A stretch of 64,000 bases of DNA from Candidatus Omnitrophota bacterium. GTDB lineage: Bacteria > Omnitrophota > Gorgyraeia > 2-01-FULL-45-10. The translations under genes were made by a program, and so were the position numbers. This document shows, one piece after another, positions 1-64,000 of this stretch. The stretch covers positions 44,886 through 108,885 of the forward strand of contig CAIMPC010000039.1 in assembly GCA_903843285.1 (NCBI GenBank), read 5' to 3'. The notes below the pieces were generated by a model. It worked only from the letters and a program-made list of their open reading frames with translations, had not been told where the DNA came from and did not search any database. The number at the start of each line of letters is the position of its first letter. Position 1 is the stretch's first letter.

Positions 1-1
1 A

Positions 2-268
2 GAGACCGATACGGTAAAATATACAGATGATACGTTATTTATTAGTAAAACGTTGGATCGTAACCATGTATTCCGCGCCGAAACGCCGCAAGTCTTTAAG
101 TATGAAGTTATAAAGAGGGCGTATTCTGTGAAAAGTAAAAACAATATAACCGATGATGCGTCTTTAGTGGAGCGTCTGGGATTGCCGGTGAAGATTCTTA
201 TCGGTAAAAATTGCAACATGAAGATAACGACCAAAGACGATATTAGGATTGCGGAAGCGCTTTTGTAA
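2..268 (+). CDS. ispD: 2-C-methyl-D-erythritol 4-phosphate cytidylyltransferase, C-terminal part (gene starts upstream of the window)
   Basis: In-frame translation from the window edge reads ...LDRNHVFRAETPQVFK...VKILIGKNCNMKITTKDD, the conserved IspD C-terminal motifs. It lies directly upstream of ispF, as in the canonical ispDF pair. Confidence 0.7.
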   Translation, partial: ETDTVKYTDDTLFISKTLDRNHVFRAETPQVFKYEVIKRAYSVKSKNNITDDASLVERLGLPVKILIGKNCNMKITTKDDIRIAEALL

Positions 269-322
269 ATGAAGGGAAAATAGCCAGCCATGAATTACGA
301 ACCATTGGCGATTAACTAAGTT

Positions 323-808
323 ATGCGCGCCGGTATAGGTTACGATATACATAGGTTAACCGATGGTAGAAAGCTCTTTTTAGGAGGAGTTGAGATACCG
401 CATTCCAAGGGACTCTTAGGGCATTCCGACGGAGACGCATTGATACATGCGATATCCGACGCTATGCTGGGAGCATTATCGCTCGGCGATATAGGAGAGC
501 ATTTTCCAAATACCGATCCTAAATATAAGGGAATATCGAGCATGGAGCTCCTTAAGAAGGTGTCGGTATTGGTTAGGGGCAAAGGATTTGTTGTAAATAA
601 CATTGATACGATGATAATAGCTGAGGAACCGAGAATCTTTCCGTTCAGGGATAGTATGATTAAAGCGCTGTCGGGTGCGCTCGGAGTCGAGGTAAACAAG
701 GTTAGCATTAAGGCAACGACCGCCGAGGGAATCGGTTCCATAGGTAAGGGCGAAGCGATAGCGGCTTACGCTATAGTTACTCTCGCAAAAGATGAAGTGA
801 ATATATGA
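323..808 (+). CDS. ispF: 2-C-methyl-D-erythritol 2,4-cyclodiphosphate synthase
   Basis: 161 aa. N-terminus [12 protein letters not shown] and [19 protein letters not shown] are signature IspF motifs. Confidence 0.9.
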
Positions 809-1485
809 CGATATGTGCCCATGTCGCATTGAATATATTGTTGGCGTTGGCAGCGTTCTGGACTATCATAGCGATAGTTTTTAATAAAGAGATAAAGGTT
901 GTCTTCGATCGCGATCCGGCCGCAGTTAATTTTCTGGAAGTACTACTGACGTATTCGGGGCTGCACGCTATAATCATATACAGAATAACCCATCTTCTTA
1001 ATCGGGCCCATATTCCATTCTTCCCGAGATGGTTTTCGCAGATCGGAAAATTTCTTACCGGCATAGAGATTCATCCGGGCGCCCGAATCGGAAAAAGGTT
1101 TTTTATCGATCATGGTATGGGAGTGGTTATAGGAGAGACTACCATAGTGGGTGATGATGTCCTTCTGTATCAGGGCGTCACGCTAGGCGGAACGGGTCTG
1201 GAGAAAGGCAAAAGGCATCCGAGTATCGGCAACAATGTTGTCGTAGGAGCTGGCGCAAAGGTGCTCGGAAATATAATGATTGGTGATAACTCGTATATAG
1301 GCGCGAATGCGGTTGTTATAAAGGACGTTCCGCCAAACTCGACCGTGGTCGGCGTGCCGGGTCGTGTAACTAAACAGGATGGCAAAAAACTGGACGTTAA
1401 CCTCGATCACATACATGTATTGGATCCGATACTGCAGGAGATCGACGAGCTGAAGAGGAAGATAGATAGTCTGGAAAAGAAATAG
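805..1485 (+). CDS. cysE: serine O-acetyltransferase
   Basis: Left-handed beta-helix hexapeptide repeats: [44 protein letters not shown]. Overlaps the ispF stop by 4 nt. Confidence 0.85.
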
Positions 1486-1491
1486 ATAGCA

Positions 1492-2943
1492 ATGAAGATA
1501 TATAATTCACTCACAAGAAAAAAGGAAGATCTTGTGCCGATCGAAGCGAAAAAGATCGGCATTTACGTCTGCGGGCCCACCGTGTACGATGAACCGCATA
1601 TCGGACATGCGCGCAGTGCCTATATATTTGATGTGATACGACGCTACCTAGTTTATAAAGGTAATGATGTAAAATTTGTCCGAAACGTTACCGATGTTGA
1701 TGACAAGATCATAAATAGGGCTAAGGATTTATCGAAAGACGGCCCGAATCTGATCGAGGCAACAAAGCAGATATCGAAGAAGTACCTCGATTCCTATCAC
1801 CGCGATATGGAGCTCCTGGGCATCGGTCACCCGGACAGAGAGCCTAAGGCCACAGAATATATCCCTAAGATGATCAAGTTTATAGAGATCCTCATAGATA
1901 AGGGGTCGGCATACGCGGTAGACGGAGGCGTATATTTCGATGTAAAGAAGGCCAGGGACTACGGTAAGCTTTCCAACCAGAATATTGAAAAGATGGAGGC
2001 TGGTGCCAGGGTCTCTCTGGGTGAGAAAAAGAAGGACGGATTGGATTTCGCATTGTGGAAATCCGCGAAAGAAGGTGAGCCTTCGTGGGACAGCCCGTGG
2101 GGAAAGGGGCGCCCCGGGTGGCACATCGAGTGCTCGGTGATGAGTTCCGATATTCTCGGAGATGAATTTGATATTCACGGCGGCGGTATAGACTTGATAT
2201 TTCCGCATCATGAGAACGAGGTAGCCCAATCCGAAGGCGCCGGCAAGAAATTCGCTCATTATTGGATACATAACGGCCTGCTTACCATAGACGGCGAAAA
2301 GATGGCGAAGTCTCTCGGTAATTTTATATCAATACAAGATTTCATAAAGAAGTATAGGGACGCGGATTACCTAAAGCTGTTATTTCTCAATACGCATTAC
2401 CGCCACCCGGTCGACTATAGCGAAGAGAAGATAGGTGAAATGAAGATTCAGAAGGAAAGGTTCATGATACTTTTCGATAAGATAGACAGAATCGCCAAGG
2501 CTTCCGGTTCCGGGCTTTCAGCCGCGTCCGAGACGACCGGAAATATTGAAGCCGGGGATCTGTCCAGGGCAAAATTTGATGATGCCATGGATGACGATTT
2601 CAATACTCCCCTTGCGCTTGCGTCGCTATTTGATGAAGTCACATATGCAAACAAACTGATGCAGGGCAAAGATGACTTCACACGTTTTGAAGCAGAGAAT
2701 CTATTGGCGATAAAGAAGCAGATTGTCGAACTTGGCCGCATACTTGCCCTCGACATAGAGAAGGACTTAACTAAGACGGATGTGAATGAGACCGAGGTGC
2801 TTAGGTTGATCGGAGAAAGAAACGGAGCTCGAGCCAAAGGTGATTTTAAGGCCGCAGATGAGATACGGAAGAAGCTCTCAGGGGAGCTCGGCATAATACT
2901 TGAGGATACAAAAGAAGGAACCTCATGGCGAAAACGATCTTAA
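1492..2943 (+). CDS. cysS: cysteine--tRNA ligase
   Basis: 483 aa. HIGH-type motif (PHIGHARSA) and KMSKS-type motif (KMAKSLGN). The N-terminus MKIYNSLTRKKE is typical CysRS. Confidence 0.95.
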   Translation: MKIYNSLTRKKEDLVPIEAKKIGIYVCGPTVYDEPHIGHARSAYIFDVIRRYLVYKGNDVKFVRNVTDVDDKIINRAKDLSKDGPNLIEATKQISKKYLDSYHRDMELLGIGHPDREPKATEYIPKMIKFIEILIDKGSAYAVDGGVYFDVKKARDYGKLSNQNIEKMEAGARVSLGEKKKDGLDFALWKSAKEGEPSWDSPWGKGRPGWHIECSVMSSDILGDEFDIHGGGIDLIFPHHENEVAQSEGAGKKFAHYWIHNGLLTIDGEKMAKSLGNFISIQDFIKKYRDADYLKLLFLNTHYRHPVDYSEEKIGEMKIQKERFMILFDKIDRIAKASGSGLSAASETTGNIEAGDLSRAKFDDAMDDDFNTPLALASLFDEVTYANKLMQGKDDFTRFEAENLLAIKKQIVELGRILALDIEKDLTKTDVNETEVLRLIGERNGARAKGDFKAADEIRKKLSGELGIILEDTKEGTSWRKRS

Positions 2944-3593
2944 AGACTACGCGGCACTGCGCCGGATCTAAGGCAAAGCGAGGCTTATTTATAACGTTCG
3001 AAGGCATAGAAGGTTGCGGCAAGACTACTCAGTCGAAGCTATTATACGATACCTTAAAGAAGCAGAATCTTGACTGCATGCTTACTCGTGAACCGGGAGG
3101 GACGTCTCTGGGCGAAAAGATAAGGGGATTGCTTTTACACTCGGACGGTATAAAGATATCCGATAGGTCGGAATTATTCCTATTTGAGGCTTCACGCAGT
3201 CAGATCGTGAAAGAGGTGATAACCCCGGCCCTTAAGTCCGGTAAGATAGTTATATGTGACAGGTTCAGCGATGCTACTTTTAGTTATCAGGGTTATGGCG
3301 GTAAAATTCCGATCGAGATCATTAGAACCCTCGATCATGCCGCTACCGGAGGCCTTAAGCCGGATCTTACCATACTTCTGGACATCGATACGATTACCGG
3401 ACTTAAGCGCGCAAGGCAGAAAGGTATCGATAGGATGGAAGGAAAAGATATAGCGTATCATAAGAGAGTTCGTGCGGGGTATTTAGACCTTGCATTGCGA
3501 TACCCCAATAGGATTAAAGTTATAAAGGTTGCCGATTCGATCGGCAAGACATATAGAGCGGTGGAGCGAGAGGTGGCGCGTGTCATCGTTTAA
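2925..3593 (+). CDS. tmk: thymidylate kinase (start codon uncertain; overlaps cysS)
   Basis: P-loop FITFEGIEGCGKTTQ, DRF motif and the overall Tmk fold pattern. The ORF-track start at 2925 gives an unusually long leader before the P-loop, so the real start may be a few codons downstream. Confidence 0.85.
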   Translation: MAKTILKTTRHCAGSKAKRGLFITFEGIEGCGKTTQSKLLYDTLKKQNLDCMLTREPGGTSLGEKIRGLLLHSDGIKISDRSELFLFEASRSQIVKEVITPALKSGKIVICDRFSDATFSYQGYGGKIPIEIIRTLDHAATGGLKPDLTILLDIDTITGLKRARQKGIDRMEGKDIAYHKRVRAGYLDLALRYPNRIKVIKVADSIGKTYRAVEREVARVIV

Positions 3594-4746
3594 AGATATA
3601 TTGGCTCAGGATAGCGCAGTATCATTTCTAAGAAGCGCTATTAATAGCGAAAGGATAGCTAACGCTTATCTGTTTCATGGCCCAAGCGGTGTGGGTAAGA
3701 AGATGACGGCCATTAGCTTTGCGAAAGCGATCAATTGCATTTGTCCGCATGGGGGTACTGTTGCGAAATACAACTCCCGTCATTCTGAGGGAGGCCAACG
3801 GCCGACCGAAGAATCTAAAAGCGAGATCCTTCCTCGCTTCGCTCGTCAGGATGACAGACGCTCTTTACTTCGCACTTTGGTCCCTTCGCTTCAGAATGAC
3901 GTGGAATTTGACATTTCGCAACAGTCTCATAGCGATGTTAACCATGGACTACCCTCGGGCGATTCGATAGATGGGTGCGGCAGCTGCTCATCGTGCAAAA
4001 AGATAAATTCACTGAACCATCCGGATGTGCGTTTAATAGAAGCCGATAACTATGGCTCGTCGGTGAAGATAGAGGATGTCAGGGCCGTGATAGAGGATGT
4101 GGGGATGAAGCCGTATGAGGCGAAGAAGAAGGTCTATATAGTAGACGGTGCCGATAACCTGACGGAAGAGGCGGCCAACGCTCTTCTTAAGACCCTCGAG
4201 GAGCCTTCTTCTGAATCTATGCTTATACTGATCTCGGAGAACTCGAGACGACTGCTTTCAACCATAAGGTCGCGTTGTCAGGCGGTGAAATTTTTTCCGC
4301 TCGGCGTGAATACCGTAGCGAAGATTCTCACCGATAGACATGGCATAAATGGTGACACCGCGCATATCCTGGCGGGACTATCGTGTGGGTCGCTCGGCGA
4401 GGCATTGAGGCTTAACGAGGATGATTTCTTTGCCAGGAGAGACCGGATAATAAAGGCGCTTTCGACCGGAACATTGGCAGAGCTCGAGTTTGATAAAACT
4501 ACCAGGCCCGAACTGCGGACGGCATTAAACATAATGCTGATGTGGTATCGCGATATCCTTGTGGCCAAGGCAGGTAATTCGAACGTAATAAATATCGATA
4601 AAGAAGCTCTGATCTATTCAGAAGCAAAAAAGACGGGTTTTGATAGATTGAATAATACTATAACACGCATTATCTCGATCCAGGGATATCTGGAGCAGAA
4701 TGCTAATCCCAAGCTTGCCATGGCAGCGTTGGGATCCTCAATATAG
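3580..4746 (+). CDS. holB: DNA polymerase III delta-prime subunit carrying a 56-codon in-frame repeat-element insertion in the zinc-module loop
   Basis: AYLFHGPSGVGKK Walker A, a Cys cluster (NCICPHGG ... DGCGSCSSC), NALLKTLEEP and SRCQ sensor motifs. The GTG start at 3580 gives MSSFKDILAQD. Nucleotides 3757-3924 belong to the dispersed family A repeat (see findings). Confidence 0.85.
   Translation: MSSFKDILAQDSAVSFLRSAINSERIANAYLFHGPSGVGKKMTAISFAKAINCICPHGGTVAKYNSRHSEGGQRPTEESKSEILPRFARQDDRRSLLRTLVPSLQNDVEFDISQQSHSDVNHGLPSGDSIDGCGSCSSCKKINSLNHPDVRLIEADNYGSSVKIEDVRAVIEDVGMKPYEAKKKVYIVDGADNLTEEAANALLKTLEEPSSESMLILISENSRRLLSTIRSRCQAVKFFPLGVNTVAKILTDRHGINGDTAHILAGLSCGSLGEALRLNEDDFFARRDRIIKALSTGTLAELEFDKTTRPELRTALNIMLMWYRDILVAKAGNSNVINIDKEALIYSEAKKTGFDRLNNTITRIISIQGYLEQNANPKLAMAALGSSI
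3757..3924 (+). mobile_element. MITE-like repeat family A, copy 1 (168 bp), inserted in-frame inside holB
   Basis: ACTGTTGCGAAATACAAC..GTCATTCTGAGGGAGGCCAACGGCCGACCGAAGAATCT....CAGAATGACGTGGAATTTGACATTTCGCAACAGT. It has the same terminal inverted repeats and core as copies at 7299, 51306, 52513 and 62917. Length is exactly 56 codons with no stop in the holB frame. Confidence 0.8.
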
Positions 4747-4755
4747 GCGGTATAT

Positions 4756-5541
4756 ATGAACGAAGCCGTACAGATTAAATTAAGAGAGTCGGGCAAAATT
4801 ACCCACTTCTCAACGAGTGGGATGAGGTTTAAGGCGGGTGATTACGTTATTATAGAGGCGGATAGAGGCCTGGACTACGGTCAAATCTTATCCGATCCCG
4901 AAGCGATTCTGGAATCGGATCTCGAGGAGCCTCTGCGAAAGATAATACGTAAGGCAAACCCGTGGGATATGCATCAGATCGATAAGAATAAGAATAAGAT
5001 AAAAGAGGTTATGGACTCCTGCTCAAAAAAGATAAAAGAGCGCCATCTTGCAATGAAGCTTATAGATGCCGAATATTCTTTCGATCGCTCAAAGATAGTA
5101 TTTTATTTTACAGCTGAAGGAAGAGTCGACTTCAGAGACCTGGTTAAAGATCTGGCGAGTGCGTTTAAGACCAGGATAGAGCTTAAGCAGATAGGCGTCA
5201 GGGATGAAGCTAAGATGTTAGGGGGCCTTGGGCCCTGCGGGAGGGCGCTATGCTGTGCGACACATCTGAAAGATTTCGAGCCGGTTACTATAAAGATGGC
5301 CAAAGAGCAGAACTTACCGCTTAATCCGACTAAGATCTCGGGCCTCTGCGGACGGCTTATGTGCTGTTTGGGATATGAATATAGTACTTATAAAGATCTT
5401 ATGAAAGGCATGCCGCGCGAAGGAGAGATAATAAAGACAGCGAAAGGAAATGCTAAGGTCTTAGGTATAAATGCGTTAAAGCGCTCCGCTACCGTAGAAC
5501 TCGAGGACGGAAGCCAGATGGAAGTACCATACAATAAATAA
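4756..5541 (+). CDS. ricT: PSP1 C-terminal domain protein (RicT/YaaT-like)
   Basis: 261 aa. Conserved tmk-holB-yaaT synteny as in Bacillus. Cys-rich C-terminus (GPCGRALCCATHL...LCGRLMCCLGYE) is typical of PSP1/YaaT. Confidence 0.7.
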   Translation: MNEAVQIKLRESGKITHFSTSGMRFKAGDYVIIEADRGLDYGQILSDPEAILESDLEEPLRKIIRKANPWDMHQIDKNKNKIKEVMDSCSKKIKERHLAMKLIDAEYSFDRSKIVFYFTAEGRVDFRDLVKDLASAFKTRIELKQIGVRDEAKMLGGLGPCGRALCCATHLKDFEPVTIKMAKEQNLPLNPTKISGLCGRLMCCLGYEYSTYKDLMKGMPREGEIIKTAKGNAKVLGINALKRSATVELEDGSQMEVPYNK

Positions 5542-5542
5542 T

Positions 5543-7108
5543 ATGAAGAAAAAATATTATATAACGACTCCGGTATATTACGTAAATTCCAAACCGCACA
5601 TAGGCCATTCCTATACTCAGATCGCCTGCGATACGCTTGCCCGTTTTATTAAGCAATTGGGCCGGGACGAAGTCTTTTTCATGACCGGTACTGATGAGCA
5701 CGGAGAGAAGATAGAAAAGGCCGCCGTAGAATCAGGGCTTAAGGAAGGCCAGGAACAGAAGTTTGTGGACGGAATAGTGCCTGTATTTAAAGACCTCTGG
5801 ACTAAGCTCAACATAAAATACGATTACTTCATACGAACCACCGATGATTATCATATAAAAACCGTACAGAATTTCCTCGATAGGCTTTACCGGCAGGGGA
5901 AGATATATAAGAAACTTTATAAGGGATGGTTCTGCACGCCATGCGAGACGTTCTGGACATCTACACAGAGCCCGGACGGGATATGCCCCGACTGTAAGCG
6001 CCCGCTGGAAAAACTCGATGAGTCAAATTATTTTCTTAAGACATCCGAACACCAAAAGTGGCTGATCGATTATATCGACAAAAACCCGGACTTCATACAA
6101 CCTGATTTCAGGAAAAACGAGATATTGGGATTTCTGAAGAATGAAGAGCTTATGGATCTGTGCATAACAAGGCCGAAGAGCAGGATGAGCTGGGGCATTG
6201 AGGTGCCATTCGATAAGGATTACGTAACATACGTCTGGTTCGACGCACTGATTAACTACGTCTCGGGAGCCGGTTATCCGCACGACATGGAGAGGTTTTC
6301 AAAGACCTGGCCGGCTGAAGTGCACGTGATAGGCAAGGACATTATCAGGCATCATGCGGTATTCTGGCCGATAATGCTGCGTTCACTAGAGATAGAGCTG
6401 CCGAAGTCTATATATGCGCATGGGTGGTGGGTTATTAAAGGCGAGAAGATGTCAAAATCGAAAGGTAATGTCATCGATCCCATCGATATAATTTCGCGTT
6501 TTGGGGTCGATCCCTTCAGGTATTTTCTATTGAGAGAAGTGCAATTCGGATCGGACGGAGCCTTTAGCGAAGAGGCGCTTGTGGCCAGGTATAACAGTGA
6601 CCTCGCCAACGATATTGGAAATCTGCTAAGCAGGTCGCTTACTATGGCGGAGAAGTATTTTGATGGTCATGTGCCCGATGTATCAAATATTAATATAGTT
6701 AATACCAGAGCGGAAGAGATAAAGGCCAGGGCCATTCGATCTGTAAGTGAGATGGAAAAGCTGATACCGAAGTTAGATTTTACGACCGCGCTTGCAAATA
6801 TATGGGAAGTTATCGCTCTTGCCAATAAGTTCATCGAGGATTCGAAACCATGGGTAATGGCCAAAGAGGGAAGAAGGGACGAGCTGGCATTGGTTATCTA
6901 CACTCTTCTCGAGGCATTAAGAATAGTATCGATCGAAGTATATTCTATCATGCCCGAGACATCCGAAAAGATGCTGGCTCAGCTGGGTATGGACAAAGCG
7001 GATGGTCTTAATTTAGCAAATGCTAAAATATGGGGATCGCTCCCCAAAGGTATGAAGGTCAATAAATCACAGTCCTTATTTCCACGCATTTTAGTTAAGC
7101 CACAATAG
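5543..7108 (+). CDS. metG: methionine--tRNA ligase (short form without C-terminal tRNA-binding domain)
   Basis: HIGH motif (PHIGHSYT), KMSKS motif (KMSKSKGN) and a zinc knuckle (CTPCETFW...CPDCKRP). 521 aa. Confidence 0.95.
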   Translation: MKKKYYITTPVYYVNSKPHIGHSYTQIACDTLARFIKQLGRDEVFFMTGTDEHGEKIEKAAVESGLKEGQEQKFVDGIVPVFKDLWTKLNIKYDYFIRTTDDYHIKTVQNFLDRLYRQGKIYKKLYKGWFCTPCETFWTSTQSPDGICPDCKRPLEKLDESNYFLKTSEHQKWLIDYIDKNPDFIQPDFRKNEILGFLKNEELMDLCITRPKSRMSWGIEVPFDKDYVTYVWFDALINYVSGAGYPHDMERFSKTWPAEVHVIGKDIIRHHAVFWPIMLRSLEIELPKSIYAHGWWVIKGEKMSKSKGNVIDPIDIISRFGVDPFRYFLLREVQFGSDGAFSEEALVARYNSDLANDIGNLLSRSLTMAEKYFDGHVPDVSNINIVNTRAEEIKARAIRSVSEMEKLIPKLDFTTALANIWEVIALANKFIEDSKPWVMAKEGRRDELALVIYTLLEALRIVSIEVYSIMPETSEKMLAQLGMDKADGLNLANAKIWGSLPKGMKVNKSQSLFPRILVKPQ

Positions 7109-7231
7109 TTACCCACTGCTATTGACTTTACGTAATTCTGTGATATGCTTGAGATAGAACAAAGTTTGTTTTTAGCTAATAAAATCCTTCCTTTCAATTT
7201 GAATCCGATACAAATAAGTTAAATGGCTTAA

Positions 7232-7296
7232 TATAGCTATAATAACTCTTAACATGCTTAGCGGATGAGCATGTTAAGTAACATTATAGTTATATC
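7232..7296. repeat. long imperfect palindrome; core perfect 11-bp stem CTTAACATGCT/AGCATGTTAAG with 9-nt loop at 7248-7278
   Basis: Seen directly in the sequence downstream of metG. There is no T-tract after it, so it is not a classic intrinsic terminator. Confidence 0.5.
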
Positions 7297-7298
7297 AA

Positions 7299-7471
7299 GG
7301 GGCTGTTGCGAAATACAACTTCTGTCATTCTGAGGAAGGCCATCGGCCGACCGAAGCCTGCCTACCTGCAGGTGTTCGACAGTAGGTAGGCAGGCTTCCT
7401 CGCTTCGCTCGTCAGGATGACAGACGCCCTTCGGCTTCTCTCAGAATTATAAAATTTGAATTTCCTGCCCC
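7299..7471 (+). mobile_element. MITE-like repeat family A, copy 2 (intergenic, metG-tatD)
   Basis: GGGGCTGTTGCGAAATACAACTTCTGTCATTCTGAGGAAGGCCATCGGCCGACCGAAG...CTCGTCAGGATGACAGACG...TCTCAGAATTATAAAATTTGAATTTCCTGCCCC. It carries an extra internal palindrome GCCTGCCTACCTGC/GCAGGTAGGCAGGC. Confidence 0.75.
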
Positions 7472-7539
7472 AGTCACATTTACCGACGCATTACTTCATT
7501 ATTGCAATCTGTGTCGTATTATCATATAATCATGATATT

Positions 7540-8904
7540 ATGTTAATAGATACGCACTGTCATCTTGATTTTAAGGACTTTGACCACGACCGCGATGAGG
7601 TAATAAGCAGAGCATCAAATGCCGGAGTTGGGCGAATAATAAACGTAGCCAGCTCTGTGGAGGGATCCCGCCGGTCTGTAGAGCTTGCGGGTAAGTATGA
7701 GCACATATATTCTACCATAGGAATCCATCCTCATGATGCGGCGTCCGTAAATGATGGTGTTATGTCTGAGCTTAAAGCGCTTGCTACAGGAAAGAAGGTT
7801 GTCGCGATAGGCGAAGTAGGACTCGATTATTACCGCAATCTCTCTTCCAGGGAGGATCAGATATCTGCCTTTAATAAATTCATCGATCTTGCGCTGGAGC
7901 TCGACCTGCCGATGATATTACATGTCAGGGAAGCTGATCGCGATGCATTAGATATACTTAAGGCCCGAAACAGATCCCTTCGCGGTGTAATACACTGTTT
8001 TTCAGGAAGCTCTGATTTTATGAAGGAATGCCTCGATTTTGGATTATTCGTATCATTTACCGCAAACATTACTTTTAAAAAAGCAGATCCGCTCAGAATG
8101 GTAGCGCGCGACGTTTGTACGGAAAGATTACTGCTGGAGACGGATGCGCCGTTCCTGGCTCCTCAGGCCTTGCGAGGCCAACGCAATGAACCGGCATACC
8201 TCACCCACCTGGCGGGAGAATGGTCGCGCCTCCTGGACCTGTCAAAAGACGATATCGCCAGAATCACGACTCATAACGCCAATACCCTTTTTAGATTAGA
8301 TGTAGAAGAGTCATCCAGGATTGCATACGAGATAAGGGATTCCCTCTATCTGAATATAACCAATAGATGCACCAACTCATGCTATTTCTGCATAAGGAAC
8401 CAGACTTCCTTCGTAAAAGGGCATAACCTTAAGATCGATAAAGAGCCGTCGGTAGATGAAATAATGGATGCAGTGAAGGGTTCGAAAAAATATAATGAGA
8501 TAGTATTTTGTGGTTATGGTGAACCTACGCTTAGGCTGGATGTGATTAAAGATGTGGCCGCCAGGGTGAAGGATTCCGGGGTTAAAGTTAGAGTGGTTAC
8601 CAATGGTCATGGCGACCTGATAAATTCCAGAAAAATAGCCAAAGAGCTGTCCGGGATAGTCGATAAAGTATCCGTAAGCCTTAATACGAATACCAAAGAA
8701 TTGTACAATAAATACTGTAAGCCTCAGTTCGGCCCGGATACTTATGGCGACGTGATAAGCTTTATTAAGGATTGCGTTGCAAATAAAATAGAAGTGGAAG
8801 TGACGTGCCTTGATCTTCCCGACGTGGATCTTAAAGAGTGCGAAGCTATCATTAAAGAGCTTGGGGGTATATTCAGGCCTCGATCTCTCGGAGTGGTCGG
8901 ATGA
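7540..8904 (+). CDS. fusion protein: TatD-family metal-dependent hydrolase (N-terminal) + radical SAM domain (C-terminal, TatD-associated radical SAM type)
   Basis: N-terminal MLIDTHCHLDFKDFDHDRDEV, GIHPHDA and EVGLDYY are TatD motifs. The C-terminal part has the CTNSCYFC CxxxCxxC radical-SAM cluster motif plus the GYGEPTL glycine-rich SAM motif. Start chosen at the ATG just before the TatD HxH motif. Confidence 0.75.
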   Translation: MLIDTHCHLDFKDFDHDRDEVISRASNAGVGRIINVASSVEGSRRSVELAGKYEHIYSTIGIHPHDAASVNDGVMSELKALATGKKVVAIGEVGLDYYRNLSSREDQISAFNKFIDLALELDLPMILHVREADRDALDILKARNRSLRGVIHCFSGSSDFMKECLDFGLFVSFTANITFKKADPLRMVARDVCTERLLLETDAPFLAPQALRGQRNEPAYLTHLAGEWSRLLDLSKDDIARITTHNANTLFRLDVEESSRIAYEIRDSLYLNITNRCTNSCYFCIRNQTSFVKGHNLKIDKEPSVDEIMDAVKGSKKYNEIVFCGYGEPTLRLDVIKDVAARVKDSGVKVRVVTNGHGDLINSRKIAKELSGIVDKVSVSLNTNTKELYNKYCKPQFGPDTYGDVISFIKDCVANKIEVEVTCLDLPDVDLKECEAIIKELGGIFRPRSLGVVG

Positions 8905-9959
8905 GAGGATTCGCCGGGTTTTTAAAAAGAGAACGCCTATACATACTTATCCTTATACTTGTAACGATAGTAAGTATATTAGTAGTATTAGGACCCCCCG
9001 ATAGAACGAAACATGAAGGTCATAGCGCAGTAAAAGACGCGTCGGCTTCATTAGAAGAAAGATCTTTGAATGATCGTCCGGCAGTAGAGAAGGCTTTGGC
9101 AGGGAATAAGTATCTTGCATTAATGTTCATGATAGTGTCACTACTTACCGCCGTCATATTTATTCTGGGCATTGTTATCGATCTGTCTATTCTATGGTTG
9201 AGGCGTGCAGGTAAGCCTCTGGAGATGGCCACCCGCACTCATGACAAGATAAGCTGGACATTATGGGACGTGACAAAGGTTGTAGCTCTGTATCTATTCT
9301 TCGCATATATTATACTTATCGCAGAGGCCTCCCTTGGCAATATATTTCCCGCGATAAAGGGTAATAATTTCAGGATGATATTCAACTCGTCGATAATGGA
9401 TATATTGGTCGTTGTATTTATATTATATTTTACCGTTTCACAGTACAAAGTAAGTTTTGAGTCGCTGGGCTTGACGACGAAGAATTTTTTTAGGAATATA
9501 TATTATGGTATAGTAGCTTACATAGCTTTTATGCCTTTAATGGTAGCCATAGTGGCCGTGACTGCCATTATAATAAATTTGACCAAATTTGTACCGCATG
9601 TGCAACCCGTGGTCGGGCTCTTTCTCGAAGAAAAGAATATGCAGCTTCTGATGTATACGAGCATATTTGCGGCGATAGCCGGACCCGTAATCGAGGAATT
9701 ATTCTTCAGAGGGTTTATGTACAATGCTATGAAGAAGTATGCAGGGGTATTCTGGGCCATGACTATTACGGCTTCTCTATTTGCCGGGCTTCATGCGCAT
9801 ATGGTCGGGTTCATGCCGATATTGGCCCTCGGAATATTATTGGCGTATTTATACGAGAAGACCGGCAGTCTCGTCTCTTCCGTTACAGTCCATGTGATAC
9901 ATAACGTAAGTATGGTCACGCTGGTATTCCTTGTAAAGCAATTGGGAGTATATAAATAA
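8901..9959 (+). CDS. CPBP-family (CAAX/Abi) intramembrane metalloprotease
   Basis: Multi-pass membrane protein with the three CPBP motifs: EELFFRGF, LFAGLHAH and HVIHN. Overlaps the upstream stop by 4 nt, so likely an operon. Confidence 0.75.
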   Translation: MRGFAGFLKRERLYILILILVTIVSILVVLGPPDRTKHEGHSAVKDASASLEERSLNDRPAVEKALAGNKYLALMFMIVSLLTAVIFILGIVIDLSILWLRRAGKPLEMATRTHDKISWTLWDVTKVVALYLFFAYIILIAEASLGNIFPAIKGNNFRMIFNSSIMDILVVVFILYFTVSQYKVSFESLGLTTKNFFRNIYYGIVAYIAFMPLMVAIVAVTAIIINLTKFVPHVQPVVGLFLEEKNMQLLMYTSIFAAIAGPVIEELFFRGFMYNAMKKYAGVFWAMTITASLFAGLHAHMVGFMPILALGILLAYLYEKTGSLVSSVTVHVIHNVSMVTLVFLVKQLGVYK

Positions 9960-11063
9960 ATGTCAAAGGTTGCGCTTAGGCGTTGCGAGGATTATGATTT
10001 TGATAAGGTGTATAAAGCAGTAAAGAGTTCAGTAGATCTCCTGGGCGGCATGGAGAGATTTGTCAAGCCCGGCATGAAGGTACTGCTGAAGCCTAATTTA
10101 TTGACTGCGGCTTTGCCTGATGAGGCAGTTACTACTCACCCTGAAGTGGTAAGGGCGGTAGGACGCCTGGTGCGCGAGGCCGGCGGAACCGTCAGGATAG
10201 GGGATGCACCGGGTGGATACGGTAAAAATATAGACGAGATATTGGATAAGTCCGGATTACGGCGTATTGCGGAGGAGGAATGGTTCGAGTTGGTCAAATT
10301 CAACACCGCGAGCTTTAAAGACGGAATCCCGATAGCCAAACATGTCCTTGAGGCGGATCTGATGATCTCGATACCAAAGATTAAGACGCATTGCATTACC
10401 GTTATGACCGGAGCGATAAAAAATATGTTTGGTACGGTTACCGGATTGCATAAGGCCGAATGCCATTCTAAGGCGCCCAGAGAAGGAGATCTGGCCAGGA
10501 TACTGGTGAAAGTATATTCTATGACTAAGCCGGGGCTTACCGTAGTAGATGGTATAGTCGGGATGGAAGGCGATGGGCCCTCGGCCGGTAAGCCTAGAGC
10601 CTTAAATGTAGTGATGGCGGGCATCGATGCAGTGGCGATAGATGCCTGCATGGCTAAGATCATAGGACTCAATCCTCTCGACGTGGTGGTGACGAATATG
10701 GCGTGTGAAGCCGGTCTTGGTGTAGCCGATATGTCCAAAATAGAGGTGCTCGGCGATAGGCTTGACAGCTTCATCGTAAAAGATTTTAAGCTTCCCCGGA
10801 CGATGCCCTTAAGGATTTTACCCCGACCGATATTGAAGTGGTTCCTGGGATTAATGAGCTTTAAGCCGGATATCGATTATGATATTTGCGTGAAGTGCGG
10901 GCTTTGCAAGGCGGCATGTCCGGTAAATTGCATATCCATCCGAGAGACGTTCTGTAGTATCGATTATTCGGCCTGCGTTAGATGCCTTTGTTGTCACGAG
11001 GTCTGCCCGCATAAGGCGATCTCGATCAAACGTAATCTGTTGACGAAGATGATATGGGGGTGA
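9960..11063 (+). CDS. DUF362 domain protein with C-terminal 2x[4Fe-4S] ferredoxin domain
   Basis: N-terminus MSKVALRRCEDYDFDKVYKAV...VKPGMKVLLKPNLL is typical DUF362. C-terminus has CVKCGLCKAACPVNC and CVRCLCCHEVCPHKA 4Fe-4S motifs. Starts 1 nt after the CPBP stop. Confidence 0.7.
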   Translation: MSKVALRRCEDYDFDKVYKAVKSSVDLLGGMERFVKPGMKVLLKPNLLTAALPDEAVTTHPEVVRAVGRLVREAGGTVRIGDAPGGYGKNIDEILDKSGLRRIAEEEWFELVKFNTASFKDGIPIAKHVLEADLMISIPKIKTHCITVMTGAIKNMFGTVTGLHKAECHSKAPREGDLARILVKVYSMTKPGLTVVDGIVGMEGDGPSAGKPRALNVVMAGIDAVAIDACMAKIIGLNPLDVVVTNMACEAGLGVADMSKIEVLGDRLDSFIVKDFKLPRTMPLRILPRPILKWFLGLMSFKPDIDYDICVKCGLCKAACPVNCISIRETFCSIDYSACVRCLCCHEVCPHKAISIKRNLLTKMIWG

Positions 11064-11157
11064 GGATTTTTTCGCACGCACCATAGTTAGGCATTTACTT
11101 TTGGGTGGTGCCTTCGCTTATCGCAAATTTGATTAGTCATACAAATTTGCCGTTGTG
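11064..11157 (+). repeat. repeat family B, copy 1 (short; immediately after stop codon)
   Basis: GATTTTTTCGCACGC...TTTACTTTTGGGTGGTGCCTTCGCTTATCGCAAATTTG...CAAATTTGCCGTTGT. Shares 30-40 nt blocks with the copies at 22741 and 28278. Confidence 0.65.
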
Positions 11158-11178
11158 ATCTACGAGAGGAGAGTCGAG

Positions 11179-11595
11179 ATGAAAAAGGTTGTCGCAATGT
11201 TTGCGTTATGTCTGGTGATGAGTGGCTGTGCGACGTCGGGAAATATATGGAAGGAGATCGCGGGCACTTCTACGCAAGAGATCGAAGAGACCAGGGTGGA
11301 TGCGGTCTCTAAGGTATTCGAATACGATTATAAGACCTGTTATTTTAATGTGGAGAAACTCTTAAATAAGATGCCAAAGATCTCCATCTATTCTAAAGAC
11401 AATAGCACGATAGCCGTCTATTTTATAAATCCGGACACCACGCCTGTGGGGCTTTTTTTTAAGGAGATAGATTCGACTCATACGCAAGTGGAGATATCAT
11501 CACCGAGTACCCCCGCAAAGGAATGGGTTGCTAAGAACATATTCACTGAGACGGTTCAGGAACCCCAGAAACTTATAACAAAGGGCGGTATTTAA
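11179..11595 (+). CDS. hypothetical lipoprotein
   Basis: MKKVVAMFALCLVMSGCATSG lipobox (LVMSGC). RBS GAGAGGAGAG upstream of the ATG at 11179. No recognisable domain. Confidence 0.6.
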   Translation: MKKVVAMFALCLVMSGCATSGNIWKEIAGTSTQEIEETRVDAVSKVFEYDYKTCYFNVEKLLNKMPKISIYSKDNSTIAVYFINPDTTPVGLFFKEIDSTHTQVEISSPSTPAKEWVAKNIFTETVQEPQKLITKGGI

Positions 11596-11599
11596 ATCT

Positions 11600-12637
11600 A
11601 TGCCGGTGGATACGATAAATTGGAAGAGCGGTAAGGTAAGATTCATAGACCAGACGCTGTTGCCCGGCCGCGTGAAGTTCGTTAGCTGTGATAACGTTCC
11701 GCGTTTGTGGAGGGCAATAAAGAGGCTTGAGATAAGAGGCGCCCCCGCCATAGGCATTGCAGGGGCTTTTGGGGTGGTGCTTAGCGCCAATAACTCAAGG
11801 GCAAAAAGTGCCGAGAGATTTCTGAGGGACCTCCGCAAGGATATTAAATATCTCGCTTCATCGAGGCCTACGGCCGTAAATCTATTCTGGGCGCTGGAGA
11901 GGATGGAAAAGATAGCTAATACCAATTTGCATAATGGCATAGGTAAGACAAAGAATCTTCTTCTTAAAGAGGCGTTGGCAGTATTAAGAGATGACAGAAA
12001 ACACTGCAGGGCGATGGCGCGTTACGGTGCAAGGCTGGTGCGTCACGGAGATACGATTTTGACTCACTGTAACGCCGGAGGCCTTGCTACCGCTGACTAC
12101 GGCACGGCCCTCGGAGTCTTATTTGAGTCTAATAGGCTTAACAAACATATAAAAGTCTACGTGGATGAGACCAGGCCTCTCCTTCAGGGTTCGCGCTTGA
12201 CAGCGTGGGAACTGCTCCACGAAGGTATGGATGCCACTCTTATATGCGATAATATGGCCGCGAGCCTCATGGCGAAGGGTAAGATAGATAAGATCTTCGT
12301 CGGAGCTGACCGTATAGCTTCTAATGGTGATACGGCAAATAAGATCGGCACGTATTCCCTGGCGGTTCTGGCAAAATATCATAAGGTGCCATTCTATGTA
12401 GTGGCGCCGGCCTCAACATTTGATCTTAATATAAAAACAGGCAGGGATATACCGATAGAAGAACGTGATGCAAGCGAAGTGCGTACCGTTATGGGTAGAG
12501 AGATCGCGCCAAGAAATATTAAGGTATATAATCCGGCGTTCGATGTAACCCCTGAAAAGCTCATAACCGCTATAATTACGGAACGAGGAATATTTAAAAG
12601 GCCTTACAGGAAGGCCTTAGAAATATTAAGAGGATAA
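11600..12637 (+). CDS. mtnA: S-methyl-5-thioribose-1-phosphate isomerase
   Basis: 345 aa in the eIF-2B alpha/beta/delta-like family: RGAPAIGIAGA and GADRIASNGDTANKIGTY. Confidence 0.8.
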   Translation: MPVDTINWKSGKVRFIDQTLLPGRVKFVSCDNVPRLWRAIKRLEIRGAPAIGIAGAFGVVLSANNSRAKSAERFLRDLRKDIKYLASSRPTAVNLFWALERMEKIANTNLHNGIGKTKNLLLKEALAVLRDDRKHCRAMARYGARLVRHGDTILTHCNAGGLATADYGTALGVLFESNRLNKHIKVYVDETRPLLQGSRLTAWELLHEGMDATLICDNMAASLMAKGKIDKIFVGADRIASNGDTANKIGTYSLAVLAKYHKVPFYVVAPASTFDLNIKTGRDIPIEERDASEVRTVMGREIAPRNIKVYNPAFDVTPEKLITAIITERGIFKRPYRKALEILRG

Positions 12638-12655
12638 GGCGCGGGAAGAAGCGGT

Positions 12656-13567
12656 ATGAAGATAAAAGATATCGGTGAGATAGGATTAATCGAGCGTATT
12701 TCCAGAGGAATTAAGCTCGATAAGTCCGTCATAAAAGGCATAGGCGACGACACGGCGGTTATCGCTTGGACGCCCGGGAAATATTTGTTATACACATGCG
12801 ATATGCTCGTCGAGGATGTTCATTTCAGGGCTGGGCCGGCTGTGCCGTTTCAGATCGGATGGAAGGCTATGGCACGGAACCTGAGCGATATAGCGGCGAT
12901 GGGAGGTATAGGCCGATATGCGGTAGTCTCGATCGCCTTAGACCCGGAAAAAAGCATATCATTTATCGATGAGATATACAGAGGGCTGAGGGCCGCCTGT
13001 AAACAATTTAAGGTAAATCTCGTAGGCGGAGATATATCGAAATCGAAGAAGACGGTTATCGACGTCTCCCTCATAGGCGAAGTGGAGAAGCGGAATCTCG
13101 TTACGCGCGCCGGGGCTAAAACAGGCGATGTCGTTCTTACGACAGGGTCATTTGGCGGATCTATAAAAAAGAAGCACTTGAATTTTACTCCGAGAGTTAA
13201 TGAAGCGCGGTTTCTCGTAAATGGTTATAAGATAAACTCGATGATAGATGTGACGGATGGCCTAATCATAGACCTAAATAGAATACTCAAATCAAGCAAT
13301 GTCGGAGCCAGGATATATAAAGGCTCTATCCCTGTTTCTGCCGACGCCGTTTCATTTAAACGGGCCGTTACCGACGGAGAGGACTTCGAACTCTTATTTA
13401 CAATGAGTCCGGACGAAGCCCGGCGGTTAATGAATTCTCGATCGACAAAGATGAAGGTTCCAATATCTGTAATAGGTGAGATTGCAGACAGAAGAGAAGG
13501 ATTTAAACTGATAACGAATAAGCTCGAGCACAGGATCTTAAATCCGAAAGGGTATTTACATTTTTAG
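12656..13567 (+). CDS. thiL: thiamine-monophosphate kinase
   Basis: AIR synthase-related fold: IGEIGLIERI, GIGDDTAV, DMLVEDVHF. Confidence 0.85.
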   Translation: MKIKDIGEIGLIERISRGIKLDKSVIKGIGDDTAVIAWTPGKYLLYTCDMLVEDVHFRAGPAVPFQIGWKAMARNLSDIAAMGGIGRYAVVSIALDPEKSISFIDEIYRGLRAACKQFKVNLVGGDISKSKKTVIDVSLIGEVEKRNLVTRAGAKTGDVVLTTGSFGGSIKKKHLNFTPRVNEARFLVNGYKINSMIDVTDGLIIDLNRILKSSNVGARIYKGSIPVSADAVSFKRAVTDGEDFELLFTMSPDEARRLMNSRSTKMKVPISVIGEIADRREGFKLITNKLEHRILNPKGYLHF

Positions 13568-13990
13568 ATGGTCAGGATATCGAGAAGCATAGAAGATACT
13601 ATCGGCATTGGAGAAGGGATTGCGAAGGCCCTGAAAGCCGGTGATGTAGTCGCGCTTATCGGCAATCTCGGATCCGGTAAAACTGTGCTTACGAAAGGAA
13701 TCGCTAAGGGGCTCGGTGTAAAGAATATCAACTATGTAAATAGCCCGACGTTCGTCATAATAAAAGAGTATATTGCCAGAGTGCCGCTTTATCACCTTGA
13801 TGTATACAGATTAAATGAACTCGCGACCCTTGATGCCGAGACTTATGAGGAATATTTTTATGGCGATGGAGTTACCGTTATAGAATGGGCCGATAAAATT
13901 CGTAAGATATTACCGAAGAAATATATTGAAATCAGATTGTCCGTGATCGGTGAGTGCGAAAGAAAAATAGAAATAAAAAAGAATAAATGA
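13568..13990 (+). CDS. tsaE: tRNA threonylcarbamoyladenosine biosynthesis protein TsaE
   Basis: P-loop LIGNLGSGKTVLTKGIAKGLG, SPTF and LYHLDVYRL motifs. Confidence 0.9.
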   Translation: MVRISRSIEDTIGIGEGIAKALKAGDVVALIGNLGSGKTVLTKGIAKGLGVKNINYVNSPTFVIIKEYIARVPLYHLDVYRLNELATLDAETYEEYFYGDGVTVIEWADKIRKILPKKYIEIRLSVIGECERKIEIKKNK

Positions 13991-14655
13991 AATTATTAGC
14001 GATAGATACATCGACCGACTTTTTAAGCCTCGCCGTTATGGATGGCAATGATGTGCTCGCACGAATACATAGAAGCGAGCCGAGAAGCCATTCCAGCCTT
14101 CTCGTTCCGATGATAGATGAAGTCCTGAAGATGTCAGGGGTAGAGCTTAAGGCCCTCGATGGATTCTGTCTCAGCATAGGACCGGGATCATTTACGGGAC
14201 TGCGTATCGGCGTGACGACTATAAAAGGCCTTGGGGTTATTACAAAAAAGCCAATCGTTGTCGTGCCCACGTTAGATGTGATCGCCCAGAACGCAAAACG
14301 ATTTCATGGTATAATATGTACGGTTCTGGATGCCAGGAAGGCCAAGGCGTACGCTTGCATTTATAGGTCCGATGGTAAGGGCTTGAAAAAATTGTCCAAG
14401 GTTCTGCTGGCTCCTGTGGCCGGCATAGTTAAGATATTAAGTTGTTATGATGAAGTGCTGTTTCTGGGAGATTTTGCCGATAAGATTGCGCCACAGCTGT
14501 CCGGCGCCAGGGTCATGGAGGGCGCGTGGCAGCCGAGGCCCGAAGTTGTGGGAATCCTCGGTCTCGAGTATTTTAAAAAGAAGAGATTTGTTAAGGCCGA
14601 AGATCTGGAGCCTTCATACATTTATTCAAAAGAATGTGACGTTACGGGAAGATGA
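13987..14655 (+). CDS. tsaB: tRNA threonylcarbamoyladenosine biosynthesis protein TsaB
   Basis: MKLLAIDTSTDFLSLAV...GPGSFTGLRIG, inactive Kae1/YeaZ homolog. Sits in a tsaE-tsaB pair. Confidence 0.9.
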   Translation: MKLLAIDTSTDFLSLAVMDGNDVLARIHRSEPRSHSSLLVPMIDEVLKMSGVELKALDGFCLSIGPGSFTGLRIGVTTIKGLGVITKKPIVVVPTLDVIAQNAKRFHGIICTVLDARKAKAYACIYRSDGKGLKKLSKVLLAPVAGIVKILSCYDEVLFLGDFADKIAPQLSGARVMEGAWQPRPEVVGILGLEYFKKKRFVKAEDLEPSYIYSKECDVTGR

Positions 14656-15806
14656 ACGAGCTATCAGTTGATACGAAGAATGACGCCACTCATACCCATC
14701 ACCGCCCAACCTGGGCAGATATAGACCTAAGGGCCATAGAGTATAACTTCAAGCAGGTCCGAAAGCTCATCGGTAAAGACGTTCATATTATGACTGTGGT
14801 GAAAGCCAATGCCTATGGCCATGGTACCATCGAGGTCTCCGAAGTCCTTGAGCGCTCGGGCGTTGACTATCTCGGCGTCGCTACCACCGATGAGGCGGTG
14901 CGAATTAGAGATCATAATATTAAGACTCCGATACTCGTCCTGGGTTCAGTGCTTCCGTCTGAGGTTGCGGTAGCCGTGGAGAGAGATATTACCCTCACCA
15001 TCTGTGACGATGAGCTTCTCGATGCCATCAGAAGCCGGACCGCGCACGGCGGAAGATTAAAGGCACATATTAAGATAGATACCGGCATGGGCCGCGTCGG
15101 GATATGGCACGAAGATGCCCTCGGTATTATTAAGAGGATATCGTCGGAAAAAGGTATTTTACTGGAAGGTATATATACGCATTTCTCGAGCGCCGGACGC
15201 GACGATTTCTTCACCGCTTATCAAATAGAGGCGTTCGAAAAGCTGTTATCGTCGATAGAAAAGAATTGGATAAAAATACCTCTTAAGCATGCCGCAAATT
15301 CCATCGCCACGGTAGACTTCCGCAGGTCCCATCTGAATCTGGTCCGCCCGGGCCTGATAATATATGGCATGTATCCTAAGCACACATTTCCTAAACTTAT
15401 TAAGCTTAAACCCGCCCTGGAATTGAAGACAAAAATAGTTTTTATAAAAGATACTCCTCCGGGGCGCTCGATAAGCTATGGCCGCACATTCATCACCCAA
15501 AAACACACTAAGATCGCGACTTTGCCAATAGGTTATGCCGATGGTTTCGGGAGAAAGCTCTCGAATAAGGCCGAGGTCCTGATAAGAGGCCAGCGCGCCA
15601 GAGTGGTGGGGAAGGTTACTATGGATCAGACAATGATAGATGTCGGCCATATTAAAGGCGTAAAGGTCAGCGACGAGGTAGTGCTGATAGGCAGACAGGG
15701 CAAAGAAGAGATCAGGACCGAAAACCTTGCCCGCATGGCAGATTCCATAGCCTACGAAGTCATCTGTGGTATATCAAACCGAGTTCCCCGAATTTATAAG
15801 AGATAA
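14652..15806 (+). CDS. alr: alanine racemase
   Basis: PLP site VVKANAYGHG; 384 aa; C-terminal beta domain. Confidence 0.9.
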   Translation: MNELSVDTKNDATHTHHRPTWADIDLRAIEYNFKQVRKLIGKDVHIMTVVKANAYGHGTIEVSEVLERSGVDYLGVATTDEAVRIRDHNIKTPILVLGSVLPSEVAVAVERDITLTICDDELLDAIRSRTAHGGRLKAHIKIDTGMGRVGIWHEDALGIIKRISSEKGILLEGIYTHFSSAGRDDFFTAYQIEAFEKLLSSIEKNWIKIPLKHAANSIATVDFRRSHLNLVRPGLIIYGMYPKHTFPKLIKLKPALELKTKIVFIKDTPPGRSISYGRTFITQKHTKIATLPIGYADGFGRKLSNKAEVLIRGQRARVVGKVTMDQTMIDVGHIKGVKVSDEVVLIGRQGKEEIRTENLARMADSIAYEVICGISNRVPRIYKR

Positions 15807-15858
15807 TCTTCGCTACAAACAGATAGTTCCGCAATTAGTCAACATGGAGGATGATACA

Positions 15859-17766
15859 GTGAAAAAATATAGTGCATTAATTTCGACGTTAGCCCTAATA
15901 TTTTTTTCCTTTAATGTGGTAGTGATTGACTTTGCGTTTGCGCTTGCCCCCAGAATTGCCTCACAGGATCCCGATGAGATAGAGCGTATATATGCCGGAG
16001 GCCAAAAACTTTTTGCCGCGATGAGAGGGCCCGGAAGCGAGTTACCCCTTAGGGCGTATAAGCCGGGCTGGCAACGTCCGGCGAAAGTTGAAGGTGGAGA
16101 GCCAGTGGTTCGCGGGCTCGATTTTGACGGAATCGATTATGCTTCCATTCCCGAAGGTTGGTACAAAAATCTGATACTTTCAAAGACTACAGATCTCGTG
16201 AGAGCATTTAAAATCTTTAAGGAAGATGAAGCGCGGCTTTCATATAATTATGGTGTGACGGAGGGCTACTGGGAATTAAAGAAAGGCGGCGATGGAGAGA
16301 TCCCTATATGTCGATGGGAGCGCCATAATGTTACCGGGCAATGGACGCTCGTGATTCATCCGGATTTTATCAGAATGTGGAAAGACATACGAGAGAATGA
16401 CGTTTGGTTTGAATATACTTTTCCGGATGGCAAGACGAGGACCGTTAGCCTGGCATGGGCAATATTCTATCGTGTGGCGAAGCACGAAATGACGGACTTG
16501 GATATGAGGCTACGTACAGCAAAAGGGAGCGGTTTGGGGCATATTACTAGCGGTGATGTATCCAGTGGACATGTATTTGTTAGTCAAGACGAAGAATCCG
16601 CTAACAGAATCGGTGGTAGATATGCACTGGTGAACGATGCGATATGGATGTGGTTTCTGGGCTCATACTGCTTTCCGGGGTACAGCGCTAAGTATAATTC
16701 CAATGTAGCAAGGGCCAGATATTTATGGTTTCTTGGAAGCTATAAAGGATATAACTCGAAGAATCTTAATGCCAAAGCAGTTGAGCTCGGGTTTAATAAG
16801 GAATTTCCAGATCTGATCAGTGATTCTGACGCGAGAGATAGAGCGATCGACATAGCCGTTGCGGTCAATCACAGGTTTTACAGCAAATATATCAGGACGG
16901 AAGCTACAGATAGAGAGAAGAAGATGCGTAATGAGCATGTCAAAAGCCATGGAAAATTTAGACATAGCGTCGGTGATACCATTTACGCGGCAGGAATGGG
17001 GTTTTCCACCGCAGAAGAAGGGATACTCGCAAGGATCGATACAAATATGGATGCGAGCTCTATCGGTGACTGCCCGGGAGTTACTGATTCCGAACCGTCA
17101 GTTATGGACAGGGTGCTATTCTATCCATTCTTTAAAGAGCTTAACACTCAAAATGTTGAAATATACATTCCGCAGGGTCTATTATTGACGCCTTCGGTGG
17201 AGAGCGCAGTAAAAAGCCTAAACGAACGCATTCGCCAAAGGCGTGATGGAGATGGTCTCCCCGAATGCGCCGGCGTTAAACCCATTGAGATTAAGAAGTA
17301 TAATGCCATGAATTTAGATAAGATGTTGGCTCGGAAAGATAGTGGTTCAAGAAGGATATTTGTTGCCGACCAATCGACTGTAGGAGATTTTAGAATGCTA
17401 CTGGATAGTGGCAGGCAGGATTTATTTAGGGGAAATCGATTGTTGACAGCCGATACGCCGCAAGTAAATGATGATACAGAAAATTCCGTGCATCAGGCGT
17501 GGCTGATTAAGGTTGCCATGCTATCATGCCTCCTAACTGAAGATAACTATATGACGGTTGGTACAGCCCTGGAACAAGAGATAAATGGTAAGATAGAGGA
17601 TAATGCTGAAGAATATATTTCAAGATTAGCTCAGGTTAGCAAGGAAAACTTGGATAATAGGGACGTTTCAAGCCGTGTGAACTATTTTCTCGGTAAAGTT
17701 GTGAGGCTAAGCCAATTGGTGGCTGAACAGCTTAAGATCCTTAAGGCGTTCTGGACCGCGGCGTAG
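15859..17766 (+). CDS. hypothetical secreted protein, no recognisable domain, internal WFLGSY repeats
   Basis: Long ORF with RBS GGAGGA 7 nt upstream of the GTG at 15859. N-terminus KKYSALISTLALIFFSFNVVVIDFAFALA-P looks like a signal peptide with an AxA site. I recognise no catalytic motif. Confidence 0.5.
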   Translation: MKKYSALISTLALIFFSFNVVVIDFAFALAPRIASQDPDEIERIYAGGQKLFAAMRGPGSELPLRAYKPGWQRPAKVEGGEPVVRGLDFDGIDYASIPEGWYKNLILSKTTDLVRAFKIFKEDEARLSYNYGVTEGYWELKKGGDGEIPICRWERHNVTGQWTLVIHPDFIRMWKDIRENDVWFEYTFPDGKTRTVSLAWAIFYRVAKHEMTDLDMRLRTAKGSGLGHITSGDVSSGHVFVSQDEESANRIGGRYALVNDAIWMWFLGSYCFPGYSAKYNSNVARARYLWFLGSYKGYNSKNLNAKAVELGFNKEFPDLISDSDARDRAIDIAVAVNHRFYSKYIRTEATDREKKMRNEHVKSHGKFRHSVGDTIYAAGMGFSTAEEGILARIDTNMDASSIGDCPGVTDSEPSVMDRVLFYPFFKELNTQNVEIYIPQGLLLTPSVESAVKSLNERIRQRRDGDGLPECAGVKPIEIKKYNAMNLDKMLARKDSGSRRIFVADQSTVGDFRMLLDSGRQDLFRGNRLLTADTPQVNDDTENSVHQAWLIKVAMLSCLLTEDNYMTVGTALEQEINGKIEDNAEEYISRLAQVSKENLDNRDVSSRVNYFLGKVVRLSQLVAEQLKILKAFWTAA

Positions 17767-17790
17767 CTGAATTACAGGTCAAATTTAGTA

Positions 17791-17827
17791 AAAATAGTCC
17801 CGAAAGTGCTCCCGGGGCTATTTTGTT
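17791..17827 (+). terminator. rho-independent terminator hairpin followed by a T-run
   Basis: AAAATAGTCCCG-aaagtgctc-CCGGGGCTATTTTGTT immediately after the orphan ORF. Confidence 0.55.
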
Positions 17828-17855
17828 GACAAAATATACGCTATTATAATATAAT
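17826..17855 (+). promoter_or_regulatory. sigma70-like promoter for ilvD-ilvBNC
   Basis: TTGACA (17826-31), 18-nt spacer, TATAAT (17850-55). GGAG RBS at 17880-83 before the ilvD ATG at 17890. Confidence 0.5.
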
Positions 17856-17889
17856 CAATCTCTTAATTACTATTAGAATGGAGAAATAT

Positions 17890-19545
17890 ATGCGCAGTGA
17901 TAAGATAAAAAAAGGTATTGAAAGAGCGGGTGCCAGGAGCCTATTATATGCTACAGGCATATCGAAAGAGGATATGGCCAAGCCGTTTATAGGTGTGGTG
18001 ACTTCGAGGACTGACCTTATTCCGGGCCATATTCATATGCCCAGATTAGAACGTTTCATAGAACGCGGGATTGCCTCCGGTGGCGGGGTGCCGTTCTTCT
18101 TCGGTGTTCCGGGTATTTGTGATGGTATCGCTATGGGACATACAGGGATGCGATATTCGCTCGCCTCACGTGAACTGATAGCCGATATGATAGAGTGCGT
18201 TATGAAGGCTCATTGTCTGGACGGACTGGTCTGCCTTACAAACTGCGATAAGATTACCCCCGGTATGTTAATGGCGGTAGGCCGATTGAATGTACCATCA
18301 ATAGTAGTGACTGCAGGGCCTATGATGAGCGGAAACTTAAAAGGCAGAAGACTATCGCTGGTTAAGGACACGTTCGAGGCTGTCGGAAGATGTAAAAAGG
18401 GCGAGATATCGCAGGATGAGCTGGCCGCTTTAGAGATGTGTGCATGCCCCGGCGCCGGAGCCTGTCAGGGGCTCTATACCGCGAACTCTATGGCTTGCGT
18501 CACCGAGGCCCTTGGGATGAGTGTTCCTGGATGCGCGACGGCACTTGCCGTCTCGGCGAAGAAAGATAGGATAGCTCAAGAGTCGGGTGAGAAGATCGTG
18601 GGTCTGGTGAGGCGCAATGTACTGCCGAGGACCATCTGTCGTCGTGAGGCTTTTGAGAATTCGATCAAGGTCGATATGGCGCTCGGCGGGTCCACGAACA
18701 CGGTTTTACATATAATTGCAGTGGCGAAGGAGTTTGGTATAGATATTCCTCTAGATGTATTTGATAAGATATCCAAGTCGACGCCGCACATTTCCAATAT
18801 ATTGCCCGGCGGTCAGCATTTTATGGAGGATCTGGAGTCGGCAGGTGGAATACCGGCTATAATAAAGCGCATGAAGAACCAATTAAATGATGTGATGACC
18901 GCCAGCGGGAAGTTGATAAGCCAGATAGCAAACGAGGCCCAGATACTTGACGACGATGTTATTCGCGATTATAAGGGCGCTTACCATAAAGAAGGCGGAA
19001 TAGCAGTATTGAAGGGTAATCTCGCTCCGGAAGGCGCTGTCATAAAACAGACGGCCGTTTCGGAAGCAATGATGAAGTTTAAAGGAAAGGCTCGCGTCTT
19101 CGATTCGGAAGAATTGGCGATGCAGGCCATAATGGCAGTAAAGATAAAAAAGGGTGATTGCGTGGTTATCCGCTATGAAGGACCGAAGGGTGGGCCGGGT
19201 ATGAGAGAGATGTTGTCTCCGACGGCGGCTATAGTCGGAATGGGTTTGGCTGACGATGTTGCGCTTATCACCGATGGAAGGTTTTCAGGCGGCACGCAGG
19301 GACCTTGTATAGGTCATATTTCACCCGAGGCCCAGGAGGGCGGGCCAATAGCGATAATCCAGGAAGGCGATGAGATAATCATCGATATCCCTGCGAGGAA
19401 GATAGAATTGAACGTTGCGGAATCGGAAATAAAGGCGCGTCTTGCGAAATGGAGAGCTCCGGAGCCCAAAGAGAAGGAAGGGTATCTGGCGCGTTATGCG
19501 AAGGCTGTTACTTCCGCATCCGAAGGAGCAGTGTTAAAGGCATGA
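17890..19545 (+). CDS. ilvD: dihydroxy-acid dehydratase
   Basis: [24 protein letters not shown]-terminus, [11 protein letters not shown], and the Fe-S cysteines. Confidence 0.95.
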
Positions 19546-21218
19546 AGATGACGGGGGCTGAGATACTGATAGAGTGCTTAAAACGCGAGAAAGTCGAAGT
19601 ATTGTTCGGCTATCCCGGAGGGCAGGTATTGCCTATATTTGACAAACTCTATGACGCGCCGATTAAGTTTATCCTCGTCCGACATGAACAGGCTGCTGCG
19701 CATGCGGCGGATGGTTATGCCCGCGCTACAGGCAAGACCGGGGTTTGCCTCGCAACCTCCGGACCGGGTGCAACTAACCTGGTTACGGGCATCGCTACGG
19801 CATATATGGATTCCATTCCGATGGTCGCGATAACCGGCCAGGTGAAATCATTCCTGATCGGTAATGATGCATTCCAGGAGGCAGATATAACAGGCATAAC
19901 CAGGCCGATTACCAAACATAATTATCTGGTCGAGGATATTAAAGATTTGGCGCGTATAATGAAAGAGGCGTTCCATATAGCCTCGACTGGACGCCCCGGG
20001 CCGGTACTGGTGGACATACCATCAGATATTCAGATGCAGCAATGCGAATTCGAGTATCCGGATAAAGTTTCGATACGCGGATATAATCCGACATATATCG
20101 GGCATGTAGGTCAGATAAAGCGAGCCGCTAAGGCCATATCTGAAGCGAAGAAGCCTATATTATATGTGGGCGGTGGCGCCATCATATCGAACGCCTCGGA
20201 AGAGGTGACAGAGCTGGCCATAAACAACGAGATACCGGTTACGATGACGCTTTTAGGACTAGGCGCATTTCCTTCCACCCACGAGCTATCACTGGGAATG
20301 CTCGGGATGCACGGAACAGCTTATGCGAATCACTCGATAATGGATTCGGATCTTATTATCTCTGTGGGCGCCAGATTCGATGACAGGGTTACGGGAAAAG
20401 TAGATGCATTTGCGCCGCATGCCAAGGTCATTCATATCGATATAGATCCCGCCAGCGTCTCTAAGAATGTCGAGGTTGATATACCGATAGTCGGTGACGC
20501 TAAACTTGTTTTAAAAGAACTGAACAAATTCGTGAAGAAACCTGATACAAAGGATTGGATTAAGACTGTAGCGGAGTGGAAAAACAAATACTCATTAAAA
20601 TATAAAGACGATAACACTCTTAGGCCCCAGTATATATTGGAGCAGATATATGAGGCGACCAAAGGTGATGCCATAATCTGTACCGAGGTAGGTCAAAATC
20701 AGATGTGGGCCGCTCAATTCTTCAAATTCACTAAACCCAGGACCATGCTATCGTCGGGTGGACTCGGGACTATGGGCTATGGTTTTCCCGCCGCGATAGG
20801 CGCTCAGCTGGGTAAGCCCGATGCGCACGTATTTGACATCGCAGGTGACGGATCTATTCAGATGAATATACAGGAATTGGCGACGTCTGTGGCAAATAAA
20901 CTGCCGATTAAGATCGTCATACTGAATAATTGCTATCTTGGCATGGTCAGACAGTGGCAGGAGCTATTTTATAATCACAGATATTCCTACACATGTTTAA
21001 ATGGCACCGAGCCGGACTTTGTTAAGCTTGCGGATGCTTACGGGGCGGTTGGTATGCTTATTACGAAGAAGGAAGATGTTCGTTCGGCAATAGATAAGGC
21101 CCTGGCGATAAATAATACGGTTATCATGGACTTCCGCATTGAGCGCGAGGAGAATGTCTATCCGATGGTGCCGGCAGGCGAGGCTATCAATAAGATGATC
21201 GGCGGAGGGCTAGCGTGA
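19542..21218 (+). CDS. ilvB: acetolactate synthase large subunit
   Basis: [13 protein letters not shown]..., TPP-binding [15 protein letters not shown] domain. ATGA overlap with the ilvD stop. Confidence 0.9.
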
Positions 21219-21730
21219 AGCACACGATATCTGTGTTGGTCGAGAACAAGTTTGGAGTGCTAGCCCGCATATCGGGACTATTCAGCGCACGAGGTTTCAA
21301 CATATCGAGCCTGGCTGTAGGAGAGACCGAGGATCCCACAGTTTCGCGTATGACGATAGTTGTTGAAGGCGACGATAAGACGCTGGAACAGATAAAGAAG
21401 CAGTCCAATAAACTCATAGACGTTATTAAGGTTATAGATTATAGAGAGGGAGAATTTATTGACAGAGAGCTTATTTTGATAAAGATCTCCTTCACCTCTA
21501 AGAATAAGAAAGATCTCCTCGCAGCGGTCGATGCCGCGGGCGGTAAAGTGGAATCATCCGGTGACAGATCGATCTGTGTGGAAGCCTCGGGGGATAGGGC
21601 AAAGATAAAGACGATATTGGAATTATTAAAACCTTTCGGTATCCTGGAAGTCGTTAGGACCGGCAGGATAGCGATAGATACGACTGATAAAGGATTAAAG
21701 GCTGACGGAAAACCTGAAGTTAACGAGTAG
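21215..21730 (+). CDS. ilvN: acetolactate synthase small (regulatory) subunit
   Basis: ACT domain ISVLVENKFGVLARISGLFSARGFNISSL. Confidence 0.9.
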   Translation: MKHTISVLVENKFGVLARISGLFSARGFNISSLAVGETEDPTVSRMTIVVEGDDKTLEQIKKQSNKLIDVIKVIDYREGEFIDRELILIKISFTSKNKKDLLAAVDAAGGKVESSGDRSICVEASGDRAKIKTILELLKPFGILEVVRTGRIAIDTTDKGLKADGKPEVNE

Positions 21731-21748
21731 AAAGGGGAGTAGAGAAAG

Positions 21749-22738
21749 ATGGCAAAGATTTACTATGATAAGGACGCGGATTTAGATATTTTAAAGGGTA
21801 AAAAGATTGCTGTTATAGGTTATGGCATACAGGGAAGAGGCCAAAGCTTAAATCTCAAAGAATCCGGGCTCGATGTTATAGTTAGCGAACTTCCCGGCAC
21901 AAAGAATTTTGAACAGGCGAAGATTGATGGATTCAACCCGATTCCTGCGGACGAAGCATCGAAGCAGGCAGACCTGGTCCAGATACTGACGGAAGACCAT
22001 GTGCAGGCGAAGGTTTATCAAGATCTCATCGCAAAGAATATGACGAAGGGAAAGACGCTCCTATTCTCCCATGGATTTAATATACGCTTTAAACAAATAA
22101 AGCCGAACAAGAAGATTGATGTCATCATGGTTGCTCCAAAGGGCCCAGGGGCATTATGCAGAAGGATGTACGAAGAGGGTAAGGGCGTACCTTGCCTTAT
22201 CGCGATATACCAGGATGCGACCGGCAATGCTAAGAAGACTGCGCTTGCGTATGCGAAAGGTATTGGCGGCACCAGAGCAGGAGTTATCGAGACGACATTT
22301 CAGGAGGAGACTGAGACCGACTTATTCGGCGAACAGGCTGTCCTGTGCGGCGGGACTAGCGAATTGATCTTAGCAGGGTTCGATACACTGATCGAGGCAG
22401 GGTATCAGCCGGAGATCGCGTATTTCGAAGTACTGCATGAGCTTAAGCTGATTACGGATCTGATTCAGGAGTACGGGATAAGCGGAATGAGACGTAGGGT
22501 ATCAAATACAGCGTGCTACGGTGATGTATCACGCGGCAAGCGCATCATTACCGAGAGAACGCGCAAAGAGATGAAGAAGATGTTGAGGGAGATAGTTTCC
22601 GGCAAATTTGCCCGAGAGTGGATAAAAGAGAACGAGCTGGGCAGGCCGAATTTTAACAAGATGCTGAAGGATGGAGATGCGCATCCCATAGAGAAAGTCG
22701 GACAGGATCTGCGTAAGATGATGCCCTGGATGGGGTAG
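21749..22738 (+). CDS. ilvC: ketol-acid reductoisomerase
   Basis: [17 protein letters not shown] Rossmann motif; class I KARI of 329 aa. Confidence 0.95.
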
Positions 22739-22740
22739 AG

Positions 22741-22950
22741 ATTTTTCGGCCGCTTAGCGGCTGGGTGGACACTCGGCGGCCACCTTCCGCTTGTCGCAAA
22801 TTTGCATCAGGCGTGCAAATTTGCTGTTGTAAAAATGCGATGGCCAATGAACCTGACCGGAGATATAGTTACAGAGCAGTTTCATTGTCCTGGTGTACCG
22901 CCAAATAGGTATCGCATTTTTACGAAAGTCGCTCCAGGTGGACCGTCAAG
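22741..22950 (+). repeat. repeat family B, copy 2 (starts 3 nt after the ilvC stop; ends just before the leuA RBS)
   Basis: ATTTTTCGGCCGC...CCTTCCGCTTGTCGCAAATTTGCATCAGGCGTGCAAATTTGCTGTTGTAAAAATGCGAT[loop]ATCGCATTTTTACGAAAGTCGCTCC. Has the same modules as 28278-28450. Confidence 0.65.
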
Positions 22951-23017
22951 TATCCCCGAATGGTACAATTTACAAGGTCAGGCGGGGACCCGAAGGATAT
23001 TTTTGCAGGAGAGAGTG

Positions 23018-24535
23018 ATGAATAACGAGAACAAGATAATAATATTCGACACAACGCTGAGGGATGGGGAACAGTGTCCCGGCGCCAGCCTGAATATTAA
23101 GGAGAAGCTCGAGATAGCTAAACAATTAGCCATTCTCGGTGTTGATATAATTGAGGCAGGTTTTCCGGTATCAAGCCCCGGTGATTTCGAATCCGTTAAG
23201 ACGGTTGCCAGGAACGTTAAAGGGCCCATAATATGCGGATTGGCCCGGGCGCTGGAGAAGGATATAGACGCATCTTATGGAGCTGTAAAATTCAGCGACA
23301 GGCCCAGGATACACATATTCTTAGCCACTTCGAAGATACATATGAAGTACAAGCTGAAGAAAGCGGAGGACGAAATCCTGAGACTGGCCGTTGCCGCTGT
23401 AAAATATGCAAAGTCTAAGGTATCGGATGTGGAGTTCTCTCCTGAAGATGCTTCCCGCACCGAGCCGGCGTTTCTCCATAAGGTTGTAGAGGCTGTTATA
23501 GCCGCCGGGGCAAGCACTGTAAATATACCGGATACCGTAGGCTACAGCACGCCTTTCGAGTTTGCAGACATCATCAGCGGTATTAAAAAGAATGTACCAA
23601 ATATCGACAAGTGCGTCATAAGCGTACATTGCCATAACGATCTGGGGCTTGGTGTATCTAATTCGCTGGCGGCCATACTGAATGGCGCGCGTCAGGTAGA
23701 ATGCACGATGAATGGTCTGGGCGAGAGGGCCGGGAATGCATCGCTGGAAGAGATAGTCATGGCTATAAAGACGAGAAATGACATCTTCAAAGGTATGTGT
23801 ACCGGAGTTAATACCAAAGAGATATATAAAAGTTCCAGGCTGGTTTCTAAATTGACCGGAATGCCGGTCCAACCTAATAAGGCCATAATAGGCGCGAATG
23901 CCTTTGCGCATGAATCCGGAATTCATCAGGATGGCGTGTTGAAGAAGCGTATAACCTATGAAATTATGAGGCCTGAGGACGTCGGCTTCGAGGAGTCAAA
24001 GATAGTATTAGGCAAGCATTCCGGAAGGCATGCTTTTGACTCCAGGCTGAAAAATTTAGGCCTTCACCTTAAGCAGTCGGACCTTAATAAAGCGTTTGAG
24101 AAATTCAAAGTGCTGGCCGATAAGAAGAAAGAGATCTTCGATGAAGACCTGGAAGCGATCATCGATGAAGAGATATCAAAGGTGCCCGAGAAGGTGCATC
24201 TGATCCATTTCCACACAGCATCCGGCGATCGAGTAAAGCCAACAGCGGTTCTCACAATTCGTTATAACGGCAAAGTATTGGATGCGAGCTCTACCGGTGA
24301 CGGCCCGGTCGATGCCTGTTATAAGGCTATCGACAAGATAACGGGTATTTCCGGTAAGCTTATGGACTACCAGATACGCTCTGTGACCAGAGGCAAAGAC
24401 GCTCTCGGCGAGGTATCGGTGAAGGTTGAGTCTAAGGGTAAGATTTTTTCAGGCAGAGGCGCGAGCACAGACATAATCGAGGCAAGCATAAAGGCGTATG
24501 TCAATGCTATCAATAAGCGCGCTATAGCCGGTTAA
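23018..24535 (+). CDS. leuA: 2-isopropylmalate synthase
   Basis: [27 protein letters not shown], LeuA dimerisation domain. RBS AGGAGAGAG. The longer ORF starting at 22802 is rejected because it reads through repeat B. Confidence 0.9.
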
Positions 24536-24635
24536 AATTTCTTAGTCTGAAAATTTAACTGTCCGCTCCGGTCGCATCCCGACGCCGTATATGGCGCGAA
24601 GATAGATCAGGCGGAATTTTTTTTGAAAGCATATT

Positions 24636-25505
24636 ATGACTAAGCAGATATATGGAATAGTCGGGCATCCTGTAAAGCACTCGTTATCACCGGCAATGCA
24701 GAATGCCGCTTTTAACCATCTTGAGATTAGTGCTGAATATAGATTATTTGAGGTATCAGATGCCGATTTCGATAAATTTCTCGACAAAATACGGGAAGAG
24801 AGGGATGTCGCAGGGCTTAACATTACGATCCCGCATAAGATAAGAGCTAAGGAATACCTGGAGCGTGTAGGTTCGCTCGACGAAAATGCCGCGAAGCTCG
24901 GAGCGGTAAATACGATAAAGATTGCGGTCGATGGACAGATGAAGGGATTTAATACGGATGGCCCGGGATTCTATAGGTCGCTTGTTCAGGATTTGAAGTT
25001 TGAGCCTGAGGGCAAGAATATATTCGTATTGGGTTCGGGCGGCGCCGCGAAGGCAGTAGCGATGTTTCTTGGCAGTAAGGCTGGCACGATATTCGTCTTT
25101 GATACGGATAGAGATAAGATGAGCGCGCTCAGAAACCATTATGCGAAATATTTCGATGTTATGAAGCTGAATCTGGTTTCAGGCGCCGGTCGCATAAAAG
25201 AGTCTTTGGATAATTGTGATCTGCTTATTAATGCGACTCCGGTGGGCATGAAGGATTCGGACGTATCGCCGATAGCTAAAAAATTTCTAAGGCCGGATCT
25301 GTGCGTCTACGATCTGGTCTACAACAGGCCCTCTACACAGCTGATAAGAGATGCTCGTGAGGCTGGAGCTTGCGCTTTAACAGGAGTAGGTATGTTGTTA
25401 TATCAAGGCGCTCTGGCATTCGAAATCTGGACCGGCAAGAGCGCGCCGATAGATATTATGAGACGAGCCCTCGAGGGATCCATTAAGGATAACTATGGTT
25501 TATAG
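24636..25505 (+). CDS. aroE: shikimate dehydrogenase
   Basis: IYGIVGHPVKHSLSPAMQNAAF, GSGGAAKA. Confidence 0.9.
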   Translation: MTKQIYGIVGHPVKHSLSPAMQNAAFNHLEISAEYRLFEVSDADFDKFLDKIREERDVAGLNITIPHKIRAKEYLERVGSLDENAAKLGAVNTIKIAVDGQMKGFNTDGPGFYRSLVQDLKFEPEGKNIFVLGSGGAAKAVAMFLGSKAGTIFVFDTDRDKMSALRNHYAKYFDVMKLNLVSGAGRIKESLDNCDLLINATPVGMKDSDVSPIAKKFLRPDLCVYDLVYNRPSTQLIRDAREAGACALTGVGMLLYQGALAFEIWTGKSAPIDIMRRALEGSIKDNYGL

Positions 25506-26283
25506 CTTGCACTATGGCATGGATAAATTACTGGTATTTATTATAGGAGCTATGATAGGTAGTTTTCTGAATGTATGCATATACAGGATACCGAACGCAG
25601 AATCAATAATATTTCCACCGTCTCATTGTCCTAAGTGCAGTAAGAGAATTAAGTGGTACGATAATATTCCGATATTGAGTTATATAGTGCTAATGGGACG
25701 TTGTGGGCACTGCCGGAGAAGAATACCTATCCGCTATCTGATAGTTGAGGTGCTTACGGCTGTGCTGATACTGCTACTATATAGGACCTTCGGGATCAGC
25801 ACTAAATTTTTTACATATTCTGCCTTTACGAGCGTGCTTATTGTGGTAACTTTCATAGATATTGCAACGATGGAGATACCGGATTCGCTGTCTCTCGGAG
25901 GCCTTGTGATGGGAGTGGTATTGTCGGCGATATTTCCGGTGCTATTCAATAGCGCGTCGAGGATGGAGAGTCTTCTGGGATCCGTTATTGGGGCATTAGT
26001 CGGGGGGATGATAATCTATATTATGGGAGTCATCGGTAAACTGATATTTAAGAAAGAGGCTATGGGCGGGGGAGATGTAAAATTGATGGCGATGATAGGC
26101 TCTTTTCTGGGCTGGAAGCTTGCGCTATTCACGTTCTTCATCGCGCCGATATTCGGCGCGGTCTTCGGGTTAGTTATGAAGATGAGGGATGGGCGGGATA
26201 CGATTGCCTATGGGCCCTATCTATCTCTTGCGGCTGTGATCACTATATTTTTTTCTAAGTTTCTACTTGGGCTTTTAGCTTAG
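25495..26283 (+). CDS. pilD: prepilin peptidase (A24 family type IV leader peptidase/N-methyltransferase)
   Basis: CPKCSKRIKWYDNIP...CGHC zinc motif; multi-pass membrane protein; conserved Asp residues. Confidence 0.85.
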   Translation: MVYSLHYGMDKLLVFIIGAMIGSFLNVCIYRIPNAESIIFPPSHCPKCSKRIKWYDNIPILSYIVLMGRCGHCRRRIPIRYLIVEVLTAVLILLLYRTFGISTKFFTYSAFTSVLIVVTFIDIATMEIPDSLSLGGLVMGVVLSAIFPVLFNSASRMESLLGSVIGALVGGMIIYIMGVIGKLIFKKEAMGGGDVKLMAMIGSFLGWKLALFTFFIAPIFGAVFGLVMKMRDGRDTIAYGPYLSLAAVITIFFSKFLLGLLA

Positions 26284-26313
26284 ACGAATGCGACAAAATC
26301 AGAAAGGGATAAT

Positions 26314-27438
26314 ATGATCAGATATTTAACCGGCGGTGAATCTCATGGCAGGACGATGACGGCCATACTTGATGGCATGCCTTCGGGCCTTAGCATAAAA
26401 GAATCGACTATTAATAATGATCTTTATCGTCGTATGCTTGGTTACGGCAGAGGGAAGCGCATGAAGATCGAGGCCGATAAGGTGCAGATCATTTCGGGAC
26501 TCAGAAGATCGGTTACGATGGGTAGTCCCATAACGTTAGCCATTAACAATGTCGACCATTCGATTGATAGACTACCCGTGGTGCTTAACGCGCGCCCGGG
26601 ACATGCCGACCTGTCAGGTGTTATGAAGTATGATCTGAAAGACATCAGGAGCGTCTTGGAGAGGGCTAGCGCCCGGGAGACTGTGTCCAGGGTTTCGGTC
26701 GGCGCTGTCTGTAAGGCGCTATTGGCAGAGTTTGGAATTGAGATCGCGAGCCATGTTGTCGCAATAGGCGGTGTGGAGGCCCAGACGAAAGACCTAGGAT
26801 TTGATCGCCTTGTGTCGAAGGCTGAGAGGTCGCCTGTGAGATGCGCTGACTCCGATGCCTCAGGGTTAATGTGCGCTGAGATAGATGATGCAACGGAGGA
26901 AGGCGATACCTTGGGCGGTGTATTTGAGCTTATTGCCAGAGGCGTGCCCGTAGGACTCGGTAGCTACACTCAATGGGATAGGCGCATAGAAGCGCGATTA
27001 TCATATGCGGTGATGTCGATACAGGCTGTAAGAGGCGTGAGCTTCGGTGCCGGATTTGAAATGGCTGGCATGAGAGGTTCGATGGTTCATGACGAGATAT
27101 TCCATGATAAGAAGAGGGGTTTTTACAGGACAACCAATAATGCCGGCGGCATCGAAGGTGGAATGACCACAGGCGAAGCTATAGTAATACAGGCCGTTAT
27201 GAAGCCGATAGCCACGCTTATGTCCCCGCTATCCAGTGTAAATATAAGAACTAAGGCGAAGGCGTTGGCAAACGTGGAGCGGTCAGATGTCTGTGCGGTC
27301 CCGGCAGCCGGGGTTGTAGGTGAGGCGGTTATGGCAATAGAGCTTGCCAATGCGATGATAGAGAAATTCGGAGGTGATTCATTGCGGGAGATGAAGCGTA
27401 ATTATGGCGGATACCTGGATCAGATAAAGAAGATATGA
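26314..27438 (+). CDS. aroC: chorismate synthase
   Basis: MIRYLTGGESHG; 374 aa. Confidence 0.95.
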   Translation: MIRYLTGGESHGRTMTAILDGMPSGLSIKESTINNDLYRRMLGYGRGKRMKIEADKVQIISGLRRSVTMGSPITLAINNVDHSIDRLPVVLNARPGHADLSGVMKYDLKDIRSVLERASARETVSRVSVGAVCKALLAEFGIEIASHVVAIGGVEAQTKDLGFDRLVSKAERSPVRCADSDASGLMCAEIDDATEEGDTLGGVFELIARGVPVGLGSYTQWDRRIEARLSYAVMSIQAVRGVSFGAGFEMAGMRGSMVHDEIFHDKKRGFYRTTNNAGGIEGGMTTGEAIVIQAVMKPIATLMSPLSSVNIRTKAKALANVERSDVCAVPAAGVVGEAVMAIELANAMIEKFGGDSLREMKRNYGGYLDQIKKI

Positions 27439-27956
27439 TGAAGAATATAGTACTGGTCGGATTTATGGGTACCGGTAAGACGACGATAGCGACCGGACTG
27501 TCGCATAGGCTCGGTATGCGGTATGTTTCAACCGATAGCTTGATCGAAAAACGCGAGAATCGCACGATCAATGAGATATTTACTGATAGCGGAGAAGAAT
27601 ATTTTCGGGGAATCGAAAGTTCAATAATAAGAGACGTCTCCTGCATGGACGGCCTTGTGATCGATACGGGAGGCGGAGCGATGATACGCGATGAGAATGT
27701 TGCGTATATGAAGTCGAACGGTATCATCGTATGCCTCACAGCCCGGGAAGATGTGATAATGGAGCGGACGAAGAAATATAAACACCGCCCACTGCTGAAT
27801 GTCGAAGATCCTAAGAGAAAGATCAGGGATCTTATTGCAAAACGTGCGCCGTACTATGCTAAGGCGGATTATACGATCGATACGGGTGAATTAACGGCAA
27901 GGCAGGTAATTGAAAAGATAGCTGAGATAGCGGAATTGGGATCGAAGACGAAATAG
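27435..27956 (+). CDS. aroK: shikimate kinase
   Basis: IVLVGFMGTGKTT P-loop; 173 aa. Confidence 0.9.
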   Translation: MMKNIVLVGFMGTGKTTIATGLSHRLGMRYVSTDSLIEKRENRTINEIFTDSGEEYFRGIESSIIRDVSCMDGLVIDTGGGAMIRDENVAYMKSNGIIVCLTAREDVIMERTKKYKHRPLLNVEDPKRKIRDLIAKRAPYYAKADYTIDTGELTARQVIEKIAEIAELGSKTK

Positions 27957-27966
27957 GAAGCGCTGT

Positions 27967-28278
27967 ATGAAGCGAAATGCCAGATTATGGATCGGAGTGA
28001 CGGTTCTTACCATCATACTGGTAAACTATATTCTTATAGGTGTGCCGCTTCTGTCGAAATCGAGATCGATCCAGGGTAGGGCAAAGACAATTCTAATGAA
28101 GCAGATTAAGTCAGGCAGTATATTCAGCACTTCGGACGATGAGTATATGCTCGAGATATTCCGCAAAGAGAAGGCGACGATTGATACGAAGGTTATGGTA
28201 TTGAACGGGATAGCGGTAACGCTGGCGTTTATCGCAGGCAGCTGGACAATATTTGGTTTGATATTTAAGGGGAAATGA
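27967..28278 (+). CDS. hypothetical small membrane protein (2 TM helices)
   Basis: ORF with two hydrophobic helices. No homology recognised. Confidence 0.4.
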   Translation: MKRNARLWIGVTVLTIILVNYILIGVPLLSKSRSIQGRAKTILMKQIKSGSIFSTSDDEYMLEIFRKEKATIDTKVMVLNGIAVTLAFIAGSWTIFGLIFKGK

Positions 28279-28450
28279 TTTTTCGGCAACAACGGACAGG
28301 CGTTTACTTTTGGGTGGTACCTTCGCTTGTCGTTCGCTCGGATTAGCCATCCTCGCTCACTGTTGATAAAATTTCGATGGTGAAGCCTGTATCGGCATAA
28401 GGTATCGAAATTTTATAAAGTCGCTACGGCACGCACCCAAAAGTTCCGCC
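28278..28450 (+). repeat. repeat family B, copy 3 (immediately after stop); inner element bounded by 11-bp terminal inverted repeat ACTTTTGGGTG/CACCCAAAAGT (28305-28444)
   Basis: ATTTTTCGGCAAC...GTTTACTTTTGGGTGGTACCTTCGCTTGTCGTTCGCTCGG...TGTTGATAAAATTTCGAT[25-nt loop]ATCGAAATTTTATAAAGTCGCTACGGCACGCACCCAAAAGTTCCGCC. Confidence 0.7.
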
Positions 28451-28596
28451 ATCTGACATATGTACGAAAAATCTCTAGGGTGGAGAGTAGCAGAGACTTA
28501 TATTGCTGATCTGTGCCGCAATCATGGCTTTATGAAGCGGCGAAATAAATTCATCGCCGCGAATAAAGGCATGAGTGCGATGATGCAAAGGTTATT

Positions 28597-29508
28597 ATGG
28601 CAATACGAAAGATAACATTAGACGATCCGGAATATCCGAAGAACCTGCGGAACATACACAGGCCTCCGAAGCAGCTCTATGTCAATGGCACGCTACTCGA
28701 GACCGACGAAGTCGCGGTGGCTCTCGTAGGATCGCGTAGGGCGTCACTCTACGGCATGGAGACCAGCGAGAAACTCGGATACGAGCTTGCCTTACGAGGC
28801 GTAACTGTAGTTAGCGGTATGGCGCGCGGAATAGATACTTCTGCTCATAGAGGCGCGCTGAAGGCCAAAGGAAGGACGATCGCGGTTATGGGCAGCGGAC
28901 ATGGCCATATATATCCTTCCGAGAATATTAAGCTTTACGACGAGATTATTAAGTGTGGAGCGGTCGTCACAGAATTTGAGAATGACATGGAACCTATAGC
29001 GTATAACTTCCCGCAGCGGAATCGCATAATAAGCGGTTTATCGCTCGGAGTGGTAGTAGTCGAGGCAGCTAAGGATTCAGGCGCTTTAATAACGGCAACT
29101 ATGGCGGCCGAACAAGGCAGAGAGGTATTTGCGCTGCCCGGCAGGATATCGTCTACGACCAGCTCCGGCACGAACTCACTTATTAAGGATGGGGCTAAGC
29201 TGGTGCAATCTATAGACGATATACTGGAAGAGCTGCACTTGCACCAGGTTAAATCCACCGACGCCGACGGAAGTAATAGTTCCCATAGCGGCAAAATAGC
29301 CAGAATGACAAAGGCGTATATTTACAATTCACTTACAGATATTGAGCGAAAAGTATATGAAGCAATATCGGATGAGCCGACGTATATAGACAACATTTTA
29401 GATAAGGCAGGCCTGGATGCATCGAAAGGGTCTAAAGCATTACTTAGTTTGCAGTTGAAGAAGCTCGTTATGGAAGTTCCGGGAAAGCAATATCTGCGTA
29501 AGGAATAG
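28597..29508 (+). CDS. dprA: DNA processing protein A (Smf)
   Basis: DPEYPKNL...PPKQLYVNG...VALVGSRRAS Rossmann-like DprA core, plus a C-terminal winged-helix-like tail. Confidence 0.85.
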   Translation: MAIRKITLDDPEYPKNLRNIHRPPKQLYVNGTLLETDEVAVALVGSRRASLYGMETSEKLGYELALRGVTVVSGMARGIDTSAHRGALKAKGRTIAVMGSGHGHIYPSENIKLYDEIIKCGAVVTEFENDMEPIAYNFPQRNRIISGLSLGVVVVEAAKDSGALITATMAAEQGREVFALPGRISSTTSSGTNSLIKDGAKLVQSIDDILEELHLHQVKSTDADGSNSSHSGKIARMTKAYIYNSLTDIERKVYEAISDEPTYIDNILDKAGLDASKGSKALLSLQLKKLVMEVPGKQYLRKE

Positions 29509-29558
29509 CAGCCGTTTATAGCCTTAGCTTTCTCAAATAGATAAGATCGGAGAGCATA

Positions 29559-31574
29559 ATGTCAAAAGCGCTTGTGATAGTGGAATCCCCGGCGAAAGCC
29601 AAGACGATCAATAAGTTCCTCGGTAATAAGTTTATTGTTACAGCAAGTATGGGACATATCATAGATCTTCCGAAATCTAAGCTCGGCGTCGACGTAGATA
29701 ACGATTTTAAGCCCCAATACATAGTGATGAAGGACAGGAAGAAGAACCTGACGGCGCTTAAGAAAGACGCGAAGGGAACATCGGCTGTATATCTGGCCGC
29801 CGATCCGGACAGGGAGGGAGAGGCTATAAGCTGGCATCTGCAGGGCGCTCTCGCTGAGAAGGATAGGAAATTCTACAGGGTCGAGTTTGATGAAATAACC
29901 AAGGAAGCCGTCACGAACGCATTTAAGCACCCCAGAGAAATTAACATGAACCTTGTCAATGCCCAGCAGGCCCGGCGTATTCTGGACAGGATCGTCGGCT
30001 ACACGCTGAGCCCTCTATTATGGAAGAAGGTATCGAGGGGGTTGTCCGCAGGCAGGGTGCAGTCCGTAGCTGTCCGCCTTATAGTGGAGCGTGAGGACGA
30101 GATAAAGAGGTTTAATCCCAGGGAATATTGGGATATCATTGCCGAGCTTAAGCGTAAGGGCGATGAGCCCGGCAGTAAATTTACTGCCAAACTCGACAAA
30201 TATAACGATAAGAAAGTCGACGTTACGACTAAATTTGATGCCGAGAAGATAACGGCAGATCTGAGCCATTCCGCTTTTACCGTAAGCGACATAAAAGAGT
30301 CAAAGAAACGCAAGAATCCATACCCGCCATTCACCACATCTAAATTACAACAGGAGGCGTTCAATAAGCTAAGGTTTGCCGGGGCAAGAACGATGCACAT
30401 AGCCCAGGGTCTGTATGAAGGTGTTGATATAGGCGATGAAGGTAGTGTAGGTTTGATCACTTATATGAGGACTGATTCGGTAAAGATATCGAAGGAAGCT
30501 TCTGTCGAAGCTAAGCAGTATATACTCGATAAGTTCGGAAGAGAATACTATCCTGAGGTCCCTAACACATACAAATCCAGGAAGTCTGCCCAGGAGGCGC
30601 ATGAATCTATAAGGCCCACATTACCGCTTAGGGAGCCGGGTGTGGTAAAGCAATATCTTAATCCGGATCAATTGAAATTATATACGCTCATCTGGAATCG
30701 GTTCATTGCAAGCCAGATGGCTCAGGCTGTATACTCGCAAACTTCAGTTGATATTAAGGCAGGAGATTATATCTTTAAGGCTTCGTCAACCAGAGTAGTT
30801 TTTGATGGCTACACTATCGTATACGAGCTGGGCAAGGATAAGGATGAATCGAGCGAGGAATCCGGAGCCAGACTTCCGGAGCTATCGCAAAATGAGGCGC
30901 TCGATCTATTGGGGCTTGTTCCGAGTCAGCACTTTACTAAGCCGCCCCCGAGATATTCGGATGCATCGCTCATAAAGGCGCTCGAAGAACTCGGGATAGG
31001 TCGGCCGTCTACATATGCCCCGACGATACATACTATAACCACGCGCGATTATGTCACCAGAGATGCCGGTTATTTCCGTCCCACGGAACTGGGCGCGATC
31101 GTCACGAAGCTCCTCATGAAACATTTTCCGAAGGTATTAGATGTGGAATTCACGGCCAAATTGGAAGATGAGCTTGATGGCATTGAAGAAGGTAAAGTCG
31201 ATTGGGTGATGGTGCTTAAAGGGTTCTATTCGCCTTTCATCCAATCAGTAGAGCAGGCTAAAATCGAGATGGAAGATGTTAAGAAGGAGCTTATTGAGAC
31301 GGATGACATCTGTGAAAAGTGCGGGAAACCTATGGTTATTAAATGGGGGCGTAATGGAAAGTTCTTGAGTTGTTCGGACTATCCGACCTGTAAGAACGCA
31401 AAGTCTATAACGACAGGTGTCAAGTGCCCCACAGGATGCGGCGGCGAGTTAGTTGCCCGTAAATCCAGGCGCGGTAATTTCTACGGCTGTTCCAGTTATC
31501 CAAAGTGCAACTACATCTCTAAAAAATTGCCTAACGAAGCCGAGGAGAAGGCCGAAGACAAGGTTCTGGAATAG
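29559..31574 (+). CDS. topA: DNA topoisomerase I (short form with two C-terminal zinc ribbons)
   Basis: MSKALVIVESPAKAKTINKFLG TOPRIM, active-site Tyr region, and C4 zinc ribbons CEKCGKP...CSDYPTC and CPTGCGG...CSSYPKC. Confidence 0.95.
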   Translation: MSKALVIVESPAKAKTINKFLGNKFIVTASMGHIIDLPKSKLGVDVDNDFKPQYIVMKDRKKNLTALKKDAKGTSAVYLAADPDREGEAISWHLQGALAEKDRKFYRVEFDEITKEAVTNAFKHPREINMNLVNAQQARRILDRIVGYTLSPLLWKKVSRGLSAGRVQSVAVRLIVEREDEIKRFNPREYWDIIAELKRKGDEPGSKFTAKLDKYNDKKVDVTTKFDAEKITADLSHSAFTVSDIKESKKRKNPYPPFTTSKLQQEAFNKLRFAGARTMHIAQGLYEGVDIGDEGSVGLITYMRTDSVKISKEASVEAKQYILDKFGREYYPEVPNTYKSRKSAQEAHESIRPTLPLREPGVVKQYLNPDQLKLYTLIWNRFIASQMAQAVYSQTSVDIKAGDYIFKASSTRVVFDGYTIVYELGKDKDESSEESGARLPELSQNEALDLLGLVPSQHFTKPPPRYSDASLIKALEELGIGRPSTYAPTIHTITTRDYVTRDAGYFRPTELGAIVTKLLMKHFPKVLDVEFTAKLEDELDGIEEGKVDWVMVLKGFYSPFIQSVEQAKIEMEDVKKELIETDDICEKCGKPMVIKWGRNGKFLSCSDYPTCKNAKSITTGVKCPTGCGGELVARKSRRGNFYGCSSYPKCNYISKKLPNEAEEKAEDKVLE

Positions 31575-32447
31575 ATGCAGCGGTACATAGATAAGTTCAT
31601 CAACTATATGAAGGTTGAGAGGAATGCATCGGTCCATACCGTTACGAATTACCTGAAAGATCTCAGCGTATTTAAGGAATTTCTAGGCGATAAAGAGATC
31701 GAATCCATAGACCATCTTGCCCTGCGTCGTTTCCTGGCCGAGCTTCGCGCGAAGAATTACGCGAAGAGGACTGTCGCGCGGAAGCTCGCCTCTTTAAGAA
31801 GCTTCTTCAGGTTCATGTTTCGCGAAGGGCATATAAAGAAGAACCCGATAACTGCGGTCCTTACGCCCAAGCTCGATAAAAAGTTGCCGGTATTCTTAGA
31901 TATAGCTAAGATTAATAGGTTGCTCTCGGTGCCTTCGGATAAAGATTCCGCAGGATTGAGGGACAGGGCGCTATTGGAGACATTATATTCCACGGGTATC
32001 CGCGTAAGTGAGCTTGTGGGTCTGGATATGGATGATATAGATTTCATCAGCGGCGTTGTGAAGGTATTGGGTAAGGGTTCCAAGGAGAGAATTGTACCCA
32101 TAGGCGAGCCGGCTCTATCGGCCATAAGGAAGTCTATCGATGCCAGATGTGCGGATAAGGTTAAGGATAAAGATGCGGTATTCCTAAATAAATCGGGGGG
32201 CCGCCTTACCGATAGGAGCGTCAGGCGGGTCCTCGATAAACACATTAAGACGTGCTGTATAGCGGAAAAGATATCACCGCATAGCCTACGGCATTCGTTC
32301 GCGACGCATCTACTGGACCGCGGAGCGGATTTAAGGAGCGTACAGGAGCTTCTCGGCCATATGAACCTGTCGACTACACAGATATACACCCATGTCACGA
32401 TGGACAGGCTCAAGACGGTCTATGATAAGGCTCACCCGCGGGCGTAA
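31575..32447 (+). CDS. xerC: tyrosine recombinase XerC/XerD family
   Basis: SAM-like N domain and catalytic R..HSLRHSFATHLL..LGHMNLSTTQIYTHV. Confidence 0.85.
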   Translation: MQRYIDKFINYMKVERNASVHTVTNYLKDLSVFKEFLGDKEIESIDHLALRRFLAELRAKNYAKRTVARKLASLRSFFRFMFREGHIKKNPITAVLTPKLDKKLPVFLDIAKINRLLSVPSDKDSAGLRDRALLETLYSTGIRVSELVGLDMDDIDFISGVVKVLGKGSKERIVPIGEPALSAIRKSIDARCADKVKDKDAVFLNKSGGRLTDRSVRRVLDKHIKTCCIAEKISPHSLRHSFATHLLDRGADLRSVQELLGHMNLSTTQIYTHVTMDRLKTVYDKAHPRA

Positions 32448-32493
32448 ACGTGGGGAGATTTTCCGGCTATGCGAGTGCGATAGAAGTGCATGC

Positions 32494-32578
32494 GTCATTC
32501 TGAGGAGGGCTTTAGCCCGACGAAGAATCTAAAAGCAAGATCCTTCGCTTCGCCCTATCGGGCTTCGCTCAGGATGAC
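32494..32578 (+). repeat. repeat family A, 85-bp core-only copy (GTCATTCTGAGG...CTCAGGATGAC)
   Basis: GTCATTCTGAGGAGGGCTTTAGCCCGACGAAGAATCTAAAAGCAAGATCCTTCGCTTCGCCCTATCGGGCTTCGCTCAGGATGAC. Same length and terminal inverted repeats as the divergent copy at 45398-45482. Confidence 0.7.
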
Positions 32579-32619
32579 GATAGGTATCTAATCTGGTTAG
32601 ATACTATGCGAAGGGAAAG

Positions 32620-33912
32620 ATGTTATACGATATAGCGTTTCTGTTGTTTTCGATATTCTACATACCGACCCTGGTATTTAGGGGAAAACTGCACAAAGAT
32701 TTCGCGGAGCGGTTCGGTATATATGGCGATGCTAAAGAAGATGCTCTTTGGAAGGCGCGTGATGTGATATGGATACAAGCTGTGAGCGTGGGAGAGGTTG
32801 CACTATGCAAAAGCCTTATTCCGGAGCTCAGAAGAGAGTATCCGGATCGCTCGATAGTGTTATCGACCATAACACGCACCGGAAATGATCTGGCTAAAAG
32901 GTTATTTTCAAGCGATGCGATCGTGATATATTTTCCGCTCGATTTCTCAGGCCTCGTAAAGCAAGCGATCGATAAAATAAGGCCCAAATTATACGTTATG
33001 ATCGAGACCGAGATATGGCCGAATGTATTGAAAGAGTTGGGTAGAAAACGCGTCCCTGCGATATTGATAAACGGGAGGATCTCGGATCGTTCGTTCGGGA
33101 AGTATAAGGCCGTAAAGAGGTTTTTGGCCAAGACGCTCGATAAGGTAGCGCTATTTTGCATGCAATCGGATGCCGATGCCGAGCGGATAAAAGAGCTTGG
33201 CGCGAAGGGCGATCGGGTAATCGTAACCGGTAATATGAAATTTGATGTTGATATAATTTTGAATAATAAAGCCGCGGGAACTACGGGCCTATTTGGTCTG
33301 GATGGAAGCGATCATATATTTGTTGCAGGTTCGACACATGGCGGTGAAGAAGAGATCGTGGTGTCGGTATATAAGGATCTTTTAAACGAATTTCCGGATC
33401 TTAAGCTGATAATAGCCCCGCGCCACGTCGAGAGGGCATCGGATGTGGAGACTGTAGTGAAGCGTTTTGGTTTTGATGCGGTAAAGATGAGCCGTCCGCA
33501 GGATGGCCCTTCGCCATCGCCAAGAGGTAGTTATCCGGCAAATCACCAAATCTACATTATCGATAAAATCGGGTACCTTAATGACGCTTATTCGATAGCC
33601 GAAGTAGTTTTTGTCGGAGGAAGTTTAATTCCTCATGGAGGGCAGAATCCGATAGAGCCCGCCGTATTTGAAAAGCCGGTACTCTTCGGTCCATATATGT
33701 TTAATTTTAAAGCCGTCGCCGCTTCGCTTATTGAGAATAATGGCGCGCTTCAGGTTAGGGATAAGAAAGAGCTATTGATGAAACTGAGCTATTTGTTAAA
33801 GAACAGAGACTCCAGAATCTCTCTGGGCCTGAATGCCAAGGCCGTAATATTAAAGAGCCGCGGCGCAAGCCGGCGAAATCTTACAGCTATTAAAGAGTTG
33901 ACGCATGATTAA
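32620..33912 (+). CDS. waaA: 3-deoxy-D-manno-octulosonic acid (Kdo) transferase
   Basis: WIQAVSVGEV signature; GT30 family; 430 aa. Confidence 0.85.
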   Translation: MLYDIAFLLFSIFYIPTLVFRGKLHKDFAERFGIYGDAKEDALWKARDVIWIQAVSVGEVALCKSLIPELRREYPDRSIVLSTITRTGNDLAKRLFSSDAIVIYFPLDFSGLVKQAIDKIRPKLYVMIETEIWPNVLKELGRKRVPAILINGRISDRSFGKYKAVKRFLAKTLDKVALFCMQSDADAERIKELGAKGDRVIVTGNMKFDVDIILNNKAAGTTGLFGLDGSDHIFVAGSTHGGEEEIVVSVYKDLLNEFPDLKLIIAPRHVERASDVETVVKRFGFDAVKMSRPQDGPSPSPRGSYPANHQIYIIDKIGYLNDAYSIAEVVFVGGSLIPHGGQNPIEPAVFEKPVLFGPYMFNFKAVAASLIENNGALQVRDKKELLMKLSYLLKNRDSRISLGLNAKAVILKSRGASRRNLTAIKELTHD

Positions 33913-34942
33913 TTTCATATATTCATTGATGACGGATAAGAGAAACGGCGTTATGTGGCTGCCCATTAAGGGACTGCTCTATATATTGTCCCTGGTATAT
34001 GGCCTGGCGATATTCATCAGGGGAATACTATATGCGCTTAGGATATTCAGATCACATAGGGTGAGCCTTAAAGTGATATCGATCGGTAATCTGACGCTCG
34101 GTGGGACAGGTAAGACGCCTTTTTCGATAGCGTTGGCAAATATATTGGAAAGCGAGCTTAAGGTCCCGACGGCGCTACTTATCAGAGGTTACGGCTGGGA
34201 TGAACAGGCTCTTCTTAAAAAGAGATTGCCGGATATTCCGATATTAGTGGGAGAGGATAGGGTTAAATCTGCGCATAAAGCGATCAGGCTGTATGGCAGC
34301 CAATTTGCCATACTCGACGATGGTTTTCAACACTGGGAGCTCGACCGGGATATAGACATAGTGCTGATCGATTCCGGTAGGTCGTTCGGAAACGGGCAGT
34401 TGTTTCCCCGTGGAGTTTTGAGGGAGCCGAAGAGCGCTTTAAAGCGGGCCGATGTGGTCGTATTTACTAAGACAAACAAGAAAGCAACCGATTTAAGCAC
34501 TACAAAAGATATGATATCCGGGATAAACAAAGATGTCGTATTTCTGGAGGCGGTTCATAAACCTTTGCATATACATGATCCTAAGGCGAGAAAGGATCGG
34601 GAGCTATCTTATTTATCCGGAAAAAAAGTAGTGCTCGTATCGAGCATAGGCGATCCTGATTATTTCAATCAGACCGTCAGGGATCTGGGCGCAACGATCC
34701 TGGATCACATGGTGTTCAGTGATCACTATAATTTTAAGTTAAGAGATGTCGAACGTATTATAAAGAACTGTGGCGCGAAGACGCCCGATCTTATTGTAAC
34801 GACCGAAAAAGATGCCGTGAAGTTTGCGCGTATGAGCTTTTCGTTCGGAAACCAAACTATTATGACGCTCGTTATCAATATGGAGATAACCGGCGGCAAG
34901 GAGAAATTAATTGATAGACTTCGTCGCGTACGTATTAGTTAG
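33905..34942 (+). CDS. lpxK: tetraacyldisaccharide 4'-kinase
   Basis: ISIGNLTLGGTGKTPF P-loop, the LpxK signature. Confidence 0.85.
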   Translation: MINFIYSLMTDKRNGVMWLPIKGLLYILSLVYGLAIFIRGILYALRIFRSHRVSLKVISIGNLTLGGTGKTPFSIALANILESELKVPTALLIRGYGWDEQALLKKRLPDIPILVGEDRVKSAHKAIRLYGSQFAILDDGFQHWELDRDIDIVLIDSGRSFGNGQLFPRGVLREPKSALKRADVVVFTKTNKKATDLSTTKDMISGINKDVVFLEAVHKPLHIHDPKARKDRELSYLSGKKVVLVSSIGDPDYFNQTVRDLGATILDHMVFSDHYNFKLRDVERIIKNCGAKTPDLIVTTEKDAVKFARMSFSFGNQTIMTLVINMEITGGKEKLIDRLRRVRIS

Positions 34943-36851
34943 AGTTTTAAATATTATTTTCAGCGTATTGCCTGTAAGCTTTACCCTGTGGCTTGGCCGC
35001 CGCTTGGGAGTCGTCGCGTTTTGGGTGAATAAGAAGAGGCGGTTGATAGCCTACGCGAACCTGAAGGCCGCGTTTGCAAATGAGAAATCTCCCAAAGAGC
35101 TTCGAGCGATAACCAGGCGTGTGTATCAGAATATGGTCCAGACTTTTATGGAGGTGTTGAATCTCACCAAAGTGAACAGGAAGTATGTCGATAAATATGT
35201 GGATATCGTAAATATGGAGCGGATCGAGAATGCCGCTAAGTCCGGCAGGGGCACAGTGCTTTTGACGGCGCATTTTGGGGATTGGGAGCTGTCGAGCCTG
35301 GTAAGCGCCGCGGTGGGGTTTCCTATAACGGTTCTTGTGCGCGAACAAAAGATGAAGCGATTAAATGAAGTGCTGAACAGGCTTAGGGAATCGAATGGCT
35401 GTAAAGTCATCAGTAAGGGCATGGATGTAAAAAACCTTATAAGAACCCTTCGGGATAAAGAGATTGTGGGTATACTTGCCGACCAGGATGCGGGTAAGAG
35501 TGGAATGCTCGTTAATTTTTTCGGCCGCCCCACATCATCTCACTACGGATCCCTGGAAATAGCGAAGCGCACGGACTCCATAATACTTCCCACATTTATA
35601 ATGCGGACTCACGGACCCTACCACAAACTATTTCTCGAGGAGTATATAGATTTCAGAAATATGCAGTCTGAAGATTCTGTAAGGGATAACCTTCAGAAGT
35701 ATATGAGCCTTTTGGAGAAGTACGTCAGGCAGTATCCCGACCAGTGGTTGTGGTTGCATAAGAGGTGGAAATCGACCCCCGTCAGAACTGTTCTCGTCCT
35801 AAGCGATGGCAAGGCCGGACACATGAACCAGTCTCTTGCGATTGCTCATCAGATTCAGAAGGTGAGAATTACGCAGGGTTACAAGGATACGGATACTAAG
35901 ATAGTAGTGATCGATGTTAAGTATAAGAGTAAGTTTGCAAAGACCGCATTAACAATAGCCGCAAACTTTGCATCATGGCGGTGTCATGGCCGTATGGGTA
36001 TCATGAAAGCGTGCCTCGAAAAGGATTCGTATGAAGCGTTGATGAGGACTTATTCGGAATATGTAGTATCTTGCGGTTCCGGTTCGGCGTGCGCGAACGT
36101 CTTTATGGCCAGGGAAAACAATGCGAAGAACATTATAATAATGAAGCCGGGCATGATCGGCCTGTCCCATTTTTCGCTCGCGATCATTCCGAAACATGAT
36201 AAGCCGCCTTCGAGGAAAAACGTTGTAACCACGACTCTCGCTCCGAACCTTATAGATCGCGATAGCATGCATAATTATGGTGAAAAACTTCGGGATCAAT
36301 TAAACATAGAGAAAAATATAGTGCTTGGCGCGATGATAGGCGGCAATAATCCAGACTTTACGATGACTAAAGATATGGTAAATAAGGCAATCTCAGGCCT
36401 GATAGAATTCTGTAAGGCTTATGATGCCGACCTACTACTAACAACATCGCGTCGTACTCCGAAAGAGATAGAGGAGCTTATAAAGGAGCGTCTCGGTAAG
36501 CATAGGTTCTGTAAGATGCTGGTTATCGCCAACCAGAAGAATGCGGAAGGCACAGTCGCCGGAATACTCGATATATGTGATATAGTGGCGGTCTCCGGCG
36601 AATCGGTCTCTATGGTGTCCGAGGCGATACATTCAGGTAAGAAAGTCGTCGTCTTTGGCCTCGAAAAGAGGAAAGAAGGTTTTACAAAATACGAACGTGT
36701 CCTGGATCTTTTAGAGCGGGAGGGATACGTTAATTGCGTTCATCCGTCAGATTTGGGAACGAGACTAGATAAGGTATGGAGAACTGTGCGCGCTATAAAA
36801 AAAGTCGACGATCGCGATAGAACCTTAGAGGCGGTAAAGAGATTATTGTAG
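34911..36851 (+). CDS. lpxL: fusion: lipid A (Kdo2-lipid IVA) late acyltransferase LpxL/HtrB family (N-terminal) + ELM1/DUF1022-like domain (C-terminal)
   Basis: The N-terminal ~290 aa has the LPLAT/HtrB pattern (LTAHFGDWE, TM anchor). The C-terminal ~350 aa (VLVLSDGKAGHMNQSLAIAHQI...) resembles the ELM1/GtrOC1-like putative glycosyltransferase fold. Confidence 0.6.
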   Translation: MIDFVAYVLVRVLNIIFSVLPVSFTLWLGRRLGVVAFWVNKKRRLIAYANLKAAFANEKSPKELRAITRRVYQNMVQTFMEVLNLTKVNRKYVDKYVDIVNMERIENAAKSGRGTVLLTAHFGDWELSSLVSAAVGFPITVLVREQKMKRLNEVLNRLRESNGCKVISKGMDVKNLIRTLRDKEIVGILADQDAGKSGMLVNFFGRPTSSHYGSLEIAKRTDSIILPTFIMRTHGPYHKLFLEEYIDFRNMQSEDSVRDNLQKYMSLLEKYVRQYPDQWLWLHKRWKSTPVRTVLVLSDGKAGHMNQSLAIAHQIQKVRITQGYKDTDTKIVVIDVKYKSKFAKTALTIAANFASWRCHGRMGIMKACLEKDSYEALMRTYSEYVVSCGSGSACANVFMARENNAKNIIIMKPGMIGLSHFSLAIIPKHDKPPSRKNVVTTTLAPNLIDRDSMHNYGEKLRDQLNIEKNIVLGAMIGGNNPDFTMTKDMVNKAISGLIEFCKAYDADLLLTTSRRTPKEIEELIKERLGKHRFCKMLVIANQKNAEGTVAGILDICDIVAVSGESVSMVSEAIHSGKKVVVFGLEKRKEGFTKYERVLDLLEREGYVNCVHPSDLGTRLDKVWRTVRAIKKVDDRDRTLEAVKRLL

Positions 36852-36852
36852 A

Positions 36853-36901
36853 GATGGAGATTTTTCGCCCATAGCGTAAGGGGCTATCTGTCGAGCATCG
36901 A
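36853..36901. repeat. hairpin GATTTTTCG-[31 nt]-CGAAAAATC right after the stop codon
   Basis: Shares the post-stop GATTTTTCG motif that opens repeat B copies at 11064, 22741 and 28278. Confidence 0.45.
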
Positions 36902-36928
36902 AAAATCTACTAGGGCTATGAGGATAAA

Positions 36929-39064
36929 ATGAATATTTTGCAGATACTACCGGCATTGGAAGTTGGAGGGGTTGAGACGGGAACGATTGACCTTGCCCGG
37001 TATCTTGTGAAGAACGGTCATAAAGCGATTGTAGTATCCGGTGGAGGGGCGCTCGTTAAGGAACTTGAGGCGATTGGCTCTCGCCATTATTGTCTCGCCG
37101 TGGGGAAGAAGTCGCTCATAAGTGTTATAAAGATGACCAGAGAGCTTATAGGCATCATACGTCGTGAAAACATAGATATCGTGCATGCGCGCTCGAGGGT
37201 TCCGGCGCTTATTGCGTATTTGGCGTGCAAGAGCACGAGCCGTATTCTAATAACTACAGCGCACGGATATTATAAGAAGCATTTGATGAGTGAGTCGATG
37301 AGTTGGGGAAAGTTCGTAATAGTCGCTTCCAATATAATGGTAAAACATATGGCAGGCTCATTTAACGTGCCGTTCGATCGGATAAGGATGATTCCGAGGG
37401 GAGTAGATCTAAACAGGTTTAATTTAAGGACCGGTAAGACCGGACGCCCGAAAGAGTATGTAATAGGAATGGTATCACGAATAACTCCGCTTAAAGCTCA
37501 TGCAGATTTTATAAGGGCGATAGCGCGAATAAGAGGGCAAATACCGAACCTTAAAGTTGTTGTGGTCGGATCGGCCCCAAAAGATAAATATAGAGAAGAT
37601 GTGGAGCTACTTATAAAACAGCTCGGCCTTTCAGGCACTATAGAGCTTATCGGTGCGCGTCAGGATGTGGCCGGGATAATGGGCGAAATGGATATGTTGG
37701 TTTCAGCGACGATGACGCCGGAAGCATTCGGACGCGTAATAATTGAAGCGCAGGCAATCGGCGTTCCTGTGGTGGCTACGAGAGTAGGTGGTGTAGTGGA
37801 TATTGTAGAGGATAACAAAACCGGACTTTTATGCGAACCTCGCAATCCTGATGATATGGCAGAAAAGATATTAAAATTATACAGAGAGAACGGGCTCGCC
37901 GATAGTATTGTCCTGGCTGCCAGAAAACGTGTTGAGGATGAATTTAATTCGGAAAAGATGATGAAAAGGACGCTCGCAGTATACGAGGAAGCGCTGAAGG
38001 TGCAGAATATACTCGTTATAAAAATGAGCGCCATAGGAGATGTTATATTAAGCATCCCCTCACTGCGGGCCATTCGCGCTAAATACCCGAACGCAAAGAT
38101 TAAAGTATTGACTTCGCTTACTTCGCGAGAGGTGCTGAGCGGATGCCCTTATATAAGCGGCTGTATAATATGCGATTTTAAGGGAAAGCACAAAGGCATT
38201 AAAGGGCTATGGGCGCTTGCTAAGGAATTACGCCGTGAATCTTTTGAGATAGTGATCGATCTTCAGAACAACAGGAAGAGCCACATATTGGCGTGCCTCT
38301 GCCTCGCAGGTCTAAGGTATGGTTATGATAACGGTAAGTTATCGCTTCTTCTGAATCGCAGGATAAAGAACGATGCGCCGTATCTCGATCCGATAGAACA
38401 TCAGTTTAGAGTGCTGAAGATGGCGGGAATGAAACCATCAGATAAGGCCTTGGAATTATGGCCATCGACCCACGATGAGACGGAGATAAATAAATTCTTA
38501 TCGGAAAATTGGGTTAAGCCGGGACAGGGCCTGATTGGCATCAATGTCAGGGCCTCCGCGCGCTGGACGAGTAAGAATTGGCCGGCCGTGCTTATAGCCG
38601 AAACATGCGATCGGCTTGCAAAAGAGTATAACGTCCGTGTCATCCTTACGGGAACTGCGGATGATGCCGCATTTGCCGGCGCTATTGCCGGTTCGGCGAA
38701 TTCAAAACCTATCGTGGCCGCGGGTAAGACCACGGTTATGGAGCTCGCGGCGCTTATAAAACGGTTTAAGGTTTTCCTGACTCCGGATTCTGCGCCTATG
38801 CACGTTGCCATAGCGGTCGGGACGCCCTGCGTGGCGTTGTTTGGCCCCACAGATCCTGCGCGGCACGTAGCGCCGTCTAAGGACTGTGTAATATTGAATA
38901 AGGGTAAGGAGCTAAGGTGTAGTCCTTGCTACAAGAGCGAATGTTCGATGAAGATAACCTGTATGAAGCTGATAACGGTCGATGATGTTATCGGGGCTAT
39001 AAAGGTTTTCATGGCGCGCAAGGACGATGTGCCATGTGAAAATCAAGGGCTTCGGTGTCAATGA
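36929..39064 (+). CDS. fusion glycosyltransferase: GT4 (WaaG-like, N-terminal) + GT9 ADP-heptose:LPS heptosyltransferase (C-terminal)
   Basis: N-terminus MNILQILPALEVGGVETGTIDLARYL and the E-x7-E region are GT4. The C-terminal half (ILVIKMSAIGDVILSIPSLRAIRAKYP ... FGPTDPAR) is GT9. Confidence 0.7.
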   Translation: MNILQILPALEVGGVETGTIDLARYLVKNGHKAIVVSGGGALVKELEAIGSRHYCLAVGKKSLISVIKMTRELIGIIRRENIDIVHARSRVPALIAYLACKSTSRILITTAHGYYKKHLMSESMSWGKFVIVASNIMVKHMAGSFNVPFDRIRMIPRGVDLNRFNLRTGKTGRPKEYVIGMVSRITPLKAHADFIRAIARIRGQIPNLKVVVVGSAPKDKYREDVELLIKQLGLSGTIELIGARQDVAGIMGEMDMLVSATMTPEAFGRVIIEAQAIGVPVVATRVGGVVDIVEDNKTGLLCEPRNPDDMAEKILKLYRENGLADSIVLAARKRVEDEFNSEKMMKRTLAVYEEALKVQNILVIKMSAIGDVILSIPSLRAIRAKYPNAKIKVLTSLTSREVLSGCPYISGCIICDFKGKHKGIKGLWALAKELRRESFEIVIDLQNNRKSHILACLCLAGLRYGYDNGKLSLLLNRRIKNDAPYLDPIEHQFRVLKMAGMKPSDKALELWPSTHDETEINKFLSENWVKPGQGLIGINVRASARWTSKNWPAVLIAETCDRLAKEYNVRVILTGTADDAAFAGAIAGSANSKPIVAAGKTTVMELAALIKRFKVFLTPDSAPMHVAIAVGTPCVALFGPTDPARHVAPSKDCVILNKGKELRCSPCYKSECSMKITCMKLITVDDVIGAIKVFMARKDDVPCENQGLRCQ

Positions 39065-39089
39065 TGAAGATGGCAGAGATTAGTATATA

Positions 39090-40187
39090 ATGAAAGTATT
39101 ACACGTCACAACTCACTTTAATGTGGGCGGCATAACCAAGTATATATTGAATTTGGCCAAGGCCGTACAAACCGAAGGCGTAGAGGTAATCGTTGCTTCA
39201 TCCGGAGGAGATTTGGAACCCGGGCTTAAGAAGTGCGGTATCAGGCATCTACAGCTTAATATCAAAACGAAATTTGAATTTGGGCCTAAAGCCATAATCT
39301 CCGGTTTTAAAATAGCAGGCATAATAAAGAATGAGAAGATAGATCTTTTGCACGCGCACACACGAGTTTCACAGGTCGCCTCGGCCATAGCATCGGCGAT
39401 TACCGGCGTGCCGGTCGTGACCACGTGCCACGGTTATTTTAAGAAGAGATCGAGAGCCCTGGTGGATACGTGGGGTGTCAAGGTTATAGCAATAAGCGAT
39501 GCGGTGCGTATGCATTTAAGAGATGATCTTGGCGTGTCTGAGCCCAGAATAAAACTGATTTATAGCGGGGTCGACGCCGATAGGTTCTCGCGCGTATATT
39601 CCCGCGAAGAGATGCTTGCTCTTAAGAGGTCTATCGGCTTAAGGGATGGGCCGGTTATAGGAACGATCGGAAGGTTGTCGTCGATAAAAGGACAGAAATA
39701 TCTTATAATGGCGTTCAGGGAAGTTATGGCCGAAAGAGGTGATACCCAGTGCGTAATCGTGGGTAGCGGCCCGGAAGAGTCTGCGCTAAAAGATTTGGCC
39801 GGATCTATGGGCGTATACGACTCGGTAAAATTTATAGAATCATGCGATGATACACATAGGTATCTATCAATGATGGACGTCTTTGTATTTCCCTCGATAA
39901 AAGAGGGGCTGGGCATAGCGCTTTTAGAGGCGCTTGCCTCGGGCAGGGCTTGCGTTGCCTCACGTATAGGCGGCATCGAAGACATAATAACCGATGGCCG
40001 AAATGGTATACTGATAGATGTGGAAAATTCCCACGGCATAGCCGATGCAATTCTTCGGCTATTGGATGACGACGTGCTGCGCAAGAAGATTGGTGAAGAG
40101 GGCCGCGCCATGGTAAGGAGTAGATTTACATTAAATACAATGGCCGATAATATTACAAAATTGTATAGGGAGACAGCCGGGGAATGA
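39090..40187 (+). CDS. glycosyltransferase family 4
   Basis: MKVLHVTTHFNVGGITKYILNLAKA; GT-B fold with C-terminal EGLGIALLEALASG. Confidence 0.8.
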   Translation: MKVLHVTTHFNVGGITKYILNLAKAVQTEGVEVIVASSGGDLEPGLKKCGIRHLQLNIKTKFEFGPKAIISGFKIAGIIKNEKIDLLHAHTRVSQVASAIASAITGVPVVTTCHGYFKKRSRALVDTWGVKVIAISDAVRMHLRDDLGVSEPRIKLIYSGVDADRFSRVYSREEMLALKRSIGLRDGPVIGTIGRLSSIKGQKYLIMAFREVMAERGDTQCVIVGSGPEESALKDLAGSMGVYDSVKFIESCDDTHRYLSMMDVFVFPSIKEGLGIALLEALASGRACVASRIGGIEDIITDGRNGILIDVENSHGIADAILRLLDDDVLRKKIGEEGRAMVRSRFTLNTMADNITKLYRETAGE

Positions 40188-40975
40188 AGAGATCGCGCAT
40201 AATATCGATCGCATCTATAGCCGTAATAGGCATAGTCGCGTTCGTATTTTTAAAAACAGCTTATGTAGCGCCTATATTGATGTACCATTCGGTGGATTAT
40301 AACGATAAGATCACAAAGCTTTCGATTAATCCTAAGGATTTTGCCTCGCAGATGGATTTTCTGCATAAGAATAAATATAACGTGGTGACCCTGGAAAATC
40401 TCGTCACCTACATTAAGGATAAGAAGGACATTCCTCCTAAGACGATCGCTATAACTTTCGATGACGGTTATTATAATAATTATGAATATGCTTACCCGAT
40501 CTTAAAAAAATATAATCTGCCGGCAACCATCTACATTATTGTTAGCAAAATAGGGGCCCCGGGCTATATGGGCTGGAAAGAGATAAAAGAGATCTCTGAC
40601 TCAGGCTTGATCACGATCGGAAGCCATACGATATCGCATAAGTGGCTGCCGGCTATGGGGACTATAAATCTTAAATCAGAGTTGGCGGATTCAAAGGCTA
40701 TCATAGAAAAGCAAATAGGCAAGCCGGTCAATACCCTGTGTTATCCCATCGGTGCTCATGATGACAGGGTTGAGCTCGCGGTGAAGTCAGCCGGGTATAC
40801 ATGCGCTGTCGCAACAAATCCAGGCAGATTTTCACCTATAGATGATCTGTATGCAATAAAACGCATAAAGATATCGCGTACGTCCAACAATCTATTCGTA
40901 TTCTGGTTTGAGATCAGCGGATATTATACTTTTATAAAGGAATGGAAGGGCCGCCATATCATGGAGATTGAGTAG
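40184..40975 (+). CDS. polysaccharide deacetylase (CE4) family protein, membrane-anchored
   Basis: TFDDGYYNNYEYAYPILKKYNLPATIYI NodB motif; N-terminal TM helix. Confidence 0.8.
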   Translation: MKRSRIISIASIAVIGIVAFVFLKTAYVAPILMYHSVDYNDKITKLSINPKDFASQMDFLHKNKYNVVTLENLVTYIKDKKDIPPKTIAITFDDGYYNNYEYAYPILKKYNLPATIYIIVSKIGAPGYMGWKEIKEISDSGLITIGSHTISHKWLPAMGTINLKSELADSKAIIEKQIGKPVNTLCYPIGAHDDRVELAVKSAGYTCAVATNPGRFSPIDDLYAIKRIKISRTSNNLFVFWFEISGYYTFIKEWKGRHIMEIE

Positions 40976-41003
40976 CCTGATAATGGCATAACAGGTAGGG
41001 CAT

Positions 41004-42032
41004 ATGAATAAACGTATACTGATCGTGAATGTCAATTGGATAGGAGATGTTTTATTCTCGACGCCGTTCTTGCGGACTGTCAGGGAAGCGAATCCAAATG
41101 CATATATTGCATGCCTTTTACATCCGCGATGCAAAGAGATGTTAGAGGCCAATACCAGAATAGACGAGATAATATTATATGACGAAGAACTCGCGCATAA
41201 GAGCATCTTCGGAAAATGGAGGCTCATAAAAGAGCTGAAGCGTAAAAAATTTGATACAGCATATCTTCTTCACCGTTCATTTACGAAAGCCCTGATCGCG
41301 TGTTTGGCCGGCATAAAAGAGAGAGTGGGTTACCCGACGAAGAACAGGGCAGGCATATTAACTAAGGTGGTTGATGAGCCTTCGGAAGAACTGCACAAGG
41401 TAGAGTATTTTCTTAATATTGCCAGGGCTTGCGGCATGGAACCTAAGAGTGTCTCGTACGAATTCTTCGTCCGGGAAGAGGACAGAAAATTTATTACAAA
41501 GCTATTGCAGAAGGAAAGTATATCTGAAAAAGATACTGTGGTTGTGTTGTGTCCGGCCGGAAATTGGCCCCCCAAGAGATGGCCGGCAGAGAACTTCGCC
41601 AGGCTTGGTGATGAACTCGCGGAAAATTGCGGAGCGAAAATCGTGATCTCCGCAGCTGGAAATGATTTGAAGCTTGCTCAAGACATAAAGAGCGTTATGG
41701 CCTCAGTACCTGTGATCGCCGCGGGCAAGACTAATCTGAATCAATTGGGCGCTCTTCTGGAACGAGCGAACCTCGTAGTAGCCAATGATACGGGCCCCAT
41801 GCATGTGTCGGTAGCCGTGGGCGCCAGGACGATCGCACTGTTTGGGCCAACGTCCGCTCGTCTCACAGGCCCATACGGTGAAGGTGATTATAAAGTTATG
41901 TCGGGGAATGTATCGTGTGAAGTCCCGTGCTATGATATTACCTGTGCAGATAATTCATGCATGTCGGCGATAAGAGTTAAGGAAGTGATTAGGGAAGCGT
42001 TAAACATATTGGCAAAACATGATGATCGATAA
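41004..42032 (+). CDS. GT9 heptosyltransferase paralog 1
   Basis: ILIVNVNWIGDVLFSTPFL, GNDTGPMHVS, FGPT motifs. Confidence 0.75.
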   Translation: MNKRILIVNVNWIGDVLFSTPFLRTVREANPNAYIACLLHPRCKEMLEANTRIDEIILYDEELAHKSIFGKWRLIKELKRKKFDTAYLLHRSFTKALIACLAGIKERVGYPTKNRAGILTKVVDEPSEELHKVEYFLNIARACGMEPKSVSYEFFVREEDRKFITKLLQKESISEKDTVVVLCPAGNWPPKRWPAENFARLGDELAENCGAKIVISAAGNDLKLAQDIKSVMASVPVIAAGKTNLNQLGALLERANLVVANDTGPMHVSVAVGARTIALFGPTSARLTGPYGEGDYKVMSGNVSCEVPCYDITCADNSCMSAIRVKEVIREALNILAKHDDR

Positions 42033-42996
42033 TAGCGCGATAAAGCGCATGCTCGTGATAACTCTAAGTAACCTGGGTGACATCATACTCACTACCCCGG
42101 TAATCGCTACGCTAAAGCGAGAGTTTCCGATGGCAAGGATAGACGTCCTGGTTGGGCCTGCGGGCAGAGAAGTGTTCGAAAAAGACCATAATATATTTAA
42201 AATTATCATCTACGATAAACATATGCCGATCGCCGGCAAGCGTCGTCTGCAATTGAAGTTAAAAAAGCTCAAATATGATTTGGTCGTAGATCTTAAGAAT
42301 ACGCTATTCGGTCTATTAATAGGACCAAAATATAGGACCTCAACGATACAAAGCTTTCCGGTGGATGTTATTCACAGTATCGATAGACACCTTCACAGGT
42401 TGAAATCTCTCGGTATAATGAACGTTGAGAGGCAGTCATATATACATATAACTCCCGAAGACGAGGCGCAGATAGCGCACCTTCTAAAGATGCATGGGGT
42501 ACGCGATAGGTTTATAGTTATAAATGCCGGGGCCAAGAGCCATCTGAAACGCTGGACACCCGAAGGATTTGCGGCTGTAGCCGACAGACTTGCCGGTGAA
42601 TGCAAGGCAGATATAGTCTTCATTGGCGCCAAAGAGGACGAACCCATAGTTTCCGAAGTAATAAGGAAGATGAAGCATACGCCGCATAATTTCACAAATA
42701 AAACAAATGTTAGGCAGCTCGGCAACCTATTAAAACGAGCAAAGCTTCTTATAACAAATGACAGTGCTCCTCTGCATCTCGGCTGCGCTGTAGGCGCTAA
42801 AGTGCTCGCAATATTCGGTCCGACGAATCCTAAAAAATACGGCCCTATAGGTGAATTCGATCTGGTTGTTAATAAGAGATTATCCTGTTCGCCGTGCGAG
42901 ACAGCTGTCTGTAGATTTAACTACGAATGCATGTCACTGATCACGGCAGATGATGTCTTTGAATCAGCCAAGATAATGGTAGAGGGATATGAGTAA
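42019..42996 (+). CDS. GT9 heptosyltransferase paralog 2
   Basis: MLVITLSNLGDIILTTPVI, TNDSAPLHLG, FGPTNP. Confidence 0.75.
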   Translation: MMIDNSAIKRMLVITLSNLGDIILTTPVIATLKREFPMARIDVLVGPAGREVFEKDHNIFKIIIYDKHMPIAGKRRLQLKLKKLKYDLVVDLKNTLFGLLIGPKYRTSTIQSFPVDVIHSIDRHLHRLKSLGIMNVERQSYIHITPEDEAQIAHLLKMHGVRDRFIVINAGAKSHLKRWTPEGFAAVADRLAGECKADIVFIGAKEDEPIVSEVIRKMKHTPHNFTNKTNVRQLGNLLKRAKLLITNDSAPLHLGCAVGAKVLAIFGPTNPKKYGPIGEFDLVVNKRLSCSPCETAVCRFNYECMSLITADDVFESAKIMVEGYE

Positions 42997-44017
42997 AAAA
43001 ATTCTTATAGTAAGATTGGACAGGATGGGGGATGTGGTGCTCTCGACGCCGGTCATAAAGGCCATTAGGGGCGCCTATCCCGAAAGTCATATAGCCATGA
43101 TGGTTCGTACGTATTCGCGCGACATTGTTGAAGGCAATCCGTACCTGAGCGAAGTGATAATATACGATAAGAATGGCACTCACAAAGGCCTGATAGGAAA
43201 TTTAAGATTTATTCGGGAATTGAGAAATAAAAAGTTCGATACCGTGGTAGTGCTCCATCCGACTAACCGAACTCACTTAATACTTAGGCTCTCAGGGATT
43301 CCCGATAGGATTGGTTATGATAAGAAGCTAGGATTTCTATTGACCAAAAAGATACCGCATACAAAGCAGTTCGGAATGAAACACGAGATCGCTTACAACC
43401 TGGACGTTTTAAAATATATAGGCATTGAGCCTAAAGATAGTAAGTTATATATGCCGGTCAACAGTATCTCGGAACGCAAGATAACGAAATTATTAACGGC
43501 GAACGGTGTGAATAATTCAGATCTTCTCGTAGCTATAAATCCCGGAGCAAGCTGTGCATCTAAACGGTGGGGTATAGAAAAATTTGCGAAAGCAGCGAAT
43601 GGTCTGGTCGAGAAATACGGCGCTAAAATAATTATCATATCCGGAGATGTCGATAAGCATTTCGGTGACGGTCTGGCTTTATTGATTAAAAATAATTGCA
43701 TTAACCTGTCGGGAAAGACCAGCATAGCTGATACTGCTAGCGTGCTGAGACGTGTTAAACTGTTTATATCAAACGACTCAGGACCTGTTCATGTAAGCTG
43801 TGCTATAGGCACGCCGGTAATAGCGATATTTGGGCGTGGCGATCGGGGGTTATCGCCTAAGAGGTGGGGTCCCAGCGGGAGGAGCGATATCGTATTGCAT
43901 AAGGATGCCGGATGCGATATATGCTATGCGCATAACTGCCGAACCGGATTCAAATGTCTCGATTCTATCACGCCGCAGGAAGTCCTGGATGCAGCGGATC
44001 AGATATTGGGTAAGTAG
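42989..44017 (+). CDS. GT9 heptosyltransferase paralog 3
   Basis: ILIVRLDRMGDVVLSTPVI, SNDSGPVHVS, FGRGD. Confidence 0.75.
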   Translation: MSKKILIVRLDRMGDVVLSTPVIKAIRGAYPESHIAMMVRTYSRDIVEGNPYLSEVIIYDKNGTHKGLIGNLRFIRELRNKKFDTVVVLHPTNRTHLILRLSGIPDRIGYDKKLGFLLTKKIPHTKQFGMKHEIAYNLDVLKYIGIEPKDSKLYMPVNSISERKITKLLTANGVNNSDLLVAINPGASCASKRWGIEKFAKAANGLVEKYGAKIIIISGDVDKHFGDGLALLIKNNCINLSGKTSIADTASVLRRVKLFISNDSGPVHVSCAIGTPVIAIFGRGDRGLSPKRWGPSGRSDIVLHKDAGCDICYAHNCRTGFKCLDSITPQEVLDAADQILGK

Positions 44018-44046
44018 ATATTGAGACGGCAGTGAACGCCCATCAG

Positions 44047-44200
44047 GCGACGGAACTTCCTATGCCGCCTGAAACGACTGTCATAAAATTTCGATACCTA
44101 TTGGCGGTGCAGGTTTTACCATCGAAAGTTTATCACAGCGAGCGAGGAAGCCGATTCCGAGCGAGCGACAAGTGGAAGGCGGCATAGGAAGTTCCGTCGC
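44047..44200 (-). mobile_element. repeat family B, copy 4 in inverted orientation; 154 bp bounded by perfect 23-bp terminal inverted repeats GCGACGGAACTTCCTATGCCGCC / GGCGGCATAGGAAGTTCCGTCGC
   Basis: The reverse complement aligns with copy 3: CCTTCCACTTGTCGCTCGCTCGGAATCGGCTTCCTCGCTCGCTGTGATAAACTTTCGAT vs CCTTCGCTTGTCGTTCGCTCGGATTAGCCATCCTCGCTCACTGTTGATAAAATTTCGAT. The hairpin ATAAAATTTCGAT is also shared. Confidence 0.75.
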
Positions 44201-44268
44201 TATAGACCAGTATGAAAAATGACGGTGTCGTGTTAGCGTATAATAGTTTAAAGAGATGAGGTGAGCGA

Positions 44269-45342
44269 GTGAAGATAGGAATGATAGGGCTACCGCAGGT
44301 GGGCAAGAAGACATTATTTGAGCTAATAACGCGACATAAGCCTACTGAAGCTGAAGTAGCATCGGGGCGTCCGATAAAGGGCGTAGCCGATATTCTGGAC
44401 GGGCGTTTCGATAAGCTCATCTCGATATATAAGCCGCAGAAGAATGTGCGCGCAAGAATAGATATCGAGTTAATACCCAAGCTCGAAAAAGATTCGATCG
44501 CCAAAGGAGATATATTTAAGGATATTAATGAGCTCGATGCCATATGCCATGTCGTAAGAGCCTTTAGCGATGAATCCGTGTATCATGTCGACGGTTCGAT
44601 TGACCCGAAGCGCGATATAGGTTTCGTTAATTCGGAGCTCATACTGCACGACCTTATCTTTATTGAGAAGAGGGTGGAGAGGTTAGATAAAACGATAAAG
44701 CAGACTAAGGAAGAAGCGGCGGTCAAAGAGAGGGAGGTCCTCGGAAAATTGAAGAGTCATCTCGAAAAGGATCTGCCGCTTCGTACTTTAGATCTGACGA
44801 GCGATGATAAAAAGCTTATATCGAGTTACCCGTTCATATCGCGTAAGGATATGTTCATAGTTCTGAATGTCTCTGAATCTGCGCTGAAAGATACGAAATT
44901 ACAGGTCGAGCTTACCAGTGAGCTTAAACCGATTAAGATAGATGTAATGCAGGTCTCGGCTAAAGTAGAGGAAGAGATAACAGCGCTCGATTCCGAGGCG
45001 GAGAGATTAGAGTTTATGCAGTCTCTGGGCATAAACGAGCCTGCCATCAACCTTATGACACAGTTGTGCTTAAGAACGCTGAATCTCATCTCATTCTTTA
45101 CCGTAGGCCCCGACGAGGTCCGGCAATGGAATACCAAGAAAAGTTCCACGGCACCTGAAGCGGCAGGGGCTATTCACACAGATCTTCAGAGGGGATTTAT
45201 AAGGGCCGAGGTGATGAAGTATGATGATCTCATAAACCTGGGATCCGAGGAACAGGTCAAATCCTCCGGTAAATATTATCTTAAGGGCAAGGATTATACG
45301 GTCGAAGACGGCGATATACTGACCATCAGATTTAATGTGTAA
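44269..45342 (+). CDS. ychF: ribosome-binding ATPase YchF (Obg-like, with TGS domain)
   Basis: GTG start; MKIGMIGLPQVGKKTLFELIT G1 motif; C-terminal TGS (DYTVEDGDILTIRFNV). Confidence 0.9.
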   Translation: MKIGMIGLPQVGKKTLFELITRHKPTEAEVASGRPIKGVADILDGRFDKLISIYKPQKNVRARIDIELIPKLEKDSIAKGDIFKDINELDAICHVVRAFSDESVYHVDGSIDPKRDIGFVNSELILHDLIFIEKRVERLDKTIKQTKEEAAVKEREVLGKLKSHLEKDLPLRTLDLTSDDKKLISSYPFISRKDMFIVLNVSESALKDTKLQVELTSELKPIKIDVMQVSAKVEEEITALDSEAERLEFMQSLGINEPAINLMTQLCLRTLNLISFFTVGPDEVRQWNTKKSSTAPEAAGAIHTDLQRGFIRAEVMKYDDLINLGSEEQVKSSGKYYLKGKDYTVEDGDILTIRFNV

Positions 45343-45397
45343 TGGTACATATATAACCTGGTTAGATATGTCAATACCGCGCTCATGTCTCCATGCT

Positions 45398-45482
45398 GTC
45401 ATGCTGAGCGAAGCGAAGCATCTGCTTTTATTTATTGCCGTCGTAACCAGATCCTTCGGCCATTTCATGGTCTCAGGATGAC
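45398..45482 (+). repeat. repeat family A, divergent 85-bp core copy (GTCATGCTGAG...CTCAGGATGAC)
   Basis: GTCATGCTGAGCGAAGCGAAGCATCTGC...CATGGTCTCAGGATGAC. Terminal inverted repeats match family A core ends. Confidence 0.55.
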
Positions 45483-45516
45483 GCTACTTTTATCGGACAG
45501 GCATGGCATCTAACGA

Positions 45517-45546
45517 TTGACCTTATAATCATTTATGTGATAAAAT
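45517..45546 (+). promoter_or_regulatory. candidate sigma70 promoter upstream of the DHS-like/hldE/kds operon
   Basis: TTGACC, 18-nt spacer, TAAAAT; about 25 nt upstream of the RBS AAGGAAGAG and the ATG at 45570. Confidence 0.4.
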
Positions 45547-45569
45547 AGCGCGAGTTCGAAAGGAAGAGT

Positions 45570-46517
45570 ATGTCAGACAATCCACGACCGAAGATAGACC
45601 TTAGTAAGATCAAAACCATTCCCCTTAATGTCCGTAAATGTAAGGTCTCCATAAGCGATTTCGCAAAGACTGCCAAAAAAGGCGAAAGCTTTAAGACATT
45701 CTACGATTCGCTTCCTCGGATACTTGTTGCCCAAAATCTTAAGGCACTAGTAAGAGATGTAGCCGCCGCCTATAAAAAAAATAAGATGATCATAATAATG
45801 ATGGGTGCACACGTGATAAAGTGCGGCGTTTCACCGCTTATTATTGATCTGATGAAGCGGGGTGTCGTAAAGGCTGTTGCGCTTAACGGCGCGGGAGTTA
45901 TACACGATACCGAAATAGCTATGATAGGGCGCACCAGCGAGGATGTTGGTGAAGGCATCCTCGATGGGTCATTTGGTATGGCTAAGGAGACGGCGAGCTT
46001 TATTAATCAGGCCATAAACTCTGGATTCAATGAAGGTATCGGTATTGGTGAGGCCGTCGGCGCAAACATAGTTAAGTCGAAGCTTCCACACAGAAATCTT
46101 AGTATACTCGCGAATGCGTACGAACTAAACCTATCCGTTACCGCGCACGTGGCAATAGGAACCGATATTATACATCAGCATCCGTCGGCCAGCGGTGTCG
46201 CTATAGGGGAGGGCTCGCTTATAGATTTCAGAAATTTCATATACAGCGTTTCGCAGCTGGAGGCCGGGGTTCTGATAAACCTGGGGTCGGCCGTAATACT
46301 TCCCGAGGTATTCCTGAAGGCTATTACAGTGGCGCGTAATCTGGGCAACAAAGTAGATACTCTTACGACCGCCAATTTTGACATGATAAGCCAGTACAGG
46401 CCATATCAAAATATATTATGCCGTCCGACTTCTAAGGGCGGCAAGGGTTACAATATAATAGGTCATCACGAGATCATGATACCATTATTGTACCGATCGA
46501 TAATAGAGAGTATATGA
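45570..46517 (+). CDS. deoxyhypusine synthase-like family protein (tentative)
   Basis: Block pattern resembles DHS: IIMMGAHVIKCGVSPLIIDLMKRGVVKAVALNGAGVIHDTEIAMIG resembles NIISSGLRGIIAELVRRNIVDVVVTTAGTLDHDIARAFG, and GVLINLGSAVILPE resembles GMIILGGGVVKHH. Alignment is from memory only. Confidence 0.4.
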   Translation: MSDNPRPKIDLSKIKTIPLNVRKCKVSISDFAKTAKKGESFKTFYDSLPRILVAQNLKALVRDVAAAYKKNKMIIIMMGAHVIKCGVSPLIIDLMKRGVVKAVALNGAGVIHDTEIAMIGRTSEDVGEGILDGSFGMAKETASFINQAINSGFNEGIGIGEAVGANIVKSKLPHRNLSILANAYELNLSVTAHVAIGTDIIHQHPSASGVAIGEGSLIDFRNFIYSVSQLEAGVLINLGSAVILPEVFLKAITVARNLGNKVDTLTTANFDMISQYRPYQNILCRPTSKGGKGYNIIGHHEIMIPLLYRSIIESI

Positions 46518-46518
46518 G

Positions 46519-47514
46519 ATGAAGGTAAAAAATTTTAGCTATTATAGGAATACCATCACGAATTTTAAGAAGGCCAAAGTGCTCGTGATTGGAGATCTGA
46601 TGCTCGATGAATTCATATGGGGAGAGGTCACCAGAATATCTCCGGAAGCGCCTGTGCCGGTAGTATGGGTGAAGAAAGAGAGTTTTATGCCGGGAGGTGC
46701 CTCGAACGTTGCCAATAATCTGAGGAGCCTGGGAGCCGACGTGCATCTGGTCGGAGTGATTGGTAAAGATGAGCACGGGGCGATCTTAAAAGGCGAACTC
46801 GAACAGAAGGGGATCCGGACGGCAGGTATAATAACGGATGAATCCAGGCCCACAATATTAAAGACCCGAGTGGTAGCACACCATCAGCAGGTTGTAAGGA
46901 TAGATAAAGAAAAAAAAGATCCGCTCAAAGACGTGATCTTAGAGCGTATGATTGCCTACATAGAAAGCATAATAAAGGGCATGGACGCTGTCATAATAGA
47001 GGATTATGCAAAAGGCGTGATAACGCCGATGCTGCTTAAAAAGGTAGTGCCGATGGCCAAGCGTAATAATAAGATAATATCCGTCGATCCTAAGGAAGAG
47101 CATTTCGCATACTATAAAGGTATCACCGTGATAACTCCGAATAATCATGAAGCTGCCAGAGCGGTAGGGTTTGAAATAAATGATGATGTGACCTTAAGAA
47201 AAGCCGGTGAAAAATTGCTTTCGAAGCTTAATTGTAAAATAGGACTCATAACGCTCGGTGAAAACGGTATGGCAGTATTTCAAAAGAATAAGCCTATGGA
47301 ACAAATACCTACCGTGGCTCAGGAGGTGTTTGATGTATCCGGTGCCGGAGATACGGTGATAGCGAGCTACACCCTGTCGCTTGCATCCGGAGCAGACCCT
47401 ATAACTTCAGCGCATATATCTAACTGCGCGGCCGGCATAGTGGTGGGAAAGGTCGGGATAGCGGTCGTTTCGCCCGATGAACTGCTTGCAAGGATCAAGA
47501 AGGAATTATTTTAA
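46519..47514 (+). CDS. hldE: D-glycero-beta-D-manno-heptose-7-phosphate kinase (HldE/RfaE domain I only, PfkB family)
   Basis: KVLVIGDLMLDEFIWGEVTRISPEAPVPVV; C-terminal GAGDT motif (SGAGDTVIAS). Confidence 0.85.
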   Translation: MKVKNFSYYRNTITNFKKAKVLVIGDLMLDEFIWGEVTRISPEAPVPVVWVKKESFMPGGASNVANNLRSLGADVHLVGVIGKDEHGAILKGELEQKGIRTAGIITDESRPTILKTRVVAHHQQVVRIDKEKKDPLKDVILERMIAYIESIIKGMDAVIIEDYAKGVITPMLLKKVVPMAKRNNKIISVDPKEEHFAYYKGITVITPNNHEAARAVGFEINDDVTLRKAGEKLLSKLNCKIGLITLGENGMAVFQKNKPMEQIPTVAQEVFDVSGAGDTVIASYTLSLASGADPITSAHISNCAAGIVVGKVGIAVVSPDELLARIKKELF

Positions 47515-47561
47515 TCAGATACGTTGGCATATTAAAGTAAAATTTGAGGGGGTATTATTAA

Positions 47562-48323
47562 GTGAAGGCTATAGGAGTTATACCGGCGCGTTGGGGCGCA
47601 ACTAGGTTCGAGGGTAAGGTACTTGCTAATTTGTTAGGCAAGCCCGTTATTCAGCATGTATGGGAGAATGCTAAGAAGGCCAAGACATTGGATGACCTGG
47701 TGGTTGCATGCGATGACGAAAGGATACTTAAGGCCGTTGAGCGCTTTGGAGGAAAAGCGGTATACACTTCCCCAAACCAGCCTTCGGGTACGGACAGGCT
47801 CGCAGAGGTCGTCAATGCTATGAATATAGACATAGCCGTAAATATCCAGGGTGATGAGCCTCTGATGAAGCCGATAATGATAGACAATCTCGTTATGGCG
47901 CTCCAGGAAGAGAAGGTCGCCGGGATGGCGACGATCGTAAAGAAGATCGAGGATGATTCCGAGCTCACTAACTCAAACGTCGTTAAAGTCATAATCGATA
48001 AGAACGGATATGCGATATACTTTTCGCGATATGCGATACCTTATAACAGGACGAACGGGACGGACTCAAAGAAGAGGCCGACGTACTATAAGCATATAGG
48101 TCTTTATGCGTTTACTAAGGATTTTCTGTTCACGTTTAAGAAACTCCCTAATTCATCATTGGAGAATGCCGAGAAGTTGGAGCAATTAAGGGCTATTGAA
48201 TATGGCTATAAAATCAAAGTCGTTGAGACGAAGTTCGATACCGTGGGAGTCGATAGGCCCGAAGACCTAAAGAAAGCCGAAGCTCTGCTTCTGCGTGAAC
48301 AGGAAAACCAATCCAGTGACTAA
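47562..48323 (+). CDS. kdsB: 3-deoxy-manno-octulosonate cytidylyltransferase (CMP-Kdo synthetase)
   Basis: MKAIGVIPARWGATRFEGKVLANLLGKPVIQHV. Confidence 0.9.
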   Translation: MKAIGVIPARWGATRFEGKVLANLLGKPVIQHVWENAKKAKTLDDLVVACDDERILKAVERFGGKAVYTSPNQPSGTDRLAEVVNAMNIDIAVNIQGDEPLMKPIMIDNLVMALQEEKVAGMATIVKKIEDDSELTNSNVVKVIIDKNGYAIYFSRYAIPYNRTNGTDSKKRPTYYKHIGLYAFTKDFLFTFKKLPNSSLENAEKLEQLRAIEYGYKIKVVETKFDTVGVDRPEDLKKAEALLLREQENQSSD

Positions 48324-49134
48324 GGAAGTCGTTGCGGGAGGAGTGAAGATAGGCGGGGCCAACCCTCTGGTCCTGATAGCCGGGCCATGTGTGATAGAGT
48401 CCGAGTCGAGCGCCATGCGCCATGCCAGGGCTTTAAAGTCCATAGCCGTAAGAGCCAACATTCCATTCATTTATAAGGCAAGCTACGATAAAGCCAACCG
48501 CACTTCCGGATCATCCTACAGGGGTCCCGGAATAAAGAAGGGCCTGAAGATACTCAAAAAGATTAAAGAAGATTTCGGAATACCCGTACTCTCGGACGTG
48601 CACTCCGTCGAGGAAGTGAAAGAGTCCGCTAAGGTCCTCGATATCATTCAGATACCCGCATTCCTATGCAGGCAGACAGACCTTATACTGGAGGCGGCCG
48701 GGACCGGCAGGGTGGTAAATGTGAAGAAGGGGCAGTTCCTGGCGCCTTGGGATATGAAGAACGTGGTGAAGAAGATAGAGTCTACCGGAAATAGGAAAAT
48801 ATTACTGACCGAGCGCGGCGCAAGCTTCGGCTACAACACTTTGGTGAGCGACTTCAGGTCGCTTTTGATAATGAAGGACCTCGGATATCCGGTGGTATAT
48901 GATGCCACTCATTCTGTGCAGTCCCCGGGCGGCATGGGTGAGAAGTCCGGCGGAGATCGGAAGTATATTCCGTATCTTGCGATGGCCTCGGTCGTGTGCG
49001 GTGCCAACGCCATATTTATGGAAGTCCATGAGGATCCTGACAGCGCATTAAGCGACGGTCCGAATATGATTAAACTCGACTCGCTCGAAGGACTGCTTAC
49101 TAAGCTTATTAAAATAGAAAAGGCGGCCGGATAA
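48295..49134 (+). CDS. kdsA: 2-dehydro-3-deoxyphosphooctonate aldolase (Kdo-8-P synthase); start uncertain (GTG 48295 or 48316)
   Basis: LVLIAGPCVIESE, FIYKASYDKANRTS, and overall KdsA length. Confidence 0.85.
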   Translation: MNRKTNPVTKEVVAGGVKIGGANPLVLIAGPCVIESESSAMRHARALKSIAVRANIPFIYKASYDKANRTSGSSYRGPGIKKGLKILKKIKEDFGIPVLSDVHSVEEVKESAKVLDIIQIPAFLCRQTDLILEAAGTGRVVNVKKGQFLAPWDMKNVVKKIESTGNRKILLTERGASFGYNTLVSDFRSLLIMKDLGYPVVYDATHSVQSPGGMGEKSGGDRKYIPYLAMASVVCGANAIFMEVHEDPDSALSDGPNMIKLDSLEGLLTKLIKIEKAAG

Positions 49135-50093
49135 TGTCTATAGCGATGGCTAAAAAAGTCCTTAAGATCGAGCGTGACGCGATATCAAGCCTTATACCGA
49201 GGATAGATGCTAATTTTAAGAAGATCGTTGACCTTATGTATAAGGTGAAGGGACGCGTTATAGTGACCGGTATGGGAAAACCCGGATTTATTGCTCAGAA
49301 GATATCTGCGACGTTGTCCTCGACCGGTACTCCGTCTTTATATCTGCATCCGGCTGAAGCCCTCCACGGGGATCTTGGACGCGTTACGAGAGACGATCTG
49401 ATCCTTGCCCTTTCTAATAGCGGCGAGACCGAGGAGATAATAAAATTTCTGCCTATAGTTAAGAAGATCGGCGCGAAACTTGTATCGATGACCGGCAATC
49501 TTTCATCTACGCTGGCCAAATTTTCGGATTATGTTATCGATACGCATGTTTTGAGGGAGGCATGCCCGCTCGGGCTTGCTCCGACCACATCCACGACAGT
49601 TATGCTTGCACTCGGAGATGCCGTAGCGGTAGCGCTTTTGGATAAGAAGGGATTTAAGGAAAAGGATTTTGCCTTCTATCATCCGGGTGGTATCCTCGGT
49701 AAAAGGCTTTTATTAACGGTGGATGATATTATGAGGAAGGGGCATGCGAGTCCTGTTGTAGGGGAAAAGATGAAGGTTAAGCAGGTGCTTCTGGCTATAA
49801 CCAAATCTAGAGCAGGATGCGCCTGCGTCGTAGATGCCAGGGGAAAGTTGGCCGGAATATTTACGGACGGAGATTTGCGCAGGCAGTTGGAGATAAAGCC
49901 GGGGCTGATCGAGTGCGAAGTAAAATACGTAATGACCAAAAATCCCACGGTTATAACTAAGGAAAGACTGGCCGCTGAAGCCTTTGACATATTGAGATCT
50001 AAGAGGATTGACGAGCTTCCTGTGGTCGACAGTAAGAGACGGCCTATTGGCCTACTTGACGTGCAGGACATATTAAAGGCGGGGCTTGTATGA
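49134..50093 (+). CDS. kdsD: arabinose-5-phosphate isomerase (SIS + tandem CBS)
   Basis: SIS domain VIVTGMGKPGFIAQKISATLSSTG; C-terminal CBS pair. Confidence 0.9.
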   Translation: MSIAMAKKVLKIERDAISSLIPRIDANFKKIVDLMYKVKGRVIVTGMGKPGFIAQKISATLSSTGTPSLYLHPAEALHGDLGRVTRDDLILALSNSGETEEIIKFLPIVKKIGAKLVSMTGNLSSTLAKFSDYVIDTHVLREACPLGLAPTTSTTVMLALGDAVAVALLDKKGFKEKDFAFYHPGGILGKRLLLTVDDIMRKGHASPVVGEKMKVKQVLLAITKSRAGCACVVDARGKLAGIFTDGDLRRQLEIKPGLIECEVKYVMTKNPTVITKERLAAEAFDILRSKRIDELPVVDSKRRPIGLLDVQDILKAGLV

Positions 50094-50620
50094 TCGCCCC
50101 GGACATCATCGATAAGATAAAGAAGATAAGACTCCTTATCCTGGATATAGATGGTGTTATGACAGACGGCCATATCATCTATTCGATTTACGGTGATGAG
50201 CTTAAGTTTTTCGATGTGCAGGACGGTTTCGGAATAACGCTTCTTAATAAAGCCGGGATAAAAAGCGTCATTATTACAGCAAAGAAATCAAGGATTGTAA
50301 AACTAAGAGCGCGTGACATGAAGATAGCAAAGGCATATCAGGGTTATTATGATAAATTGAAGGCCTTTAATCACGCTATAAGGAAATTTAAAGTTAAACC
50401 CGAAGAGGTCTGTTTCATCGGCGATGATCTGATAGACCTGCCGGTATTAAGACGCGTTGGGCTGGCAGTGGCCGTGCCCAACGCTGTGGAAGAGGTCAGA
50501 CAGCATGCTCATTTGGTGACATCGAAGGCAGGCGGCCATGGCGGCGTGCGCGAGCTCTGCGACCTTATTCTAAAGTCCCAGGGCAAGTGGGATCTGGCCA
50601 CAGAGAAGTACTTCAAATAA
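50090..50620 (+). CDS. kdsC: Kdo-8-phosphate phosphatase (HAD-IIIA)
   Basis: LILDIDGVMTDGHIIYS HAD motif I; 176 aa. Confidence 0.85.
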   Translation: MIAPDIIDKIKKIRLLILDIDGVMTDGHIIYSIYGDELKFFDVQDGFGITLLNKAGIKSVIITAKKSRIVKLRARDMKIAKAYQGYYDKLKAFNHAIRKFKVKPEEVCFIGDDLIDLPVLRRVGLAVAVPNAVEEVRQHAHLVTSKAGGHGGVRELCDLILKSQGKWDLATEKYFK

Positions 50621-50635
50621 AGTAATAAACCAATT

Positions 50636-51304
50636 ATGCATATTCCAGATGGTTATCTAGGGCCCGCGACCTGCGGGTTTTTTTATGCAGTGATGATTCC
50701 TGTATGGACGTTTGCCTCGAGGATAGTTAAGAGGACCCTCTCGACGAAGCAGGTTCCGCTCCTCGCCATAGGCGCCGCATTCAGCTTCGTTATAATGATG
50801 TTCAACCTGCCTATACCCGGAGGAACTACCGGCCATGCGGTCGGTGGCGTTCTGGTGGCGATACTCTTAGGGCCGTGGGCGGCATGTCTGGCGATTACGG
50901 TCGCATTGGTGGTTCAGGCCCTTCTTTTCGGAGACGGTGGAGTCACTGCCATCGGCGCAAATTGTTTCAATATGGCTTTTGTACTGCCATTTGCAGGATA
51001 TTATACATACAGATTAATAAGCTATGGCGCGCCTATTGTTTCAAATAGAAGAATCATTGCGGCAGGGATAGCGGGATATATAGGCCTTAATGCCGCCGCA
51101 TTATTGACCGGCATAGAATTTGGTATACAGCCTCTGATTCATCGTACAGCAAACGGCCAGGCGCTGTATTGTCCATACGGGATCAACGTAGCGGTTCCTG
51201 TAATGGCCGGAGAGCATCTTTTGATATTCGGATGGATAGAAGCGATAGTAACCGCGCTCGTTGTTAAATATCTTCAGAAGCAGGACGTAGGCCTGCTTAA
51301 ATAA
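50636..51304 (+). CDS. cbiM: CbiM/NikM-family ECF transporter substrate-capture component (Co/Ni)
   Basis: MHIPDGYL N-terminus, the hallmark of CbiM/NikM; multi-pass membrane protein. Confidence 0.7.
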   Translation: MHIPDGYLGPATCGFFYAVMIPVWTFASRIVKRTLSTKQVPLLAIGAAFSFVIMMFNLPIPGGTTGHAVGGVLVAILLGPWAACLAITVALVVQALLFGDGGVTAIGANCFNMAFVLPFAGYYTYRLISYGAPIVSNRRIIAAGIAGYIGLNAAALLTGIEFGIQPLIHRTANGQALYCPYGINVAVPVMAGEHLLIFGWIEAIVTALVVKYLQKQDVGLLK

Positions 51305-51305
51305 G

Positions 51306-51420
51306 GGGACTGTTGCGAAATGCAACTTCCGTCATTCTGAGGGAGGCCATCGGCCGACCGAAGAATCTATTTACCGTCGAGATTCTTCACTGCGCCCTTC
51401 GGGCTTCGTTCAGAATGACG
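51306..51420 (+). repeat. repeat family A, copy lacking right outer terminal inverted repeat
   Basis: GGGACTGTTGCGAAATGCAACTTCCGTCATTCTGAGGGAGGCCATCGGCCGACCGAAGAATCTATTTACCGTCGAGATTCTTCACTGCGCCCTTCGGGCTTCGTTCAGAATGAC. Confidence 0.75.
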
Positions 51421-51510
51421 CATGCCATTATATGACTGAGCTGTTACACGGTTTCCTCGCAATGGCAAAGGTTGTTATATTACTGAGCTGTTACAAATAA
51501 AGGCGGATGC

Positions 51511-51840
51511 ATGAAGACTATTACGAAACTTTGGATTGGGCTTGCTATATTGATCGTGGTCTCACCGATTGGCTTGATACTTCCGGAACATTTTAAAGCA
51601 GGTTCTGCATGGGGCGAGTGGGGAGCTGAAGAAATACACAAACTGGTCGGCTACATACCTAAGGGCTTTGAAAAGATAGGAAGTCTATGGAATGCGCCCA
51701 TACAGGACTATGCGTTTAAGCTCTGGGGCGGTAAAGGGCCTTTTCATATCGGCGCTACATACATCTTATCCGCTACGCTTGGCATAGCAATAACAGTCTC
51801 TATAGTACTATTTCTCGGCCGATTCCTTTCGAAGAAGTAA
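51511..51840 (+). CDS. small membrane protein adjacent to cbiM (possible CbiN/PDGLE-like partner)
   Basis: TM helix at each end. It sits next to cbiM but is separated from it by a family A repeat. Confidence 0.35.
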   Translation: MKTITKLWIGLAILIVVSPIGLILPEHFKAGSAWGEWGAEEIHKLVGYIPKGFEKIGSLWNAPIQDYAFKLWGGKGPFHIGATYILSATLGIAITVSIVLFLGRFLSKK

Positions 51841-52051
51841 ATGAGGCAATAAAAACATCTTTACGATTATATGACTATTGACTTAGACATATTTTATGAT
51901 ACTATTAGTGTAAGTAAAGGGGGTGGTGCGATACCAGTCAAATGAGTTTGACGAGTTATCCGGATTATTATGGGTGCAATAACCATGGTCCGGAAAGAAT
52001 CGGGGCGTAGTTTTTACAGAAGGCTACAACCAAAGAAATGGAGGCTCGCGC

Positions 52052-52486
52052 ATGAAGAGAATATGGGGTTGTCTTAGTTGCAGTAAGGGCTTTACGTTAA
52101 TCGAATTAATAATAGTCGTTATAATAGTAGGTGTTCTTGCCGCAATAGCGATACCGCAATATGCCGGGTTTGTAGAGAGGGCTAGAACCACCGAAGCCGT
52201 GGGTGCCATCGGCGCTATTAAAGTAGCGGAGGAAGCACGGAGAATAGAAACCGGCTCCTATTTAAGTTGCGCTGACGCCGCGGCGATAACCGCAGGTTTA
52301 GGTGTGACCGTTGATGTCACTAATTGGACATACGCGGCTGCCGGAACTGCCGGAACCTCGGTTGTTATAACGGCGACGAGGACCGCCGCAAACGGAGGTA
52401 CCGTGGGACAAACAATTGTTCTTACATGGACCGCCGCTACACAGACAGGCGTGTGGAGCGGGACTCACCCGAACAGGCCTAAATAA
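52052..52486 (+). CDS. pilA: type IV major pilin (prepilin with N-terminal methylation motif)
   Basis: Leader ...SKG|FTLIELIIVVIIVGVLAAIAIPQY with the classic class III signal, Glu+5 present. Ala/Thr/Gly-rich C-terminal head. Confidence 0.85.
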   Translation: MKRIWGCLSCSKGFTLIELIIVVIIVGVLAAIAIPQYAGFVERARTTEAVGAIGAIKVAEEARRIETGSYLSCADAAAITAGLGVTVDVTNWTYAAAGTAGTSVVITATRTAANGGTVGQTIVLTWTAATQTGVWSGTHPNRPK

Positions 52487-52512
52487 CTTTTAAGTTTGAA
52501 CGGTTATTGTGT

Positions 52513-52654
52513 GGGACTGTTGTAAAATACAACTTCCGTCATTCTGAGGGAGGCCATCGGCCGACCGAAGAATCTATTTACCGTCGAGATTCTTCACTTC
52601 GCCCTTTGGGCTTCGTTCAGAATGACGGGAAAATTGACATTTCGCAACAGTCCC
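52513..52654 (+). mobile_element. MITE-like repeat family A, full 142-bp copy with ~35-bp terminal inverted repeats
   Basis: Left GGGACTGTTGTAAAATACAACTTCCGTCATTCTGA; right TCAGAATGACGGGAAAATTGACATTTCGCAACAGTCCC, its reverse complement with a few mismatches. Also has an internal palindrome GAAGAATCT..AGATTCTTC. Confidence 0.8.
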
Positions 52655-52692
52655 ACGTCCCGCTAATATGTTAAAGTAGGAGTAATTATTCC

Positions 52693-53121
52693 TTGTTGAC
52701 TGTAAAGAAACAGGGTGGTTTTACACTTATTGAAATAATAGTAAGCATAACAGTTATTCCTCTATTATGGTTTGCTGTATACATTTCCTTGTCTGTAAAT
52801 ACGATGCTGATCTCCCAGGCCAAACATAGAGCGCAAGCTGTTTTTATAGCTCAGCGATTCATAGATGTTATGCGCGCCGGTGAATATCAAAACCTATCCA
52901 ATATTGCCGGAGGAAGTGTAGCGATTGATACTCGCGGCACTGCAGATACAGCAGATGATCTGCTTGGGACTATGTCCATTACTTTAGGCCCGCCCGATGG
53001 CGGCGGACACTATAGGCCGGTTAACGTTACGATATCCTGGAACGAAAGGGCGCTTGGTGATTCCGACAGGGTACTGACGGAAAGCCTGACAACGATTATT
53101 TCTGACGATACGGCGGGGTAG
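52693..53121 (+). CDS. type IV pilus minor pilin (GspH/FimT/PilV-like), TTG start
   Basis: KQGG|FTLIEIIVSITV prepilin cleavage/methylation motif. Confidence 0.6.
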   Translation: MLTVKKQGGFTLIEIIVSITVIPLLWFAVYISLSVNTMLISQAKHRAQAVFIAQRFIDVMRAGEYQNLSNIAGGSVAIDTRGTADTADDLLGTMSITLGPPDGGGHYRPVNVTISWNERALGDSDRVLTESLTTIISDDTAG

Positions 53122-53126
53122 GTGAA

Positions 53127-53651
53127 ATGAAGAGCGCAAAAAATAATCCGGGTTTTACGCTGATAGAGTTGGTGGTATCTGTAATGATCTCCACAGTAGT
53201 TTTTTTTGCAATTTCAAGCATTATAGTCTTTACCGCACAAACACTCTCAGCCTCGGGCGTAGAGCTGGGCCTTCAAACGGATATGAATAATCTCGTTCGG
53301 CAGATTACGGTGGGAGTTTATGATTCCGGAGGTATTGATTGTGGTTTGCGCGGCTCCGCCTCATACGAAGTGATAAGCTCTCAGCAGATTGACTTTTATG
53401 ATATTATCGGAACGAAGCGGAGTTTTATTGTGTCAGGTAATAGCCTAATTTATAGCAGTCCCACACAGGATCCCACTCAAAGCGTAATCTATACGGCCCC
53501 TACCGGATCGACGTTTAATGTTGTATTCGAATCCCTACAGACTAATCTTGTAAATATAGCTATGTCAGTTACGCAAACGGTTAACGGGAAGACTTTGACG
53601 GGATCCGTGGTAACTTCTGTGTACTTGAGAAATATCAGGGACAAGGGTTAA
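53127..53651 (+). CDS. type IV pilus minor pilin (PilW-like)
   Basis: NNPG|FTLIELVVSVMI prepilin motif. Confidence 0.6.
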   Translation: MKSAKNNPGFTLIELVVSVMISTVVFFAISSIIVFTAQTLSASGVELGLQTDMNNLVRQITVGVYDSGGIDCGLRGSASYEVISSQQIDFYDIIGTKRSFIVSGNSLIYSSPTQDPTQSVIYTAPTGSTFNVVFESLQTNLVNIAMSVTQTVNGKTLTGSVVTSVYLRNIRDKG

Positions 53652-53654
53652 AGA

Positions 53655-54956
53655 ATGAAGAGCACTAAGGGGTTCACGTCGATTTTTTTGATTGTAACGA
53701 CTTTGTTTGTATTCATTCTTGTTGGAACAATTTTTGCCGTACTGAATAGTCATATCAATCTCCTCGCCAGGGAACTCGATAAGATAAAGGCATACAATAT
53801 GGCGGAGGCAGGACTTGCCAGAGGAATTATCCAGCTCAGGACAGGGATCCTGGATCCTATTAATGACTCTCTGGATAATGGCACCTATAGCGTATCTATC
53901 GTTCAGTCTCTTCCTGTTCCGGTGGGACGTCTTCCCGGTTTTGTAGTAACCTCAACCGGATCATGGGGAACCACCAGCCGAACACTGAGTTTGGAAGTAT
54001 TTCAAAAAAGTTTTGCCCAGTGGCAATATTTCACCGATAACGAAATATTCCCTAGTAATCCTGGACTATTCGGAATGTTCACCTCTGCCGATCGCATAGA
54101 CGGACCGGTACATACTAACGGTCAGCTTGGTATTGGTGGTAGTCCTACGTTTGAAGGACATGTCAGTGCTGTAAACCCAGCGATACGGGGGTCGCAAACC
54201 GCAAGCTTTAATAGCGGTATCACTATCCCGGCGTCGAGCATTCAAATCCCGTCCGCACCTAAAGTTATGACACCCATTATGAACGCTGCGTTGTTGCCGG
54301 GAGGACTGTCGCTATACGGTGATACGACTATAGAATTTACAGACTCCGGACCGGTGTGGGTCACTAATGCAGGAGTGGCGAACGGAGTAAGAACACTTAA
54401 GACATTACCACCGAATGGCGCGATATATATATATGGAGGCGACTTGAAAATTTCCGGAACCCTAAATGGGAAAGTAACGATAGGTGTCGATGTGGTTTGG
54501 ACGATGACACCCGATTTAAAGGTCAGCGCTGTTGGAGGTAACATAACTATTGTGGATGCCCTAAAATATGCAGGTCCTCGGGATGTTAATAATTTGCCAA
54601 CGTCCCCTGATAATATGCTGGGGCTGATGGCGGCTAAAGACGTTACTTCCAAAACCACGTGTGGCTACCAGGAGATTGATGCTTACATAGTTGCGCTGGA
54701 TGGATCATTTAGAGATGCAAATTCGTCACAGTCTTCGGGTTTTACTGTTCCTCCTCCGTTCGGTTGGCCGCTAACTGTATACGGAGGTATAATGCAGAAG
54801 AATAGAGGCGACCTGCTTTATGATAACACTGGTGGTCCTGCAAGATTTTATCATTACGACAAACGGATGAAATACGATGCGCCTTTATTTTCTCCTCAGT
54901 TGACAGATTCCTTAGGGGTCGTCTACGCCAAGAGGATTTGGAAGGACATAACATAA
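53655..54956 (+). CDS. pilX: PilX-like type IV pilus minor pilin / tip-associated protein
   Basis: STKG|FTSIFLIV..., then the PilX_N-like helix with AYNMAEAGLARGI; large beta-rich C-terminus. Confidence 0.55.
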   Translation: MKSTKGFTSIFLIVTTLFVFILVGTIFAVLNSHINLLARELDKIKAYNMAEAGLARGIIQLRTGILDPINDSLDNGTYSVSIVQSLPVPVGRLPGFVVTSTGSWGTTSRTLSLEVFQKSFAQWQYFTDNEIFPSNPGLFGMFTSADRIDGPVHTNGQLGIGGSPTFEGHVSAVNPAIRGSQTASFNSGITIPASSIQIPSAPKVMTPIMNAALLPGGLSLYGDTTIEFTDSGPVWVTNAGVANGVRTLKTLPPNGAIYIYGGDLKISGTLNGKVTIGVDVVWTMTPDLKVSAVGGNITIVDALKYAGPRDVNNLPTSPDNMLGLMAAKDVTSKTTCGYQEIDAYIVALDGSFRDANSSQSSGFTVPPPFGWPLTVYGGIMQKNRGDLLYDNTGGPARFYHYDKRMKYDAPLFSPQLTDSLGVVYAKRIWKDIT

Positions 54957-54971
54957 AGGGTACGGACTAAA

Positions 54972-55664
54972 ATGAAAAATTTAATATGGAATATTATCAG
55001 TATTATAGTGGTTCTGTCTTTATCGATCATTGCATGGAGTCTTTACGGGACTAATAAGGCAAATTTTGATAAAACACTTCTATTAACAGAGCATAATGTG
55101 GCTCTCGAAGCAAGTATTGAAAAAATTACAGAACAGAAAAAATCCGTAGAAGATAAGTTAGCCGGCCTGATGGCCGAAAACGATACGTCCCTGGCTAAAA
55201 TAAGCGAGTACAGCGCCAGAATAGAAGCTATGACTTCCGAACACAAAATAAACGAGGAAAGTCTTCTCACCGAACGGAATAAATTAACGTCGGCCATAGC
55301 CATGTTAAATCAGGAAGTATCCGGTAAAAATTCTGAGATCCTGTTTCTGAAAAAGATTTTAAAGAAAAATAACAAAAAGCCGATGGAAAAAAGCCGTACC
55401 ATAAACCTTAAACCCATTGTCGTAACAGGAGCTAAATATGTGTCCGGCAAGATTTTAGAGGTTAACAAGGCTTATGAATTCGTTATAGTAAATCTCGGAT
55501 CGAACGATGGAATAACTACGGACGATACGCTCTTCGTCTTCAGGCGAAAAGCCATGATAGGTAAAGTCGTAGTCAGGGAGATAGCCCCGGAATATAGCGC
55601 GGCCAAGATATTATATAAATCGCTTAGCGATATGGTGAGAAAGGGAGACATAGTTACCAATTAA
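54972..55664 (+). CDS. hypothetical membrane-anchored coiled-coil protein with C-terminal small beta domain
   Basis: N-terminal TM, ~100-aa coiled coil, C-terminal VVTGAKYVSGKILEVN..FVIVNLGSNDGI..GKVVVREI. Could be a PilZ/PRC-barrel-like fold. Inside the pilus operon. Confidence 0.35.
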   Translation: MKNLIWNIISIIVVLSLSIIAWSLYGTNKANFDKTLLLTEHNVALEASIEKITEQKKSVEDKLAGLMAENDTSLAKISEYSARIEAMTSEHKINEESLLTERNKLTSAIAMLNQEVSGKNSEILFLKKILKKNNKKPMEKSRTINLKPIVVTGAKYVSGKILEVNKAYEFVIVNLGSNDGITTDDTLFVFRRKAMIGKVVVREIAPEYSAAKILYKSLSDMVRKGDIVTN

Positions 55665-55665
55665 A

Positions 55666-57165
55666 ATGGCTATAATCCAAGAGATAGAGAAAATTTTTTT
55701 TACCGGGGCGGCGGTATATATAAGCACCGATTTTATGGATATCGCTGAGGCACGTATGTCGCCCGGCGGAGTAGTATTAACCTCGCTTCAGCGTTTCCCT
55801 ATCGGATTCGGATCGGAACGCGGCATAAGCGGTATATTGGACAGGATATTCTCATCCGAATATCAAATACCGTATCGCGTCGCCGTTAATGTCAGAAACG
55901 ACCAGCTGATCCTGAGGTGGTTTAAGATGCCCAATGTGCCCCAGAAAGAGCTCGCGCAGGCGGTAGTATTTGCAGCCCAGCAGCATCTGCCGTGCCCTAT
56001 CGAAACCCTCACCTATGCATTCAAATCATACCGGGGCGTATCGAATTTCCGAGAAATAGTCATTGCCGCTACCGAGACAAAAAATATCAACGAGCTGGTA
56101 GCCTATTTCAGGAGAAAGCATATCCTGCCCGCCGTGATCGAGCCGGTGCCTTTTCTGTTATCAAAGCTCATCGCTTTAAATGGTTCGGCGAGCGAAGAGA
56201 CGTGTCTTCTTATGCATTATGAACCTCACAGTAAAATAATTTTGTGCGGAATATCCCGCAAGCATCCTTACTTTTTCAGGGAGATCACTGCGCCCTTCGA
56301 CATCGGGCCGAGATGGAAGGGCGAAGATAATGTCGCCTATCCGACATTAGGAGCTGTATGGCCGCACGTAGAGGCAGACGTTATAAAAAGTATGAGCTAT
56401 ATGCGTAAAGAGGCGGGCCATGATGTGAAGAAGATATACGTTTCCGGTTTTTCGCCCTCTCATGATGAGGAGCGAATATCGAAAGAGCTGAATGTCCCAG
56501 TGGAGAGGCATCGCTTTGCCTTCTTTACAAAAGACGGCCCTGACAAGGATGATAAGTACCTTCCCGTCCTAATGCTCGTTCTTAACTCTTTAAAAAACCC
56601 GTCCCTGAATATCGCTCCTGCGGAAATAGTTCGTAATGATATGCGGGGGATTAAGGTTGTTTTGTTAAAATTTCTAGCCGGGCTTGGCGTGATCGTTGTA
56701 CTGCATATGGCATTCTTAGGTATAAATGCCAAAATCGGCCTTAAGGCAAAACTCGCGAATAACGTAGAAAATTACGGAGTTATAAATCCATCCAGCCCCA
56801 GAGCAGATGTAGAGCTTTACAAAAAATCCGTTATCGAAAGCGCTTTATTCGTCAGCGACTTTTTATCCAAAAAGCGATTTCTCCCGCAAAAATTAGTATG
56901 CCTGAGTCGGTTGATGCCGCAGATTTCGTGGGTCGAAGAGATCTCTTTTACCGGGAGTATAAAAACTGACCGGTTACCTACCTTAACAATAAAGGGGTCG
57001 ATATTTGATGTCGCCTCGGACTCTACCAGCGCGAATAAGATACTGGAGGTCCTTAAAGCCGATAAAGATATGATGGAAGGATTTAAGGGGGCGAACCTTT
57101 CATATGTCGAGAAAAAGATATCGTCAGGGAGAGAGATCACCGATTTTGAGGTTTCATTCAAATAA
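55666..57165 (+). CDS. pilM: PilM-PilN fusion (actin-like ATPase domain + TM + periplasmic PilN-like domain)
   Basis: N-terminal ~330 aa PilM-like (PQKELAQAVVFAAQQHLP resembles the PilM EAxxYIP motif). TM segment IKVVLLKFLAGLGVIVVLHMAFLGI, then ~150 aa periplasmic. Confidence 0.55.
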   Translation: MAIIQEIEKIFFTGAAVYISTDFMDIAEARMSPGGVVLTSLQRFPIGFGSERGISGILDRIFSSEYQIPYRVAVNVRNDQLILRWFKMPNVPQKELAQAVVFAAQQHLPCPIETLTYAFKSYRGVSNFREIVIAATETKNINELVAYFRRKHILPAVIEPVPFLLSKLIALNGSASEETCLLMHYEPHSKIILCGISRKHPYFFREITAPFDIGPRWKGEDNVAYPTLGAVWPHVEADVIKSMSYMRKEAGHDVKKIYVSGFSPSHDEERISKELNVPVERHRFAFFTKDGPDKDDKYLPVLMLVLNSLKNPSLNIAPAEIVRNDMRGIKVVLLKFLAGLGVIVVLHMAFLGINAKIGLKAKLANNVENYGVINPSSPRADVELYKKSVIESALFVSDFLSKKRFLPQKLVCLSRLMPQISWVEEISFTGSIKTDRLPTLTIKGSIFDVASDSTSANKILEVLKADKDMMEGFKGANLSYVEKKISSGREITDFEVSFK

Positions 57166-57176
57166 GGCTTCATAAT

Positions 57177-57746
57177 ATGATAGATATAAAAAACATTCTA
57201 AATGACAGAAAAAAAACGTGGGGTATCTTATTATTCCTGATATTATGCGCGCTCGCATTTGTTTTGCTATTCAAATATGATTTTGGGAGCTTTCGTAAGA
57301 TACAGTTTACAATCGCTGAAAATAAGCATAATAAGGCTACGCTGGATTCTCTCGGTGAGTACAAAAAATATCTGAAGAAATTTAACGCATGTCTGGTGCC
57401 GGATAATGGCATCGATTGGCTCATGGGGACTCTAACGGTGGTGTCAAAAAATAATGGCGTAACTTTAAGCGCCGTAAAGCCGATCAAAACGGAATATTGT
57501 TCTGGGTATGAGGTAGTGAAGGCATCCATAGAGGGAACGTCTTCATATAAAGAGCTCCTCCGTTTCATTAAGGCCATAGAAGACGGTAAGGAATATATGT
57601 TGATCGAAAGCATCTCCATAAGGTCGATTGAAATCGCCCCGGATGAATTCGCGAAAAATTCACCGGCAGTTCTCACGAGAAACGTATCTCGCGGCAGGTT
57701 GGTAGGTTTTAACGCGATCATAGCTTATGTGGCGCTTAAAATATGA
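57177..57746 (+). CDS. pilO: PilO-like pilus assembly protein
   Basis: Short cytoplasmic N-terminus, a single TM, a periplasmic domain. Position between pilM/N and pilP. Confidence 0.5.
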   Translation: MIDIKNILNDRKKTWGILLFLILCALAFVLLFKYDFGSFRKIQFTIAENKHNKATLDSLGEYKKYLKKFNACLVPDNGIDWLMGTLTVVSKNNGVTLSAVKPIKTEYCSGYEVVKASIEGTSSYKELLRFIKAIEDGKEYMLIESISIRSIEIAPDEFAKNSPAVLTRNVSRGRLVGFNAIIAYVALKI

Positions 57747-58219
57747 TAATGCCTGATAAGAAAAAAGTGATTGAAATCCTGATAATCATCATGGGGGGCA
57801 TTTATTTGCTTTATAGGATATTTATGCCGAAACCGGATATGAAACAGGCGCACGACGCGGCGGGTCATATGCCTATAGGCATAGAGATAGCCGGCTTGAA
57901 GGAGACCGTAAAAAACCCTACCGAGGGCGATCGTAAATTAAAGGATGAGGTAGCCGGCGCACGGGATATATTTCAGAAGCCGGACGAATTTTTTGCGTCC
58001 AGCGCAAAAAACGAGGCAGACGCGGCGTCCAAAACAGGAAATAGCGTGCTTTCGCTCGAAGGCACCATATGGGGGCGCGGTAAGAATATCGCGATATTGT
58101 CCGGCGCAGTGGTTAGTGAAGGCGATATTATACAAAAGGGGAAGATCGTCAGGATTGAATCAGACAGAGTGATTATTTTTAAAGATGGTGTGGAGTCAGA
58201 GATAAAGAGAGGTACATAA
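57743..58219 (+). CDS. pilP: PilP-like pilus assembly protein
   Basis: N-terminal anchor, then C-terminal beta-sandwich EGTIWGRGKNIAILSGAVVSEGDIIQKGKIVRIESDRVIIFKDG, typical of PilP. Confidence 0.5.
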   Translation: MIMPDKKKVIEILIIIMGGIYLLYRIFMPKPDMKQAHDAAGHMPIGIEIAGLKETVKNPTEGDRKLKDEVAGARDIFQKPDEFFASSAKNEADAASKTGNSVLSLEGTIWGRGKNIAILSGAVVSEGDIIQKGKIVRIESDRVIIFKDGVESEIKRGT

Positions 58220-58220
58220 A

Positions 58221-59831
58221 ATGAACTTAAAAAAGATTCGGATAGCCATTGTTCTGTCACTTGTGCTTGCCGGGATCGTTTTGTGCAGAGAGTCCGCGGC
58301 TTCGGAAATTGTAAATGGAGTCCTCCCAAAAACCGATGACAAGGTTTCAATGGATTTTGAAAGCGCCGATCTGAAGAGCGTCCTGAAGGCATTTTCCATG
58401 CAGACGGGAATAAACTTTATCGCAAGCGATGTTATCGAGAACAAAAAAGTAACGGTATTTTTAAGCAGAGTTTCTATCAAATTGGCTTTAGCCTCCATAC
58501 TGGAGGCCAACGGCCTTCTCTACGAGATGCAGGGCGATAACGTGTATCTGATAAAACCGAACGGCCAGGCTCTTACGAAGATGGTAACGAAAATATTTAA
58601 GTTAAATTATCTTCAAGTCTCTTCAATGGCATTAGCTAAAGACCCGATGAGCGGATCCAGTAATGTGACGATCATAGGGTCAGCCTCCGCAGTCGCTGCC
58701 CCGCCAGCTTCCAAGGGCCCGGCAGGAGCAACTAATTCCAATATAGTAAATATTATCCAGAGCCTTATGACATCTTCCGGCAAGATCGTGGCCGACATAC
58801 GTAATAACAGCCTTGTCATAACGGACTCACCCAGTATCTTCCCGACGATAGAAGCGACATTAAAGAAGCTCGACGTCGAGCCTGTACAGATAATGATCAC
58901 CGCGGAGATAATCGAGACATCGACCACGGCCCTTAAAAGGATCGGGCTCGAGTACGGCGGAGAAGACAGCATTATTACCGCCACATATACGGCCGCGACT
59001 TTGCCTACTGGAATTCCTTTCACCGAAAGTTTTATAAAAGATACATATGGTCAAAATTTGCTTAACACAGGCAATCCCGCCAGCATTCCGGCTTTCCAAT
59101 ATGGAACTTTATCGCTGGGAAACACTCAGATAGTGCTGAAGCTGTTGGCTACCGATAGCGATACAAAATACCTGTCCCGGCCCAATATAATGACACTGAA
59201 TAATGAGACGGCGATAATAAAAGTATCGGCCAACACCGCCATAGGTATAAACGAAACCATAGCGACAGCGCCGGCCTTAAATACGCAGACTGCCGAGAGG
59301 GCGGAGACGGGAGTGGTATTAAAAGTAACTCCGCAGGTAAATGATAGCGGAGACATATTTATGTATCTCGAGCCGTCTGTTTCGAGGACCGTGCAGTCAC
59401 TGCTATCGGTTAGATTTCTTGACCCGAGTTATAGAAGCTCCTCCTGCACGCTCATGGTGAGGGACTTGGAAACCGTAGTGGTGTCGGGCCTTATACAGAA
59501 AAATATTACAAAATCGGTAAGGAAAGTGCCGATATTGGGTGATATTCCCGGCGTAGGCGAGGCATTTAAATCAAATTATGACAGAGTAGAAGATACAGAG
59601 ATTATCATATTTATAACGCCGCATATCGTGAAGAGGAGAGACTCGGAATATGTCACTCCGGCGCAGATGACCGAGCGTGAACACGTAATGCAAAAAACGC
59701 TCTCAGAGTATATCCCAAAACCGCAGAAAAAAGAGAAGATTGCTCAGGATGAGGAGAGCGTAAGAGCCCTTACCCTGCGTAAGTACAGCACGAACATCCA
59801 GCCGGCCCGAAAGATAGGATCTGGTAAATGA
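58221..59831 (+). CDS. pilQ: type IV pilus secretin
   Basis: Signal peptide, N-domains, secretin core (VLKVTPQVNDSGDIFMYLEPSVS; ETVVVSGLIQKN...VPILGDIPGVGEAF...IIIFITPHIV). Confidence 0.85.
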   Translation: MNLKKIRIAIVLSLVLAGIVLCRESAASEIVNGVLPKTDDKVSMDFESADLKSVLKAFSMQTGINFIASDVIENKKVTVFLSRVSIKLALASILEANGLLYEMQGDNVYLIKPNGQALTKMVTKIFKLNYLQVSSMALAKDPMSGSSNVTIIGSASAVAAPPASKGPAGATNSNIVNIIQSLMTSSGKIVADIRNNSLVITDSPSIFPTIEATLKKLDVEPVQIMITAEIIETSTTALKRIGLEYGGEDSIITATYTAATLPTGIPFTESFIKDTYGQNLLNTGNPASIPAFQYGTLSLGNTQIVLKLLATDSDTKYLSRPNIMTLNNETAIIKVSANTAIGINETIATAPALNTQTAERAETGVVLKVTPQVNDSGDIFMYLEPSVSRTVQSLLSVRFLDPSYRSSSCTLMVRDLETVVVSGLIQKNITKSVRKVPILGDIPGVGEAFKSNYDRVEDTEIIIFITPHIVKRRDSEYVTPAQMTEREHVMQKTLSEYIPKPQKKEKIAQDEESVRALTLRKYSTNIQPARKIGSGK

Positions 59832-61540
59832 GCGATATGGAGAGAAGGAAGCTGGGGGATATGTTGTTGGACGCGAAGCTTATCACTAAAGAACAGCTTG
59901 AGGAGGGGCTCGCTCTGCGCGGAGAGGGCGAAGGCAATGATCCGATCGGGGAGGTATTGGTCAATATGGGGTATCTTTCCGAGGAGGGGCTCGCGCGCAC
60001 ACTTTCAAAGCAATTAAATACCAAGTATCTGTCTTTTGAAGCCGGAACCCTCGTTATTGAGTTTAATCAGAATTTAAGAAAGATTGTAAGTGAAGAATTT
60101 GCCAGAAAAAACAAGGTGCTTCCTTTGTCAAAGACATCGGATACCATATCCGTAGCTATGTGGAATCCGCTGGATTTTACCATTATAGATAACTTAAGGC
60201 GAATGTTGGGAAAAGACGTAGTGGTATATTGCAGTACAAAAAAAGATATTCTGGAAGGAATCAGGAGGCTTTACGTTATTCAGGGGCCGCCAACCGACGC
60301 GAATTCTTACGTCACATCGTTTCAGTCGGATGAAAAGGCTTCCGCGGCAGGTAGGGGTGAAACGGAAAAGCTCAAGCTAAGGGCTTCAGAACCGCCGGTA
60401 ATAAAGTTAGTCAACTCTATCGTGCATGGAGCTATAGAGGAGCTGGCCAGTGATATACATATAGAGCCGTATGAAGAGGGCTTTGATATACGATACAGAG
60501 TGGACGGCCTGCTATATAAGATAGACGCCCCGCCAAAGGATATGTATGCTCCGGTAGTATCAAGGATAAAGATAATGTCGCGGCTTGACATAGCTGAAAA
60601 TCGTCTGCCGCAGGACGGCGGTTTCATGATCAAGCTGGACAATCGAAGCGTCGATTTCCGAGTCTCGACTATCCCGACGATATACGGTGAAAAGATCGTT
60701 ATAAGGGTACTAGACAAAGAGAGCATGAATTTTAGCCTTTCTTCCATAGGAATGAGCGAAGAGAATTATTTAAAGGTCTCCGATGCTATAAGAAAGTCTT
60801 ACGGGCTCATATTTCTGACAGGGCCTACTGGATCGGGAAAGACGACGACTCTTTATTGTATTCTCAATGAGATCAAATCCCCACAAAAAAATGTCATAAC
60901 CATAGAGGACCCGGTCGAATATAGGATCGCAGGGGCAAATCAGGTGCAGGAGCTTCCGGCCATCGGCCTGACTTTCGCTCGCGGACTGCGTGCTTTCCTC
61001 AGGCAGGATCCCGATATAATAATGGTCGGAGAGGTCAGAGACTTTGAAACCGCTGAGATGTGCGTGCGTTCGGCGCTTATCGGCAGACTTGTGCTGAGCA
61101 CGCTCCATACGAACGACTCGGTCGGAGCTATTACAAGATTGGTCGATTTAGGTGTCGAACCATTTCTTGTCAGCTCTTCATTGGTAATGGTTATAGCGCA
61201 GAGGCTCATACGAAGGCTATGTCCAAATTGCAAAGAGCTCATAACAGTCGATAAAACCATAGTCGAAAAGCATTCTCTTGAAGGAGCTAAGATATATGGT
61301 CCGAAGGGATGTGATCTATGCCGCAACAGAGGTTTTGTCGGCAGGCTGGCTATATTTGAGATATTGATAGCGGACAAGGAGATACGGGATCTCATCGAAA
61401 GTAAGCGCGATATGGCTGTTATAAGAGAAGCTCTCGATAAAAAAGGAATGAAATCGTTAAGATATGATGCCATGGACAAGGTCAGGCAAGGACTGACTTC
61501 GATAGACGAGGCCATCCTCGCCACTGCGGAGGATGCATAG
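59828..61540 (+). CDS. pilB: type IV pilus assembly ATPase (GspE family)
   Basis: GSPII_E N-domain, Walker A GPTGSGKTTTLY, Asp box, His box, tetracysteine CPNC...CDLC. Confidence 0.9.
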   Translation: MSDMERRKLGDMLLDAKLITKEQLEEGLALRGEGEGNDPIGEVLVNMGYLSEEGLARTLSKQLNTKYLSFEAGTLVIEFNQNLRKIVSEEFARKNKVLPLSKTSDTISVAMWNPLDFTIIDNLRRMLGKDVVVYCSTKKDILEGIRRLYVIQGPPTDANSYVTSFQSDEKASAAGRGETEKLKLRASEPPVIKLVNSIVHGAIEELASDIHIEPYEEGFDIRYRVDGLLYKIDAPPKDMYAPVVSRIKIMSRLDIAENRLPQDGGFMIKLDNRSVDFRVSTIPTIYGEKIVIRVLDKESMNFSLSSIGMSEENYLKVSDAIRKSYGLIFLTGPTGSGKTTTLYCILNEIKSPQKNVITIEDPVEYRIAGANQVQELPAIGLTFARGLRAFLRQDPDIIMVGEVRDFETAEMCVRSALIGRLVLSTLHTNDSVGAITRLVDLGVEPFLVSSSLVMVIAQRLIRRLCPNCKELITVDKTIVEKHSLEGAKIYGPKGCDLCRNRGFVGRLAIFEILIADKEIRDLIESKRDMAVIREALDKKGMKSLRYDAMDKVRQGLTSIDEAILATAEDA

Positions 61541-62748
61541 TGCCATATTACACGTATGAAGGCCGCGATACCAAAGGCAAACTTGTACGCAATCAGGCCT
61601 TCGCGGTGACGCAGCAAAACTTAATCAGCAATCTTCAGAGCGCCGGAATCACAATCCTGTCTATTAAAAATGCGTCTGCCATTGGCGAGCAAAAGCAGAA
61701 GATGTATAAGAAGATAAGAAATAAGGACCTTGTACTGCTTGCCAAAGAGCTCGCTGTGCTTATGGAAAATGGCATACCCATGATAGAAGCTTTAGAGGTT
61801 ACTCTAAAGCAAATGACCAGCGAAAAGCTTGCAGGCGCTGTCCTGGCCATAAAAAAAGATCTTGAAAGCGGATTATCTATGCATGGTTCGCTGGCCAAGA
61901 TGCCGCATATATTCGGAGATCTATGGACATATCTCGTGGAAGCGGGCGAGGCGTCCGGTCAGATGCCGTTTGTTCTCAGGCATATCCAATTTTTACTCGA
62001 ATCGCGGGAGGATATACATAAAAAAACGATTAATGCCATGATATATCCCGCCTTACTGCTGGGAGCAACCGTGGTTGCGCTCATCATCTTCGCCTTCAAA
62101 ATAATACCTATGTTCAAAGGGATCTATGCATCGCTTGGGGCGGGTAAAGAACTTCCCATGGTGACCCGGGGCGTCCTTTTTTTTAGCGGATTTATAAAAA
62201 ATGAATTTTTGCTTATTACTTTTGGTATCGTGCTTATTGTTTTTTTCGCCAGACAGATCATGACGACAAGCTCGGGGCGGCGGGCATACGAAAAAATTCT
62301 TTTTTCTTCACCCGTTCTCGGTCAGTTGTGCATAGCGATCGTAGTGGAAAAATTCTCCACCGCCATTCAGGTTCTTTTAAAAAGCGGCATACCCATTATA
62401 AGATCGCTTGAAATGGCCGCTAATACTACCGAAAATCACTTATTCGCTGAAAAGATAGAAGAAGCAAAAGCAAAGGTCATTGCCGGACTGCCTCTGGCCG
62501 ACGCTCTGCAGTATACTGGAATCTTTCCACCTATAGCCATATCATTTATTCGGGTAGCTGAAAAGACCGGTAGTTACTCAGAGATGTTTGAGGAGGTTGC
62601 TAAGTACCACAAAGATATAGTGGAGACCTCCATAGTCAGGGTGATGGCGCTTATGGAACCGGTCATGCTTATCACGATGGGTTTAGTTATCGGCGTCATA
62701 GTAATAGCGATGTTCCTGCCGATATTTAGGCTGGCTAATTTAGGATAG
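61540..62748 (+). CDS. pilC: type IV pilus inner-membrane platform protein (GspF family)
   Basis: Two T2SSF repeats and three TM segments; 402 aa. Confidence 0.85.
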   Translation: MPYYTYEGRDTKGKLVRNQAFAVTQQNLISNLQSAGITILSIKNASAIGEQKQKMYKKIRNKDLVLLAKELAVLMENGIPMIEALEVTLKQMTSEKLAGAVLAIKKDLESGLSMHGSLAKMPHIFGDLWTYLVEAGEASGQMPFVLRHIQFLLESREDIHKKTINAMIYPALLLGATVVALIIFAFKIIPMFKGIYASLGAGKELPMVTRGVLFFSGFIKNEFLLITFGIVLIVFFARQIMTTSSGRRAYEKILFSSPVLGQLCIAIVVEKFSTAIQVLLKSGIPIIRSLEMAANTTENHLFAEKIEEAKAKVIAGLPLADALQYTGIFPPIAISFIRVAEKTGSYSEMFEEVAKYHKDIVETSIVRVMALMEPVMLITMGLVIGVIVIAMFLPIFRLANLG

Positions 62749-62916
62749 ACCTTCGAAAGTGGCGCGGAGTGAGTATTCCTCAGCAGTTCCGCCGTGGCGC
62801 GGATTTAGTAGAAAATAATCCCAAATTTTGATATCATAATATACCTTATGGTCTTCTTCGCTGTAATGGTAAGACCGTGATGAAGCTTCGAAGGACCTAT
62901 TCCTACGAAGAGACAG

Positions 62917-63051
62917 CTGAGAAATAAAACTTTCGTCATTCTGAGGGAGGCCATCGGCCGACCGAAGAATCTATTTACAGTTGAGATTCTTCACTTCGCC
63001 CTTCGGGCTTCGTTCAGAATGACGTGGAATTTGATATTTCGCAACAGTTCC
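62917..63051 (+). repeat. repeat family A copy with degenerate left outer terminal inverted repeat
   Basis: ...GAAATAAAACTTTCGTCATTCTGAGGGAGGCCATCGGCCGACCGAAGAATCTATTTACAGTTGAGATTCTTCACTTCGCCCTTCGGGCTTCGTTCAGAATGACGTGGAATTTGATATTTCGCAACAGTTCC. Confidence 0.75.
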
Positions 63052-63092
63052 GCGAAGGTACAATGTAGTTATATAACAGAAGGCGAAGTAGA

Positions 63093-64000
63093 ATGGATTT
63101 AAAAAAGACTCCTCTTATTAACGAGCATGAACGCCTGGGCGCAAAGCTTGCGCCGTTCGGCGGTTGGTTCATGCCAATACAGTACTCCGGAATCATATCA
63201 GAGCATAACTGGACACGCACAGAAGCCTCGATATTCGATATCTGCCACATGGGCGAGTTTATCATCTGCGCAGATGCCGATAAGAGCGGATTCAATAAGA
63301 TCGTAACATTTGATTTAAATGCTATTAAGCCGTTCGAGTGTCGATACGGTTTTATGCTTAATGATACCGGCGGCATCCTGGATGACATCATTGTATACAG
63401 GATAGCTGACAGGCGGTGGATGGTCGTGGCCAATGCCGCGACTATCGAAAGCGATGAGGCGCATTTCAGAAAGCACCTGGCGCCCGGCACTGATTTTAAG
63501 AATGTGTCGGCAATGTTGGGTAAGATAGATCTGCAAGGGCCAAAATCGTTAGATGTGATAAGGAGACTTGTAGCTCCCGGCGTGGCGGATCTCGGTTATT
63601 ATAAATTTGGCCATTTTGATTTGCTTGGAGAAAAGATTATTATCAGCAGGACGGGCTATACGGGTGAGCTGGGGTTCGAGATATATATATCGAACGATAA
63701 AGTAGCAGAGCTTTGGAATATATTGCTAAAAGATACTACGGTGAAACCTGCCGGCCTTGGCGCCAGAGATACTCTGCGGCTTGAGATGACCTACCCGTTG
63801 TACGGACAGGATATTACCACTGAAACGACGCCGATAGAGGCGGGTAAGGCAAGATTTGTAGATCTTAAGAAAGACTTTATAGGTAGGAGCGCTTTAATGA
63901 AAAATAGCGATCCGTCGAGGAGATTAATAAATTTTATTGCCAAGTCGCGTCGTGCGCCGAGGCATAATTACGGGATATTTTCAGGCGGTAAGCGAGTCGG
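63093..64000 (+). CDS. gcvT: glycine cleavage system T protein (aminomethyltransferase), 5' part; runs off the window
   Basis: MDLKKTPLINEHERLGAKLAPFGGWFMPIQYSGIISEHNWTRTEASIFDICHMGEF is the canonical GcvT N-terminus. No stop before the window end. Confidence 0.85.
   Translation, partial: MDLKKTPLINEHERLGAKLAPFGGWFMPIQYSGIISEHNWTRTEASIFDICHMGEFIICADADKSGFNKIVTFDLNAIKPFECRYGFMLNDTGGILDDIIVYRIADRRWMVVANAATIESDEAHFRKHLAPGTDFKNVSAMLGKIDLQGPKSLDVIRRLVAPGVADLGYYKFGHFDLLGEKIIISRTGYTGELGFEIYISNDKVAELWNILLKDTTVKPAGLGARDTLRLEMTYPLYGQDITTETTPIEAGKARFVDLKKDFIGRSALMKNSDPSRRLINFIAKSRRAPRHNYGIFSGGKRV

Follow-up and report, generated by a model that had tools for sequence, protein, structure and literature searches.

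The 635-residue protein encoded between alr and ilvD in this Omnitrophota genome is a cargo-free member of an undescribed modular family, which forms part of a phenomenon already known from this phylum, that of exported multi-enzyme proteins. Family members are built from a signal peptide, an N-terminal domain (N-domain) of ~320 residues, a middle that varies from 38 to 4,208 residues, and a C-terminal domain (C-domain) of ~240 residues. The gene is an old resident of the alr-ilvD locus, vertically inherited and lineage-specific. The explanation favored here, to which we give about an even chance of being correct, is that the protein represents the exported, empty chassis of this carrier family, in which a zincin-like N-module would serve as a hydrolase coupled to the C-module. 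The positions of the relevant features within the window, i.e. the whole stretch of 64,000 nucleotides that was analyzed, are collected in Table 1.

Table 1. Features of the gene and its immediate surroundings, in window coordinates
Feature	Position	Strand	Basis or remark
Shine-Dalgarno sequence GGAGGA	15846..15851	+	7 nt 5' of the GTG start; read from sequence
CDS, 635 aa, GTG start, TAG stop	15859..17766	+	cargo-less member of the Omnitrophota N-domain/C-domain family
Predicted Sec-type signal peptide, aa 1-28 (MKK / h-region / NVVVIDFAFA, then LAP)	15859..15942	+	sole hydrophobic segment and family pattern
Conserved N-domain, aa ~31-350, at the N terminus of all family members	15949..16908	+	profile search, AF2 model
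Putative metal/catalytic motif H209-E210-M-T-D213...G227-H228...E245-x-x-A-N249	16483..16605	+	within the zincin-like core
Two consecutive helices, WMWFLGSY (aa 263-270) and YLWFLGSY (aa 288-295)	16645..16743	+	two copies, different codons
Short linker, replaced in other members by 150 to 4,200 aa of cargo	16909..17073	+	predicted disordered, aa 359-410
Conserved C-domain, aa ~406-635: flavodoxin/CheY-like α/β part, then helical bundle	17074..17763	+	predicted fold
C-terminal end F-W-T-A-A, almost invariant among family members ([KE]FW[TIV][AY]A)	17749..17763	+	
Intrinsic-terminator-like hairpin, 12-bp stem, 10-nt loop, U tract	17791..17827	+	RNAfold
Sigma-70-type promoter TTGACA-18-TATAAT preceding ilvD, shown for context	17826..17855	+	12/12 match

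Reading frame, transcription signals, and leader peptide

The open frame spans 15766 to 17766, and the GTG codon at 15859 is its best start. Translation from this codon yields a protein beginning MKKYSAL, and the N termini of homologues likewise begin MKK. The ATG codon at 15844 was rejected as the start because it would add MEDDT, giving an acidic n-region, and because it overlaps the ribosome-binding site. The reading frame of ~635 codons and its own ribosome-binding site, both proposed in the initial annotation, were confirmed, as were the terminator hairpin behind the gene and the consensus sigma-70 promoter before ilvD.

No promoter or terminator was detected by scanning the + strand of the 52 nt between alr and the reading frame, which therefore looks like the last cistron of a thiL-tsaE-tsaB-alr unit. 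The downstream hairpin (17791-17824) has a folding energy of −15.8 kcal/mol with z = −3.6 (RNAfold). The terminator scan called it on the minus strand only, its + strand loop being longer than the 8-nt limit of the scan. An A-run lies upstream of the hairpin and a U-run downstream. It could function as a two-way terminator; no convergent gene is evident. A search of positions 15000-18500 against Rfam gave no match, and no second copy of either the N-domain or the C-domain was found elsewhere in the window.

The sole hydrophobic segment of the protein comprises residues 3-34, and the leader within it can be divided into MKK, LISTLALIFFSF, and a segment ending AFA↓L, where the arrow marks the predicted cut. 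It has the properties of a Sec/signal peptidase I substrate: a positive n-region, an h-region within the usual 7-15 residues, and small residues at −3 and −1. The same plan recurs throughout the family, in which leaders typically consist of 2-3 Lys/Arg residues, an h-region of ~12 residues, a polar break, and a strict small-x-small site. All 99 motif-carrying leaders (99/99) have Ala, Ser, Cys, Thr, or Val at −3, Gly or Ala at −1, and Leu at +1, with a median predicted cut site after residue 26. The leader of the query shares the subtype N-x-x-x-x-D-[YF]-A-F-[AG]-L-A with loci L005, L021, and L022.

The N terminus had been recognized as signal peptide-like in the initial annotation, which placed cleavage directly before a proline (ALA↓P). 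Given that proline at +1 is disfavored for signal peptidase I, cleavage after residue 28 (AFA↓LAP) is the likelier assignment. The query protein very probably carries a cleavable Sec signal peptide, and the signal peptidase I-type pattern makes export, or anchoring in the N-in orientation, the default prediction; we infer one or other of these outcomes, cleavage included, from the primary structure of the leader. A different type of leader is present in the same genome. Translated from an internal Met, a small open reading frame at 11155-11595 (+ strand) of the window begins MKKVVAMFALCLVMSGC..., a signal of the lipoprotein type in which MSGC resembles a lipobox.

A family with constant end modules and a variable middle

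Searches of Pfam, NCBIfam, PHROGs, PADLOC, and PDB sequences returned no match to the 635-residue protein, in keeping with the absence of a recognizable domain noted in the initial annotation. The same libraries gave no match for a 42-sequence N-domain profile or for its members, and neither Pfam (2025) nor NCBIfam (2026) has a model for the N-domain or the C-domain. By contrast with its earlier description as an orphan, the protein has numerous relatives. The first protein search identified eight, of 811-1,103 residues, and those with named sources were all from Omnitrophota metagenome-assembled genomes (MAGs). These proteins share ~350 N-terminal and ~230 C-terminal residues with the query and carry unrelated enzymes in between, namely alanine dehydrogenase, 2-hydroxyacid dehydrogenase, and xylose isomerase. 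When 1.84 billion representatives were searched exhaustively with an HMM of the N-domain, 155 clusters (50% identity) were recovered, and 110 of these had E ≤ 1e-30. The N-domain was located at residues ~30-330 in all 155 clusters, in proteins of 590 to 4,765 residues.

Local profile searches detected both end domains in 85 of the 156 family proteins examined, with a median middle of 722 residues; the 58-residue linker of the query is the second shortest. In DNA loci that were fetched for comparison, the C-domain was also present in 31/31 complete reading frames with an N-domain, and each of 19 further frames with the N-domain only was cut by the end of its locus. The leader and C-domain occurred without an N-domain in three reading frames, so that the C-module can exist alone. 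The query was matched by the N-domain and C-domain profiles with hmmsearch E-values of 5.6e-121 and 1.4e-82, respectively. It possesses the family leader, an N-domain with the WxWFLGSY, AKHE, and NDVW motifs, and a C-domain ending FW[TIV][AY]A, and it carries the family residue at every invariant column of both domain alignments. Other short members without cargo are P0027, with a middle of 38 residues, P0093, P0081, and P0076.

Among matches in genome collections, the titles referred to Candidatus Omnitrophota, to Ca. Aadella of the same phylum, or to “uncultured Planctomycetia” (TPA MAGs), and every named source of the family is a MAG from Omnitrophota or the PVC group. When the C-domain and N-domain alignments were used in word-indexed profile searches, only 4 and 5 short proteins, respectively, were found, and the family was not enlarged; this type of search missed long members that were recovered exhaustively, and its negative results for domains in long proteins need to be read with caution. 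A metagenome scan with the C-domain alignment matched patterns, of which none was confirmed. No conserved partner genes were found beside family members, and the contexts of L001, L002, and L003 differ from one another.

The N-domain was modeled by AF2 with a pLDDT of 89.5 and a pTM of 0.90; the pTM of the full-length model was 0.48. The N-domain model conforms to the zincin fold, which is defined by a small mixed β-sheet, a backing helix, an active-site helix, and then a “glutamate helix.” H209 and E210 lie where the helix after the sheet ends and are conserved in 127/129 and 116/129 family sequences, respectively. The position four residues after H209 is Asp in 86 of the 129 sequences, Glu in 12, and His in only 2, i.e. 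an acidic residue is kept in 98/129. Strict membership of the HEXXH gluzincins or metzincins was rejected on this ground, the second His being not conserved and mostly replaced by Asp or Glu. H228 (123/129), in the G227-H228 pair, is an alternative candidate ligand, and E245 (113/129), which belongs to the ExxAN motif and starts a helix 35 residues after H209, is a candidate third ligand. The model thus points to a zincin-like (minigluzincin-like) core with the motif HExx[D/E]...GH...ExxAN. The N-module may be a catalytically active metal-dependent peptidase, but with an acidic residue in place of the second His in most members, canonical zinc binding is not guaranteed. A Foldseek comparison of the full-length model with the PDB gave no match at E ≤ 0.001.

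The internal tandem motif reported in the initial annotation corresponds to WFLGSY, which is present at residues 265-270 and 290-295. The first copy is a hallmark of the family, and the second occupies the helix that reads “RLxWFF” in the family. Recent tandem duplication of the DNA was rejected as the origin of this pair. The two copies differ in 4/6 codons, which indicates that the repeat has been kept at the protein level and is no fresh duplication.

The C-domain is always situated at the very end of family proteins, which finish [KE]FW[TIV][AY]A. In a distant subgroup (P0114-P0152), the match to the N-domain is confined to its core (profile positions ~120-290), and the C-domain profile is not matched. 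Many members of this subgroup still end ...[VIL]x[TSLA]AA, e.g. VITAA, VLAAA, or ILEAA, which suggests that the terminal Ala-Ala may itself be the conserved feature. Nonpolar C termini are recognized by tail-specific proteases and by ClpX, and a terminal Ala-Ala resembles such signals.

The middle regions are diverse. Pfam assignments among family members include enzymes and other domains (AlaDH, transketolase, 2-hydroxyacid dehydrogenase, NUDIX, hexokinase, GT9, histidine phosphatase, LRR, and the xylose isomerase domain XylA2_C), together with a receiver domain, RNAP α CTD, DeoR and AbiEi HTH, CsrA, and sigma-70 region 2. These cargo modules are of a cytoplasmic type and are ATP/NAD-dependent or nucleic acid-binding. 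Three consecutive long genes were observed at L003:670-19312, on the same contig as L042. The first encodes 2,377 residues with the family leader and C-domain, no N-domain, and epimerase, aldolase II, and AlaDH domains; the second is a family member of 1,103 residues with xylose isomerase; and the third encodes >2,742 residues with FGGY kinase, galactokinase, transketolase, and transaldolase. A 170-residue reading frame with a similar leader separates the second gene from the third. From its domain content, this group of three long genes looks like a xylose-to-pentose phosphate pathway set.

Conservation and composition of the alr-ilvD locus

According to the initial annotation, the gene had been inserted into a run of housekeeping genes and was an acquired accessory gene. 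Comparison with related genomes contradicts both statements. The gene order thiL-tsaE-tsaB-alr-X is kept in six related contigs (L005, L020, L021, L022, L033, and L046), in which Alr is 69-78% identical and X is a family member in every case. In L020 and L046, X lies exactly between alr and ilvD, and IlvD is 83-90% identical. The query groups with L005, L021, and L022 in a neighbor-joining tree of N-domains. The G + C fraction of the reading frame is 0.449, compared with a window mean of 0.463 (S.D. 0.024), and its synonymous codon score (z = −0.32) is ordinary beside those of its neighbors. No tRNA, integrase or other mobility genes, or flanking repeats were seen around it. Conserved synteny, the grouping in the tree, and native composition together indicate that the gene was not acquired.

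Identity between the N-domains of these contigs is only 40-46%; judged by these values, the gene is evolving much faster than its neighbors encoding Alr and IlvD. Length and content vary as well. The positional orthologues in all six contigs are 1,713 to >3,000 residues long, as opposed to 635 residues in the window; their lengths include 1,713, 1,831, >1,717, >2,243, and >2,713 residues, the last three being lower bounds for genes that run off the end of their contigs. The cargo comprises PFK in L020, aldose 1-epimerase in L022, hexokinase in L005, and hexokinase with aldolase II and GHMP kinase in L021; L046 has no Pfam match. The locus resembles a hotspot at which domains are gained and lost, between flanks that are 69-90% identical. 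In L046 (10570-11263), ~700 nt separate the family gene from ilvD, compared with 111 nt in the window.

Known systems and alternative explanations

The closest known zincins are the minigluzincins projannalysin (4JIX), proabylysin (4JIU), and selecase (4QHF), together with related zincins, i.e. M48/M56 catalytic domains and Wss1/WLM. The N-domain has no sequence-level similarity to these proteins. It differs from them in having HExx[D/E] in place of HEXXH and in its size, which is greater by a factor of about three and includes additional strands at the N terminus and a helical subdomain rich in Trp. It also follows a signal peptide and is part of multidomain proteins that occur only in Omnitrophota. 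In proabylysin, the C-terminal tail of the protein itself reaches the zinc and blocks the enzyme (PMC5557861).

Within the phylum, the nearest counterparts are the long or giant multi-enzyme proteins (10.64898/2026.06.07.730766; 10.1101/2023.11.21.568195), which likewise combine a signal peptide with enzyme domains of cytoplasmic type, including hexokinase. Long Omnitrophota proteins with signal peptides or transmembrane helices and many metabolic Pfam domains have been described, and their topology was noted as puzzling (10.64898/2026.06.07.730766). N-terminal regions of the giant proteins either have no annotated domains or contain a peptidase beside the signal peptide, and these C39 or S8 modules were proposed to cleave the proteins that carry them (10.1101/2023.11.21.568195). 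Those studies cover proteins of at least 10,000 residues, whereas the present family ranges from 590 to 4,765 residues and the copy in the window is free of cargo. No description of the N-domain, the C-domain, their pairing, or the FWTAA end was found in either report. On the evidence of the model, the zincin-like N-module would be a third type of N-terminal peptidase-like domain in long Omnitrophota proteins.

The architecture also resembles that of autotransporters, of T9SS cargo with its C-terminal domain, and of polymorphic toxins, in that an N-terminal Sec signal and a variable “passenger” are combined with a constant C-domain and a conserved end. The variable part of the present family, however, has constant modules on both sides, and conserved neighbors with a cognate secretion or immunity function are lacking. 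An autotransporter or T9SS C-terminal domain was rejected because the predicted C-domain is α/β and helical, with no β-barrel or β-sandwich.

In the favored explanation, the leader would take the protein across the inner membrane or anchor it there, and the N-module would be a metal-dependent hydrolase, with a peptidase as the likeliest type. Co-occurrence of the N- and C-modules, the near-fixed C terminus, and the blocking of proabylysin by its tail suggest that the two ends work together. The N-module may cooperate with the C-module either by processing or releasing the middle or by binding the C-terminal tail as in proabylysin, a form of latency; the window copy, with no cargo, would retain the activity of the chassis only. 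A bolder version holds that the chassis exports interchangeable enzymes and regulators outside the cell, onto its surface, or into a host or prey, and that a tail-latent N-module frees them on arrival. We regard it as distinctly unlikely; if it were true, the window gene would be a bare chassis and alr-ilvD a site of cargo swapping between related genomes. The three reading frames with a C-module but no N-module count against the favored explanation. Counting against export is the nature of the cargo, which needs ATP, NAD, or nucleic acids and is a poor fit with a periplasmic or extracellular location. The same cargo (hexokinase, PFK, transketolase, AlaDH, sigma-70 region 2, CsrA, RNAP α CTD) would suit a membrane-tethered cytoplasmic scaffold, in which an uncleaved anchor holds the body on the cytoplasmic face and metabolic enzymes are kept at the membrane; the window copy would then be a scaffold devoid of enzymes, and its HE motif would have a structural role. 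Moreover, stand-alone hexokinase is present in only 25/176 complete Omnitrophota genomes (10.64898/2026.06.07.730766), so that the cargo enzymes may be the cell's own. Such a scaffold is nevertheless rather unlikely, given that the small-x-small site in 99/99 leaders predicts N-in orientation, signal peptidase cleavage, and a body outside, and that DeepTMHMM places multi-enzyme long proteins behind signal peptides (10.64898/2026.06.07.730766).

The difference in length from the six positional orthologues, and an N-domain so much less conserved than Alr and IlvD, would also be consistent with a decaying remnant, i.e. an ancestral long cargo gene that has lost ~1,100 to 2,400 residues through deletion and is functionless or being lost. 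The frame is intact, though, with a good ribosome-binding site and terminator and normal codon usage, the family-invariant residues are all kept in both domains, and short members exist independently elsewhere in the family; decay is a quite improbable reading of the gene. The remaining explanation is that of the initial annotation, a horizontally acquired gene for a secreted effector, adhesin, or toxin lying between alr and the ilv operon. It accounts for the signal peptide, the lack of a known domain, the gene's own terminator with the fresh ilvD promoter, and the faster evolution than its neighbors. It conflicts with the retention of the position in six related contigs (both flanks being present in two), with clustering among positional orthologues, with native G + C content and codon usage, with surroundings devoid of mobility genes, repeats, and tRNA, and with the lack of adhesin-type repeats and toxin domains. 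Acquisition of this kind is very improbable indeed, whereas a role as an effector, adhesin, or toxin is, taken by itself, possible.

Thus, a large unknown reading frame amid housekeeping genes is alone no sign of horizontal acquisition, which is a lesson for annotation. The gene itself is ordinary in its genome, and the point of interest is the family to which it belongs. The Omnitrophota comprise uncultured bacteria of ultra-small size that probably depend on hosts, and it is an open puzzle that their long proteins join signal peptides with metabolic enzymes. The family described here makes this puzzle tractable, with two well-defined end modules that are absent from Pfam and NCBIfam and a conserved locus at which related genomes differ mainly in cargo (PFK, hexokinase, aldolase, epimerase, or none). 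The cargo-free member of 635 residues is small enough for expression and offers an experimental handle on the whole family, and with it on the choice between exported, processed polyproteins and membrane-tethered metabolons as the nature of the long multi-enzyme proteins of these organisms.

Follow-up and report, generated by a model that had tools for sequence, protein, structure and literature searches.

A GSU2086-family protein of Candidatus Omnitrophota: a probable heptose-pathway component with a deoxyhypusine-synthase-like fold

The reading frame at positions 45570 to 46517 (forward strand) of the window, by which we mean the whole 64-kb stretch of DNA analysed from a Candidatus Omnitrophota bacterium, encodes a protein of 315 amino acids that we assign, by profile match, to the GSU2086 family. 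With high confidence we regard this family as a dedicated component of the heptose pathway whose fold resembles those of deoxyhypusine synthase (DHS) and of the LOR/SDH-type ornithine cyclodeaminases. Because its gene order is conserved and because it is repeatedly fused to heptose enzymes, we place the protein in the route from sedoheptulose 7-phosphate to the nucleotide-activated glycero-manno-heptose of the lipopolysaccharide (LPS) core. The best explanation of our results as a whole, which we favour tentatively, is that the protein is a soluble cytoplasmic enzyme of the pathway catalysing an NAD-dependent, redox-neutral step, most simply a C6 epimerisation.

Five activities, GmhA, HldA, GmhB, HldC and HldD, are considered to make up the entire ADP-heptose pathway. 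ALPK1 senses the intermediates of this pathway, which act as agonists of innate immunity, and the pathway is a target for antibiotic adjuvants. A sixth conserved protein, linked to the pathway by fusions and present in at least 599 species, would represent either an overlooked non-orthologous replacement or an extra reaction, and an extra reaction would change the heptose isomers that these bacteria make and release. It is possible, though we hold the idea loosely, that hundreds of species carry an unrecognised fifth nucleotide-heptose enzyme, that is, an NAD-dependent epimerase of the DHS fold which replaces HldD or makes a different heptose isomer. If so, the lineages concerned would include Omnitrophota, Nitrospirota, Desulfobacterota, Verrucomicrobiota (with Akkermansia-labelled genomes), Acidobacteriota, Planctomycetota and others, and the protein would give the DHS / LOR-SDH group its first known member with a sugar, and not an amine, as substrate. 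Electroactive Geobacter and genomes labelled Akkermansia are among the species affected. The GSU2086 family is catalogued but uncharacterised; its tie to a sugar pathway, and not to amines, makes it functionally novel in the DHS / LOR-SDH branch. We consider the finding of moderate to high interest, because it points to a part of a well-studied, medically relevant pathway that has been overlooked and can be tested.

The gene and its surroundings

The reading frame runs from ATG to TGA, and since it has more than 8000 homologues, and 2630 clusters at 50% identity, we take it to be a real gene. The features to which we refer are the following, all on the forward strand.

36929..39064, +, GT4-GT9 fusion glycosyltransferase (711 aa) with a fourth heptosyltransferase-type domain
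41004..44017, +, three tandem GT9 heptosyltransferase genes (PF01075, E 1e-29 to 9e-42; TIGR02195, TIGR02201)
45517..45546, +, sigma-70-like promoter match, TTGACC, 18 nt, TG-n-TAAAAT (10/12 matches), in the 227-nt gap after ychF
45561..45566, +, Shine-Dalgarno-like AGGAAG, 3 nt ahead of the start codon, by inspection of the sequence
45570..46517, +, GSU2086-family protein, 315 aa, DHS/LOR-SDH-like Rossmann fold (predicted); the feature under study
46519..47514, +, heptose-7-phosphate kinase, the kinase domain only of HldE (TIGR02198, 402.5 bits against a cut-off of 345; PfkB)
47562..48323, +, kdsB, CMP-Kdo synthetase (PF02348, E 1.7e-60)
48316..49134, +, kdsA, Kdo-8-phosphate synthase (PF00793, E 7.6e-72)
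49134..50093, +, kdsD, arabinose-5-phosphate isomerase, SIS and CBS domains (TIGR00393, 307 bits; NF008141)
50090..50620, +, kdsC, Kdo-8-phosphate phosphatase (TIGR01670, 174.6 bits against a cut-off of 107)

The start of kdsA follows the gene call on the source contig (L001 12747-13565, equal to window 48316-49134); an alternative GTG lies at 48295. The order downstream is as the preliminary description had it, with the heptose-7-phosphate kinase followed by kdsB, kdsA, kdsD and kdsC. On the upstream side, on the same strand, we find ychF, the three GT9 genes (whose products are consumers of activated heptose), a polysaccharide deacetylase, a GT4 glycosyltransferase, the GT4-GT9 fusion, an LpxL-type acyltransferase, lpxK and waaA. 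Given these glycosyltransferase and lipid A genes on one side and the heptose kinase and kds genes on the other, the gene lies within a long cluster for LPS core and lipid A. The kinase start codon follows one nucleotide past the stop of the gene. The position at the head of an operon that had been ascribed to it is right only in part: the genes run on the same strand throughout from waaA (32620). In a related Omnitrophota contig the gene stands 15 nt after three GT9 genes, without ychF between them.

No gmhA, gmhB, hldC or hldD turned up among the reading frames examined across the 64-kb window and 10 kb of flanking sequence on either side. The hldE homologue encodes the kinase alone, and the genome must carry the other heptose-pathway genes at a different place.

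A recognisable promoter had been claimed at 45517 to 45546. This site (TTGACC, 18 nt, TAAAAT, with TG upstream) is the top consensus match between 44000 and 52200, but the number of promoter-like sites in that region, 18, is not above the 14.4 +/- 3.8 expected from shuffled sequence. Because the site count does not exceed that of the shuffles, we read the site as no more than a consensus match and a plausible promoter candidate. Directly after the ychF stop, 5' of the promoter-like site, lies a 12-nt near-perfect palindrome at 45347-45371 (ACATATATAACC T GGTTAGATATGT). Having neither a loop nor a T-run, it is unlike an intrinsic terminator, and it may be a protein-binding site. In a check for a riboswitch or structured leader upstream of the gene, an Rfam search of 45200-45700 matched no family.

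Several other features of the region may be recorded here. At 34911-36851 an LpxL-type lauroyl acyltransferase is fused to a PF06258 (Mito_fiss_Elm1-like) domain in a protein of 646 aa, and both this fusion and the GT4-GT9 fusion are conserved in the related Omnitrophota contig. A lone cbiM, a component of an ECF-type cobalt/nickel transporter, directly follows kdsC at 50636-51304; its usual partners cbiQ and cbiO occur some 20 kb further downstream (L096 17502-19150), past a cluster resembling type IV pilus and type II secretion genes. Within a row of aromatic amino-acid genes, a reading frame of 262 aa without an NCBIfam match lies between aroE and aroC (25495-26283).

Family membership and fold

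The profile match that defines the protein's family is to NCBIfam model NF052581, 'GSU2086 family protein'; its 425.8 bits (E 1.1e-127) lie well above the cut-off of 250, with residues 8-309 aligned to positions 1-300 of the 301 in the model. The match is thus full-length, the setting between heptose-pathway genes is the same, and at the family level we see no difference. Named after GSU2086 of Geobacter sulfurreducens, the family is one of unknown function, without a Pfam model or a solved structure, and its members are annotated in their sources as 'hypothetical protein' in every name we saw. The literature yielded nothing on GSU2086 beyond one Tn-seq table, and no paper linking DHS-like proteins to heptose.

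The family comprises 2630 clusters (at 50% identity) at E <= 1e-3, and 564 at E <= 1e-30. A scan using one genome per species found it in at least 599 species, and the analyses of gene order below are restricted to the best 80 loci, from 80 of those species, which by their labels span more than ten phyla. Desulfobacterota or 'delta' labels account for about 31 of these loci, Nitrospirota for about 17, Omnitrophota for 10, Verrucomicrobiota for 5 (one labelled Akkermansia muciniphila), and Poribacteria and Acidobacteriota for 3 each; the remaining labels are Binatia, Planctomycetota, Bacteroidota, KSB1 and Calditrichia. The family is also present on one Gemmatimonadota chromosome and on two plasmids. 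Close family members occur on contigs labelled Methanothrix, Nanoarchaeota, Actinomycetota and Saccharibacteria as well (P0042, P0282, P0298, L007); because their neighbours are of LPS type (GT9, gmhA), these contigs look mis-binned. One representative has a 200-aa N-terminal extension matching nothing in Pfam or NCBIfam (P0138), and another, possibly a chimera, joins the family domain to GH38 fragments (P0254).

The preliminary description had recognised in this protein a block pattern recalling DHS and homospermidine synthase. Its three blocks are all present: GAHVIKCG at residues 79-86, VALNGAGVIHD at 103-113 and GVLINLGSAV at 233-242. We conclude that their likeness to DHS reflects genuine remote homology, on the basis of structural and profile comparisons. 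An AlphaFold2 model built from an alignment of 140 family sequences reaches a pLDDT of 94.5 and a pTM of 0.90 (a model from 21 close homologues was mediocre, with a pLDDT of 72.6), and a Foldseek search with the predicted model places DHS on top (7cmc, E 7e-9, TM 0.58-0.65). A profile built from 71 diverse members of the family hits ArgZ and AgrE in their C-terminal domains, with E-values from 2e-5 to 7e-5, the Methanococcus maripaludis protein 3c2q with E 5e-4, and DHS weakly, with E 0.012. Conversely, when DHS was represented by a profile of six sequences (human DHS, for which we used a sequence 100% identical to PDB 1rlz, and five plasmid-borne archaeal and bacterial DHS genes), hhalign aligned family residues 72-226 with DHS residues 97-269 at 71% probability (E 3.7e-5). 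When single sequences or shallow profiles were compared with PDB sequences and with human DHS, no match reached significance; the significant remote matches came only from the diverse family profile and the six-sequence DHS profile.

The predicted model thus shares a DHS-type Rossmann fold with deoxyhypusine synthase. The family also shares its fold and an H-D-x-E ... G-x-T motif with the LOR/SDH-type domains of AgrE (Alr4995, 6lrf), ArgZ (Sll1336, 6juy) and 3c2q. It lies at about the same distance from DHS as from the LOR/SDH-type cyclodeaminases, without being a member of either. Within the DHS-like dinucleotide-binding fold, it is a branch of its own in the group that DHS forms with the LOR-SDH ornithine cyclodeaminases. 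Little or no variation is seen across the family in the glycine-rich loops that follow the strands (G79, N106-G107, G239-S240), which is consistent with dinucleotide binding, and in a forced, low-confidence alignment family D271 stands opposite DHS D313. From the fold together with the loop conservation we infer that the family probably binds NAD.

As originally proposed, the protein would be an aminobutyl transferase of the deoxyhypusine/homospermidine synthase type, acting on polyamines and recruited to envelope biosynthesis. The part of that proposal concerning the fold is right, whereas membership of the DHS family and polyamine chemistry are not, and we now give it very little credence. 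Besides the fold, it can draw on weak PF01916 matches, both here and in some relatives; precomputed annotations carry PF01916 for 13 of 120 homologues. But the match in the window protein scores 16.3 bits against a cut-off of 27 and covers residues 54-118 only, the confident match being to NF052581 instead, and the remaining DHS models fare no better (TIGR00321, 15 bits against 304; NF002630, 12 against 364). The sub-threshold matches of PF01916 and of PF21570 alike cover only the first beta-alpha-beta unit. Identity to DHS (human DHPS, 6xxj; Pyrococcus horikoshii, 7cmc) is 10-16%.

The catalytic lysine of DHS is missing as well. Every one of the six DHS sequences compared keeps the SWGK motif that carries it; the motif is absent from the GSU2086 family, which has no invariant lysine after K250. 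In the forced alignment P286 faces human Lys329, a mapping in which we place low confidence because the C-terminal half, taken on its own, gives no significant sequence alignment with DHS. The invariant basic residues between the last two strands are R277 and R285, the latter beside P286. The spermidine-binding residues of human DHS (D243, D316, E323, W327 and H288) face T198, I273, Q280, C284 and P245/E246 in the same forced, low-confidence alignment, and most of these family positions are variable. As for context, polyamine genes are absent nearby, an eIF5A-type substrate context is lacking, and sugar-phosphate genes stand in place of polyamine genes, with heptose genes around the family in every lineage examined.

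The other branch of the group suggests a comparable reading, namely that the protein is a LOR/SDH-type ornithine cyclodeaminase, or some other amino-acid enzyme, found in sugar operons by chance. PF21570, the ArgZ-like C-terminal Rossmann domain, does score 27-33 bits in some family relatives. In the window protein, however, its score of 16.9 bits falls short of the cut-off of 27, and the match is confined to residues 57-120, about 64 residues. The family lacks the N-terminal LOR/SDH or guanidino-modifying domain of the LOR/SDH-type cyclodeaminase proteins, and neither arginine or ornithine neighbours nor fusions to arginine dihydrolase were found in the window, the best 80 loci or the 150 representatives surveyed for fusions. 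Since both the context and the fusions of the family are solely with heptose enzymes, we consider this reading highly improbable.

Association with the heptose pathway

The neighbours of the family gene were identified by comparing E. coli GmhA, GmhB, HldE and HldD, together with the window genes, against all reading frames at the best 80 loci, using phmmer. A gmhA gene is present at 46 of these loci, and at 38 it lies directly upstream on the same strand, with a median gap of 7 nt. The hldA kinase lies directly downstream at 14/80, with a median gap of 1 nt. HldC and GmhB appear at a few of the loci, and kds and GT9 genes accompany the family gene in Omnitrophota and Planctomycetota. The order in Geobacter is gmhA (GSU2087), GSU2086, hldE (GSU2085), gmhB (GSU2084), and in a metagenome-assembled genome labelled A. 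muciniphila the family gene is followed by hldA and gmhB. On the Gemmatimonadota chromosome a fused HldC-GmhB comes next. In Desulfobacterota loci we also observe hemC and cobA/hemD downstream and selA upstream, which from a reading of their sequences look unrelated to heptose.

The module is kept in more distant members too, since both plasmids carry the family gene in such a setting. On Solidesulfovibrio carbinolicus pDCAR1 (L094 10444-20036) the order is an HldC-HldA fusion, the family gene and a SIS gene. One SPASM and two B12-binding radical-SAM enzymes follow, with nonulosonic-acid and split transketolase genes beside them, and the cluster may serve the synthesis of a modified heptose or a higher sugar. 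On the Chloroflexota plasmid CP069395.1 (L095 11167-14597) the order is HAD, family gene, PfkB and SIS, and the module adjoins a sugar ABC transporter and Gfo/Idh/MocA oxidoreductases. Chloroflexota are a monoderm lineage, not expected to make LPS. Owing to this plasmid and to the position beside the Solidesulfovibrio radical-SAM enzymes, the role of the family is perhaps broader than the L,D-heptose of LPS.

Fusions, surveyed in the best 150 of the cluster representatives, point the same way as gene order. The family domain is joined to an rfaE_dom_II adenylyltransferase (HldC) in five (P0123, P0132, P0160, P0175, P0266), to a complete HldE in P0194 and to an HldA-type kinase in P0178; the heptose-1-phosphate adenylyltransferase model TIGR02199 is above its cut-off in P0123, P0160 and P0194. 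It is fused to GmhA in P0172 and P0185, with SIS fusions in both orders, to a GmhB-type HAD-IIIA phosphatase in P0239, and to a damage-control phosphatase together with HldC in P0163. Tandem double copies of the domain occur in P0121 and P0209. The partners thus include GmhA, HldA, GmhB and HldC, four of the five ADP-heptose enzymes, while no fusion among these 150 representatives contains an SDR domain.

There is also a phenotype. In a Tn-seq study of G. sulfurreducens grown on electrodes, the growth defect caused by GSU2086 insertions matched that seen for the adjoining heptose genes, with scores of -3.2 for GSU2086, -3.1 for hldE and -3.7 for gmhA (PMC5585712). These results dispose of the suggestion that the gene is nothing more than a neighbour, unconnected in function with LPS. 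All that speaks for that reading is where the gene lies in this single window, whereas the adjacency is kept in more than ten phyla, several fusions arose independently, and the Geobacter fitness phenotype is common to GSU2086, hldE and gmhA; we give it next to no weight.

Candidate reactions

In the canonical pathway GmhA, HldA (the N-terminal part of HldE), GmhB and HldC (the C-terminal part of HldE) act in turn, and HldD acts last (PMC10221265). We considered whether the family could replace any of these. GmhB is ruled out, since the family has GmhB-type phosphatases as neighbours or fusion partners; GmhA, HldA and HldC are ruled out on the same ground. HldD, on the other hand, is the sole canonical step never fused or adjacent to the family, which makes C6 epimerisation the most economical assignment. 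No HldD orthologue was detected by phmmer within 10 kb of the family gene at any of the best 80 loci, where the two SDR matches are generic (27% identity), one of them resembling dTDP-glucose dehydratase.

The chemistry of the structural relatives is compatible with this assignment. Both DHS and the LOR/SDH-type cyclodeaminases use NAD+ catalytically and regenerate it within each turnover, and the chemistry of HldD is of the same kind. As both relatives use NAD+ as a transient oxidant, we propose an NAD-dependent, redox-neutral reaction on an intermediate of the heptose pathway. HldD itself (also RfaD or GmhD), the ADP-L-glycero-D-manno-heptose 6-epimerase, is an SDR enzyme, and the window protein has neither the SDR fold nor sequence homology to HldD; the proposed likeness is one of functional analogy, the HldD reaction being NAD(P)-dependent and redox-neutral. 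Our favoured but still tentative reading is that the GSU2086-family protein is a C6 epimerase that replaces HldD.

A description of the heptose pathway of A. muciniphila gives GmhA, HldE and GmhB as its KEGG-annotated enzymes and does not mention HldD (PMC9427033), an absence that lends the epimerase idea weak support. The texts consulted state neither the configuration of heptose in Akkermansia lipooligosaccharide nor whether hldD occurs in Geobacter or Akkermansia. Against an epimerase stands the fact that the tightest partner of the family is GmhA, the first enzyme of the pathway, and not HldC, whereas HldD acts last. Many bacteria, moreover, use D,D-heptose and need no epimerase. The presence of the family on a plasmid of the monoderm Chloroflexota likewise tells against this specific assignment. 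Finally, about 45 positions are invariant across the 140 family sequences, and many of them are His, Asp, Glu, Arg or Lys; the invariant H81, H112, H193, H202, H300, D113, E115, D199 and E301 could form a metal site supporting a different chemistry, which would be equally compatible with the conservation.

Two other roles within the pathway must therefore be weighed against epimerisation. The protein may be an NAD-dependent heptose-pathway enzyme that is not a C6 epimerase but carries out some other redox, epimerisation or rearrangement reaction with GmhA, on sedoheptulose 7-phosphate, heptose 7-phosphate or ADP-heptose, so as to give a modified heptose. The fold evidence serves this reading as well as it serves the epimerase. 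In its favour, the pair of gmhA and the GSU2086-family gene is the commonest arrangement (38/80) and often stands alone, away from hldE; SIS domains are fused in both orders; and the Solidesulfovibrio module lies beside three radical-SAM/B12 enzymes in a nonulosonic-acid-type glycan cluster, the Chloroflexota module by a sugar ABC transporter and oxidoreductases. The canonical pathway, however, neither knows nor needs a specific sixth reaction (PMC10221265), and the family turns up, in this window among others, in LPS core clusters of the ordinary kind that include GT9 heptosyltransferases. We regard such a reaction as possible but on the unlikely side. Less probable still is a non-catalytic partner, whose dinucleotide cleft would be occupied by NAD or by ADP-heptose, an ADP-sugar resembling ADP-ribose, and which would act on GmhA and HldE as a regulator or scaffold. 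Against this, the number of invariant positions is typical of an active site, and the Tn-seq phenotype equals that of the catalytic genes.

Returning to C6 epimerisation, we can outline how the enzyme would work. The protein would probably hold NAD+ and use it transiently, oxidising its substrate and then re-reducing it, as the two structural relatives do. A heptose intermediate would thereby be altered without net redox change, in the simplest case from the D-glycero to the L-glycero form. The substrate may be ADP-D,D-heptose, as the frequent HldC fusions suggest, or alternatively heptose 7-phosphate, as the tight pairing with gmhA suggests. In this window the enzyme would supply its product to the four GT9 heptosyltransferase domains whose genes lie shortly upstream. 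The place of the family gene in the Geobacter row gmhA-GSU2086-hldE-gmhB is comparable to that of hldD in Helicobacter pylori, where gmhA (HP0857) and hldD (HP0859) lie two genes apart (PMC10221265).
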